From the NCBI GenBank assembly GCA_964443365.1, contig CAYUCM010000002.1, positions 1 through 33,265 on the forward strand: a stretch of DNA of 33,265 nucleotides, given 5' to 3'. This document shows, piece by piece, positions 1 through 33,265 of the stretch. This DNA is from an uncultured Candidatus Saccharibacteria bacterium. Its GTDB lineage: Bacteria > Patescibacteriota > Minisyncoccia > Phycocordibacterales > CAIZLB01. The notes under the pieces are model-generated. The model was not told the DNA's origin. It made no database searches and was given only the letters and a program-made list of their open reading frames with translations. How positions within the stretch are numbered: position 1 is the stretch's first letter; every line of letters begins with the position of its first letter. A program made the position numbers and the translations under genes.

Positions 1-262
1 ATGTACGATTAGGATCGTATTCAATAGTTTCTATCTTTGCAGGAATATCTTTCTTGTCATACTTGAAGTCAATTTGACGATAAAGTCTCTTGTGACCTCC
101 TCCCTTGTGTCTAGTTGTTATACGGCCAGTATTATTACGTCCTGATCCACGCTTGAAACCGTTTGTAAGCGGTTTATAAGGCTCGTCAGTAGTAAGAATC
201 TGTCTGTAATTGACTATAGCCATGTTTCGGCGTGAGGGGCTTGTTGGATTAAATCTTTTCAT
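1..262 (-). CDS. rplB: 50S ribosomal protein L2, N-terminal part (gene runs off the window start)
   Basis: Manual reverse translation from the ATG at 262-260 gives [87 protein letters not shown]. The GRNNxGRIT-RHxGGGHKRxYRxIDF and IEYDPNR motifs are L2 hallmarks. The position after rplW matches S10 operon order. Confidence 0.9.
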
Positions 263-293
263 ATAATTTATATTACTTTGCGTGTCACGCTGA

Positions 294-590
294 TTATGCT
301 AAGTCTATTTTATCGCCTTTCTTTAAGAAAACATAAGCTTTCTTAACGGCACTTTTTGTTCCGACCTTTCCTCGTACAAATACTTTCTTTGCAGGAGTAT
401 TTACGATATTTACACTTACAGGCTTTACTTTATATAGAGCCTCAATTGATTTTGCGATAGACGCCTTGGTAGATCTTGGAGTAACCTCAAAGACATATTG
501 GTTTTCACCTGCCTTTACGGTTGCCTTTTCAGTAATACGAGGGCGCTTTATAACCTCCAATTGATGCTTCTTGATTGATATCTTTGTCAT
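294..590 (-). CDS. rplW: 50S ribosomal protein L23
   Basis: 98-aa ORF with an ATG start. It has an L23-like sequence (ITEKAT...YVFEV...KVNI) and lies between rplD and rplB as in the S10 operon. Confidence 0.95.
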
Positions 591-611
591 AGCTTTGGAT
601 TAGATTATTAG

Positions 612-1367
612 TTACTTTATTTTTGAAGTAAGAGTAACAAATGCATCTTCAGGTGAAGCAATGACCAAATACTTATACTGAAGAAGCGATACTGGATTAA
701 TATTGCGCAACTCGGAAACCTCAAAGCTTCCAAGATTTGAAAAGCCTCTCTTAACATTTTCCTCAAGTGCAGGAACAGTGATAAGTGCAGCATTTTTCTT
801 CTTTGTTGCAATCTTATCAAATCCTTGTACTTTAGAAATTCTGTCAACCATAGCTACTGCAAGCTTTGTTTTAGGTTCAGCTAGTTCAAGATTTTTAACG
901 AAGAGTATCTCACCATCTCTCCACTTTGCGGAAAGAATTGTAAATAGTGCCTTTGCTTTCATCTTTTTATTCACCTTTCTATCGTAATTTTTATCATTAC
1001 GAGGACCGTGAGCAACACCTCCACCCACCCAAATTGGAGAACGAGAAGAACCATGACGAGCACGTCCAGTTCCCTTTTGCTTCCATGGCTTTTTACCACC
1101 ACCAGCAACTTCACTTCTATCCTTTGTGTGTGCAACAGATTGTCTTCCGGCTGATTGTATTGAATTTACAACTTGAGCAACAAGATCACCATTCCAAGGA
1201 AGTCCAAAGACTTCTTCTGGAAGAGTTAATTTGCCAGCAGTATTACCCTCCACATCGTAAACATTTCCTTCTAGAGAAACTGCTACTTTTTCCTTTCTTG
1301 GTTTTTCTGCCTTTGGAGCTTTTTCAGCTTTCTTTGCAGATACCTTTTTTGTTGATGTTTTTTCCAT
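612..1367 (-). CDS. rplD: 50S ribosomal protein L4, with a Lys-rich N-terminal extension
   Basis: 251-aa ORF. The L4 core is present (GGGKKPWKQKGTGRARHGSxRSPIWxGGGxxHGP). The first ~30 aa are Lys/Glu/Ala-rich (KKVSAKKAEKAPKAEKPRKEK). Operon position is as expected. Confidence 0.95.
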   Translation of the reverse strand: MEKTSTKKVSAKKAEKAPKAEKPRKEKVAVSLEGNVYDVEGNTAGKLTLPEEVFGLPWNGDLVAQVVNSIQSAGRQSVAHTKDRSEVAGGGKKPWKQKGTGRARHGSSRSPIWVGGGVAHGPRNDKNYDRKVNKKMKAKALFTILSAKWRDGEILFVKNLELAEPKTKLAVAMVDRISKVQGFDKIATKKKNAALITVPALEENVKRGFSNLGSFEVSELRNINPVSLLQYKYLVIASPEDAFVTLTSKIK

Positions 1368-1395
1368 AAATTTTATTTAAGGTTTAGATAATATG

Positions 1396-1995
1396 CTAGG
1401 CGCGCACTTCTACTAATGTGCCTCTTCGACCTGGTACAGCACCGCGAACACAAAGTTCTCCGGTAGCTTTATCATATGAGATAACAGTTAGGTTTTTTAC
1501 AGTAACACGTTCTCCACCCATGCGTCCGGCCATACGAGTACCTTTAAATACTCTTTGATAACCACCAGCACCGATAGAACCCGGTTCACGTTCACTATGT
1601 TTTTGTCCATGAGAACGTGGTCCACCGTGAAAACCATGGCGTTTTACAACACCCTGAAATCCTTTTGATTTTGAAATTGCTGACACCTCCACCTTCTCAC
1701 CTGGAGTAAGTTCTGGATTAATACTCTCACCTATTGATGAGTCTTTTAGACCAGAAATTTCTCTCAAGTACTGGAAATTGCCGAGATCTTTCATTTGACC
1801 CCTTTGTGCTTTATTGATTCTACGTGGACTTTTAGATCCAAATCCAATCTGTACAGCCTCATATCCATCTTTTTCTACGGTTTTAACTTGCGTTACAATC
1901 ATAGGAGATGTCTTAAGAACCGTAACAGGATGAACTTTACCGTCTTCATCAAACAGCTGAGTCATATTCTGTTTTGTTCCGAGAATAAATTTCAT
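1396..1995 (-). CDS. rplC: 50S ribosomal protein L3
   Basis: L3 motifs are present (MKFILGTKQNMTQLF..., KGFQGVVKRHGF). The track ORF starts at a GTG (2016). The ATG at 1995 gives the canonical L3 N-terminus, so I prefer it. Confidence 0.92.
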   Translation of the reverse strand: MKFILGTKQNMTQLFDEDGKVHPVTVLKTSPMIVTQVKTVEKDGYEAVQIGFGSKSPRRINKAQRGQMKDLGNFQYLREISGLKDSSIGESINPELTPGEKVEVSAISKSKGFQGVVKRHGFHGGPRSHGQKHSEREPGSIGAGGYQRVFKGTRMAGRMGGERVTVKNLTVISYDKATGELCVRGAVPGRRGTLVEVRA

Positions 1996-2029
1996 GGTAG
2001 TTTTATAGGAATCCACTCTGAAAGTTAAA

Positions 2030-2383
2030 CTACATCATCTTTACGTCTATATTCACTCCTGAAGGAAGATTTAGGTTTGTTAGAGCCTCAATTACCTTTG
2101 CATTTGGATTGATTATATCAATTAAACGCTTGTGTATTCTCATCTCAAATTGTTCACGTGCATTTTTAAAGATGAACGATGAACGATTAACCGTATACTT
2201 CTTAATTTCTGTAGGAAGTGGCATAGGACCGACGATAGTAGCATCAAATCTAAGTGCTGTGTCCATAATTTGTTTAACAGACGCATCAATTATCTTTGAC
2301 TCATATGCGCGAACGCGAATACGTAGTCTTGATACACTATCCTCCTTTGTAGTTTTCTTTTTATGTGCTTCTTTTGTTGCCAT
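2030..2383 (-). CDS. rpsJ: 30S ribosomal protein S10
   Basis: 117-aa ORF with an S10 core (RIRVRAYESKIID...GPxPLPT...RSxFxxKxxREQFExRxHKRLIDI) and a ~15-aa basic N-terminal extension. Confidence 0.95.
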   Translation of the reverse strand: MATKEAHKKKTTKEDSVSRLRIRVRAYESKIIDASVKQIMDTALRFDATIVGPMPLPTEIKKYTVNRSSFIFKNAREQFEMRIHKRLIDIINPNAKVIEALTNLNLPSGVNIDVKMM

Positions 2384-2428
2384 AATGGCGTTTTTTAATT
2401 TTTTCTGAGTAAATTTCTAACTTTAAAG

Positions 2429-3622
2429 TTAGGCTACGATCTTTGTTACAACTCCGGCACCAACAGTTCTTCCACCTTCACGAATAGCTAGTCTTTGCTT
2501 TTCTTCAAGAGCAATAGGAGCTACAAGCTTAACTTTGAAAGTAACTGTGTCACCAGGCATAACCATGTCTACGCCTTCCTTTAGAGTAACCTCTCCTGTT
2601 ACGTCAGTTGTACGTACGTAGAACTGTGGTTTGTAACCTGAGAAGAATGGAGTGTGTCGACCGCCTTCTTCCTTCTTAAGGATATACACTTCAGCCTCAA
2701 ATTCTGTATGAGGAGTAATTGATCCTGGCTTTGAGATAACTTGTCCTCTCATAAGATCATCTTTCTTTACAGATCTTAGAAGAATACCAGCGTTGTCTCC
2801 TGCCATACCTTCTGTTAGTTGCTTATTGAACATTTCAATTCCTGTAACAACAGTCTTTTGAGTGTCCTTAAGACCAACGATTTCAATTTCCTCACCAATC
2901 TTAACTACACCCTTTTCAATCTTTCCTGTAACTACTGTTCCTCTTCCTTCAATTGAGAAGATATCTTCAATAGGCATCAAGAATGGCTTTTCAACCTCTC
3001 TTACAGGTTGTGGAATGTAAGTATCTAGAGCGTCTGCAAGTTCTAGGATTTTCTTTGACCACTCATCATTGTTATCTGCAGATTCAAGAGCCTTAAGAGC
3101 TGAACCTCTAATAACTGGAGCGTTTTCGTCAAATCCATTCTTTGCTAGAAGCTCTCTGATTTCTGCTTCAACAAGGTCTAGCATATCTGCATCCTCAACC
3201 ATATCACACTTGTTCATGAATACGATTATCTTTGGAACACCAACTTGCTTTGCAAGAAGAACGTGCTCACGTGTTTGTGGCATTGGTCCGTCTGTTGCAG
3301 CAACTACTAGGATAGCGCCGTCCATTTGAGCAGCACCAGTAATCATGTTTTTAATGTAATCAGCGTGACCTGGAGCGTCAATGTGTGCATAGTGACGAGC
3401 GTTTGTAGCATACTCACTGTGTGAAAGTGAAATTGTAATACCACGAGCCTTTTCTTCAGGTGCCTTGTCAATTTCTCCAACACCCTTAACTGTAGCTTGC
3501 ATACCTCCTCTATGTAGAACATTAAGGATTGCAGCTGTTAAAGTTGTCTTTCCGTGGTCAACGTGACCAATTGTTCCCACGTTTACGTGTGGTTTTGAAC
3601 GATCGAAATTTCCGGTTGCCAT
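2429..3622 (-). CDS. tuf: Elongation factor Tu
   Basis: 397 aa with [18 protein letters not shown] and NKCD G-motifs. Full length. Confidence 0.98.
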
Positions 3623-3876
3623 AATATTTGTTGATAATTATAGAATTGCGTGTTGTAGTTTATGGATATCGCCATAAAACACCCAATTTTTCTAATTAAT
3701 AAAATTAATTTTAATAAATTTCTCAAATTTCGTCTCTAGTGCTTCCCTTTGTATATAGCTTTATTATGTTTTTATCCTTAATATTGGCCTTAAATCAAAA
3801 GGAAGGTGCGAGAAGAAAACCGCCAAAAGGCGTTAACTGGATAATATCAGAAGGTGGGGGTTTGTCAATAAGAATT

Positions 3877-3904
3877 CAACCTCCAGCTGGGTAGCTGGAG
3901 GTTG
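3877..3904 (-). terminator. Perfect 12-bp stem / 4-nt loop hairpin directly after the 97-aa ORF
   Basis: caacctccagct-gggt-agctggaggttg, checked base by base. On the minus strand it is followed by aattcttattg. It lies 34 nt downstream of the TAG at 3938-3940. Confidence 0.55.
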
Positions 3905-3937
3905 TGAATTGTGGGATCGTGGATGTAATGGGCCATA

Positions 3938-4231
3938 CTAATCCCAGTGGTCAGATCCTCCGATTCCATTCTTGGCCAAGAGAACCTTCTTGACCATATA
4001 CAGAATCGCAACGATGGTGACGGCGCAGCCCATAGCCCCCAGAAAAAACCAAAGGGGTGTCTTGTTGGAAAAACCTTCCGTCTTCTCGTAAAACGAGCCC
4101 CACAACCTCCAACAAGAAGCTGCGATGACCGCCATGCCGTAGACCGCAAGACTCACCAGGAGGCACCAAGGTGACGAGCAAAGATTGTCTTTTCCCACGG
4201 GTTTGTTGAACCACTTTCTGAATGTTTTCAT
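3938..4231 (-). CDS. Small (97 aa) two-TM membrane protein of unknown function, encoded in a G+C-rich foreign cassette
   Basis: ATG at 4231 and TAG at 3940-3938. The N-terminus is basic (MKTFRKWFNKPVGK). There are two ~20-residue hydrophobic segments (WCLLVSLAVYGMAVIAASCW and LWFFLGAMGCAVTIVAILYMV), and the C-tail is basic then acidic. It is the only one of the four overlapping open frames that reads like a protein. Third codon positions are G/C-rich, unlike every neighbour. Confidence 0.55.
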   Translation of the reverse strand: MKTFRKWFNKPVGKDNLCSSPWCLLVSLAVYGMAVIAASCWRLWGSFYEKTEGFSNKTPLWFFLGAMGCAVTIVAILYMVKKVLLAKNGIGGSDHWD

Positions 4232-4309
4232 TGTAAAAATGAGGCCTTTCTGTCCTCAGGTTTATTGATTGATGTCCCGACACCTTTTTGTGACGGGAGA
4301 TCTGTCAAT

Positions 4310-4337
4310 ACTTTAATCTTTTTTATTCAGGTGTCAA
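4310..4337 (-). promoter_or_regulatory. Candidate sigma70-type promoter for the 97-aa gene
   Basis: The minus strand reads TTGACA (4337-4332), a 16-nt spacer, then TAAAGT (4315-4310). This is about 80 nt upstream of the ATG at 4231. Confidence 0.4.
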
Positions 4338-4363
4338 CAAAATATGGCACGACGCAAACAAAA

Positions 4364-4383
4364 ACACCCCACTTATGGAGTGT
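4364..4383 (-). terminator. Intrinsic terminator-like hairpin (second of two downstream of the fusA fragment)
   Basis: The minus strand reads ACACTCCA-TAAG-TGGGGTGT followed by TTTTTGTTTG. This is an 8-bp stem including one G-U pair. Confidence 0.5.
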
Positions 4384-4450
4384 TTTTGTTTTGATATTAT
4401 CTTTAAGCTATCATCTATTTGATTATAACAAATTTACTAACTATACAAAA

Positions 4451-4470
4451 ACACCCCATTTCTGGGATGT
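4451..4470 (-). terminator. Intrinsic terminator-like hairpin downstream of the fusA fragment
   Basis: The minus strand reads ACATCCCA-GAAA-TGGGGTGT followed by TTTTTGTATAG. It lies 36 nt after the stop codon of repeat copy A. Confidence 0.55.
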
Positions 4471-4505
4471 CTTTGCCAAAACTTTTTTGTTTTGCCTTGC
4501 TTGTA

Positions 4506-4706
4506 TTATTTCCTACTCTCCACAATTGTCTTCTCCACATTAGCTGGAACTGTATCGTAGTGATCAAATTCCATACTAACTGAACCTCTTCCTTGTGTCA
4601 TTGATCTGATGTCTGTTGTGTAACCAAACATTTCAGACAATGGAACCATGGCTCTAATAACTTTGATTCCACCTGCTCTATCGTCCATTCCTTCAATTTG
4701 TCCTCT
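4506..4706 (-). pseudogene. fusA: Orphan duplicate of the last 66 codons plus stop of fusA (EF-G domain V C-terminus)
   Basis: 100% identical over 201 nt to 8505-8705. It retains an in-frame ATG (4688) that gives the 60-aa peptide [10 protein letters not shown]...TIVESRK, identical to the EF-G C-terminus. No upstream fusA sequence is present. Confidence 0.85.
4506..4706. repeat. Direct repeat copy A (201 bp, perfect)
   Basis: Hand alignment with 8505-8705 shows every position identical. The flanking bases differ on both sides (4505 vs 8504, 4707 vs 8706). Confidence 0.97.
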
Positions 4707-4730
4707 TGATATTTTTTTATACGATAAACA

Positions 4731-7700
4731 TTATTCATCAATCTCATCTATTTCCTTAGGTTGACTGGGGTTATAATTCTCAGCTCTTTCCCAATCAATT
4801 GGAATGACACCTCCTACTTCACCAGTTTCTTCATTAAATTCAATTATCGTATCTTTTATCCTCCATCTTTTATCAATACCAAGTGTTGTCCTGAATAATT
4901 TAGCCATTTCCCCATTCTTTTCAGCAACTACCATCAGAATTACTTTGATTTGTTCTTCACTAAATTTACCCAAATCTTTTAAGTATTTATCAAAATTTCT
5001 TCCAGAAACTCCTTCTATTTTTTTCATAAGCAAATAACTACCATCTAGTTCCTCCTTACCAGAGACAAACCCCACAGGTTCTGCTGTTGGTAATCCAGCC
5101 TTTTTGGCAGAAATAAGAATAGAAAACTCTTTTCGGGCTTCTTTTGATTTTCTAAGTTCAATCTTTTTTGCTACAATTTCTGTTCCATCTGTCATTTTAA
5201 ACAAAATAATTTCTTCATCAGGAAATTCTCCCGTACCCTTACTGCCTTTTAATAATTCTCCATATGTATTCAAAAAACTCCTTGGATCATTAATAAATTC
5301 TTGTGGTAATTTCCTTGCATATTCTTGTCGTATACGAATAGTATAATGCTCAGAATCTAAATTCATATTACCAGAAGGTTCATGATGCAACTTCTCCTTT
5401 AGCCAATAATGACGCGCAATCGCCTGCTTAATCATCATGTATTCAAATTGCTCCAAAGGAGAAGTCGGCTCAGCGATAGGGCGGATTTTTCCGGTTTCGG
5501 GATCTTTTATTAATCCCACAGCGGTATTATCTAATTTAGCATTATGCTCAATATATTCAACAATTTCTGATCTGGCATTTTTTGGTATTCCCTTAATGCG
5601 ACGACCTGTGGTCTTAGCCGACAGTAAACGAATTCTTTTTTCAATATCATCACTATCAAAATCCATTATTTTCATTATCTGTTCGGGAATTGTGCCGGTA
5701 TAGCCAGTATCATAAAATAAAGGGTCCATATCCGGAGTAATTCTTTCTTGTGCCAAAAATGCACGCTTAGTTTTATAATCTAAGTTATCGCGAAAATATC
5801 TTGGGTAAACCGTATATTGCGGATTAATTTCAACAACCTCCCCCATTTCTCTAAGTTTTTTTCTTCCTTCAAGTCCCATTTTTCTACGACGAGCAACATC
5901 TTGTGCTCGTCTACCAATATATGCATAAATACCGTCTCTACCTAAATAAACTTCCAGTGGATTTCTGCCTGTCTCTCTTAAATTATCAAATTCTTCGTAA
6001 AGTTTATCATATAAAGGAATATCAACTTCGTAAGCTTTTATATATTTTTCGAATCCATAATGAAGAAGAGATTGTATGTCCTGCAACAAAACTTCACCTC
6101 TAGGGTAGTTGCCAGACCAATCTTTGTCATTTTCGTCAGTAACCACCTCTTCCTGCCTGTTCTTATTTCCAAGTTCATAGTTTAATTTATCTATATCTCC
6201 TTCATGTCTTTGTACTAAATAACGCGCAACCAAAGAACGAATGCTATCAATCAATGGGGTCATTTTAACCAAACCTGATTTTGGATTTAATAATACACTT
6301 TTATCTTCTTCATTAATTTTTGAATTTAGCTGAATATCCTTAAGAAAACCTTCGTAACATCCTTCTGTGATCCTTTTTACTTCCTCTAGAAACGGAAATA
6401 TCTCCTGGCTATTTATTCCCAAATTTTCCAGCTCTTTATCTTCTGGTTTTCCGCTCATTAATTCCGAAATCGCCAACGCTGTTTTAATTTGTTTATCTCC
6501 AAAACGCCAAGGGTGATCTTCAAATTGGTCAAAGTCTCTCAGTCCTTCATTATGATATCCCCCTTCATATCCATCATCATTATTATCTTCATACTGTGGT
6601 GTAGCTGAAATTTTTGCCTTTACAAGAGCCTGTTCCACCCACGTCAGACCCTTCCATTTATCTTTGATTTTCTTCGTTGTCCAGCCATCATCTTCTTCCA
6701 CTTCAAGAATAAACTTTTTAGCTACTGAATAATGCGATATTGCCTTGTTAATATTTTCCGCTACCCATGGTTGTTGATAATATTTATCAAGATTTTCAAC
6801 AAAATAATCTGCCAAGTTTTGATCTTTTTCTAAATTATCAAAAATCATATTCCTAGCTTTATCAAAAACCAAAGGAAGTATTTTTTGTTTTTCTTCATCT
6901 CCAAGATATGGAATAAATCTTATCAGACTAGATTCGGTAATCTTGTTTACTTGCTCTCTATCAAAAGCTTGTACCAAATCTTCAGCCCCATCTATAAGGT
7001 TTTTAATTTTACCAATTATTTCAAAGTTTTTATTATTATATAAAGACTTAATCTCTGCTTTTAAAAGTTTATATGTAAAATCACGCAACTCTTTATTGGG
7101 TTCTATTATTTCGATCCCCTCCTTCATGTAACCCAATTCTTCATTAAGGTCCTCTTCTATAACACTCATTTCACCTTCTGAAACCCCTTTTATGTTAGGT
7201 AAATTATATTCTTTTTTTGTAATTTTTTTAATTTCTTTCGGAACCAATAAACCATCAAAAAAATGTTGTGTAAGATCTACACTATTAGGGTTGAGCGACC
7301 AGTCTGACAAAATTTGCTTAAGCCATTCTTGTTTAGATTCCATGGATTTAAACATGTCTATACCTTTTTTGGTTAAATCAAATTCTTCTTCTGAAAAATT
7401 ACTATCAATATTCCCCATGAGTAATCCCGGAGTTATACCTTTTTGCATAAACTTTTGCGCTTTGACGATAAATAACCTTTGATCTTCAATCGTCATTTTA
7501 TTAAATTCTCCAACAAAAAAATCCCAAGTCGTGCTTTTATCATATTTGATTGACTTTACCACTATAGAAAGTCCATCATTCAATCCTACCAAACTACCCT
7601 TAGATAATTCTTTCCATTTATTAAAAACATCATCAGGCTCATAAATTTTTTTGCCCTTATCGTCTTTTTTATCGGAGATTTTAATCTTTCCAAAAATATT

Positions 7701-8342
7701 ATCTAGCAGTTTGCAAAATGATTTTTCACCATACAGTGGCATAAACTCTGCTAATTTACCAAGCAATTCAAAAGTTGTTTCATCATAGTTTAAACCATTG
7801 TGAGCCCTAAACCATAAATCCATAAGAATATCCTTGGGGTTATCACCATTTTCTCCTTGAACTGCATTATTCTTTAGTATATTGATAAGTGAATCCATCG
7901 AGTTTTTCTCATTAGATCCCGTTCGAGATAAAGAATACAATGAATCAATAATCTGTTTAATTAAAGAATAGCTTAAATAACCATTAGGCTCTTTTGAAAC
8001 TTTTGCAACATCAATAATATTTTGAGCATATTTACGGAAATCTTTTGGACTATTTATATTAAAATACCAAAATCTTTTTTCAATCTCCTCAAAAATAATC
8101 TTCATTACCTGGGAATTATCCGAGTCAAAACCTTCTCCAAGTTGTTCACGAACTTGGTCACACATAGCAGATATTTCCTCTCTAATTTTATCTTTGTCCA
8201 AGCTGTTCAACTTTTTAATCAAACCTCCATCTTCCTTAAGGTCATTTGGAACTCCTAATTCAGACAACTCAATTGGACTAATTTCTTTTTGTTTTCCTAC
8301 TAGACCATCTTTTTCAATTTCTAATTCAAATCTTTGTTTCAT
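4731..8342 (-). CDS. 1203-aa orphan protein: long Lys/Glu/Asp-rich N-terminal region, Arg-rich central module, C-terminal protein-kinase-like domain
   Basis: Uninterrupted 3,612-nt ORF with an ATG start, a TAA stop and host-like AT-rich composition. Only short, clearly spurious antisense ORFs overlap it. The C-terminal ~170 aa carry kinase-fold motifs in the correct order: GSKGTGEF, IVAKKI, KEARKEF, LLMKKIEG, RIKDTIIEFN, IDWE. I recognise no NTPase, nuclease or recombinase motif. Confidence 0.85.
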   Translation of the reverse strand: MKQRFELEIEKDGLVGKQKEISPIELSELGVPNDLKEDGGLIKKLNSLDKDKIREEISAMCDQVREQLGEGFDSDNSQVMKIIFEEIEKRFWYFNINSPKDFRKYAQNIIDVAKVSKEPNGYLSYSLIKQIIDSLYSLSRTGSNEKNSMDSLINILKNNAVQGENGDNPKDILMDLWFRAHNGLNYDETTFELLGKLAEFMPLYGEKSFCKLLDNIFGKIKISDKKDDKGKKIYEPDDVFNKWKELSKGSLVGLNDGLSIVVKSIKYDKSTTWDFFVGEFNKMTIEDQRLFIVKAQKFMQKGITPGLLMGNIDSNFSEEEFDLTKKGIDMFKSMESKQEWLKQILSDWSLNPNSVDLTQHFFDGLLVPKEIKKITKKEYNLPNIKGVSEGEMSVIEEDLNEELGYMKEGIEIIEPNKELRDFTYKLLKAEIKSLYNNKNFEIIGKIKNLIDGAEDLVQAFDREQVNKITESSLIRFIPYLGDEEKQKILPLVFDKARNMIFDNLEKDQNLADYFVENLDKYYQQPWVAENINKAISHYSVAKKFILEVEEDDGWTTKKIKDKWKGLTWVEQALVKAKISATPQYEDNNDDGYEGGYHNEGLRDFDQFEDHPWRFGDKQIKTALAISELMSGKPEDKELENLGINSQEIFPFLEEVKRITEGCYEGFLKDIQLNSKINEEDKSVLLNPKSGLVKMTPLIDSIRSLVARYLVQRHEGDIDKLNYELGNKNRQEEVVTDENDKDWSGNYPRGEVLLQDIQSLLHYGFEKYIKAYEVDIPLYDKLYEEFDNLRETGRNPLEVYLGRDGIYAYIGRRAQDVARRRKMGLEGRKKLREMGEVVEINPQYTVYPRYFRDNLDYKTKRAFLAQERITPDMDPLFYDTGYTGTIPEQIMKIMDFDSDDIEKRIRLLSAKTTGRRIKGIPKNARSEIVEYIEHNAKLDNTAVGLIKDPETGKIRPIAEPTSPLEQFEYMMIKQAIARHYWLKEKLHHEPSGNMNLDSEHYTIRIRQEYARKLPQEFINDPRSFLNTYGELLKGSKGTGEFPDEEIILFKMTDGTEIVAKKIELRKSKEARKEFSILISAKKAGLPTAEPVGFVSGKEELDGSYLLMKKIEGVSGRNFDKYLKDLGKFSEEQIKVILMVVAEKNGEMAKLFRTTLGIDKRWRIKDTIIEFNEETGEVGGVIPIDWERAENYNPSQPKEIDEIDE

Positions 8343-8368
8343 AAATTTTATTTTACAAATATTATTTT

Positions 8369-8377
8369 ATTATAGCA
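8369..8377 (-). promoter_or_regulatory. Extended -10 element (TGCTATAAT) upstream of the 1203-aa ORF
   Basis: The minus strand reads TGcTATAAT, 26 nt upstream of the ATG at 8342 and downstream of the fusA terminator. The -35 is weak (GGTACA). Confidence 0.4.
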
Positions 8378-8407
8378 CACAACGCTAGGTTGTACCCTAA
8401 TTTACAT

Positions 8408-8443
8408 AAAAAACACAAAAACACCCCTCTCGGGGTGCTTTTG
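8408..8443 (-). terminator. Rho-independent terminator of fusA
   Basis: The minus strand reads CACCCC-GAGA-GGGGTG followed by TTTTTGTGTTTTTT. It lies 68 nt after the fusA stop. Confidence 0.75.
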
Positions 8444-8504
8444 TCAGAATGTATTGCACGTTTTTAGAGAAGTGTCTTGAATACGGCTCTGTTGCTATCT
8501 TTAT

Positions 8505-8705
8505 TTATTTCCTACTCTCCACAATTGTCTTCTCCACATTAGCTGGAACTGTATCGTAGTGATCAAATTCCATACTAACTGAACCTCTTCCTTGTGTCAT
8601 TGATCTGATGTCTGTTGTGTAACCAAACATTTCAGACAATGGAACCATGGCTCTAATAACTTTGATTCCACCTGCTCTATCGTCCATTCCTTCAATTTGT
8701 CCTCT
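8505..8705. repeat. Direct repeat copy B (201 bp, perfect), which is the genuine 3' end of fusA
   Basis: Identical to 4506-4706. It begins exactly at the fusA stop codon. Confidence 0.97.
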
Positions 8706-10658
8706 CTTTGACGAAAGTGAACCTGTAACGTCACCCATGAATTGTTCTGGTGTTAACGCTTCAACTTTCATAATAGGCTCAAGAATAACAGGTCTAGCTT
8801 TTCTAGCTGCCTCTTGAAACGCTTGAGAAGCTGCAATTTTGTAAGCAATTTCTGATGAGTCCACATCGTGATATGATCCAAAAGTAAGTTCACAAGATAC
8901 ATTTGTTAGAGGGAAACCAGCAACAATACCTCTTTCCATTGCTTCCTTAACTCCCTTTTCAACTGCTGGGATAAATTCTGCTGGGATAACTCCTCCTTTA
9001 ATAGAATCGATAAATTCAAATCCTTCAGTTCTATGAACGTTCTTAGGAATTTTAGCACCCTCTTCTAGTGGTTCTAGATGCTTAATATTAATCTTAACGT
9101 GACCATATTGTCCCTTACCTCCAGATTGCTTAACATATTTATGCTCTGCTTCTGAAGACCCAAGAATGGTTTCTCTGTATGCGACTTGAGGAGCTCCAAC
9201 ATTAGCCTCGACACTAAACTCTCTTTTCATTCTATCAACCATAATTTCAAGGTGAAGTTCACCCATACCTGAAATAACAGTATCTCCAGTTTCTTGATTT
9301 GAAGAAATTCTAAATGTTGGGTCTTCATCACTCAATTTTTTAAGAGCAACACCCATCTTTTCTTGATCAGCCTTTGTCTTTGGCTCAATTCTTAGAGACA
9401 CAACAGGCTCTGCGAATTTAATAGGATCAAGAATGATTGGATGAGTTTCATCACAGAAAGTATGTGAAGTCTTTGCCTCCTTAAGACCAACAGCGGCAGC
9501 AATTTCTCCAGCATAAACTTTCTTAACTTCTTCACGCTTATTAGCTTGAAGTCTAACAATACGTCCAAGTCTTTCTTTATTTCCTGTTGACGAGTTATAA
9601 ATATATGAACCCGCTTCAATTGTTCCTGAATAAACACGGAAGAAAGTAAGTTGTCCTACGAATGGGTCAGTTTGCAATTTGAATGCAAGAGCTGAAAATG
9701 GTTCTTCATCTGAAGCATGTCTTTCAATTTCTGCTCCTGTTTCTGGATCAATTCCCTTCATTGGAGGAACATCAAGAGGACATGGTAGATAATCAACAAC
9801 AGCATCCAATACTAATTGAACACCCTTGTTCTTTAGAGCTGAACCTGTGAACACTGGGAAAACTTTGTTTGCAATAACTCCCTTTCTTAGAGACGCTTTA
9901 AGCTCGTCAATTGTAAATTCTGCAGACTCGCCATTTTCCAAATATCTGTTCATTAATTCTTCATCAAACTCTACACACTTTTCAACAAGCTCTTGTCTTC
10001 TTAATTTTGCTTCATCAAGCATGTCAGCTGGAATTTCATATTCAACAACTGTACTTCCCATATCTCCTTCAAATTTATAAGCTTTCATCTTTAAAAGATC
10101 TACCATTCCTTCCAAATCTGATTCAAGACCAATTGGAAGTTGCATTCTTATTGCATTCTTATTTAGTCTATCCAAAATTGATTGATATGATCTTTCAAAT
10201 GATGCTCCCATTCTATCCAATTTGTTAATGAAACAAATACGAGGAACATGATATTTATCAGCCTGTCTCCAAACTGTTTCAGATTGAGCCTCAACTCCGG
10301 CAACACCATCAAATACTACAACTCCACCGTCCAAAACTTTAAGAGATCTTTCAACCTCAACTGTAAAGTCTACGTGACCTGGTGTGTCGATAATATTAAA
10401 TCTTTGCATTTGTGACTTATCTGTACCCATGTATGTTGGATTCCAGAAACAAGTAATAGCAGCTGCGGTAATTGTAATACCACGCTCTTTTTCTTGTTCC
10501 ATCCAGTCAGTTACAGCCTCACCTTCATGAACCTCACCAATTTTGTGACTCATTCCTGTGTAATAAAGAACGCGTTCTGATGTTGTTGTTTTTCCCGCAT
10601 CAATGTGAGCGATGATACCAAAGTTACGAACTCGCTCTAATGGATAATCACGATTCAT
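8505..10658 (-). CDS. fusA: Elongation factor G
   Basis: 717 aa with [17 protein letters not shown] and NKLDR G-motifs. Full-length domains I-V. Confidence 0.98.
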
Positions 10659-10748
10659 ATAATATATTTTTTATTTAATAAATACTTTTCTAAATTTATA
10701 ATAGTTCTTATTCTAATTTTGACACAAATTATTTTTTCGATAAAGCAA

Positions 10749-10772
10749 CAAACCCCAAAAAGTTGGGGTTTG
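10749..10772 (-). terminator. Hairpin between rpsG and fusA (terminator or attenuator-like)
   Basis: caaaccccaa-aaag-ttggggtttg, a 10-bp perfect stem. On the minus strand it is followed by TTGCTTTAT. It lies 6 nt after the rpsG stop. Confidence 0.5.
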
Positions 10773-10778
10773 AATTGC

Positions 10779-11249
10779 TTACCAAGCAAAGTGAGCGAAG
10801 GCCTTGTTTGCCTCTGCCATCTTGTGTGTGTTTTCCTTCTTTCTTACTGCCTCTCCTTCATTCTTTGAAGCTGCAATAATTTCATCTGCTAGTTTTAAAT
10901 GAATAGCTTTTCCTTTCTTTGCACGAGCAGCATCAATAATCCAGTTCATAGATAGAAATGATCTTCTCTCAGCTCTAACTTCTCTTGGAACTTGGTAGTT
11001 TGCTCCTCCCACTCTTCTTGAACGAACTTCAACTTGAGGGGCAGCATTCTTAAGTGCGGTTTCAAAAATCTCTATTGGATTTTCTGTTGCCGCCATTTCC
11101 TTGATTGCATCAAAGGTCTTGTAAACTATTTTTGTTGCAGTTTCTTTCTTTCCACTCCACATTATGTAGTTGATGAATTTAGAAACCACATCAGACTTAT
11201 ATTTAATATCAGGTTTTATTACAACCTTCTTTTTTAATTTTCTTCGCAT
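10779..11249 (-). CDS. rpsG: 30S ribosomal protein S7
   Basis: 156 aa with S7 motifs ([30 protein letters not shown]-like C-terminus). str operon order. Confidence 0.96.
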
Positions 11250-11400
11250 GTTCTGTAATTAACGTAATTTTGATAATTTTATTTATAATACGCGATTCAT
11301 AGATTTTATTCAGACACTTGGCCGCTTTGCCAAATGCTTACTCTACAAATCATTTAGTACGATAGTACAAAGCAGGGCGCTCCTACTTTTTGCAGTTATT

Positions 11401-11817
11401 TTATTTACCTGCCTTTGGGCGCTTAGCACCGTAAGCTGAACGTTGTTTTCTACGCTTATCAACACCTGCACAGTCTAACTTTCCTCTAACAACGGTATAT
11501 CTAATACCTACGTCCTTTACACGTCCACCTCTTAGAAGAACAACTGAGTGCTCTTGCAAGTTGTGACCCATGCCTGGGATATAAGCAGTAACTTCCATAC
11601 CATTTGTAAGACGAACTCTAGCAATCTTTCTGATAGCTGAGTTAGGCTTTTTAGGTGTCTTAGTTGTAACCTTTGTACATACTCCTCTTTTGAATGATGA
11701 ATCATAGAAAATAGGCTTATTCTTCAAAGTGTTAAAACCACGAGTAAGGGCAATAGCCTTACTCTTTTTGCGTGCTTTTGAACGATTCTTCTTAACTAAT
11801 TGATTTAAAGTTGGCAT
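11401..11817 (-). CDS. rpsL: 30S ribosomal protein S12
   Basis: 138 aa with MPTLNQL, [11 protein letters not shown] and RGGRVKD motifs. Confidence 0.96.
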
Positions 11818-11934
11818 ACTTAAATTTACGAGCGTATATAAAATACACTAGTTGACATAGACTACTATATATAGGTGTGAAATGCAAGGTTTTGATTCAC
11901 TAATCTATAACCCCAAAAGTTTTAGATTAATACA

Positions 11935-11965
11935 CAAAAGACCCCTATATACAATGGGTCTTTTG
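11935..11965 (-). terminator. Hairpin after the solute-binding protein gene
   Basis: caaaagaccc, an 11-nt loop, then gggtcttttg. The stem is 10 bp and lies 30 nt downstream of the stop at 11995. The T-tract is only moderate. Confidence 0.45.
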
Positions 11966-11994
11966 TTACCTTATATCGATTTTACCCTATGCTC

Positions 11995-13107
11995 TTATTC
12001 CACAACCGTCACCGCCTTACCGTTTACAACTCTTTTGATTACATATGGTTTTGTAAAAGCTCTTAGTCCATCAGACTTCAAATGACCTGACATTCCATCA
12101 TATTCTTTAATTGAAGCCATATAATCCTTAACTTTATCGGGATCAGTACTTTTTGTGGCATTCATTGCTTGCGCGATCATCATTACAGCATCGTAGGCGG
12201 AGTCGGCGCCTATTTGTATTTCTCTATTGTAAGCAACCTTATAGCGTTGTTCAAATTCTTTAGTTGGAGTTAGTGAAACTGGAAAGGTTAAACCTTCACA
12301 AGAACCCTTACAGTTAGCAATTAGCGTATTGTCTATATTTTCAGAAAATACCGGTAAATCAATATTTATATCGTCGATTTGATTCATTATTACATCAAAC
12401 AAGCTATAACCAGCAACTGTCACTATTACAGCATCGATTGACTGATCTTGTTTAATTTTCATAGCCCCTGTTCTGATATCCTTTTCTTCGACATTGGGCT
12501 CGTATATAAATGAAACCTTACCACCAAGCTGAGTAAATCTATCCTTAAAGTTCTTGGTCTGATCCTGAACCCATACATCATTAGCTCCGATTATTGCCAC
12601 ATTTCTATGTCCTTTTTTGTAAACGATATCAGCCAGATCTCTTGAGAGTAGAAAGTCATGTTGATAAACGTTGAAAATGTATGGATTAGCCTCATTAAAC
12701 TCCTTAACGCCAAGAGAAGGTGAGACCAAAACCACCTTCTTTTGTTGTGCCAAATCAGTCAGCGCTAAACCTTGATTAGACCAGTTTGTACCTATAATGA
12801 AATTTACTTTATGATAATCAGTTAATTTATTAAAGGCACTTATTGTAGAAATTGGACTTATTTCCGTATCTTCATATTTTGCAACAACCTTTTTACCCAT
12901 AATGCCGCCATCATCGTTAATATCCTTTATGGCCAATTCCATACCGTTTTTTGAAGATTCCCCCCAAGAAGCAGCGTCACCACTTAGTATCAAAGCGCCT
13001 CCGATTACTATCTCATCAGTGTTTTGAACATCAGATGTTTTGTCGTTAAACACCACAACAAGACAAACGACTATGAATATCGAAATAATTGCTATATATT
13101 TTTTCAT
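11995..13107 (-). CDS. Periplasmic-binding-protein type 1 (LivK/branched-chain amino acid-like) solute-binding protein with an N-terminal membrane anchor
   Basis: 370 aa. There is an N-terminal hydrophobic helix, then IVIGGALILSGDAASWGESSKNGMELAIKDINDDGGIMGKKV, which is typical of Leu/Ile/Val-binding-type SBPs. No permease or ATPase gene is adjacent. Confidence 0.75.
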   Translation of the reverse strand: MKKYIAIISIFIVVCLVVVFNDKTSDVQNTDEIVIGGALILSGDAASWGESSKNGMELAIKDINDDGGIMGKKVVAKYEDTEISPISTISAFNKLTDYHKVNFIIGTNWSNQGLALTDLAQQKKVVLVSPSLGVKEFNEANPYIFNVYQHDFLLSRDLADIVYKKGHRNVAIIGANDVWVQDQTKNFKDRFTQLGGKVSFIYEPNVEEKDIRTGAMKIKQDQSIDAVIVTVAGYSLFDVIMNQIDDINIDLPVFSENIDNTLIANCKGSCEGLTFPVSLTPTKEFEQRYKVAYNREIQIGADSAYDAVMMIAQAMNATKSTDPDKVKDYMASIKEYDGMSGHLKSDGLRAFTKPYVIKRVVNGKAVTVVE

Positions 13108-13243
13108 GGCTTTATTTAATGTTAAATTATTAATAAGTATTGACGTATTAATAGTATATGTTATGTTATTTTAGTCAAAACACCATGCACATTCTATGCT
13201 TATTTATGTACAAATTAGCAATATATATAGCCATATATATGTG

Positions 13244-13272
13244 TTGACACGCTACCAACAACAAAGTACAAT
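13244..13272 (+). promoter_or_regulatory. Promoter in leaderless geometry for the TrmB-like gene
   Basis: TTGACA (13244-13249), 17 nt, TACAAT (13267-13272), 6 nt, then the ATG at 13279. There is no Shine-Dalgarno sequence. Confidence 0.55.
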
Positions 13273-13278
13273 ACAAGT

Positions 13279-14043
13279 ATGATTTTAAGTATTTTAAAAG
13301 ATCTTGGGTTTTCAGAAAAAGAAGCAACAATATATCAAACCATATATGAACAGGGACACATAAATCCCTCTCAAATATCAGTGTCTACAGGTATCAACAG
13401 ATCTACCGTATATAGTGTACTCAAAGATCTGACAGACAAAGGGGTTGTGAGTGAAGACCACACAAAAAAACAAACCATGTTTATTGCCCTACCATTAAAC
13501 AGTTTGGAGAATATGATTAATCGAGAAGAGCGACTACTTCAAGAAAAACGACTACTTGTTGAACAGGCCGTAAAAGAACTTATTAAATTAGACCGGAAAA
13601 CTTCTATATCCGAACCGAAGATGACTTTCGTATTTGAAGAAAATTTTAATGATTTTTTATACCAACAAACACCAGAATGGAATAAAAGCACCATGAGACG
13701 AGGTGGTATATGGTGGGGATTTCAAAGTCCAAGCTTTGCCAAAACTTATCAAAAGTGGATAGATTGGTTCTGGAAAGAATCCGCGGATGAGAGATTAATA
13801 CTAAAAATACTCACAAATGAATCCATTATAGAAAATGAAATGGAAAAAAGAGGTTATAACAGAAGACTTATTAGATATTGGAACGGTGGATCCAATTTTA
13901 CCGCCTCTACTTGGATAAGCGGTGATTATATAATTATGGCTATGACAGATCAAAAGCCACACTATCTCGTACAAATACACGATGAGGTCTTGGCTCATAA
14001 CATGAGAGAAATGTTTAAGGGATTATGGGAGATAAATAACTAA
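13279..14043 (+). CDS. TrmB-like winged-helix transcriptional regulator
   Basis: The N-terminus LGFSEKEATIYQTIYEQGHINPSQISVSTGINRSTVYSVLKDLTDKGVVSE matches the TrmB-type wHTH pattern. The C-terminal ~170 aa are unassigned. Confidence 0.65.
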   Translation: MILSILKDLGFSEKEATIYQTIYEQGHINPSQISVSTGINRSTVYSVLKDLTDKGVVSEDHTKKQTMFIALPLNSLENMINREERLLQEKRLLVEQAVKELIKLDRKTSISEPKMTFVFEENFNDFLYQQTPEWNKSTMRRGGIWWGFQSPSFAKTYQKWIDWFWKESADERLILKILTNESIIENEMEKRGYNRRLIRYWNGGSNFTASTWISGDYIIMAMTDQKPHYLVQIHDEVLAHNMREMFKGLWEINN

Positions 14044-14651
14044 ACCCCCATTATCAAACGGGCGGCAAAATAAACAACGGGCACAATTAACTGCCACAAG
14101 AATAAAACAAACAATAGAGCAAATAATAGACCATATCTTTCTAGAGCATTCATTAGATATCTGCCACCCTGTGGTAAAACAGCGGATAATATGCGAGAAC
14201 CATCAAGTGGCGGTATCGGCACTAGATTAAAAATAGCAAGCACCAAATTGGTCAAAACTACTATTTGAAGGGCTAGAATAGCGGGATCTGGCATTATCGT
14301 TCCAAAAAACCTTATTGAAAGACCTGCTATTACAGCTATTATTATATTAGATAGGGGTCCAGCAAAAGCCACAAGCGCCTCGCCCTTTTTGCCTGATTTT
14401 AAGGCATTAAAATTAACCGGCACAGGTTTTGCCCACCCTAATATGATTCCACCAGGTAAAATGGCACAAATTAAGGGTAGAATTATAGAGCCAAAGGGGT
14501 CTATGTGTTTTATTGGGTTTAAGGTTAATCTACCCATTAATTTGGCAGTCTGATCACCCTGGCTTAATGCCGCCATTCCATGAGCCACCTCATGAACCAC
14601 CACTGAAAATACTAAAATTGCGATTGATATGATTATTGTTGCTATGTCCAT
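14040..14651 (-). CDS. Site-2 protease family (M50) membrane zinc metalloprotease
   Basis: HEVAHG (HExxH) lies in the first TM segment and NLVPIPPLDGSRI (NxxPxxxLDG) comes later. The protein is multi-TM. The track ORF starts at a GTG (14714) that overlaps rpmB, and the ATG at 14651 is preferred. Confidence 0.8.
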   Translation of the reverse strand: MDIATIIISIAILVFSVVVHEVAHGMAALSQGDQTAKLMGRLTLNPIKHIDPFGSIILPLICAILPGGIILGWAKPVPVNFNALKSGKKGEALVAFAGPLSNIIIAVIAGLSIRFFGTIMPDPAILALQIVVLTNLVLAIFNLVPIPPLDGSRILSAVLPQGGRYLMNALERYGLLFALLFVLFLWQLIVPVVYFAARLIMGV

Positions 14652-14677
14652 AGAATTATGATAACATGCCAACACAT

Positions 14678-14920
14678 ATGGCAAAAGTTTGCGCAATAAC
14701 AAAAAAGAGTTCACTTAACATGGGCGGGTACTCAAACCGTACTCGTGCTACTCAATTCAACCCAGTTGGAATGAGACGTAGGTATGCAAATCTTCAAAAG
14801 AAACGCATCTACATTCCTGAACTTAAAAAGACTGTAACACTTACTCTATCAACTAGAGCAATTAAGACTATTCAAAAGAATGGGGCTTTCGTTACACTTA
14901 AAAAAGCTGGATTACTATAA
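14678..14920 (+). CDS. rpmB: 50S ribosomal protein L28
   Basis: MAKVCAITKKSS...N.SHA-like...FxPNLxxKRxxxPE pattern. An alternative ATG at 14666 would add 4 residues. Confidence 0.9.
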   Translation: MAKVCAITKKSSLNMGGYSNRTRATQFNPVGMRRRYANLQKKRIYIPELKKTVTLTLSTRAIKTIQKNGAFVTLKKAGLL

Positions 14921-14937
14921 TTAAACAACAGCTGAGG

Positions 14938-15927
14938 TCAATCCGCATTTGAGCTGATGACATCACCAAAATACACCGTGCCCTCTGTGGTGCGGTGTAT
15001 TTTGGTTTTAGGAAAAACCTCTTGAAACATTTCTTCAATCTCTTTGCTTGGATGTTTGTATCTATTATTTTTTCCATAAGAAAATATTACATCTGTAGGA
15101 TTTATTTTTTTAACGAACTCCTCCGCCGATGAAGTCTTAGATCCATGATGCCCCGCCTTTAATATATTTTGACGAATACTCATGTCATTGAAAATTGTTT
15201 TTACAAACCCATTCTCAATCATGTTGTCTACCAGAACTTTTTCTATCTTAATGGGTGCATCTGCCATTAATAGAAAATTCTTATCAAATGTTTTAAAAGA
15301 AGAAACCGCAGAGAAAAAATTATTATCCTCTATTTCTTTTTTGCTAAACAAGGGTGCATCAAAAACATTTTCAGAAAGCATGCCGGGTGATAAAAAATCC
15401 AAACTTTCATTTTCAGAAAATTGTAAATTAACCCCAGCAAAAACAGGAAGTGTTTTGTTAAAGTTTTGTAAAGTTAAAAGCCCGTCCTCTCGCAAAAAAT
15501 AAATTGGCGAATGTAACACCAACCCAATATTAAAATGCTTTACCAAACTTACAACATCGCCATCATGATCAGCGTCTGGATGTGTGAGTATCAAGATATC
15601 AATTCTTTTTATATCATCACTCAAAATCTTTTTAAGCTCTGGAATTAATTTTCCAAGAGGAGAACCTGTATCAATTAGAATAATCTGTTTCTGTTTTGTA
15701 ATTATTAAAATAGAATCCCCTTGTCCAACATTTAAAAAGTAGACGCCAGTTTTAATTTCAAGCCCAGCCCCAAATTGAGAAATTGCAATATTGATGCTAC
15801 TTATGAAAATCGCCAATAAAAATATGCCAGCAAAAAATAATACCTTCCCATGATATAATAGACGAACACCGAACATATACAAGGTGTCCAAAATTTTCAA
15901 AATTATCATTATTATTTTATCAATCAT
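14938..15927 (-). CDS. comEC: ComEC C-terminal module as a separate gene: TM anchor plus metallo-beta-lactamase domain
   Basis: VYFLNVGQGDSILI...ILIDTGS, ILILTHPDADHDGD (HxHxDH-type motif with the second His replaced by Asp) and LKAGHHGSKTSS are ComEC/Rec2 MBL-domain signatures. There is an N-terminal hydrophobic helix. Confidence 0.8.
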   Translation of the reverse strand: MIDKIIMIILKILDTLYMFGVRLLYHGKVLFFAGIFLLAIFISSINIAISQFGAGLEIKTGVYFLNVGQGDSILIITKQKQIILIDTGSPLGKLIPELKKILSDDIKRIDILILTHPDADHDGDVVSLVKHFNIGLVLHSPIYFLREDGLLTLQNFNKTLPVFAGVNLQFSENESLDFLSPGMLSENVFDAPLFSKKEIEDNNFFSAVSSFKTFDKNFLLMADAPIKIEKVLVDNMIENGFVKTIFNDMSIRQNILKAGHHGSKTSSAEEFVKKINPTDVIFSYGKNNRYKHPSKEIEEMFQEVFPKTKIHRTTEGTVYFGDVISSNAD

Positions 15928-15951
15928 TATTTAATTTATTACCCCATCAAC

Positions 15952-16545
15952 ATGACGTTCACAGAAAAGAAATTCCAAATACCAGAGCTTATCGGTATAA
16001 GCACAAAGACCATTGAGGAGCATCTAAAGCTTTACTCGGGATATGTTAAAAATACCAATTTGATTTTAGAAAAAATTAACGAGGCCAGATCAACAGAGGA
16101 AAGTATCTCAAAAAACACTTATGCAATTTCTGAAATGCAAAGGCGTTTTGCATTTGAATTTAATGGCATGAGGAATCATGAATATTACTTTGAACAATTT
16201 GAGAGTGGTGCCAATTCAATAAATCAAGACCATAAATTATTTAGGACAATCACGGACACTTGGGGTTCTTTTGATTCATGGATAATTAGATTTAAAGAAA
16301 TTGCAATGACTAGAGGCGTCGGGTGGGCTGTGCTTTATTTTGATAAAAAGACAAACAATCTCATTCACACATGGATTGACGAACAACATATAGGACATCT
16401 AGCGGACACTCAAATAATACTCGCTCTTGATATGTGGGAACATTCATATATGTTAGATTGCGCACCAAGTGAAAAGAAAAATTATATTGAATACTTCTTT
16501 CAAAACTTAAATTGGAATATTATTGAGGGACGTTTTGAAAAATAA
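15952..16545 (+). CDS. Fe/Mn-family superoxide dismutase (divergent)
   Basis: DMWEHSYML (DxWEHxYY motif) and NHEYYF are present, with a His in IEEHLKLY. All four metal-ligand positions appear to be retained. The usual KHH motif is absent. Confidence 0.8.
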   Translation: MTFTEKKFQIPELIGISTKTIEEHLKLYSGYVKNTNLILEKINEARSTEESISKNTYAISEMQRRFAFEFNGMRNHEYYFEQFESGANSINQDHKLFRTITDTWGSFDSWIIRFKEIAMTRGVGWAVLYFDKKTNNLIHTWIDEQHIGHLADTQIILALDMWEHSYMLDCAPSEKKNYIEYFFQNLNWNIIEGRFEK

Positions 16546-16635
16546 AATCCAACTCACAAAACGTTGCACGGCGATACAAAATGTAAAACAAATACCACCC
16601 CTCCCTGACAAACAAAAAACAAAACATCCGTGTTT

Positions 16636-16672
16636 CATCTATTAATTTAACCTAAATTAATAGATGTTTTTT
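16636..16672 (+). terminator. Terminator after sod (probably bidirectional, shared with the comEC N-terminal gene)
   Basis: catctattaattt-aacct-aaattaatagatg, a 13-bp perfect stem, followed by TTTTTT. Confidence 0.7.
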
Positions 16673-16680
16673 ATTGTAAA

Positions 16681-18138
16681 TTAATCAGATGAATAATCTA
16701 TAAACTTTTTATAAAGAAAAACCGAAATTGGAATAGCTATTATATACCAGGCTATTACAAAGTAATCGGAAACCTTACCCAGCTCCAATAAAGCATTTTC
16801 TGAATCGGAAATATAACGAACTACAGCCATAAAGTATGCCAAAACAAAATGTGAAACAACACCGAATAACATAGCAACATCAACACTAATGAAACACAAA
16901 ACACTGGCACAAAACACCAGGAGCATTGCCAAGGGAATAAAAGGCACAACCGCTAGATTAGAAAAAATTCCGTATACAGAAAGTGCTCCTGAAAATTTTA
17001 ACAAAAGCGGCATGGAGAAAATTTGAGTTGCAAAGAATGAAGAAACCGTTTCTCTTAATCCAAAACTTTTAGGTAAAAAACGGAACACCCATCCGCTTGA
17101 ATTTCCCAAAAGGACAAGTCCGAGAGTGCAAGCAAAAGACAATTGAAAAGATGGGTCACCAATTAAAATTAATGGATTGAAAATTATCATGAGTAAACCA
17201 GCTATCAAGGTTGCCATAAGCGCACTGTGTCCTATATTAAAAATTCTTGAATAAATTCCGATCAAAGACATGAGAAGAGATCTTATAACAGTTGCCCCAC
17301 CGCCGACCATAATGCAAAACAAAATGATGCCAATAGTTCCAAAAACTCCAGATAAAAGTTTTGGTAAAAAAGAAAAAAATGAAATTATTACCTGAGACAC
17401 AATAGATACATTAAATCCAGAAAGTACCACCATGTGAATTAATCCAGCGCGTTTAAAATGTTCCAAAGACTCTTTGGACATTTCTCCCTTGCCGGTTATT
17501 AAAATTCCAGAACCTAGAGCAAATTCATCTTTATCAGGAAGAACTCGTCTAATATTTTCTACCATCAAATTTCTAAAATTAAAAAGCCCCCTCTTTAGTT
17601 TGTATTCATAACTCATTGAAGTTTTTTTGTACGAAGAAAAACCACCATCCTCCCACGGGATAATTTTTGCATTCTTCATTTCAAACTGAATTCCTCTTGC
17701 AAGTAAAAATAGATTGGAATCAAAATCTTCTGTAATTTCAGGTAAGGAAAGTTTGCCATGAAATTTTATTTTACCTCCAAGGGCGCACCCATCATGAGTG
17801 GAGAGCTCATCACAACTCATAACAATTCTGATTTTATTTTTTCTGAACTCTTTTCTAAAAAAATTAACTGGATTTAAAATACAATTAATTCCACATCGTG
17901 AACTTACGGGTATTTCATTTTTACCAATTTGTATTTTTTCTATGGTAATCACCACTTTTTTTCTAAATCCAAAATCAGTGGGTTCATCACTTATAATACC
18001 CAAAAGCACCACCTCCCTATTTAACTTTTCTAATAAAATTTGTGACCTTGAAGAGACAACCTGATATCTAAAATAAATTAAAAATACAACAAACAAAAAC
18101 ACCAACACAAAAATCAAGATTTTTATTTTTTTATTCAC
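16681..18138 (-). CDS. comEC: ComEC N-terminal module: N-terminal TM plus OB-like region and polytopic competence (DNA channel) domain
   Basis: 485 aa. AGLIHMVVLSGFNVSIV matches the ComEC competence-domain HLLAISGLH-type motif. There are many TM helices. The start is GTG, with no nearby ATG. Confidence 0.8.
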   Translation of the reverse strand: MNKKIKILIFVLVFLFVVFLIYFRYQVVSSRSQILLEKLNREVVLLGIISDEPTDFGFRKKVVITIEKIQIGKNEIPVSSRCGINCILNPVNFFRKEFRKNKIRIVMSCDELSTHDGCALGGKIKFHGKLSLPEITEDFDSNLFLLARGIQFEMKNAKIIPWEDGGFSSYKKTSMSYEYKLKRGLFNFRNLMVENIRRVLPDKDEFALGSGILITGKGEMSKESLEHFKRAGLIHMVVLSGFNVSIVSQVIISFFSFLPKLLSGVFGTIGIILFCIMVGGGATVIRSLLMSLIGIYSRIFNIGHSALMATLIAGLLMIIFNPLILIGDPSFQLSFACTLGLVLLGNSSGWVFRFLPKSFGLRETVSSFFATQIFSMPLLLKFSGALSVYGIFSNLAVVPFIPLAMLLVFCASVLCFISVDVAMLFGVVSHFVLAYFMAVVRYISDSENALLELGKVSDYFVIAWYIIAIPISVFLYKKFIDYSSD

Positions 18139-18336
18139 GCCACCATTCTATAAAACAGACATGAAGATTTTATGAAGTTTTTTGTGACAAACCAAATTCC
18201 TTTAGTAATTTTTCCGTTGGATAATATTTAACATATTTTCCAGACCGTTTTACATAAACCAAACCCCGATGAAGCAAGTATTTTAAATCTATACATGTCA
18301 GGTTATTACATGACCCAATTTGAGTCTTATTTAAAG

Positions 18337-19146
18337 CTATTTATTACCTCTAAAAATCCTTATGATCTCCTCCTCATCACTCTTAGAAATTGCCTTTTTA
18401 TAAAGCGCCCCACTCTTTCCCTTCACCCTCTTTTCACAATCGCTCCAATTATTATCGATATGAATTTTACCATCAACAAAACTAACATAGGAATACGCCT
18501 TAGCGCTACTCTTACCACCACCCTTACGCGCGCCTCCACTTCCCCCAATCTCTCCACTCTTCTTCAGATCTTTTGCCTCTTGTATTAATTCTGGATTATA
18601 AAAAACTTTCAAAATATCATCGGCATTCAAATTATTTATTTTATATTTATCGAGTGCCCCATCGTACAAATCAACCGTCTCACCATCCGCAAATTTTGTA
18701 GCAATTTCATCACATCTCTCATTCCCTAGAACACCAGCGTGCCCCGGCAAAAGTTTCCAATTAATTTTTTTACCAGAAATAAGATCGCTCATTTCTTCCC
18801 AAAGCTCTCTATTTTTTACCTCCTCTTTATTTGCAGTTTTCCATCCATTTCTCTTCCAACCAAAAATCCACTCAGTTGCGCCCTTAATCACATATTTAGA
18901 ATCAGTAAAAATAGTTATTTCTAATGGATTACTTAAATCATTTTTATTTTTGTCGATTAAACAAAGTGCGTCAATCACAGACTGAAGCTCCATTTTGTTA
19001 TTTGTGGTGTGTTCAAATCTTTTACCCAATTCAATTACCCTGTCATTATGTATAAAAATTGCACCATAACCGCCCCTACCAGGGTTTCCCCTAGATGAAC
19101 CGTCAGAAAAGATTATGATTTGGTTTTTGTTTAGTTTTTGTGGCAT
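18337..19146 (-). CDS. rnhA: Ribonuclease HI with a C-terminal hybrid-binding-like domain
   Basis: The RNase H catalytic pattern is present: FSDGSSRGNPG, NNKMELQSVI, IFTDSKYVI and GHAGVLGNERCDEIA. A Gly-rich linker follows, then YSYVSFVDGKIHIDNNWSDCEKRVKGKSGALYKKAIS. Confidence 0.85.
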   Translation of the reverse strand: MPQKLNKNQIIIFSDGSSRGNPGRGGYGAIFIHNDRVIELGKRFEHTTNNKMELQSVIDALCLIDKNKNDLSNPLEITIFTDSKYVIKGATEWIFGWKRNGWKTANKEEVKNRELWEEMSDLISGKKINWKLLPGHAGVLGNERCDEIATKFADGETVDLYDGALDKYKINNLNADDILKVFYNPELIQEAKDLKKSGEIGGSGGARKGGGKSSAKAYSYVSFVDGKIHIDNNWSDCEKRVKGKSGALYKKAISKSDEEEIIRIFRGNK

Positions 19147-19237
19147 TTGCGTAATGTTTATTAAAAGTTTAAGGCAAATCCAAAAATTCGCAAGTTTTTT
19201 GGGATTGAAGTCCTGAAATTCCCGGGGTTATTTAGAT

Positions 19238-20995
19238 TTAAACAATATCCACAATCCTAACCCTAAGCACCGGCGTGTAAGTAAAAGTGGATTTTTCCAT
19301 ATTTCCCAGAATTGTACGAGTCACCTCCTCGCCATTCTTAAGAGCTGTGTCTATTTCGTTAAAAAGAGACTCTTCAGCAAAAAATTGAATAGCCTTGATA
19401 TTAAAAGCATCATTTGGACTTGAAAAAGAAATCTCCAAATGCTCTTTCTTCTTGCCAAACATCTTAATTTCCTTTATCAAGACATTATGAAAAGCAAAAA
19501 GGGGTTTGGGATTGCCTTCGCCAAAAGGGGCCAATTTATCTATACCATTCCAAGTTTGCCAATTAATTTGATTTGGCAAAAGTGACGCATCCACAGTGTA
19601 GCTAATTTCCTTTAGATTTTCTTTATATAAACCGTCAAAACTTTCCTTAATTTTATCTCTAAACTCATGTATTTCATTTTCATTTATAGAAAAACCTCCA
19701 GAAAAAGAGTGCCCACCCGCATTTATGAACAAATTTGGGTTTTTTGTTTGAGCATCTCTTAAAACGGAAACGACATCGCAAAAACCATCAGATCTACAAG
19801 ATCCCTTAATCATCCCCTCGCTTCTTCCCCATAAAAATACTGGCACATTATAATCTTTGACGAGTGATGTTGCGACCAATCCCAAAAGTGCCGGGCTCCA
19901 GTCAGGATTCCCGACCACAATTACACTATCTTCATCTAATTTTAATTCTCTTATAATCTTATGAATTTCTTTGCTGGTTTTTGCAACAATAGTCTTTCTT
20001 TCATCGTTTATTGAATTCAAATGTTTAACCATTTCTTCTGCCTCAGACGGAGAATCCGTCGAAAGTAGCACAAAAGCATCTCTGGGATCCGCCATTCTTG
20101 AAGCTGCATTAATTCTTGGGGTAATCAAAAACGTAATATCTTCTTCCACAAGATCTTTGGTGGAGATTTTTAATGATCTAAACAGCTTAACAAGCCCTAA
20201 TCTTGGAGTTTTTTTAAGAACAAGCAAACCATATTTGGCAAAAACTCTATTTTCATTTACAAGCGGGACCATATCAGACAAAGTGGCAATACCAACTAAA
20301 TCAAGAAGCCATTTTTCCCAACCTTCTTTTATATTAAATTTATTTTGACCATTTCTATCATTTAAAATTAAGGCCTGTACGAGTTTAAACGCAACCCCCG
20401 CTCCACAAAGCATCTTGTCTGGATAACTGCAATCTAATCGCTTAGGATCAAGCACAGCAACTGCAGGAGGTAATGTTTCAAGCGGCAAGTGATGATCTGT
20501 GATAATCACATCTATATTATTTTCATTGGCTTTTTTTACTGTCTCTATGTCTGTAATACCACAATCAAGTGTGATAATGAGCATTTTTTGTCCATTAGCT
20601 AAATTCTCTTCAGCCAAACCCTCCACAACATGAATATGAAATCCAAAACCCTCTTTATGTCTATGCGGAATGTAATTTACAAAATTAGTATATGAAATCT
20701 TCTTAAAGAAATCATGAAGAACAACTGAAGCTGGAATACCGTCTGCGTCAAAATCGCCATAAATAACAATTTTTTCATTATTATCTATTGCTTGCATAAT
20801 TCTTGATACAGCAATATCCATATCCTTCATTAAAAAAGGATTGTGAACATGCTTATCATAGTCTGGATTAAGAAACGCATCCTTGTCTTGTGGACTAACA
20901 ATTCCTCTGCTTTGAAGCAAATGATCTGTTATAGTGTCACCAATCCAAGGCCTAATCTCGTACTTTTTTGTTTTTTTATTTTTATCGCTTTTCAA
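19238..20995 (-). CDS. recJ: Single-stranded-DNA-specific exonuclease RecJ
   Basis: DHH-family motifs are present (IYGDFDADGI, ITLDCGI, VIITDHH), as is a DHHA1-like GGHSFSGG. The start is TTG per the track. Confidence 0.9.
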   Translation of the reverse strand: MKSDKNKKTKKYEIRPWIGDTITDHLLQSRGIVSPQDKDAFLNPDYDKHVHNPFLMKDMDIAVSRIMQAIDNNEKIVIYGDFDADGIPASVVLHDFFKKISYTNFVNYIPHRHKEGFGFHIHVVEGLAEENLANGQKMLIITLDCGITDIETVKKANENNIDVIITDHHLPLETLPPAVAVLDPKRLDCSYPDKMLCGAGVAFKLVQALILNDRNGQNKFNIKEGWEKWLLDLVGIATLSDMVPLVNENRVFAKYGLLVLKKTPRLGLVKLFRSLKISTKDLVEEDITFLITPRINAASRMADPRDAFVLLSTDSPSEAEEMVKHLNSINDERKTIVAKTSKEIHKIIRELKLDEDSVIVVGNPDWSPALLGLVATSLVKDYNVPVFLWGRSEGMIKGSCRSDGFCDVVSVLRDAQTKNPNLFINAGGHSFSGGFSINENEIHEFRDKIKESFDGLYKENLKEISYTVDASLLPNQINWQTWNGIDKLAPFGEGNPKPLFAFHNVLIKEIKMFGKKKEHLEISFSSPNDAFNIKAIQFFAEESLFNEIDTALKNGEEVTRTILGNMEKSTFTYTPVLRVRIVDIV

Positions 20996-21024
20996 TAAAT
21001 TGATTCTATCATAAAATAGCTATT

Positions 21025-21501
21025 ATGAGCGATATACATACAAATCAAAACACAAATAACATAGAGGGGGTAAGTCAGGTTAATACAGGACCAGAGGATT
21101 GCGTATTTTGTAAAATTATAGACGGTACAATTCCTTCTCATAAAATATATGAGGACGATGAAACCTTGGCCATTCTTGATATTGCACCGACAAATTACGG
21201 GCATGTACTAGTTTTATCAAAAGACCATTTTGAAAATATTTATACATTACCGCAAGAAACAGCTTGCAGAATAATGATGACGGTGCAGAAGATGGCAACA
21301 GCCGTAAGAAACGGTGTAGAATCTGACGGCGTTAATATTATTATGAATAATGAACCAGCGGCTGGACAAATTATATTTCACGCACATGTTCATGTTGTGC
21401 CAAGGCTAAATGAAGACGGATTAAGACATTGGCCACACAAAGAATATAAAGATGAAGAAGAAAAAATGGTTTATGTAGAAAAAATAAAGAAAGAGATATA
21501 A
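21025..21501 (+). CDS. HIT (histidine triad) family protein
   Basis: CVFCKII...IFHAHVHVVPR (HxHxHxx). Confidence 0.9.
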   Translation: MSDIHTNQNTNNIEGVSQVNTGPEDCVFCKIIDGTIPSHKIYEDDETLAILDIAPTNYGHVLVLSKDHFENIYTLPQETACRIMMTVQKMATAVRNGVESDGVNIIMNNEPAAGQIIFHAHVHVVPRLNEDGLRHWPHKEYKDEEEKMVYVEKIKKEI

Positions 21502-21541
21502 GCACAGGGAATCAAACAACAGACAAAAAACAGATATGGGG

Positions 21542-21580
21542 ATGCCCCGCTCGCGCGCACGCGAGCGGGGCATTTTCTTA
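21542..21580 (+). terminator. Very G+C-rich 14-bp perfect hairpin plus T-tract after the HIT gene
   Basis: atgccccgctcgcg-cgca-cgcgagcggggcat followed by tttctt. It sits between convergent genes. Confidence 0.7.
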
Positions 21581-21597
21581 CCACGAAGAGCACAACC

Positions 21598-22110
21598 TCA
21601 AATCGTCTCGCCGCAGTTAAGAGCAAGTAGTGAAGGTGTTACAATCCTGTTATAATTACCCCCACGGAAAGAAGTAGTATCTGTTGCGGAACGCAGATAG
21701 AATTGCCTACCTCCGTTGTGAGTAGAAACAACAAGTCGCAAATTCCCAAATTTACACGGGAAAAAGGTGCCATAATCCGTCACGGTCAGGTATTCAGTGT
21801 AATTTGAATTGGAAAGAAAAGCCAAAATTTGCCAAGGTGTCAAAAAACAACCATCAGAAAAATTGGAAAAATTCCAAAACCATTCACACAGCATACCCAG
21901 CCGAACCACAACACGCACGTCGACCCGTATTTCAGGAGTTGATATGAAAAAATCAGCACTCCTTTCATTTAAGATACCAACACTGCGCAAATACCTCTTC
22001 AGAACCTTCATGAAACTAGTCTCCCAACAGGATTCGTTATAGGCAGAAACAGCAGGAATGTGCGGGTATCTTGAATCAACAATAATCGATCTTGAAAAAT
22101 CTTGGTTCAT
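21598..22110 (-). CDS. Hypothetical 170-aa protein (Cys/Trp/Phe-rich, no recognisable motif, raised G+C)
   Basis: ATG start. The ORF fills the gap between terminators. My hand count of four 60-nt lines inside it gives 103/240 = 43% G+C, against 19/60 = 32% for a pgk line. Confidence 0.5.
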   Translation of the reverse strand: MNQDFSRSIIVDSRYPHIPAVSAYNESCWETSFMKVLKRYLRSVGILNERSADFFISTPEIRVDVRVVVRLGMLCEWFWNFSNFSDGCFLTPWQILAFLSNSNYTEYLTVTDYGTFFPCKFGNLRLVVSTHNGGRQFYLRSATDTTSFRGGNYNRIVTPSLLALNCGETI

Positions 22111-22132
22111 AGCTGGAATGTTCGTTTAAATG

Positions 22133-22162
22133 ACAGAAAAACTAGAAGGAACACCCGTTCCT
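22133..22162 (-). terminator. Terminator after pgk
   Basis: The minus strand reads AGGAAC-GGGT-GTTCCT followed by TCTAGTTTTTCTG. Confidence 0.55.
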
Positions 22163-22184
22163 ATCCACTAAAACCATACACCCG

Positions 22185-23360
22185 CTATCTTAGCGCGTCA
22201 ATCCCAGGCAAACTCTCATTAATCAAAAAATCAATCATGGCTCCCCCACCTGTTGAAATAAACAAATTTAAATCCAAATCTTTATCAACATTTTGAATTG
22301 CGGCAACAGTATCTCCTCCACCAATCGCACCCTTAATTTTACTTTCAACCAAAAGCTTTGCACACGCAACGGTTTGATCCTTAAAACCTTTTTCATAATT
22401 TCCAAGAGGGCCATTCCACAAAACAAACTTTGCATTAGAAATAACATTCTTTAACTCCTCTAAAATACTTGGACCAAGATCACAAATAACATCGCTATCA
22501 GAAACATCTTCAATTTTCTTTATATAAATACTATCTATATTTTCAGCATTATAAACAACAACGTCCTTTGCTAATATAATTTTTTCATTATTTACAATAT
22601 CAGAAATATCAATATTACCATCTGAAACAAGAGATTTGCCAATATTATAGCCTCTCGCTTTGTAAACATCGTTGATTAAGGCGCCTCCCAAAATTACGTA
22701 GTCTGCCTTATCTAAAAACTTTTTAATTAATGACAATTTAGTATCAAATTTTGCACCCCCGAGAATAAACACAAAAGGATGTGGGGGATTAATCGCTGTT
22801 TTCAAAGAGTTAATTTCATTTAAAAGTTCTATGCCAGCAAAATGAGGCAGAAATTTTGGAACACCAACAACCGACGCGTGCTTTCTATGAGAAACAGAAA
22901 ATGCTTCATTGACATAAAAATCTGCAAGACCTGCAAGCTTCTTAGAGAAATCTTCATCATTATTTTTTTCTCCAGGATTAATTCTTAAATTATCCAAAAG
23001 AATCATCTCCCCATCTTTCATATTTGAAATGGAAGATTCCACAGCATCATCAATCACTCCATCCCCACTTACAAATTGCACATTCCTATTCAATTTTTCA
23101 TTAAAATATTTAGCAACAATAGCCATTCCCTTTTGACCCAAAAGATCCACATCTTCTGCTTCTATGTGAGAAATCAAAATAATTTTTGCTCCACCGGCAA
23201 TTAATAAATCAAGCGTTGGAATAACAGCCTTAAGCCTCATATCCTCAACAATTTCACCATTAGATATGGGCACATTAAAATCCGCTCTTATCAAAAACTT
23301 CTTTGAAGTTATATTATTTTTTTGCACGAATTCCTCAATCCCCATTATTTCTTTATTCAT
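22185..23360 (-). CDS. pgk: Phosphoglycerate kinase
   Basis: 391 aa with RADFNVP, the SHxGRP-equivalent ILISH and GGGDTVAA motifs. Confidence 0.95.
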   Translation of the reverse strand: MNKEIMGIEEFVQKNNITSKKFLIRADFNVPISNGEIVEDMRLKAVIPTLDLLIAGGAKIILISHIEAEDVDLLGQKGMAIVAKYFNEKLNRNVQFVSGDGVIDDAVESSISNMKDGEMILLDNLRINPGEKNNDEDFSKKLAGLADFYVNEAFSVSHRKHASVVGVPKFLPHFAGIELLNEINSLKTAINPPHPFVFILGGAKFDTKLSLIKKFLDKADYVILGGALINDVYKARGYNIGKSLVSDGNIDISDIVNNEKIILAKDVVVYNAENIDSIYIKKIEDVSDSDVICDLGPSILEELKNVISNAKFVLWNGPLGNYEKGFKDQTVACAKLLVESKIKGAIGGGDTVAAIQNVDKDLDLNLFISTGGGAMIDFLINESLPGIDALR

Positions 23361-23375
23361 TTTTATTTTGATTAT

Positions 23376-24209
23376 TTATCTTTTCTTTGATTTAGCACTC
23401 TTGCTTTTTACGCTTTTAATTCTAGGCTTTTTCTTAACTATATTTAACGATTGGCAAATTCCGCGTAAATCTTCTGCCTGCCAACTAGCTCTTCCAATAA
23501 GTAATCCATCTACCTCTCCATTAAATACCAAATCTTGTGCATTATCCACCGTTACAGAACCTCCATATACAATTTTAACAATATTAGCAATACTTTCTCC
23601 CCAATTATCCTTCAAAAACTTTCTAATTAAAATAACGATTTGATGAACCTCATGCGCAGAAATAGCATTATTTCTTGCACTATTAACTGCCCAGAGTGGC
23701 TCATATGCAATAACCAAATTAGCAAACTGCTGACGAGATGTATAAACCAACACTTCTTTTAATTGATTCTTAATGACAGTTAAATACTCTGCATCAGAAT
23801 CTCTTTCAGATTCACCAACACATACAATCCCCGTCATTCCAACAGCCAATACCTTTTGCAATTTTTGTGCAATTAACGATGCATCCTCCCCTTGGGCCCG
23901 TCTTTCAGAATGTCCAACTATAGTATAAGAAACACCAGAACTTTTTAGCATAGATGCAGAAACCTCTCCCGTATGAGCACCGGAATCAAATTTTGAAACA
24001 TCTTGAGAACCAATCTTAATTTTACCCTTAGGTCCGCCTGCCATCATAGATAATGGCACAATAAATGGAGCGGGTGGACAAATAACAGTTTCCGTCATCT
24101 TTAACTTATCAACTCCGCGTTTAATGACCGCCATTTTGGCCTTAGCCTCCGCTAATGTATCAGGAGTAGTCTTCCAATTTGCTATTACTAAAATTTTTTT
24201 TGGTTTCAT
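23376..24209 (-). CDS. tpiA: Triosephosphate isomerase with a Lys-rich C-terminal tail
   Basis: IANWK, VGHSERR, AYEPLWA(I) and YGGSV motifs are present. The track start is a TTG (24215), and the ATG at 24209 gives MKPKKILVIANWK. The tail reads KKKPRIKSVKSKSAKSKKR. Confidence 0.93.
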   Translation of the reverse strand: MKPKKILVIANWKTTPDTLAEAKAKMAVIKRGVDKLKMTETVICPPAPFIVPLSMMAGGPKGKIKIGSQDVSKFDSGAHTGEVSASMLKSSGVSYTIVGHSERRAQGEDASLIAQKLQKVLAVGMTGIVCVGESERDSDAEYLTVIKNQLKEVLVYTSRQQFANLVIAYEPLWAVNSARNNAISAHEVHQIVILIRKFLKDNWGESIANIVKIVYGGSVTVDNAQDLVFNGEVDGLLIGRASWQAEDLRGICQSLNIVKKKPRIKSVKSKSAKSKKR

Positions 24210-24258
24210 AAACAAATTATACCAAAAAGCTGAGATAACAGTATCTTTACATTTTTTA

Positions 24259-25392
24259 TTAAATCTCTCTTAAATTTTCCAAACTCCACCTAGTAGATGT
24301 ACTAGAGTTAAAATTCATATTAATTAAGGTATTGTCGAAGGTTATGCTAGCGCTATTTCTCATATATAGATAATTTGCATAAACACCTTTGGTGCTAGCA
24401 CTATTTGTAAGATAAACCGCACCATATGGAGCTAATATAACAGCGCCAACATAAGCTGAGTTTTCCAATTTAACAGCTGGCGGATTTACATTCGTACAAT
24501 TTAAATTTGAACATCCGCTAGTATTTTGAGTTATTAATATAATATTACTTGAATTATGTCCACTTCCGCCAAGATATGAGGAATTACCAATATCAATTCT
24601 ACCATCAACAACAATAGTTTCAGACTTCACCCCGTATGTAGAATTTAATCGCAAAACAGAAGAATTAGACATTGTTAAATTACCAGTCACATAAAGAGGA
24701 CCGTTCAATGTTAGAACAGAGGAATTGGTAATTGTTAAATTGCCAACAATTTTTAAAGAACCCACTGTTGATGTTGCAACACTAGAATAAGTTTTATTAC
24801 CATTAATTATAACTCCCGTACTAGCCTGATTTTTGTAATTTGTAATATCAGCATCAGAAATTGGCATATTAACAGAGGATGTAGCAGAAGAATAAACGCC
24901 ATTAATTTGAGAACTACCAGTTGAAACCTTACCACCCAAAGAAAATACATTTCCATTAACAACAGATGAATTTTCCATTCTAACTCCCCCGGCGCCAGTC
25001 CAAACACCATAATTAAATGCAACCGTTCTATTTGGACTAATTAAAGCAGTAATAGTCTTTCTAACAAAAGACCCGTTATCACTACTTGAGACAACTTGTT
25101 TTGTTGTTAGATCCAAATCACTAATCAAAGCAGAAGTGTTACCCAAAACAGAAAATCCCAAAACGGCTGGTACATTTTTATTATTATTTAATCGATATAA
25201 AATTTCTTCACTGGCAGTTTCAGAATTAACAAGAACCTGTCTTGACGATAGATAATCTGAAGACCCTCTGATTTGATCAGCAACAGGAATAGATAAACCT
25301 AATAAGATTAAGGTCGCGATAGTAACAGACAATAAAACCGCAAGCAATATTGTTTGTCCTGATTCGTAATTAATTTTAGGATTATTTTTCAT
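24259..25392 (-). CDS. PilX-like N-terminal anchor fused to an Asn/Ser/Thr-rich beta-helix-like repeat domain (candidate pilus-associated adhesin or minor pilin)
   Basis: The N-terminus ESGQTILLAVLLSVTIATLILLGL resembles the PilX N-terminal helix. The body contains repeats such as GNLTITNSSVLTLNGPLYVTGNLTMSNSSVLRLNS. It is the last gene of the pilin block, 3 nt after the preceding pilin. Confidence 0.55.
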   Translation of the reverse strand: MKNNPKINYESGQTILLAVLLSVTIATLILLGLSIPVADQIRGSSDYLSSRQVLVNSETASEEILYRLNNNKNVPAVLGFSVLGNTSALISDLDLTTKQVVSSSDNGSFVRKTITALISPNRTVAFNYGVWTGAGGVRMENSSVVNGNVFSLGGKVSTGSSQINGVYSSATSSVNMPISDADITNYKNQASTGVIINGNKTYSSVATSTVGSLKIVGNLTITNSSVLTLNGPLYVTGNLTMSNSSVLRLNSTYGVKSETIVVDGRIDIGNSSYLGGSGHNSSNIILITQNTSGCSNLNCTNVNPPAVKLENSAYVGAVILAPYGAVYLTNSASTKGVYANYLYMRNSASITFDNTLINMNFNSSTSTRWSLENLREI

Positions 25393-25395
25393 ATT

Positions 25396-25929
25396 TTATC
25401 TCAATATATAAGAGTTATAAAAAGCCTTAGACATATATTCAGCGGAACTGGACGCGTTATCAATTGACAACTCAACCTTAAAACCATTGATGGTTGAAGT
25501 GGACATGTTTTTAAACATCAACTTTGTAACATTAGATTCAGCAAGAGTAATGGGCCCAAGAACAGATCCATTTTGTGCCATAACAACTCGTCCGCTTTCT
25601 AAATAAAACTTTGTAGTTGTAGATTCAGTTCCCTCATTATTAAACTCAATCATTGCAATTGAACCAGAATTATCTTCAAAAACAGTATCTGCCATCTCTA
25701 TTTTGGTTGAAACAGATGCTATTTCGCTAATCTTATTCATTACATTAATTGCCGATCGCTCAATTCCCCTATTACTTTTTAGCATTGAATATGTATGTGA
25801 GGCCTGATCAATTAAAAATATCAAAGACGCTAAAATAATTGTCATCAATGCAATATAAATAACGGTTTCAAGTAGAGAAAAACCCTTATTATTAAACCTG
25901 TTTTTAATTTTGCAAGATAAAAATTTCAT
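25396..25929 (-). CDS. Type IV prepilin-like protein
   Basis: NKG|FSLLETVIYIALMTIIL is a prepilin cleavage/methylation motif with Glu at +5. Confidence 0.8.
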   Translation of the reverse strand: MKFLSCKIKNRFNNKGFSLLETVIYIALMTIILASLIFLIDQASHTYSMLKSNRGIERSAINVMNKISEIASVSTKIEMADTVFEDNSGSIAMIEFNNEGTESTTTKFYLESGRVVMAQNGSVLGPITLAESNVTKLMFKNMSTSTINGFKVELSIDNASSSAEYMSKAFYNSYILR

Positions 25930-25931
25930 AA

Positions 25932-26429
25932 TTAATTATTATATATATTGTATATGTAAGAAGTCATTGTCTTTGTACTCGTACCAAATCCAGAATTCCA
26001 AGAAATATTTACAGTAAATTTTCTAGTACCCAAATCAATAACACCACCAGATGTTACAATATCAAAACTCACAGCGTCTCTTCTGGCTTCGCTTAGAGTA
26101 AATGTTCTTACAAAATTATTATCGATTGAACTAATTGTCGTAGTTGAAACCCAAGAATTCAAAGTATCATTCCAAACCAATCCATATTCTACTCCATTGT
26201 TTAAGCTACTGATGTTTTGCCAAGATGAATTTCTAATATTTTGAATTGCTGTCACACCCTCTTCTGCAAGCATTCCTGCCTGAACTCGCCCCGTAGAGCT
26301 TAGCCCTATTTTACTTATACCAGCTTCAAGATTAACAATTAAAATCAAGGACAAACAAATGATGCTTGAGCCGACAAGAACTTCGACCAAACTAAAACCT
26401 TTTTTATTTTTTAATTTATGTAAAATCAT
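25932..26429 (-). CDS. Type IV prepilin-like protein
   Basis: KKG|FSLVEVLVGSSII is a prepilin motif with Glu at +5. Confidence 0.8.
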   Translation of the reverse strand: MILHKLKNKKGFSLVEVLVGSSIICLSLILIVNLEAGISKIGLSSTGRVQAGMLAEEGVTAIQNIRNSSWQNISSLNNGVEYGLVWNDTLNSWVSTTTISSIDNNFVRTFTLSEARRDAVSFDIVTSGGVIDLGTRKFTVNISWNSGFGTSTKTMTSYIYNIYNN

Positions 26430-26430
26430 T

Positions 26431-26913
26431 TTAATTTGATTCTATTATACCAGTTCCAAAAATTGTTATGGTCTTTGAGTGATTCTTTCCTGTAACTGAA
26501 ATTGTACCGGTTGCATTAGGGGCGCCTGTTATTTTTGTAAAATGAATTTCTTTTTTAGAACCAGTAAGGGAAATATTTCTTAATTCAACACTATTTTCTA
26601 ATGTATACACACTCAACACATTACCTGATGCAAAAGAAGTGCCAGCATATGATGTAACTGTACTTGTAGCAAATACAACACCATAAGATGAATCATTTTT
26701 TCTATTAAGCGACATGCCCTTAACCTTTTCAATCATGGAAACAATAGAATCAGTATCTTTGGAAACCGCGTGTTTATCTCTTAAGGTAAAAAAGCTTGTC
26801 ACGGCAATCAGAGAAAGTATTGCGGAGATAGCGATGATGGCGGTAATTTCAACCAGACTCATTCCCCCTTCCTGTTTCTGCATTTTTGTTTTTTTAGCGA
26901 TTTTAAAGTTCAT
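26431..26913 (-). CDS. Type IV prepilin-like protein (first pilin after pilC, so a candidate major pilin)
   Basis: QEGG|MSLVEITAIIAISAIL is a prepilin motif with Glu at +5. Confidence 0.8.
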   Translation of the reverse strand: MNFKIAKKTKMQKQEGGMSLVEITAIIAISAILSLIAVTSFFTLRDKHAVSKDTDSIVSMIEKVKGMSLNRKNDSSYGVVFATSTVTSYAGTSFASGNVLSVYTLENSVELRNISLTGSKKEIHFTKITGAPNATGTISVTGKNHSKTITIFGTGIIESN

Positions 26914-26917
26914 AATT

Positions 26918-28126
26918 TTATATATTATTCATTACAGAATACATTGGAGTAATCATCGATATAGCAAAGAATCCAACTGCTCCTCCAATAAACACCATAA
27001 GTACTGGTTCAATTATAGTAGAAAGATCTTTGGTTTTTTGTTCAACTTCATTTTCGTAAAAATTAGCAACACCCAAAAGCATTGATGCTAATTTTCCAGT
27101 TTCTTCACCAACACTAACCATTTCTGCAACAAAAAGAGGGTACAGCTTGGACTCTTCTTCAAAAACCTTCCCCATAGATTCACCCCTCTCAACAACGGTT
27201 TCAATCTTTTTTAAAACCCTCTTGTAATTACCATTTTGTACAACCTCGCCAGTTATTTTTACAGCAGAAACAATATCAACACCGGAAGATAAAAGAGAGG
27301 ATAGTGTTCTTGCGGTTCTTGCTGAATTACTTTCTCTAACAATTGGAGCAATAACTGGTAATTTCAAGACCAATGCATCAAAAATATTTTTACCAAGAGA
27401 TGTTTTTACAAAATAAAATACACCAATTAGAATCGCAAAAAACAGTCCGAACGATAAGAATATATGAGCTGATAAGAAATCACTGATGGCAATAATAAAT
27501 TTAGTACTCATCGGCAATTCAGTTTTCAAATCCTTGAATGTCTTAGTTAATCTTGGAACCACATAAGTCATCATTAAAATTCCAATAATTATCATTACAA
27601 TAAATATTATAGAAGGATACATCATTGCTCCCTTAACTTTTTTCTGTAGCAAATACGTCTTCTCCATTTGAGTAGAAACATCTTTTAGCGATTGAGAAAG
27701 GTTTCCAGATTCTTCTCCAGCTCTTACCATTGATACAAAGATAGATGGAAAGACTTTAGGAAATTCAGCCAAAGCCTCGTGAAAAGTATTTCCTCCAGAT
27801 ATAGATGCATTTATTTTAGCAAAAATACTTTTTAATTTTACATTACCTGATTGTCTTTCAGAAACACTCAAAGCCCTAGATAAAGAAAGTCCGGCCTCAA
27901 GCATGTTTGCGGTATTTCTTGCAAAAGTTATTTTATCTATTGTTTTTATTCTAGAAAATAAACTAAACTGCAACGGTTTTTTTAAAGCAGACACGCCCTC
28001 TTTGACAGAAACAAGCGTATCGCCGGTCTTTTTAAATTCATTAAAAAACTCTGATTTACTACCCACGTCAATATCACCAGTGTACTTATTTCCCTCTTTA
28101 TTAATTGCTGTGTAAAAATATTTCAT
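26918..28126 (-). CDS. pilC: Type IV pilus platform protein PilC (GspF family)
   Basis: Two GspF-type repeats and three TM regions. The N-terminus MKYFYTAINKEGNKYTGDI is PilC-like. The track start at 28159 is a GTG, and the ATG at 28126 is preferred. Confidence 0.9.
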   Translation of the reverse strand: MKYFYTAINKEGNKYTGDIDVGSKSEFFNEFKKTGDTLVSVKEGVSALKKPLQFSLFSRIKTIDKITFARNTANMLEAGLSLSRALSVSERQSGNVKLKSIFAKINASISGGNTFHEALAEFPKVFPSIFVSMVRAGEESGNLSQSLKDVSTQMEKTYLLQKKVKGAMMYPSIIFIVMIIIGILMMTYVVPRLTKTFKDLKTELPMSTKFIIAISDFLSAHIFLSFGLFFAILIGVFYFVKTSLGKNIFDALVLKLPVIAPIVRESNSARTARTLSSLLSSGVDIVSAVKITGEVVQNGNYKRVLKKIETVVERGESMGKVFEEESKLYPLFVAEMVSVGEETGKLASMLLGVANFYENEVEQKTKDLSTIIEPVLMVFIGGAVGFFAISMITPMYSVMNNI

Positions 28127-28183
28127 AATTTTGACGAATAACACCATGCCCCATCGCACCCAACAGAATCCACAAATAAAACA

Positions 28184-29953
28184 TTATTCTGATGATGCAA
28201 CTCTCAGAATTTCTTCTATTGATGTGTGACCCTGAACCGCTTTGAAAATTCCATCTTCAAACATTGTAAGCATCCCCTCCTTTTTTGCCTGATCCTGCAA
28301 TTGATCAGATGTGGAGTCTTTCATAATCATATCTTTGATTGTTGATGTAACCTTCAAAACTTCATGTATACCAATTCTACCCTTGTATCCATCAATACTT
28401 TCTGTATTTGGAACAGGTTTATAAAAATTAATCTTTGACCAATCAGCGTCTTCTGGAATAATTTTTTCTGATTTAAGAGATGCTAAAACTCTTTCCAAAT
28501 TAGCGTATTTACCAAGAGATTCTATTTGCTCTTTGCTTGGTAAATATTTTTCCTTTGCTGATGACAGCTCTCTAACCAATCTTTGTGCAATAATGATTTT
28601 TATAGTAGACACCAGAAGAAATGGTTCACACTTCATATCAACCAAACGAGGAATGGCGCCCGCCGCTGAGTTTGTGTGCAAAGTAGAAAGAACCAAGTGC
28701 CCAGTTAGGGACGCGTTGATTGCCAAAGAAGCCGTTTCATTATCTCTAATTTCCCCGACCATTATAATATCAGGGTCTTGTCTTAGAAGCGATCTAAGTC
28801 CAGATGCAAAAGTTAAACCGATTTCAGGTTTTACTTGAGTTTGATTAACTCTATTCATTTGATATTCAACAGGGTCTTCAACAGTAGAAATGTTTACATC
28901 GGGCTGATTCAATATATCCAAAAGAGTATAAAGAGTTGTTGTCTTTCCGGATCCAGTTGGTCCAGTTGTTAAAATCAAACCTTCAGAGTATCCAGATGCT
29001 TCATGAATAAGTTCAAGATTTCTTCCATGAAAACCAAGGTGCTCAAGGGTAAAACCAGAAGCATTTTCTCTAAGTAAACGCATTACTGTCTTTTCTCCAT
29101 AGTACGTTGGCAAAACAGACACACGAAACGAAACATGCTCTCCATTTAATTCTATTTTAAATCTACCATCTTGTGGTAAACGTTTTTCATCAAGCTTAAG
29201 ACTTGAGAGAACCTTAATTCTGGCCGTAACTGATGGTCCAATATTTTTAGGAAGCACCATGGCATCATGTAACATTCCATCAATTCTATATCTAACAATC
29301 ACATCGTTTTCCATTTGTTCAATATGAATATCGGAAGCACCTTGCAAAATAGCATGTTTCAACAGAGTATCAACAATTCTCACAACAGGAAGATCATCAG
29401 CTAATTTACGAAGGTCCTCCCCACTTGTATCGTCAATTGTCCCCACCCCCTCTTTAATACCTGTAATACCCTTCAAAGCCGAGACCTCTTGCTGAATTAT
29501 ATCGCCAAAATCTGCCTTTAGACTTTTTTGATATTGAATTAGCGCTGACTTCATTGAATCAGTTGTTGTAAGTCTTGGGAGAATTTTAAGACCAGTTTTC
29601 TTTTTAACGAAATCAATAGCCGATAAATCCGCCGTATCAAGCATGGCAACCTCAAGAGAGTCCTCTCTTTTTCTAAAGGCAATAATATTATGTTTTCTTG
29701 CAATAGGTTCTGGAATCAAGGACAGAGTTTCAAACTCTAATTTTTGCCCACTAATATCAATAAAAGGAATTCCTAAGATATAGGATTGCATTCTTCTATA
29801 GTCATCTGCGGAAATTTTTCCAGAATTTACCAATAATTCTCCAAGAGATTTATTTTCAGAAATAGATTTTTTCTGCACTTCTTCCAAGTCAGCACTTGAT
29901 ACAAGTCCTGAATCGATAACGAGTTTTTTCAACTGATTAGGATCGATAATCAT
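28184..29953 (-). CDS. pilB: Type IV pilus assembly ATPase PilB (GspE family)
   Basis: Walker A GPTGSGKTTT, Asp box, Walker B IIMVGEIRD and His box are present. The track start at 29974 is a TTG, and the ATG at 29953 gives MIIDPNQLKKL. Confidence 0.93.
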   Translation of the reverse strand: MIIDPNQLKKLVIDSGLVSSADLEEVQKKSISENKSLGELLVNSGKISADDYRRMQSYILGIPFIDISGQKLEFETLSLIPEPIARKHNIIAFRKREDSLEVAMLDTADLSAIDFVKKKTGLKILPRLTTTDSMKSALIQYQKSLKADFGDIIQQEVSALKGITGIKEGVGTIDDTSGEDLRKLADDLPVVRIVDTLLKHAILQGASDIHIEQMENDVIVRYRIDGMLHDAMVLPKNIGPSVTARIKVLSSLKLDEKRLPQDGRFKIELNGEHVSFRVSVLPTYYGEKTVMRLLRENASGFTLEHLGFHGRNLELIHEASGYSEGLILTTGPTGSGKTTTLYTLLDILNQPDVNISTVEDPVEYQMNRVNQTQVKPEIGLTFASGLRSLLRQDPDIIMVGEIRDNETASLAINASLTGHLVLSTLHTNSAAGAIPRLVDMKCEPFLLVSTIKIIIAQRLVRELSSAKEKYLPSKEQIESLGKYANLERVLASLKSEKIIPEDADWSKINFYKPVPNTESIDGYKGRIGIHEVLKVTSTIKDMIMKDSTSDQLQDQAKKEGMLTMFEDGIFKAVQGHTSIEEILRVASSE

Positions 29954-30007
29954 TACATGAATTATATCATGCAAAAAAAATATATTCTATAAAAAACAGT
30001 GAAAAAA

Positions 30008-31816
30008 CTATTTAGTCTCGTAAGAATCTTTCTGTAGCTCAAATAATTTACGATAAATACCGTTGTTTACTTTCATTAAATTATCATGACTATCAAATTC
30101 TTTTAACCCACCATCTTCTATGACCATAATTCTGTCCGCATTCTTAACAGTGTTGAATCTATGTGAAATCAAAATAACAGTTTTGTCATTTGGAAGTTTT
30201 TCTAATTCACTAAAAATAGACATTTCAGCAACGGCGTCAATTGATGCTGTTGGCTCATCTAAAATCCAAATTTGAGGATTTTTATAAAACAATCTAGCAA
30301 GAGCTAACTTTTGCCATTGACCAACTGATGGCTCAACCCCACCCTCAAATTCTTTACCCAAATGCGTATCATAGCCATTTTCCCATTCTGCTATAAATTC
30401 ATGGGCTCCAGACTTTTTAGCTGATTCAATAACTCTTTCAATATCCAATTCAATTTCCGTATTACCAAGAGCGATAGCTTCTTTAACCGGCAATTTATAT
30501 TTTGCATACTCCTGAGAAAGATAGCCGATTCTATTGTAATAGTCAGATAAATCAATATTTTTAATGGAATTTCCACCAATTAAAATATCCCCAGATGTTA
30601 CATCATAAAATCTCATGATTAGCTTTGTTAATGTTGTTTTACCAGCACCGTTAACACCAACAATAGCAATCTTTTCTCCAGAATTAATTTTAAAATTTAA
30701 ATTTCCCAATATTAACTTGTTGGTATTTGGGTATGCAAAATCAACATTTTTAAATTCTACACTGGGAGTGCCGTCCTGTATTGAATCATGACCATTCTTA
30801 ATCACCTTCTTTGTATCAAGAAAGGTAAAGATATCAGTAACGAATTTATTATCTGCGCTTAACACAGAAAAACCTCTAAAAAACTCTGAAACGGTAGTTC
30901 TGGTTTCTGTAATTCTTCCTAAAAGAAATATAAAAGTACCAATTGCAAGTGCATTGGTTATCGCATCGTTCATTAGATACAAAACAATGAACGCTCCAAC
31001 GATGAACTCAAGTAGCATTGCGGCATTTTTAAATTTAGTTCTCTTGTTTTCATTATTGTTTATTTCAGAATTAAAAGAAGTAAGTAAACTACTCACAATA
31101 TCTTTAAAATAATTCTTGCTTTTAAAAATTTTGATTTCTGTTAAAGATGAAAGGGTAGAAAAGTATGAGGTGATTAAATAAAATTTTCTTTTAACTTCTG
31201 ATTTAGCACTCCAAATCCCCCATTTCTTATCACCAAATTTAACTTCCAACACAAGACTTGGAATTAAAGAAACTACCAACAACACAACCATCCACCATTT
31301 ATATGAGAATAATATGAAAAAGATAGCCACAAATTCAATTGTTAAAGCTAAGATATAAGTCATCCACTCAGCAAACCACAATGCCTTTTCTTCATTTTCA
31401 CCAACTCTCATTGCCAAATTATTAAAATCAGCGTCTTCATACGTTTGAACATCTACACTGTGCCTCTTTTCTATAAAAAGAAGGTGCATATATTGAGAAA
31501 AGAAGATATAGAATTTATTGAAGAAATATTGATACCAAACATGAGACATGCTTATAAGAAGTGGAATTATAAGATAAATACCCACAATCCAAATAATTTC
31601 TGGATCAAAAATGCCAGTCAAATTCCCCTCGGTTATTTTGTTGATAAACAAGGCTGAATACCAAGCAAGCACAAAAGGCAGAATCGACTTTATCAGAGTC
31701 AATGTAACTTCTATAGGTATATACTTCTTATCATAGGCCCAAATCAGCTTTATAATTCGGTAACAATTAGAGATAAGAGCAAACCTCTTTTTGGGAGTAT
31801 TTGTTTTTGATTGCAT
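30008..31816 (-). CDS. ABC exporter, fused TMD-NBD half-transporter (MsbA-like architecture)
   Basis: The N-terminal domain has six TM-like helices. Walker A is GVNGAGKTT, the signature variant is PSVGQWQKLALAR and Walker B is IWILDEPT. Confidence 0.9.
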   Translation of the reverse strand: MQSKTNTPKKRFALISNCYRIIKLIWAYDKKYIPIEVTLTLIKSILPFVLAWYSALFINKITEGNLTGIFDPEIIWIVGIYLIIPLLISMSHVWYQYFFNKFYIFFSQYMHLLFIEKRHSVDVQTYEDADFNNLAMRVGENEEKALWFAEWMTYILALTIEFVAIFFILFSYKWWMVVLLVVSLIPSLVLEVKFGDKKWGIWSAKSEVKRKFYLITSYFSTLSSLTEIKIFKSKNYFKDIVSSLLTSFNSEINNNENKRTKFKNAAMLLEFIVGAFIVLYLMNDAITNALAIGTFIFLLGRITETRTTVSEFFRGFSVLSADNKFVTDIFTFLDTKKVIKNGHDSIQDGTPSVEFKNVDFAYPNTNKLILGNLNFKINSGEKIAIVGVNGAGKTTLTKLIMRFYDVTSGDILIGGNSIKNIDLSDYYNRIGYLSQEYAKYKLPVKEAIALGNTEIELDIERVIESAKKSGAHEFIAEWENGYDTHLGKEFEGGVEPSVGQWQKLALARLFYKNPQIWILDEPTASIDAVAEMSIFSELEKLPNDKTVILISHRFNTVKNADRIMVIEDGGLKEFDSHDNLMKVNNGIYRKLFELQKDSYETK

Positions 31817-32031
31817 AATTTATATTTAGTTTGTTTTATTAATAGTAGTAAAAATATCTACGAACACCCCCACAAACACCCACACAGATTGATTAAATAA
31901 CATTAAATAACGTTGGGAAGAAAGCTTACAGCTCTCAAAAGGCATACTAATAATGTCGTTTGAAAGCTGAAAATATTACAGAATATAACAAGATAATGCT
32001 AAAACTACATATATTTACGTCATTTTTATGA

Positions 32032-32079
32032 AACTCTATATAGTTTGATAATATTTGCCTAACTCTATATAGTTTGATA
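32032..32079. promoter_or_regulatory. Two identical 19-bp direct repeats (AACTCTATATAGTTTGATA), a candidate operator pair for the HTH-Fic gene
   Basis: Copies lie at 32032-32050 and 32061-32079, 29 bp start to start. Each contains the 8-bp palindrome CTATATAG. The second copy fills the promoter spacer and overlaps the -10. Confidence 0.6.
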
Positions 32080-32083
32080 TACT
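32055..32083 (+). promoter_or_regulatory. Promoter in leaderless geometry for the HTH-Fic gene
   Basis: TTGCCT (32055-32060), 17 nt, TATACT (32078-32083), 6 nt, then the ATG at 32090. Confidence 0.5.
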
Positions 32084-32089
32084 GTAAAA

Positions 32090-33040
32090 ATGAACCCCAT
32101 ACAGGAAAAACTCCATATTATAAAGGCTAAATCAAGATTAAGCCAAGAAGATCTTGCAAGAGAGCTGGGTGTAACCCTCTCTGCTTTTAATGCTTGGTGG
32201 AATGGTAAATCAACCCCCAGAAATGGCGCCCTGCTTAAAATAGAGGATCTGTATGCTAAATATACAGGTTCTGGTAAGCCCAAAACATCAGAAATAGACA
32301 TTATTCTATCTCAAATAGATGATGCATATAGAAATTATGACAATATTCTTTCTCATATTTTAAACAGGCGAGATGTTTTGGAGAATTTGATTGTAAAACT
32401 CACCTATCACTCAGACGCAATTGAAGGTAGTACACTTACACAAGCGGAGACTAAGGCTATCATTTATGACAATAGCACCATTAAAAATAAGACTCTTATA
32501 GAGCAAATGGAGGCCAGAAATCACAAATCAGCCTTAATGTATTTATTCTCACATCTAGAATCAGGGGGTAAAATTAATGAAGAATTACTTAAAAAACTTC
32601 ATTCAATACTATTAAATGGAATTATGGATAATGCTGGGCAATATAGAAATCATCAAGTCAGAATAGCAGGAACAAACGTTGTAACAGCAAATTATATGAG
32701 TATTCCCAATCTGGTCAATAAATTGTTTTTAAACAGTGCGGCCCTCAAGGTAAACCCAGAAAGGAGTCCTGGCGAGGCCGAGAACATAATAGCCTTTGTT
32801 ACAAAATTTCACGCCAATTTTGAAAAAATCCACCCATTTTCAGACGGAAATGGTAGAGTTGGGAGGCTTTTAATTACAGCATTTCTGTTAAAAAACAATG
32901 TTGCACCAGCTATTATTGAAAAAGATTTAAAGCATTTGTATTACACATATCTAGAAAACGCCCAAGAGCATGAAAACTATGCTTTTTTAGAGCTTTTTAT
33001 TGCTGAGGCGATAATGAAGGGATATAAGGAGGTGAAATAG
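32090..33040 (+). CDS. Fic-domain protein with an N-terminal XRE-type HTH
   Basis: HPFSDGNGRVGRLL matches the canonical HxFx(D/E)GNGRxxR. The N-terminus LSQEDLARELGVTLSAFNAWWNGKSTP is an HTH. SDAIEG matches the [ST]xxxE[GN] inhibitory motif. Confidence 0.9.
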   Translation: MNPIQEKLHIIKAKSRLSQEDLARELGVTLSAFNAWWNGKSTPRNGALLKIEDLYAKYTGSGKPKTSEIDIILSQIDDAYRNYDNILSHILNRRDVLENLIVKLTYHSDAIEGSTLTQAETKAIIYDNSTIKNKTLIEQMEARNHKSALMYLFSHLESGGKINEELLKKLHSILLNGIMDNAGQYRNHQVRIAGTNVVTANYMSIPNLVNKLFLNSAALKVNPERSPGEAENIIAFVTKFHANFEKIHPFSDGNGRVGRLLITAFLLKNNVAPAIIEKDLKHLYYTYLENAQEHENYAFLELFIAEAIMKGYKEVK

Positions 33041-33088
33041 TAAAATACAATTATTGAACGATGATGCAAGGGTATTGATCTTACGATA

Positions 33089-33117
33089 TTGACATAATTC
33101 ATTTTGAAAAGTATAGT
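33089..33117 (+). promoter_or_regulatory. Near-consensus sigma70-type promoter
   Basis: TTGACA (33089-33094), 17 nt, TATAGT (33112-33117). Confidence 0.55.
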
Positions 33118-33161
33118 ACATCACAGAGATTGCAACTTTTTTGCGATCAAAAACCGACATT

Positions 33162-33187
33162 TCCAACCAAACAATCCAACCAAACAA
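33162..33187. repeat. Tandem 2 x 13-bp CA-rich repeat (TCCAACCAAACAA) in the leader downstream of that promoter
   Basis: Checked base by base: 33162-33174 equals 33175-33187. Confidence 0.85.
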
Positions 33188-33193
33188 CAGCAT

Positions 33194-33265
33194 ATGTTTA
33201 TTCAAATAAGCACTATCATTCCGGGTGATGAAATTCCAGCGGCAGAGCTCCCGACGGGATATAAA
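33194..33265 (+). CDS. Possible start of a gene running off the window end (MFIQISTIIPGDEIPAAELPTGYK...)
   Basis: An ATG at 33194 is followed by 24 open codons to the edge, about 75 nt downstream of the promoter above. It is too short to identify. Confidence 0.25.
   Translation, partial: MFIQISTIIPGDEIPAAELPTGYK

What the first reader, a model, noticed from the sequence alone, without database searches (positions are those of the whole stretch)
3863..4310. About 440-bp G+C-rich foreign cassette encoding a 97-aa two-TM protein between tuf and the fusA fragment
**Seen in sequence**
- My hand count of 4021-4200 gives 99/180 = 55% G+C. The adjacent spacer 3661-3720 gives 11/60 = 18%, and host genes are roughly 32%.
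- All three minus frames and one plus frame are open here. That is the expected effect of stop-codon depletion in G+C-rich DNA.
- Only 3938-4231 reads as a protein: basic N-terminus, two hydrophobic helices and a charged tail.
- It has a TTGACA-16-TAAAGT promoter upstream (4337-4310).
- A perfect 12-bp hairpin lies downstream (3877-3904).
- The G+C-rich block is bounded by an 8-bp direct repeat, TGTCAATA, at 3863-3870 and 4303-4310. This could be a target-site duplication or chance.

**Inference**
- It is a horizontally acquired mini-cassette from a much higher-G+C donor.
- Its size and topology resemble holin-like, pore-forming or abortive-infection membrane effectors, or small immunity proteins.
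- It is the immediate neighbour of the kinase-like giant gene, so the two may form one functional unit.
Basis: partly seen in the sequence, partly recalled or inferred. Interest (0 to 1): 0.7.

Follow-up and report, generated by a model that had tools for sequence, protein, structure and literature searches.

The report
Foreign mini-insert with orphan membrane-protein gene
A 432-bp stretch of unusually G+C-rich DNA has been inserted just in front of the tuf promoter of a tiny Patescibacteria genome; it probably encodes a 97-residue two-helix membrane protein with no known relatives, and it sits at a site where related genomes carry other accessory genes.

Summary
The block 3871-4302 is 49% G+C (55% at its core) in a 35% G+C contig, and it is the only such peak in 33 kb.

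- **Not a chimera:** an independent assembly of the same species (L081) carries it base for base.
- **An insertion:** the nearest other species (L087) has a 302-bp fusA-tuf spacer without it. Homology resumes exactly at TATTGACA, the conserved -35 of the tuf promoter.
- **The 8-bp "repeat":** this is that -35 plus one extra copy. That fits a target duplication or a microhomology junction.
- **Not a structured RNA:** there is no Rfam hit. The ORF alone folds no better than shuffles (z -1.6).
- **ORF97 (3938-4231, minus strand):** it has two clean hydrophobic helices, positive-inside charges and GC3 of 0.64 (host 0.20-0.30). This combination was absent from 5000 shuffles and from 154 spurious control ORFs.
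- **No homologue:** none was found among about 15 billion proteins, and a generic codon test was inconclusive.
- **Site:** relatives carry AbiE toxin-antitoxin genes, a Bro-N gene and ORFans at the same place, so it is a cargo hot spot.
- **1203-aa neighbour:** this is a separate, polymorphic insertion, not a partner.
- **Function:** untested.

The parts
3871..4302 (-). G+C-rich inserted block (432 bp, 49.1% G+C).
   Evidence: The block is absent from L087 and the other relatives. It is identical in L081.
3938..4231 (-). ORF97: a candidate 97-aa membrane protein with two transmembrane helices and both ends inside the cell. It starts at the first ATG after an in-frame stop and ends at TAG.
   Evidence: G+C by codon position is 0.43/0.44/0.64. 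No shuffle of 5000 and no control ORF of 154 shows both properties. AlphaFold gives a helical hairpin, H21-51 and H60-87, at pLDDT 65. No homologue was found.
3877..3904 (-). Perfect 12-bp, 4-nt-loop hairpin followed by AAUUCUUAUU. It is the likely terminator of the ORF97 transcript and insulates the tuf promoter.
4263..4310 (-). Imperfect 21-bp hairpin at the 5' edge of the block. It includes the distal TATTGACA copy. It is probably the 5' stem-loop of the transcript.
   Evidence: inverted repeat I2, 81% complementary.
4303..4310 (-). Distal copy of TATTGACA: either a target-site duplication or a microhomology junction.
3863..3870 (-). Proximal copy of TATTGACA. It contains the conserved -35 hexamer of the tuf promoter.
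   Evidence: It is conserved as T(A/G)TTGACA at the start of homology in L087, L088, L090 and L091. In L093 and L094 the shared TTGACA hexamer likewise marks the start of homology, but the two bases before it differ.
3841..3868 (-). tuf promoter, TTGACA-16-TATTAT with an upstream TG (11 of 12 matches). It is conserved in relatives.
4310..4337 (-). Promoter-like site P1, TTGACA-16-TAAAGT (10 of 12 matches). It lies in A+T-rich DNA, and its predicted transcription start falls at the edge of the block.
   Evidence: It is not conserved in L087.
4356..4391 (-). Terminator hairpin T2 downstream of the fusA 3' end. It is homologous to the single fusA terminator of L087.
4443..4475 (-). Terminator hairpin T1, a diverged copy of T2.
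   Evidence: direct repeat D1, 84%.
4500..4706 (-). Context only: the fusA 3'-end copy, which is one arm of a direct repeat of about 203 bp. The other arm is 8499-8705.
4731..8342 (-). Context only, not part of the unit: a 1203-aa ORFan inside the repeat-bracketed 3.8-kb insertion. The insertion is absent from L081.
3623..3840 (-). Context only: the conserved tuf 5' leader. It has an ACGCC-loop-GGCG hairpin followed by a U-run just after the start.

Best explanation
**What it is**
The block is a recent insertion of foreign DNA of about 50% G+C into the fusA-tuf spacer of a Paceibacteria-type Patescibacterium with a 35% G+C contig. In this lineage that spacer is a hot spot for accessory cargo.

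**How it is built (minus strand)**
- The insert is 432 bp plus a second copy of the 8-mer TATTGACA.
- It sits immediately upstream of the conserved tuf promoter, whose -35 hexamer lies within the proximal 8-mer copy.
- It forms one small transcription unit, in this order:
  - the host-type promoter P1 (4337-4310);
  - a 5' stem-loop;
  - a 97-codon ORF;
  - a strong 12-bp terminator, which ends 8 nt before the tuf -35.
- tuf therefore keeps its own promoter and leader.

**What it probably does**
The ORF most likely makes a small inner-membrane protein with two transmembrane helices and both ends in the cytoplasm. Its role is inferred only from its shape and location. I take it to be an accessory membrane-active protein of the kind carried by phages and defence or toxin islands, for example a small pore-former, toxin or immunity protein. 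It is not a housekeeping function.

**How it probably spreads**
Spread is more likely by homologous recombination in the flanking fusA and tuf genes than by mobility of the block itself.

**Shown versus inferred**
- Shown: the insertion, its foreign composition, its presence in two assemblies and the hot spot.
- Inferred: transcription, translation, topology and function.

**How sure**
The 0.55 is for the statement as a whole. By part, I put the insertion of foreign DNA at about 0.9, translation of ORF97 at about 0.6-0.65, and any specific membrane-active role at no more than about 0.25.
For: **The G+C peak is unique and the counts are exact**
-.

**It is present in an independent assembly**
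- L081 (GCA_020049755.1) matches the window at 99.75% over 2770 bp.
- It has no mismatch in the spacer or block. The 7 mismatches on the tuf side are all in tuf, and the 8 on the fusA side are all in fusA.

**There is an empty site in the sister species**
- L087 (EF-Tu 94% identical) has a 302-bp spacer: terminator, 16 nt, then TATTGACA.
- Its alignment with the window resumes exactly at 3870.
- The same boundary is seen in L088, L090, L091, L093 and L094.

**The site is a hot spot**
- Spacers range from 26 bp to 5 kb.
- Cargo there includes an AbiEii/AbiEi pair, a Bro-N gene and ORFans.

**Signals that ORF97 is coding**
- GC3 is 0.64, against 0.20-0.30 in 17 host genes.
- In 5000 dinucleotide shuffles, none had an ORF of at least 90 aa with at least 2 TM segments, and none had a GC3 excess of at least 0.2.
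- Among 154 spurious shadow ORFs from mid-G+C loci, 6 had at least 2 TM segments, 31 had the GC3 excess and none had both.
- AlphaFold predicts a helical hairpin.
- The sequence shows 5 K/R residues before TM1 and KK right after TM2.
- The ATG is the first start codon after an in-frame stop.
- The host uses no Shine-Dalgarno sequence (0 of 29 genes), so its absence here is not a problem.

**It is not a global RNA structure**
- The ORF alone folds at z -1.6. The whole block folds at z -4.5 because of its two terminal hairpins.
- There is no Rfam or tRNA hit.
Against: - **No homologue of ORF97 anywhere.** I searched 5.8 billion clusters, 1.84 billion representatives with phmmer (one spurious TM hit), GTDB genomes, JGI metagenomes, IMG/VR, phages and plasmids, Pfam, NCBIfam, PADLOC and PHROGs, PDB and BFVD folds.
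- **No gene was called in this frame.** ORF97 has no self-hit in the database, while the window's other proteins do. No gene was called in the block on L081 either.
- **The codon test is inconclusive.** A log-likelihood test trained on mid-G+C relatives puts ORF97 at the 9.5th percentile of true coding chunks. It cannot be separated from open off-frames or from its own antisense frame.
- **Selection cannot be tested.** The only two copies are identical.
- **P1 is weak evidence.** It is a consensus match in a region where such matches are not enriched.
- **No mobility machinery.** The block has no terminal inverted repeats, and the contig has no integrase or transposase.
Confidence: 0.55

Rival explanations
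1. The block is inert foreign DNA. On this view a fragment was captured by illegitimate recombination at the hot spot. ORF97 is then a relic or a chance reading frame that is not expressed, or expressed with no function.
For: - No homologue exists in any database.
- The codon test is inconclusive.
- No gene was called here by the pipeline.
- The two copies are identical, so there is no evidence of selection.
- The hot spot also collects other ORFans.
Against: - A random fragment of 432 bp would rarely hold exactly one complete ORF. This one fills 68% of the block, starts at the first ATG and is followed by a 12-bp terminator.
- The two-TM pattern together with the GC3 excess was absent from 5000 shuffles and from 154 spurious ORFs.
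Confidence: 0.25
2. The block is a structured non-coding RNA, either a small RNA or a cis-acting leader element upstream of tuf, and the ORF is incidental.
For: - It is a G+C-rich island in an A+T-rich genome.
- The minus strand folds at z -4.4 to -4.5, against -2.1 for the plus strand.
- There is no protein homologue.
Against: - No Rfam family matches, even at E-values up to 10.
- The fold signal comes from the two terminal hairpins. The central 294 nt fold at z -1.6, and 14 of 200 shuffles fold as well.
- Period-3 composition and protein-like hydropathy are unexpected for an RNA gene.
- Sister species lack the element but keep the same tuf promoter and leader.
- It terminates before the tuf promoter.
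Confidence: 0.1
3. ORF97 and the adjacent 1203-aa gene form one two-gene functional system, for example a sensor or kinase plus a membrane effector.
For: - They are adjacent in the window.
- Both are ORFans.
- The hot spot carries defence-type cargo in a relative.
Against: - L081 carries the block without the 1203-aa gene.
- No fragment of that protein exists in any other sample holding the species.
- The two genes are separated by a fusA fragment and two terminators.
- Their G+C differs sharply, 33% against 50%. The 1203-aa gene lies in its own repeat-bracketed insertion.
Confidence: 0.04
4. The block is an assembly chimera or a contaminating insert.
For: - Its composition is anomalous.
- It has no relatives.
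Against: The identical block, with identical junctions, is found in a contig of a different strain from a different assembly. That strain differs at 15 sites in fusA and tuf.
Confidence: 0.01

Closest known systems
Horizontally acquired ORFan or accessory genes held in a hot spot between conserved core genes (a genomic islet)
   Same: - The block has atypical G+C and codon usage.
- It is present in one species and absent from its sister.
- It sits at a site where relatives carry different cargo (AbiE toxin-antitoxin, Bro-N, ORFans), flanked by the highly conserved fusA and tuf.
- HGT into Patescibacteria is documented (PMC12455944).
   Different: - It is unusually small: one 97-codon ORF in 432 bp.
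- It abuts the -35 of an essential gene's promoter.
- No donor or homologue is known.
Class II holins and pinholins, and other small phage membrane proteins
   Same: - Similar size (65-100 aa).
- Two TM helices.
- Predicted N-in/C-in topology, with basic residues at both ends.
   Different: - There is no endolysin, spanin or prophage context in the 33 kb.
- There is no hit to any holin family in Pfam or PHROGs, and no BFVD fold match.
- The C-terminal tail is short and only weakly charged.
Integron gene cassettes
   Same: - Cassette-sized and single-ORF.
- The ORF is an orphan.
- A palindrome lies 3' of the ORF, and its distal arm ends in GTTGAAT, which fits GTTRRRY.
   Different: - The palindrome is about 38 nt, against 57-141 nt for attC.
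- There is no matching RYYYAAC at the other arm.
- There is no IntI, attI or cassette array.
- The block edges do not fall at G|TT.
Type I toxin-antitoxin membrane toxins
   Same: - A small hydrophobic protein.
- A structured 5' UTR.
- It is located among mobile and defence-type cargo.
   Different: - It is 97 aa with two TM helices, whereas these toxins are usually under 60 aa with one.
- No antisense promoter was detected.
MITEs and other non-autonomous IS derivatives
   Same: - Small size.
- An 8-bp direct repeat at both edges.
- Hairpins near both ends.
   Different: - No terminal inverted repeats.
- The two end hairpins are unrelated to each other.
- It is single-copy in the window and in all databases searched.
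- It carries an ORF.

Membership tests
Class II holin / pinholin | A small protein with two transmembrane helices and both termini cytoplasmic. | tested here: met
   Kyte-Doolittle segments start at residues 17 and 58. AlphaFold helices span 21-51 and 60-87. There are 5 K/R residues before TM1 and KK after TM2 (from the sequence). Topology is predicted, not measured.
Class II holin / pinholin | Encoded in a lysis cassette next to an endolysin, within a phage or prophage. | tested here: not met
   No endolysin or phage gene was found among the ORFs of the 33-kb contig.
Class II holin / pinholin | Sequence or fold match to a described holin family. | tested here: not met
   Pfam and PHROGs give nothing significant. 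The best hit is phrog_27713, of unknown function, at E 0.0075. BFVD Foldseek gives no match at E <= 0.001.
Integron gene cassette | An attC site: 57-141 nt with paired R''/L'' and L'/R' boxes (RYYYAAC ... GTTRRRY) and extrahelical bases. | tested here: not met
   The only 3' palindrome is about 38 nt (3873-3910). GTTGAAT fits R', but the opposite arm reads TTCACAAC and does not fit RYYYAAC (read).
Integron gene cassette | An integron integrase, attI or cassette array nearby. | tested here: not met
   There is no integrase among the contig's ORFs.
IS-derived MITE | Terminal inverted repeats. | tested here: not met
   The ends, GATCTCCCGTCAC... and ...GGAGGTTGAATTCT, share 5 of 13 positions when inverted (read). 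No such pair appears.
IS-derived MITE | A target-site duplication flanking the element. | tested here: inconclusive
   The 8-bp TATTGACA lies at both edges. The sister species has one copy at the homologous place. However, the distal copy also pairs with sequence inside the block in a hairpin (I2), and the upstream flank is not alignable to L087. A microhomology junction is therefore equally possible.
IS-derived MITE | Multiple copies in the genome or in relatives. | tested here: not met
   There is no second copy in the window. There is none in 80 related loci or in the metagenome, genome and viral collections.
Type I toxin-antitoxin | A hydrophobic toxin of under about 60 aa with a single TM helix. 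| tested here: not met
   The ORF is 97 aa with two TM helices.
Type I toxin-antitoxin | An overlapping or adjacent antisense RNA with its own promoter. | tested here: inconclusive
   No plus-strand promoter-like site lies within 3863-4310. The scan covers only sigma-70 consensus sites.
Known structured RNA family (Rfam 15) | A covariance-model match at or near the gathering score. | tested here: not met
   There are no matches at the gathering threshold in the window. At E-values up to 10, the only hits are terminator-like hits outside the block and noise.
Known anti-phage defence protein (PADLOC-DB) | An HMM match to a defence-system component. | tested here: not met
   No family matches ORF97 or the 1203-aa protein at E-values up to 1.

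The most novel reading that the evidence does not exclude
The block could be a previously undescribed kind of tiny, hairpin-ended, non-autonomous cassette. It would insert at promoter -35 motifs (TATTGACA) with an 8-bp duplication. That would place its single membrane-protein gene under a host promoter while regenerating the promoter of the downstream essential gene. ORF97 would be a new membrane-active effector or immunity protein exchanged among Patescibacteria or with their hosts.
Probability: 0.07. Interest if true: 0.6.

Novelty: new member of a known kind. Interest (0 to 1): 0.3.

Why it matters
- **If ORF97 is translated,** it adds a completely orphan small membrane protein to a lineage whose biology depends on contact with other cells. 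Small proteins like this are routinely missed by gene callers, and it was not called here.
- **The fusA-tuf spacer is the more useful result.** It is a recurrent landing site for accessory, toxin-antitoxin and phage-type cargo in Paceibacteria-type genomes. The variable segment ends precisely at the tuf -35. This makes the locus a handy place to mine for strain-specific genes in these genomes.
- **On its own,** a single unrelated ORFan of unknown function is an ordinary outcome of horizontal transfer.

Tried and rejected
**Searches for homologues of ORF97: all negative**
- Exact-protein look-up: nothing on record.
- Word-indexed search of 5.8 billion clusters: no hit.
- Full phmmer against 1.84 billion representatives: one spurious TM hit.
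- Back-translated pattern scans of GTDB genomes, JGI metagenomes and IMG/VR: no relative.
- blastn against phages and plasmids: no match.
- Pfam, NCBIfam, PADLOC, PHROGs, PDB and BFVD folds: nothing significant.

**Known RNA: rejected**
- Rfam and tRNA searches found nothing.

**Coding test: inconclusive**
- A codon log-likelihood test trained on mid-G+C relatives did not separate ORF97 from open off-frames.

**The 1203-aa neighbour could not be characterised**
- There is no family or PDB hit, and only a self-hit in the protein database.
- A single-sequence AlphaFold model of its C-terminal 354 residues was useless (pLDDT 35). "Kinase-like" stays untested.

**Extra look-ups added little**
- The contigs for EF-Tu relatives P0008 and P0020 break just upstream of tuf.
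- A literature search found no report of a fusA-tuf hot spot.

**Interpretations considered and rejected**
- Integron cassette, MITE or IS, type I toxin, holin in a lysis cassette, and assembly chimera. The reasons are in the membership table.
Full report
**Setting**

The window is a whole 33,265-bp contig, as the self-hits show. It comes from a Patescibacterium of the Paceibacteria type. Its EF-G is 83% identical to that of an uncultured MAG, and the next best hits are also Patescibacteria MAGs.

The minus strand carries these genes in order:
- rpsL (11401-11817) and rpsG (10779-11249);
- fusA (8505-10658);
- a 1203-aa ORF (4731-8342);
- a 60-codon fusA 3' fragment (4506-4688);
- the finding;
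- tuf (2429-3622), rpsJ, rplC, rplD and rplW.

The rest of the contig is ordinary chromosome: ComEC, RecJ, PGK, TIM and type IV pilus genes. It has no integrase or transposase.

**Observation**

- 4021-4200 is 99/180 = 55% G+C and 3661-3720 is 11/60 = 18%. The contig is 35.1%.
- The 300-bp bin 3901-4200 (51.7%) is the single highest in the contig. The next highest is 43.7%.
- The 8-mer, the 12-bp hairpin and the TTGACA-16-TAAAGT site are at the stated coordinates.
- The block proper, between the two 8-mers, is 3871-4302: 432 bp at 49.1% G+C.

**The block is real**

An exact-protein look-up with ribosomal protein S10 returned L081, a 3,968-bp contig of NCBI assembly GCA_020049755.1.
- L081 1199-3968 equals window 4706-1937 with 7 mismatches, all inside tuf.
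- L081 1-1399 equals window 9903-8505 with 8 mismatches.
- Nothing differs in the 1,084 bp of spacer that includes the block.

A different strain in a different assembly therefore has the same block with the same junctions. This removes the chimera or contaminant explanation.

**The block is an insertion at a hot spot**

The closest other species I could recover is L087, with EF-Tu 94% identical. It has only 302 bp between fusA and tuf, laid out as follows:
- the fusA stop;
- one terminator, homologous to the window's hairpin at 4356-4391;
- 16 nt;
- TATTGACA-N16-TGATATTAT;
- a leader of about 220 nt that is about 80% identical to the window's.

Homology with the window starts exactly at window 3870.
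- Homology starts at the same -35 hexamer in every other relative checked. L088, L090 and L091 read T(A/G)TTGACA there. L093 and L094 share the TTGACA hexamer, but the bases before it differ.
- Upstream of that point, every genome is different.

Across 80 GTDB relatives the fusA-tuf spacer ranges from 26 bp to 5 kb. None of them contains DNA like the block. Cargo found at the same place includes:
- a 133-aa ORFan plus a palindromic element in L090;
- a 192-aa ORFan, a Bro-N protein and a 100-aa ORFan in L088;
- an AbiEii/AbiEi type IV toxin-antitoxin pair in L093.

The spacer between the fusA terminator and the tuf -35 is thus a recurrent landing site for accessory genes.

**The 8-bp repeat**

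The proximal copy (3863-3870) is not anonymous target DNA. It contains the conserved -35 hexamer of the tuf promoter. The distal copy (4303-4310) is the extra one.
- When the block and one copy are removed in silico, the result aligns with L087 through the terminator and the promoter. One further indel of about 27 nt remains, and it holds P1. This is what a target-site duplication predicts.
- The 8-mer occurs three times in the contig against 2.1 expected.
- The distal copy base-pairs with block-internal sequence in a 21-bp hairpin (I2).
- The block has no terminal inverted repeats.

A junction formed at a patch of microhomology explains the same pattern. I cannot separate the two.

**RNA or protein**

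The evidence against a structured RNA is as follows.
- No Rfam family matches, either at gathering thresholds in the window or at E-values up to 10 in 3600-4760. No tRNA or tmRNA was found.
- The minus strand of the block folds better than shuffles (z -4.5). This comes from the 5' hairpin and the 12-bp terminator.
- The 294-nt ORF alone gives z -1.6, with 14 of 200 shuffles folding as well.

The evidence for coding is as follows.
- In the ORF97 frame, G+C by codon position is 0.43/0.44/0.64. Seventeen host genes have GC3 of 0.20-0.30.
- The translation has two hydrophobic stretches of about 21-25 residues. Five K/R residues precede the first stretch, a mixed-charge loop lies between them and KK follows the second.
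- AlphaFold without an alignment gives a helical hairpin at modest confidence (pLDDT 65).
- In 5000 dinucleotide shuffles of the block, 8.4% had an ATG ORF of at least 90 aa. None of those ORFs had two TM segments, and none had the GC3 excess.
- I also used 154 spurious "shadow" ORFs of 80-130 aa inside real genes of mid-G+C relatives as a more realistic null. Six had two TM segments, 31 had the GC3 excess and none had both.
- The ATG is the first start after an in-frame stop.
- The host uses no Shine-Dalgarno sequence (0 of 29 genes), so the lack of one here is expected.

The evidence against coding, or neutral, is as follows.
- No homologue was found anywhere.
- No gene was called in this frame in the window or in L081.
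- A codon log-likelihood model trained on mid-G+C relatives places ORF97 at the 9.5th percentile of true coding chunks. It cannot be told apart from open off-frames or from its own antisense frame.

I put translation of ORF97 at about 60-65%.

**Anatomy of the unit (minus strand)**
- P1 is TTGACA-16-TAAAGT (4337-4310, 10 of 12 matches). It lies in A+T-rich DNA, and its predicted start falls at the block edge.
- A 5' stem-loop spans 4310-4263.
- ORF97 spans 4231-3938.
- The terminator is CAACCUCCAGCU-ACCC-AGCUGGAGGUUG followed by AAUUCUUAUU (3904-3877).
- The tuf -35 follows 8 nt later.

The insert therefore neither removes nor reads into the tuf promoter. P1 is only a consensus match. Such matches are not enriched here (5 found, 4.1 expected), and P1 is not present in L087.

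**Relation to the 1203-aa gene**

That gene is bracketed by a perfect direct repeat of about 203 bp of the fusA 3' end (8499-8705 = 4500-4706).
- L081 runs from fusA straight into the spacer without it.
- The 1203-aa protein has only its self-hit among 5.8 billion clusters. No fragment of it exists in the other samples that hold this species.
- It has host-like composition (33% G+C, GC3 0.25).
- It is separated from ORF97 by the fusA fragment and two terminators.

The two genes are independent cargo, and a functional unit is not supported. "Kinase-like" could not be checked. There is no family or PDB hit, and the structure model was unusable.

**Function**

Nothing tests it. The shape (a small two-TM protein with both ends inside the cell) and the neighbourhood (a hot spot holding toxin-antitoxin, phage-type and ORFan genes) make an accessory membrane-active protein the most likely role. 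That could be a small toxin, pore-former or immunity-type protein, but I give any specific role no more than about 25%. Membership of the holin, type I toxin, integron-cassette and MITE families was examined feature by feature. In each case at least one defining feature was not met.

**Verdict**

The core of the interpretation, a horizontally acquired mini-insert with one small membrane-protein ORF, is supported. The target-site duplication is plausible but needs qualifying. The link to the giant gene is not supported. The finding is a new, unrelated example of a familiar thing: an ORFan in a variable islet. The most reusable result is the fusA-tuf hot spot itself.

Noticed in passing
window 4500-4706 and 8499-8705; insertion 4707-8498: A perfect direct repeat of about 203 bp of the fusA 3' end brackets a 3.8-kb segment. 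That segment holds a 1203-aa ORFan with no homologue and no family or PDB hit. The sequence right after the full-length fusA (8400-8505) closely matches the fusA-downstream terminator of relative L090. The L081 strain lacks the whole segment. This looks like a Campbell-type integration or excision through fusA homology.
   Followed up: partly
window 3623-3845 (minus); L087 6790-7000; L090 6757-7000; L093 7280-7522; L094 2721-2941: A 5' leader of about 220 nt upstream of tuf is conserved in seven genomes. It has an invariant ACGCC-loop-GGCG hairpin plus a U-run right after the predicted start, and further predicted helices. Four pairs show compensatory changes. There is no Rfam match. It may be an attenuator or regulatory leader for tuf.
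   Followed up: partly
L093 4984-6359: An AbiEii/AbiEi type IV toxin-antitoxin pair sits in the fusA-tuf spacer of a relative. L088 carries a Bro-N protein there. The spacer therefore behaves as an accessory or defence hot spot.
   Followed up: yes
L090 6602-6752 (also L091 1-110): A long palindromic element lies just upstream of the tuf -35. Its outer arm (GAAGGTGGGGGTTTGT) is an inverted copy of the promoter spacer ACAAACCCCCACCTTC. It may be a small mobile or regulatory element.
   Followed up: no
L035, L040, L042, L044, L046, L052, L055, L056, L061, L076 (fusA-tuf spacers): Many more distant Patescibacteria encode a conserved acidic ORF of about 80-140 aa between fusA and tuf. Its N-terminal motif is ...KKTGDR..(I/V)FD.... 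It is absent from the window.
   Followed up: no
L088 6232-6534 and L090 6114-6515: Two relatives share a homologous acidic ORFan just upstream of the tuf promoter (MKTGLRDYDDMK...AELNAKMT...). It has no Pfam match.
   Followed up: no
window 1-33265 (all gene starts): None of 29 host genes has a Shine-Dalgarno-like motif upstream. The start codons are preceded by A/T-rich sequence, which suggests SD-independent initiation in this organism.
   Followed up: partly
window 32090-33040; L091 4640-5542: The window encodes a Fic/DOC protein with an HTH domain. A relative has a Fic gene inserted inside the S10 operon between rplB and rpsS. This is another example of accessory genes lodged within ribosomal-protein operons in this lineage.
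   Followed up: no
window 3896-3906 vs 4101-4111: An 11-nt stretch inside ORF97 (UGGAGGUUGUG) is perfectly complementary to the 5' arm of the terminator hairpin. It could form an alternative pairing. It may be chance, with about 0.02 such matches expected.
   Followed up: no

Follow-up and report, generated by a model that had tools for sequence, protein, structure and literature searches.

The stretch of DNA analyzed here (33,265 nt from a tiny, uncultivated member of the Patescibacteria; hereafter the window) carries, at the 3' end of fusA, what looks like a recombination scar that brackets one accessory gene at a recurrent hot spot, without an element-encoded recombinase; an arrangement of this kind is not unprecedented. 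The inserted unit is a single-gene accessory cassette composed of an intrinsic terminator (T1), an extended -10 promoter and a 1,203-aa open reading frame (ORF1203), and in this lineage of Patescibacteria the spacer between fusA and tuf acts as a hot spot at which insertions occur and accrete. As to how the cassette arrived, we see about an even chance that it was inserted duplicatively by host recombination, through one homologous exchange in fusA and one illegitimate joint. The features of the unit and its two boundaries are as follows.

8505..10658, minus strand: fusA (EF-G, 717 aa), intact; ORF with Pfam domains GTP_EFTU, EF-G_D2, EFG_III, EFG_IV and EFG_C
8505..8705, minus strand: repeat copy B, the final 66 codons and stop of intact fusA; 100% identical to 4506-4706
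8415..8444, minus strand: T1, intrinsic terminator after fusA; 13-pair stem and T tract
8369..8377, minus strand: extended -10 (TGcTATAAT) of the ORF1203 promoter, 26 nt upstream of the ATG at 8342; read from the sequence
4731..8342, minus strand: ORF1203, the cargo gene, 1,203 aa; ORF with a variable helical N-terminal part and then two conserved domains
4707..4730, minus strand: 24-nt linker from the ORF1203 stop to the orphan fragment, ending at the novel (illegitimate) joint 4706/4707; from the sequence
4506..4706, minus strand: repeat copy A, orphan fusA 3' fragment, codons 652-717 and stop; from the sequence

Self-comparison of the sequence confirmed the perfect direct repeat described in an earlier note: 4506-4706 and 8505-8705 share 100% identity over 201 nt, with a start-to-start distance of 3,999 bp. 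The ORFs and EF-G domains agree with its reading of copy B as the end of the intact gene and of copy A as an orphan, the alignment reproduces its limits, with identity lost immediately past the stop codon at one end and within the coding sequence, in codon 651/652, at the other, and T1, the extended -10 and ORF1203 together make the bracketed DNA the full expression unit it proposed. Copy A begins 24 nt past the ORF1203 stop; across the eight codons of the linker the frame of ORF1203 is that of the orphan fusA fragment, and at the joint 4706/4707 the ORF1203 3' flank meets fusA codon 652. The fusA product shows 83% amino acid identity to that of a Patescibacteria MAG, and because its C-terminal 66 aa carry no mosaic signal, both 3' copies are native to the lineage. 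The 3' end of the gene is not ultra-conserved (65% nucleotide identity to the closest relative), and the complete identity of the repeat therefore reflects a same-lineage origin.

Neither repeat copy lies at an end of the 33-kb contig, and each side has unique flanking sequence. This arrangement argues against an artefact of assembly topology, in which the junctions would be true but the contig looped, and the 3,999-bp unit would exist only as a free circle, as a tandem array or in a sub-population having 201 bp in common with the chromosome. Short-read assemblers usually use k-mers shorter than 201 bp, and a perfect repeat of this length would hence form a cycle in the assembly graph. Two other loci of the ORF1203 family carry signs of such a cycle, one (L165) with a 127-bp perfect repeat that ends exactly at the contig end with a period of 4,082, and another (L119) with a 92-bp terminal overlap; no second assembly or other contig of the strain was found. 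However, the joint between the ORF1203 flank and the middle of fusA is not one that mis-joining within shared sequence could produce, so some real molecule must carry the cassette together with a fusA patch. The composition of the cassette also matches that of the host (GC3 of ORF1203, 0.246 versus 0.277 +/- 0.037, inside the host range), and an orphan fusA fragment in a relative, described below, is imperfect (98%) and cannot be a graph artefact. We consider a looped contig distinctly unlikely.

The earlier note had described the flanks of the two repeat copies as unrelated, a claim that did not survive alignment of the downstream sequences. Three related elements lie beyond copy A.

4445..4475, minus strand: T2, a T1-related terminator that follows the orphan; repeat family D3, motif scan and alignment
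4422..4430, minus strand: relic extended -10 (TGtTATAAT) after T2, homologous to the ORF1203 promoter box and aimed only at T3
4358..4388, minus strand: T3, third related terminator; repeat comparison, motif scan and alignment

The DNA 3' of the two copies (8343-8504 versus 4389-4505) gave a global score of 65, above all shuffles (35 +/- 5.7, maximum 53.5). What the two downstream modules share is the hairpin of the terminator, the GTAAATT motif and the TGnTATAAT box; identity there is about 70%, with indels present. The duplicated module thus spans approximately 285-340 nt and is two-tiered, with 100% identity in the coding part and about 70% past the stop codon. The motif GGGGTGTTTTTG is restricted in the window to T1, T2 and T3, with 0.21 matches expected. 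T3 follows 87 bp further along, and together with its 5' flank it resembles the fusA stop and terminator of a relative (L014; score 47 versus shuffles 19 +/- 2.5, maximum 33); it is probably the oldest fusA terminator. Since the flanks are related, repeated accretion is indicated rather than a single clean event.

The related modules would also fit a purely local origin, by tandem duplication of the block formed by the fusA 3' end, terminator, promoter and ORF1203, followed by deletion of the second ORF1203 and maintenance of the orphan's identity by gene conversion with fusA as the source. In the module after the orphan, a terminator has been retained, as has a relic -10 that is homologous to the promoter region of ORF1203, and in the relative L009 the orphan is flanked by paralogs, consistent with tandem duplication there, and has a 98% core within lower identity that resembles a conversion tract. 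Such a history, however, needs two events plus a conversion that halts just where the stop codon lies; if the modules were identical when duplicated, they should have co-converted instead of diverging to about 70% beside a perfect 201 bp, and no remnant of a second ORF1203 copy was found. We give it a slim chance.

Further downstream, the spacer holds a GC-rich module before tuf.

3840..4337, minus strand: GC-rich foreign module; GC 0.45-0.52 versus about 0.35, GC3 0.643 versus 0.277 +/- 0.037
4310-4337, minus strand: promoter-like site in the GC-rich module; consensus scan
3938..4231, minus strand: ORF97, 97 aa, with two predicted transmembrane helices (by eye); translation
3877-3904, minus strand: terminator in the GC-rich module; consensus scan
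3841-3868, minus strand: tuf promoter-like site; consensus scan
2429..3622, minus strand: tuf (EF-Tu), which bounds the variable fusA-tuf spacer on its far side; ORF and Pfam

A comparison of spacers among relatives, which the earlier note had suggested as a check, revealed that the fusA-tuf spacer is hypervariable. Among matches outside Patescibacteria in which tuf follows fusA, the spacer measures 18-178 bp, with one exception of about 1.1 kb. Patescibacteria relatives have spacers of 0.09-6 kb, or no tuf within 10 kb, and the ORFs in them are diverse accessory genes. A further orphan fusA fragment was found in only one of the 75 fusA loci tested (L009), where the order is fusA, a gene, an orphan fusA 3' fragment (101 bp, 98%), a paralogous gene and tuf. 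This fragment is independent of that in the window. The breakpoints of the two orphans differ, lying 201 nt before the fusA end in the window and about 113 nt in L009 (two cases only), which argues for a recurrent homology-driven process and not a strictly site-specific one.

This comparison bears on another explanation, that of site-specific integration, with the integrase supplied in trans, or of a decayed island resembling a cis-mobilizable element (CIME), in which the two fusA 3' copies would be attL and attR and the integrase would lie elsewhere or have been lost. An intact target with a displaced 3' fragment in direct orientation marks both ends of the unit, and this is the classic signature of islands, also made by integrases (PMC4383910). 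There is precedent for att-bounded elements that lack an integrase and for tandem accretion at a target gene's end (PMC5704250). The series T1, T2 and T3 is accretion-like, with the newest unit beside the intact gene, and some genes of the ORF1203 family adjoin tRNA genes or a serine-recombinase element. Against this stand the shifted breakpoint and the gene content: Pfam annotation of the ORFs of at least 80 aa in the 33-kb window gave neither recombinase nor transposase domains, in line with the earlier note's statement that no recombinase lies in or beside the unit, and the unit holds only ORF1203, with no remnants of mobile-element genes. In the relatives, 57 ORFs lying downstream of fusA were annotated, and the 25 Pfam families listed for them included no integrase or relaxase and one weak TrwB-like match. 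The usual att cores are also far shorter than a 201-bp block of perfect identity. Overall, we regard an integrase origin as unlikely.

The modeled part of the cargo does not point to a recombinase. The C-terminal 450 aa of ORF1203 were modeled with AlphaFold2 at pLDDT 93-94 and comprise a Rossmann-like domain (aa ~750-990) and a protein-kinase-like domain (aa ~1000-1203), with no recombinase-like domain. The kinase-like domain (pLDDT 93) matched WaaP, YopO, RIO and CaMKII in Foldseek with E values of 1e-5 to 1e-3; by its predicted structure, it is a bilobal kinase fold of the protein-kinase-like superfamily. The C-terminal part also matched the Bcs3 multienzyme and a ribofuranosyltransferase in Foldseek. 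Searches of ORF1203 against Pfam, PHROG, PADLOC and NCBIfam returned no match, and some family members gave weak Pfam matches to APH, Kdo and RIO1. ORF1203 is not an orphan protein: it belongs to a sizeable family (214 HMMER representatives) present at many other loci, none of which adjoins fusA among the 86 fetched.

Host recombination is the preferred reading, and its proposed steps can be set out. The 201-bp repeat would be the fusA segment common to the resident chromosome and the incoming DNA, with one homologous exchange within or upstream of this segment and an illegitimate joint at 4706/4707. Two routes could lead to this product: Campbell-type integration of a circularized fragment carrying a fusA patch, or homology-facilitated illegitimate recombination (or unequal exchange) in which the incoming DNA came from a sibling strain with another spacer allele. 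In either case the work would be done by the host recombination machinery, on DNA that probably entered via ComEC and the type IV pilus. Domain annotation supports the earlier note in placing DNA-uptake machinery and RecJ in the same window, which encodes ComEC, RecJ and type IV pilus genes (PilB, PilC, pilins); recA and dprA are absent from the 33-kb window. Among other Patescibacteria, natural transformation dependent on comEC, with homologous integration, has been demonstrated in Saccharibacteria (PMC10633639).

The contrast between 100% and about 70% identity requires either that donor and recipient shared an identical fusA with old, diverged spacer alleles or that gene conversion took place. 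The stop-codon limit may mark the point where coding sequence conserved across the species gives way to such alleles. For host recombination, the abrupt fall from 100% to about 70% at precisely the stop codon is a weakness in that it demands an extra assumption, either of old spacer alleles within one species or of gene conversion restricted to the coding part. Earlier events would have left remains that are now displaced downstream: T2 and its relic -10, T3, and the GC-rich module that contains ORF97. The Campbell-type crossover of the earlier note is retained in part, since the structure fits a single homologous exchange with a DNA molecule, circular or linear, that bears a patch of fusA, whereas the related flanks suggest accretion; its view that identity implies a recent event or conversion is likewise softened, a recent event being one option only and gene conversion an alternative.

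Several known systems share parts of this organization. As in events of the Campbell type or of homology-facilitated illegitimate recombination, the homology patch is directly duplicated and flanks all the inserted DNA, one homologous and one illegitimate joint are required, no element-encoded recombinase is involved and the host has uptake genes. Those events are laboratory-defined, whereas here the route is reconstructed from one natural product, and homology-facilitated illegitimate recombination usually causes loss of recipient DNA, not the duplication seen here. Islands of the tDNA type (Islander signature) are alike in that an intact target and a direct-orientation orphan 3' end bracket the insert, and in having the newest unit beside the intact gene and older remnants further out. 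They differ in that the target here is the protein-coding fusA and not a tRNA or tmRNA gene. In addition, the search in and around the unit found no integrase, 201 bp are perfectly identical, only one gene is carried as cargo, and L009 does not share the breakpoint. Membership among integrase-mediated islands was not supported, as no recombinase Pfam domain was found (ORFs of at least 80 aa), the C-terminal folds of ORF1203 are non-recombinase and the crossover position is not constant (201 versus ~113 nt in the window and L009, two cases).

We know of no ICE with fusA specificity in this phylum. CIMEs are att-bounded remnants of ICEs or IMEs, mobilizable in cis, that lack integration and transfer genes (PMC5704250). 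The unit resembles them in being recombinase-less, in its direct repeats, in its position at the 3' end of a housekeeping gene and in its accretion-like locus. It differs in having no ICE or IME remnants and no fusA-specific cognate element in 80 related loci, and with only ORF1203 in the unit, derivation from such an element was not supported. Searches of IMG/VR and PLSDB gave no relatives. A transposon or insertion sequence was rejected, as the unit ends have no inverted repeats, no transposase domain was found in ORFs of at least 80 aa and the duplication is 201 bp; target-site duplications of such elements typically measure 2-15 bp. Integron cassettes were discarded as well, with no IntI found and T1-T3 being 30-nt hairpins with GC stems and T tracts that, by eye, contain no attC cores (RYYYAAC/GTTRRRY).

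Chromosomal integration hot spots are spacers between conserved core genes, and the fusA-tuf spacer is comparable, lying between conserved, highly expressed genes with different accessory genes in each relative. In contrast to such hot spots, one boundary here bears an explicit duplicated gene end, and an otherwise tight gene pair of the str operon is split. Recombination between the 201-bp copies would delete the cassette or free a 3,999-bp circle, leaving fusA intact. Because such clean excision is possible, the locus would be expected to be polymorphic.

A repeat search of the window returned one long direct repeat, in which 4506-4706 and 8505-8705 are 100% identical over 201 nt with a spacing of 3,999; on the sequence, a perfect 201-bp repeat cannot have arisen by chance. 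Copy B (8505-8705) comprises the last 66 codons plus the stop codon of an intact EF-G gene, fusA, and copy A (4506-4706) is an orphan fragment lying just beyond a 1,203-aa ORF (ORF1203). The features are listed below in minus-strand order.

Features surrounding the repeat in the window
Periplasmic-binding protein gene, minus strand, first in the order given
rpsL, then rpsG, minus strand, between the periplasmic-binding protein gene and fusA
8505..10658, minus strand, fusA, intact, encoding EF-G with all domains
8415-8444, strong intrinsic terminator (T1) after fusA, inside the bracketed DNA
8369-8377, extended -10 box TGcTATAAT, seen in the sequence, inside the bracketed DNA
4731..8342, minus strand, ORF1203, between fusA and the orphan fusA fragment
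4506-4706, minus strand, orphan fusA fragment (copy A), starting 24 nt past the ORF1203 stop
3938..4231, minus strand, small GC-rich ORF of 97 aa (ORF97), between the orphan fragment and tuf
2429..3622, minus strand, tuf, followed by rpsJ, rplC, rplD and rplW in that order

The bracketed DNA contains T1, the extended -10 box and ORF1203, in agreement with the earlier note, which had described it as an expression unit and had correctly identified the repeat, the fusA 3' end and the orphan copy. Its statements that recombinase ORFs are absent and that DNA-uptake machinery and RecJ are encoded nearby also hold: no ORF of at least 80 aa across the window carries a recombinase or transposase domain, and the window encodes ComEC, RecJ, PilB, PilC and pilins. 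No tRNA genes were found in the window, no credible Rfam families in 3400-8800, and no further fusA relics in the spacer by blastn-short or tblastn. At the contig end, a gene with HTH_3 and Fic/DOC domains (32090-33040) lies on the strand opposite to most genes. The ORF1203 stop codon (4731-4733) is in frame with the orphan EF-G fragment, with 8 sense codons between them; the period of 3,999 is divisible by 3 because the two share a reading frame. Read-through of this stop would add 66 aa of EF-G domain V, and an internal ATG in 4506-4733 could yield a 59-aa peptide; the frame match is probably a coincidence.

We then considered what the junctions imply. The joint at 4706/4707 connects the 3' flank of ORF1203 with fusA codon 652 and could not be created by mis-assembly within shared sequence, and therefore a real molecule carries the cassette beside a fusA patch. 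The assembly graph contains links from the fusA body to the repeat, from the repeat to the cassette, from the cassette to the repeat, and from the repeat to the tuf side. It is equally compatible with integration as assembled, with an empty chromosome accompanied by a free circle of 3,999 bp, with a tandem array, and with a mixture of these, and repeat-by-repeat recombination would interconvert all four states. We consider it distinctly unlikely that the arrangement is an artefact of assembly topology. Exact-protein look-ups of fusA and ORF1203 returned no second assembly of the strain, and an exact 43-mer of the repeat matched no metagenome contigs.

The DNA beyond the repeat proved to be related on its downstream side. 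The motif GGGGTGTTTTTG occurs in the window solely at three terminator hairpins (0.21 matches expected by chance), all of which fall in the fusA-tuf spacer: T1 and the two listed here together with a GC-rich segment.

Further features of the fusA-tuf spacer
4445-4475, terminator T2, after the orphan fragment
4358-4388, terminator T3, 87 nt past T2
3840-4337, GC-rich module (GC 0.45-0.52), between T3 and the tuf promoter

The region after copy B (8343-8504) aligns with that after copy A (4389-4505), the match taking in the terminator, the motif GTAAATT and a TGnTATAAT box, with a score of 65 against 35 +/- 5.7 for shuffles (maximum 53.5); contrary to the earlier note, the flanks are accordingly related. 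Because the alignment runs through the terminator and the box, the duplication covers a module of about 285-340 nt in two tiers, with 100% identity over its coding part and about 70%, including indels, past the stop codon. The box that follows T2 (4422-4430) is a putative relic promoter, aimed at T3 alone. T3 is probably the oldest fusA terminator, because T3 and its 5' flank resemble the fusA stop codon and terminator of a relative (L014) with a score of 47 against 19 +/- 2.5 for shuffles (maximum 33).

The GC-rich module consists of a promoter-like site, ORF97, which has two transmembrane helices predicted by eye, and a terminator. ORF97 has a GC3 of 0.643 compared with a host mean of 0.277 +/- 0.037, and the module is clearly foreign DNA; it had no Pfam, NCBIfam or phage tblastn match, and one weak PHROG match (E 0.0075). 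The spacer looks like a stack of modules, of which the newest, carrying the perfect repeat, adjoins the intact fusA.

The two tiers of identity also bear on the origin of the copies. Each copy is native to the lineage. Since the fusA 3' end is just 65% identical at the nucleotide level to that of the closest available relative, perfect identity reflects origin within the same lineage and not general conservation. A mosaic fusA with a donor-derived 3' end was rejected, as relatives rank alike for aa 652-717 and for the rest of the protein. The drop from 100% to about 70% identity argues against simple tandem duplication followed by divergence and is consistent with an exchange between two alleles within one species, which would have fusA in common and old, diverged spacer haplotypes beginning at the stop codon. 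Gene conversion limited to the coding part could alternatively account for the contrast, and a tandem duplication with deletion would need such conversion; we regard that history as highly unlikely.

To place the locus in context, we compared the fusA-tuf spacer among relatives. EF-G from the window shares 83% identity with its counterpart in a Patescibacteria MAG, and the best ~40 fusA matches are from Patescibacteria nearly throughout. Where tuf follows fusA in the non-Patescibacteria matches, the spacer measures 18-178 bp, apart from a single case of about 1.1 kb; among Patescibacteria relatives it spans 0.09-6 kb, or no tuf lies within 10 kb. The two closest relatives (L001 and L002) belong to the latter category, with an rpsT-like ORF, assigned by eye from its MPITKSAKKA... 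start, about 25 nt after fusA (~12,170); the str operon in the lineage is broken exactly after fusA. In relatives, the spacer holds a diverse set of accessory genes, among them those for six peptidoglycan-binding secreted proteins, pilin-like proteins, a HepT toxin and a holin.

The same architecture has arisen independently in one relative, L009 (JAGWWK010000002): a gene for an 827-aa secreted protein follows fusA, and then come an orphan fragment of the fusA 3' end, a gene for a 450-aa paralog of that secreted protein, and tuf. The repeat (12037-12137 and 15260-15360) extends over 101 bp at 98%, with identity falling toward the stop codon; being imperfect, it is no assembly artefact. The fusA breakpoint differs from that in the window. 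The paralogous secreted proteins on either side of the orphan carry a peptidoglycan-binding domain and Cys-rich repeats. Besides L009, no orphan fusA fragments were present among the 75 fusA loci tested. In another relative (L020), a 660-bp direct repeat (94%; 12849-13508 and 16752-17408) just downstream of fusA is made by paralogous 217-aa secreted proteins, a further duplication in the same hot spot.

The same signature and pattern of accretion would be left by an integrase acting in trans or by a decayed CIME-like island (PMC4383910, PMC5704250). We consider this explanation unlikely, as an integrase is encoded neither by window ORFs of at least 80 aa nor among the 25 families listed for the spacer ORFs of relatives, the breakpoints in the window and L009 differ, the block of perfect identity is unusually long, and mobile-element remnants are absent. 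The chances are about even that host recombination made the structure. Any such route would involve one homologous exchange and one illegitimate joint, through Campbell integration of a circularised fragment or through homology-facilitated illegitimate recombination with linear DNA entering the cell (de Vries & Wackernagel 2002, as cited in PMC8116780). ComEC-mediated DNA uptake and integration by homology have been demonstrated in Patescibacteria (PMC10633639). The interpretation in the earlier note, a single crossover or an element regenerating the gene end, stands in that ORFs of at least 80 aa lack a recombinase domain and one homologous exchange fits; its premise of unrelated flanks does not.

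We further characterized the cargo. ORF1203 had no match in Pfam, PHROGs, PADLOC or NCBIfam, and a word-indexed protein search, run with ORF1203 and with a 39-sequence family alignment, returned the query alone, probably because low-complexity K/E-rich words filled the candidate list. A full HMMER search ruled out an ORFan, identifying 214 representative sequences, mostly of 1,000-1,600 aa, with the C-terminal 450 aa in common. AlphaFold models of aa 750-1203 and aa 750-995 reached a pLDDT of 93-94. In these models, the last ~200 aa adopt a protein-kinase-like fold matching WaaP, YopO, RIO and others, and some family members have weak APH, Kdo and RIO Pfam matches. The preceding domain is predicted to be Rossmann-like, best matching the Bcs3 capsule multienzyme and a polysaccharide ribofuranosyltransferase (TMq ~0.5); the N-terminal 750 aa are variable and appear helical by eye. 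A hidden recombinase or transposase was rejected, given the lack of database matches and of a recombinase fold in either modelled domain. ORF1203 has a GC3 of 0.246 and a composition equal to that of the host. A phage or plasmid origin was likewise discarded, as IMG/VR held no family relatives and PLSDB matched the fusA part alone.

Among the 86 family loci fetched, none adjoins fusA or tuf, excluding conserved synteny, and the contexts of family genes tend to vary. At L088, ligA-like and rodA-like genes, named by eye from their N-termini, tightly flank the closest homolog (69%), which has no repeats. Family genes directly follow tRNA genes at L081, L085 and L109. Beside the family gene at L110, a segment (2618-7968) containing tRNA-Ser(cga), a 545-aa large serine recombinase-like protein, recognised by eye from its N-terminus, and then unannotated genes is enclosed by a direct repeat of 182 bp (90%), which overlaps the recombinase gene at its 3' end. 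A 69-aa HTH_3/XRE gene precedes several family members with a 5-nt gap (L086 154-363, L087 379-588), a layout that recalls how controller proteins are placed in restriction-modification or defence modules. At L125, the upstream HTH-region sequence recurs downstream of the family gene, just before the next ORF (130-316 and 4635-4821).

Flanking repeats were detected at 13 of the 86 family loci, a count that includes some redundant contigs, compared with 6 of 132 random 3.6-kb control segments, in which the repeats were weak. Imperfect direct repeats bracket family genes at L135/L137 (~250 bp), L106 (125 bp) and L109 (42 bp). At L135, a 2,051-aa family gene has on each side a copy (78-94%) of a promoter-like, non-coding stretch of about 250 bp (2414-2663 and 8935-9101), the same repeat occurs at L137 (4838-5087 and 11359-11525), and the next gene downstream appears to gain a copy of the same upstream region.

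Other loci were weighed as leads rather than evidence. At L165, a perfect 127-bp repeat with a period of 4,082 (4988-5114 and 9070-9196) encloses a family gene at a contig end, and at L119 a 92-bp terminal overlap (1-92 and 10406-10497) implies a 10,405-bp circle; these repeats may reflect cycles in the assembly graph, tandem copies or circular DNA. The family gene at L102 (173-422 and 5511-5760) and L103 (1-422 and 5511-5932) is flanked by perfect inverted repeats of 250-422 bp, with tRNA-like 3' ends (T-arm, acceptor and CCA; weak tmRNA match), and has an internal duplication with a period of 780 bp (702 bp at 99.3%). The arrangement is due either to an invertible segment or to a hairpin formed in assembly, and L102, with a 128-bp tRNA-like direct repeat, was downweighted as a clean parallel because of the inverted repeats.

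Recombination scars in which an insertion lies between duplicated copies of the target end are already known. The present case is unusual in four ways: its target is the protein-coding gene fusA, no recombinase domain was detected, the repeat is perfect over 201 bp, and it occurs in this phylum. A broader model can be proposed in which a cassette would consist of a single expressed gene, of the ORF1203 family or perhaps other cargo, and a homology patch copied from a conserved host gene's 3' end or else from an adjacent terminator-promoter module. Such a cassette could loop out through recombination between the repeats and, after uptake, be re-inserted by host RecA wherever the patch matches, so that units would accrue successively beside the intact gene. 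The imperfect repeats at L135/L137, L106 and L109 speak in favour of such cassettes, and graph cycles or circular contigs at L165 and L119 would also fit. That competent Patescibacteria generally mobilise genes through such recombinase-free cassettes is nevertheless a long shot.

Patescibacteria, whose genomes are tiny, acquire and reshuffle accessory genes in ways that are poorly understood; to our knowledge, few mobile elements have been described in them. The cargo family itself, with its Rossmann-like domain and WaaP/RIO-like kinase module, is uncharacterised. As a single locus the finding is modest, and it would gain markedly in value if excision or circle forms, or many such scars, exist; orphan 3' fragments of protein-coding core genes provide a searchable genomic signature. 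If true, a hot spot that splits fusA from tuf and grows by duplication of the fusA end, in surroundings where no recombinase domain was detected, would point to competence and host homologous recombination as a main way in which this phylum gains genes.

Follow-up and report, generated by a model that had tools for sequence, protein, structure and literature searches.

The fusA–tuf locus

The window analysed here is a stretch of 33,265 nucleotides of a Patescibacteria contig. Its largest ORF lies between fusA and tuf, the genes of EF-G and EF-Tu, and encodes a protein that can be divided into a variable helical N-terminal region, a conserved α/β domain (module A) and a C-terminal protein-kinase-like domain (module B) (Table 1). 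The size and start codon of this ORF were verified. Its AT-rich composition is host-like, as had been noted earlier (GC 0.329, GC3 0.246, codon usage correlated with that of the other genes of the window at r = 0.89), and it is under purifying selection (dN/dS of 0.15 overall, relative to the closest orthologue, L093). The product is a soluble cytoplasmic protein in which no transmembrane segment and no Walker A, HExxH or Fic motif is found. The Arg-rich central module described in the initial annotation is real, with 10% arginine over residues 800–1035. The neighbouring EF-G is 83% identical to the EF-G of a Patescibacteria MAG.

Table 1. Features of the fusA–tuf region and of the large ORF
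Feature	Position	Strand	Description
tuf	2429–3622	minus	EF-Tu, 397 aa; strong promoter-like site at 3841–3868
Small 2-TM ORF	3938–4231	minus	97 aa, two hydrophobic segments; this is the right frame, not 3951–4283
Hairpin Hc	4358–4389	minus	downstream of R2, related to Ha
Hairpin Hb	4445–4475	minus	downstream of R2, related to Ha
Repeat copy R2	4506–4706	minus	displaced fusA 3′ fragment
EF-G fragment ORF	4506–4688	minus	60 aa, within R2; Pfam EFG_C positions 35–87
Spacer	4707–4730	minus	24 nt that separate the large ORF's stop codon from R2; R2 stays in frame
Large ORF	4731–8342	minus	1203 aa, ATG start; largest ORF of the window
Module B	4734–5372	minus	residues 991–1203 of the large ORF; protein-kinase-like, without a helical C-lobe after the DFG-like motif
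Module A	5373–6110	minus	residues 745–990; α/β domain, conserved core of the family
N-terminal region	6111–8342	minus	residues 1–744; helical, variable
Extended −10 element	8369–8377	minus	TGcTATAAT, upstream of the large ORF; read by eye
Terminator hairpin Ha	8413–8444	minus	3′ of fusA; 13-bp stem followed by a T-run
Repeat copy R1	8505–8705	minus	last 198 nt and stop codon of intact fusA; 100% identical to R2
fusA	8505–10658	minus	EF-G, 717 aa, intact; Pfam GTP_EFTU, EF-G_D2, EFG_III, EFG_IV and EFG_C

The large ORF is enclosed by a perfect 201-nt direct repeat with a spacing of 3999 nt, which the initial annotation had overlooked. The EF-G fragment downstream of the large ORF had been proposed as a partner gene. 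Since it lies in a repeat copy that duplicates the fusA 3′ end perfectly over 201 nt, it is instead an insertion scar, a by-product of recombination. Its reading frame is that of the large ORF, with no terminator between the two. At the other end of the unit, the 162-nt spacer between fusA and the large ORF (IGR1, 8343–8504) belongs to the inserted DNA and has hairpin Ha as its first part. The strong fusA terminator reported earlier is confirmed at 8415–8444. The promoter-like element proposed for the large ORF holds for the extended −10 element and fails for the −35 element, which is poor; for this reason the site is not listed in a consensus scan. Hairpins Ha, Hb and Hc are related, all end in GGGGTGTTTTTGT and are confined to the fusA–tuf gap. 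The terminators that follow R1 and R2 are only about 70% alike, while the repeats themselves are identical, and one simple duplication would not account for this arrangement.

The small membrane ORF between the unit and tuf lies outside the 3999-bp unit and has its own promoter (4310–4337) and terminator (3877–3904). Its composition is foreign (GC 0.503 and GC3 0.643; the large ORF has 0.33 and 0.25), and it is probably a separate insertion. It has no homologue in any of the fetched loci or in the plasmid collection, and the suggestion that it is a partner of the large protein is not borne out.

Module B has a kinase-like fold

The AlphaFold2 model of module B, built with an alignment, is predicted to be reliable (pLDDT of 91.9, pTM of 0.87) and supports a protein-kinase-like fold. 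In Foldseek searches of the PDB and BFVD, it matches only protein kinases and kinase-like enzymes (best E-values of 2e-5 and 6e-7, respectively), among them YopO, WaaP, CaMKII, CDC7, ULK1, RIO kinases and viral protein kinases. The top PDB matches have a probability of 1.0 and E-values of 2e-5 to 1e-3, with YopO (PDB id: 5ce3, chain B) in the first place (E = 2.3e-5). The matches to kinase folds span about 170–200 residues, with TM-scores of 0.3–0.45 relative to the target. At the sequence level, the family consensus matches the Pfam APH profile (PF01636) with 33.3 bits (E = 5e-8), over profile positions 13–109 of 239 only, and the window sequence itself scores 16.0 bits (E = 0.011), below the gathering cutoff of 23.2 bits. 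Fourteen of 65 members match APH at E ≤ 1, and Kdo and Pkinase profiles match too. The kinase-like C-terminus of the initial annotation thus stands on the model, the structure-based search that it had proposed, the APH match of the consensus and four conserved residues, Lys, Glu, Asp and Asp.

Based on the secondary structure of the model, K1059 (in a ‘VAK’ motif) is assigned as the β3 lysine and E1072 as the αC glutamate; they are conserved in 88% and 97% of 74 module B sequences, respectively. D1164 is conserved in 96%, E1185 in 91% and D1183, which belongs to the ‘IDWE’ motif, in about 80%. The spacing of 19 residues between D1164 and D1183 is canonical (about 18–20), whereas N1170 of the catalytic loop is present in the window protein and kept in only about 50–60% of members. 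Judged by sequence, module B retains its ATP-binding and phosphotransfer residues (the G-loop GSKGTG, K1059, E1072, D1164 and D1183), and its dN/dS is 0.05.

In common with APH/choline-kinase-type, Kdo/WaaP and RIO kinases, module B has an N-lobe β-sheet with αC, a hinge, the αD and αE helices and a catalytic loop followed by a metal-binding Asp motif, and it shares with them the β3 lysine, the αC glutamate, the catalytic aspartate and the aspartate of the DFG-like motif. This motif reads IDWE, as in APH-type enzymes. Unlike APH, Kdo and RIO proteins, the chain terminates about 20 residues past the DFG-like motif and lacks both an activation segment and the αF–αI helices. D1183 is followed by only 20 residues up to the chain end at residue 1203, so the usual C-lobe is missing, and the model shows no helix after the last strands. 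Module A, which precedes the kinase domain, has no counterpart in those families either. A small kinase core combined with a separate target or activation domain is also found in YopO/YpkA, and the large protein may resemble the minimal bacterial effector kinases OspG and NleH in this respect. Unlike these, the large protein has no secretion signal and no GDI or actin-binding domain, shares no sequence similarity with them and is encoded by an episymbiotic CPR bacterium.

Module A and the N-terminal region

Module A, the core of the family, is covered by about 150 representatives. It is 87% identical to the corresponding domain of the L093 orthologue, with a dN/dS of 0.058. It contains the motifs GRDG (residues 801–804) and DTGxxGT (878–884) and about 30 near-invariant residues, including Y778, D786, E797, G801, R802, D803, G804, R811, Y843, D878, T879, G880, G883, P886, R914, E932, K936 and H978; all of them, as well as GRDG and DTGxxG(T/S), are present in the window protein. 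No sequence match to module A is found in Pfam or the PDB. Module B, carried by about half of the family members, always follows module A. Some complete genes encode module A but no module B. When modelled jointly by AlphaFold2, the two modules are predicted at high confidence as one compact unit. Module A would therefore supply the substrate-binding surface missing from module B; its role may be catalytic or substrate-binding.

The N-terminal region evolves fast (dN/dS of 0.22 relative to L093). Residues 1–420 are covered by 8–14 representatives and residues 450–745 by about 50–80. Residues 1–744 of the window protein contain no internal repeats; other members of the family carry 28-aa or 34-aa tandem repeats at this position. 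The N-terminal region may recognise the target.

A large family restricted to Patescibacteria

The large protein had been described as an orphan, and word-indexed searches indeed return no match beyond the protein itself. This is an artefact caused by the low-complexity N-terminus. An exhaustive HMMER search revealed 214 cluster representatives at E ≤ 1e-3, 120 of which match at E ≤ 1e-30. With clusters defined at 50% identity, the family thus comprises at least 214 of them. The C-terminal 459 residues used as a query yield 71 matches, all without annotation, from Paceibacterota, Spechtbacteria, Saccharimonadales and related groups. Full-length orthologues are 69% (L093), 51% (P0002) and 49% (P0003) identical to the window protein. 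The protein therefore belongs to a large, unnamed family restricted to Patescibacteria (CPR bacteria), which is covered by no Pfam or NCBIfam model and has no homologue in the plasmid and phage collections.

The surroundings of the family genes vary, in line with the accessory contexts anticipated for homologues. They include tandem arrays of paralogues beside a Fic gene (in one genome), positions directly 3′ of tRNA genes or beside tmRNA (in other genomes) and neighbouring genes for a DNA methyltransferase and a ResIII helicase; the N-terminal repeats vary as well. Adjacency to tRNA genes is not above background (8 of 72 versus 11.7%). In L113 and L115, cassettes are bordered by inverted repeats. 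The gene of the closest orthologue, L093, is tightly packed between ligA and ftsW, and the match to it stops at the borders of the ORF. One orthologue is located about 700 nt downstream of lepA, which encodes another translational GTPase.

Proximity to fusA and tuf is not a property of the family. Among about 90 family loci, none has either gene within 10 kb, and in 80 fusA loci of relatives no gene of the family is present. Near the homologues there is likewise no counterpart of the small membrane ORF. To call a 3.6-kb gene between fusA and tuf very unusual goes too far for this lineage, in which the spacer often holds other genes: across 46 related loci with both genes, 26 nt to about 6 kb lie between them, and in a further 15 the 3 kb or more that follow fusA contain no tuf.

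Probable origin of the unit

The repeat suggests that a 3999-bp unit, consisting of a terminator, a promoter, one gene and 24 nt, entered fusA by recombination within its last 201 nt. Such an event would have kept fusA whole and produced a second, identical copy of these 201 nt, displaced from the gene. The unit could have entered by a Campbell-type single crossover with a circular intermediate or by a double template switch; the length and perfect identity of the repeat favour homologous recombination or template switching over a short att core. The outcome resembles that of integrative islands that insert at the 3′ ends of tRNA, tmRNA or housekeeping genes and restore the gene with a copy of their own, in that the target is intact (the upstream repeat copy completes fusA), its displaced 3′ fragment is found at the far end and the repeat copies are direct. 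Unlike these islands, the unit is only 4 kb long, contains one gene and carries no integrase: its single ORF has no Pfam, NCBIfam or PHROG match to a recombinase, in scans that covered the window ORFs up to 23.4 kb. The position of the large ORF behind fusA is recent and incidental.

The contig alone fits an integrated unit and a free 4-kb circle alike. An exact 201-nt repeat allows two assembly graphs, fusA–R–unit–R–tuf, or fusA–R–tuf plus a circle that shares 201 nt with fusA and was threaded in by the assembler, and an integrated copy with a perfect repeat on either side can be excised again through homologous recombination. In this reading the unit is not integrated in most cells; a variant of it is a mixed population of empty and filled sites. 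On balance, a free circle or a mixed population seems rather unlikely: the unit has no recognisable replication or recombination gene, its codon usage is host-like, plasmid and phage collections contain no relatives, and elsewhere the family resides in ordinary chromosomal operons, such as that of L093. It is highly improbable that the unit is a self-mobile single-gene cassette. Module A would then be the basis of a new type of recombinase or transposase, and the protein would direct the cassette to the 3′ ends of fusA, tRNA, tmRNA and other conserved genes with no need of a canonical integrase. This would account for the 201-nt duplication, the copies next to tRNA and tmRNA genes, the inverted repeats of L113 and L115 and the tandem arrays.

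Possible functions of the protein

The initial annotation regarded the protein as a candidate modifier of EF-G or EF-Tu, a Doc-like kinase or toxin, or as a defence effector riding on the str operon together with partners. A kinase-like domain with intact catalytic residues, the position between fusA and tuf, the in-frame EF-G fragment with no intervening terminator and the orthologue near lepA all agree with this idea, which we nevertheless consider very unlikely. Targeting of translation factors is unsupported because it is based on position only, and this position is not conserved in the family loci or the fusA loci surveyed; the closest orthologue sits between ligA and ftsW. The supposed partners are a perfect copy of the neighbouring gene's end and a foreign membrane ORF that is outside the unit and absent near homologues. 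The large protein has no match in PADLOC-DB v2 at E ≤ 1, no match to the Fic motif HxFx(D/E)(G/A)N(G/K)R in a regular-expression search and no Pfam Fic match. It shares with Doc and Fic enzymes only the notion of an enzyme encoded near translation-factor genes, and differs from them in its fold and in lacking the Fic motif, an antitoxin-like partner and a conserved linkage to tuf. The findings thus give no sign of a new toxin directed at translation factors.

The truncated C-lobe poses a different question. Because the αF–αI helices are missing, module B could be a nucleotide-binding pseudokinase or nucleotide sensor, and the protein a scaffold or regulator whose real chemistry resides in module A. 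The chain end 20 residues past the DFG-like motif, the moderate conservation of N1170 and the properties of module A, whose conservation equals or exceeds that of module B and which stands alone in complete genes, point in this direction. However, K1059, E1072, D1164 and E1185 are conserved at 85–97% and D1183 at about 80%, and the dN/dS of module B is 0.05. Minimal kinases that lack parts of the C-lobe, such as OspG and NleH, which module B may resemble, can still be active. A non-catalytic module B is thus unlikely. The reading that we favour, and hold to be reasonably probable as a whole, is that the protein represents a Patescibacteria family in which module A and the kinase-like module B form a phosphotransferase, and that its gene was inserted behind fusA recently and by chance. 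Modules A and B would act together as an ATP-dependent phosphotransferase, with the substrate chosen by the N-terminal region.

A sizeable family of at least 214 clusters that is restricted to Patescibacteria and has no Pfam or NCBIfam model is worth naming. Its architecture is unusual in that a new, highly conserved domain is joined to a kinase without a C-lobe and preceded by a variable repeat region at the N-terminus. The perfect 201-nt duplication at the end of an essential gene is a recent example of a single gene spliced into the str region. Changing N-termini and gene arrays are typical of proteins that pursue shifting targets, and in episymbiotic CPR bacteria this could mean manipulation of the host or conflict with phages. 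Naming and testing the family would add to the known part of the CPR ‘dark’ proteome.

Family membership

The product of the large ORF, the 1203-aa gene lying between fusA (EF-G) and tuf (EF-Tu), belongs, in the best reading, to an unnamed CPR protein family. The initial annotation took it for an orphan, a label that does not hold: exhaustive HMMER against 1.84 billion cluster representatives finds 214 proteins at E ≤ 1e-3, 120 of which reach E ≤ 1e-30. With residues 745–1203 as the query, 71 clusters are retrieved, every one annotated as ‘hypothetical’ and originating from Paceibacterota, Spechtbacteria, Saccharimonadales and similar groups. Full-length orthologues are 69% (a 1204-aa ORF in locus L093), 51% (P0002) and 49% (P0003) identical. 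Compared with the L093 orthologue, dN/dS is 0.15 over the whole protein, 0.22 for the N-terminal part and 0.05–0.06 for the two C-terminal modules. Judged by these substitution patterns, the large ORF is a genuine gene on which selection acts.

When the full protein or residues 1–744 are the query, word-indexed searches return the self-match alone because the Lys/Glu-rich, low-complexity words of the N-terminal region saturate the candidate list; an exhaustive search, or the C-terminal region as query, remedies this failure. The full protein has no match in peptide-pattern scans of genome, viral and metagenome contigs or in Pfam, NCBIfam, PADLOC, PHROGs and PDB sequence searches, and exact look-ups of the window proteins find none either. 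Phage and plasmid collections contain no homologue, and a literature search produced nothing relevant.

Domain organization

The way in which family members cover the query divides the protein into four zones: residues 1–420 (8–14 representatives), 450–745 (about 50–80), 750–985 (module A, about 150) and 990–1200 (module B, about 77). In other family members, the N-terminal region is replaced by tandem α-solenoid-like repeats of 28 or 34 aa; the N-terminal regions of six long homologues contain no informative Pfam domain. The large ORF has no Walker A or HExxH motif, as had been noted from the sequence, and neither a Fic motif nor a TM segment was found in it.

The kinase-like character initially ascribed to the C-terminus is supported. 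APH and Kdo matches of the window sequence are sub-threshold, 14 of 65 family members match APH, and the family consensus matches it with 33.3 bits (cutoff 23.2, E = 5e-8), with Kdo and Pkinase matched too. An AF2 model of residues 745–1203, built from a 65-sequence alignment, has a pLDDT of 91.9 and a pTM of 0.87 (a single-sequence model of residues 780–1203 is useless, with a pLDDT of 37.7). Foldseek relates it to YopO, WaaP, CaMKII, CDC7, ULK1, RIO1/2 and similar kinases in the PDB and to viral protein kinases in BFVD, the alignments spanning about 170–200 columns that correspond to module B. The conserved catalytic set consists of a G-loop (GSKGTG, residues 1033–1038), K1059, E1072, D1164, D1183 and E1185, with a 19-residue spacing between the two aspartates. 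The chain ends 20 residues past D1183, so the usual helical C-lobe is missing. From the high pTM, modules A and B seem to make up a single body, and we infer from this model that module A may take over the substrate-binding role of the missing lobe.

Module A is the family hallmark, and complete genes exist that carry it without module B. Its near-invariant residues include G801, R802, D803 and G804; D878, T879, G880 and G883; and R811, R914, E932, K936 and H978. It has no sequence relative in Pfam or the PDB: its consensus has no Pfam match, and profiles of modules A and B together and of A alone find only noise among PDB sequences (IpaD, twinfilin, E > 0.03). A weak match to FucT_N (best E = 0.0068) is not credible. 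A LOG/SLOG-type domain was considered for the resemblance of GxxGTxxE to PGGxGTxxE and rejected, hhalign giving it a probability of 0.9%. DDE transposase, tyrosine recombinase, HAD, ParB/Srx, methyltransferase motif I, PRTase, PD-(D/E)xK and HEPN were compared by inspection only, and each misfits in its motifs or in the order of its secondary structure elements. The large ORF probably encodes an ATP-dependent phosphotransferase that combines a variable targeting region with a new conserved domain.

Probable insertion at the fusA 3′ end

The final 201 nt of fusA, stop codon included, are perfectly repeated 3999 nt away. In gene orientation, the fusA body is followed by the first repeat copy (R1), a 162-nt spacer with a terminator and a promoter, the large ORF, 24 nt, the second copy (R2) and the older spacer. 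The strong terminator after fusA and the promoter-like element of the large ORF, an extended −10 (TGcTATAAT), are both present as first described. The EF-G fragment downstream, proposed initially as a partner of the large ORF product, is a displaced arm of this duplication.

Recent recombination of the large ORF into the fusA end is the best reading of this layout. The exact repeat is consistent only with an integrated unit or with a 3999-bp circle that shares the repeat with the chromosome, two states that recombination between the repeats would interconvert. No recombinase is found in the unit with Pfam, NCBIfam or PHROGs, and the likeliest mechanisms would be a single crossover of the Campbell type or a double template switch. 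DNA homology to the L093 orthologue ends at the ORF borders. Composition is host-like, as originally reported (GC 0.329, GC3 0.246, codon-usage r = 0.89), and this codon usage favours an origin by relocation inside the genome or by exchange among close relatives.

Three related hairpins (ACAAAA.CACCCC...GGGGTGTTTTTGT) are confined, within the 33 kb, to the fusA–tuf gap: one lies past each repeat copy and the third 87 nt further. Although the repeats are identical, the hairpin following R1 has a resemblance of only about 70–84% to the two following R2. The three may be the marks of repeated insertion into this gap. Upstream of a family member in locus L152 there is a hairpin similar to them.

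The displaced fusA fragment is in frame with the large ORF because 3999 is a multiple of 3, and there is no terminator between them (region 4506–4733). Read-through of the TAA would append 8 aa and the last 66 aa of EF-G. The arrangement is probably due to chance (1-in-3 odds).

The small membrane protein, the other proposed partner, has two TM segments; no relative is encoded near any family member, and the fetched loci and the plasmid collection contain no homologue. Its ORF has a GC of 0.50 and a GC3 of 0.64, against about 35% GC for the genome, carries its own promoter-like site and terminator, and looks like a separate foreign mini-cassette insertion.

Features of the fusA–tuf region and of family loci elsewhere (genes of the region, all on the minus strand, are in their order along it)
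Feature	Locus	Position	Strand
rpsL	window	11401–11817	minus
rpsG	window	10779–11249	minus
fusA	window	8505–10658	minus
Large ORF (1203 aa)	window	4731–8342	minus
60-aa ORF matching EF-G C-terminus	window	4506–4688	minus
Small GC-rich ORF (97 aa)	window	3938–4231	minus
tuf	window	2429–3622	minus
rpsJ, then rplC	window	after tuf	minus
Repeat copy R1	window	8505–8705	
Repeat copy R2	window	4506–4706	
Hairpins	window	8413–8444, 4445–4475, 4358–4389	
Terminator after fusA	window	8415–8444	
Extended −10 of large ORF	window	8369–8377	
Promoter-like site of small ORF	window	4310–4337	
Terminator of small ORF	window	3877–3904	
Similar hairpin	L152	462–487	
Family gene by ftsW/rodA and rpoB	L093	7763–16975	
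Family gene by ftsW/rodA and rpoB	L083	16457–22121	
Tandem paralogues	L082	1–18200	
Upstream tRNA	L089	5330–5401	
Upstream tRNA	L081	7905–7981	
Upstream tRNA	L097, L118, L119, L126, L152, L153		
tmRNA near family gene	L088	6605–6949	
HTH subfamily	L113	1–5928	
HTH subfamily	L115	1–5932	
HTH subfamily, 12 further loci	L099, L101, L103, L106, L111, L112, L116, L117, L121, L123, L130, L131		
PG_binding_1 genes in fusA–tuf gap	L009	10751–14735	
PG_binding_1 genes in fusA–tuf gap	L015	10318–14660	
PG_binding_1 genes in fusA–tuf gap	L025	2229–5984	

Family loci in other genomes

The idea of a translation-factor-directed enzyme is not borne out by gene linkage: fusA and tuf are absent within the available 10 kb at all of about 90 family loci, the one exception among translation factors being lepA about 700 nt upstream of P0002, and none of 80 fusA loci of relatives has a family member. 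The window, a complete 33-kb metagenome contig from a Patescibacteria (CPR) bacterium, encodes an EF-G that shares 83% and 80% identity with its counterparts in two Patescibacteria MAGs. In this lineage, the fusA–tuf gap measures between 26 nt and about 6 kb and its contents include peptidoglycan-binding proteins, purD and rsmE; in three other Patescibacteria lineages it holds large proteins with PG_binding_1 domains. The spacer seems to be a site where large genes land repeatedly.

Neighbours of the family genes vary from locus to locus, in keeping with the accessory flavour first attributed to the large ORF, and no neighbour is conserved in general; ftsW–rpoB recurs in two lineages only. In L093 the family gene is tightly packed between ligA and ftsW, upstream of rpoB, and ftsW/rodA also adjoins a family member, with rpoB downstream, in the distant lineage of L083 and its close relatives. 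This neighbourhood may represent an earlier home locus for the family. On a 728-kb contig (L082), at least five paralogues stand in tandem next to a Fic gene; they share 90–99% identity in their C-terminal DNA and vary in their N-terminal 28-aa repeats (84 nt).

Adjacency to tRNA genes does not characterize the family: of 72 unique genes, 8 have a tRNA within 600 nt, which is no enrichment over the 11.7% background. All eight tRNAs are directly upstream on the same strand, and in L152 a tRNA 5′ fragment is duplicated as well. Flanking direct repeats are likewise not general, being seen only in L113 and the L082 array. In one subfamily, the family gene is immediately preceded by a small XRE-type HTH ORF and by a GC-rich non-coding stretch, conserved and about 500 nt long. 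At two of its loci, L113 and L115, perfect inverted repeats of 228–420 nt enclose the unit, and outside of these are 128-nt direct repeats ending in tmRNA- or tRNA-like 3′ ends; the unit could be an invertible, transposon-like or linear cassette.

Current knowledge is not overturned by these findings, and their interest is moderate: the insertion is a clean case, and the family deserves a name and a test.
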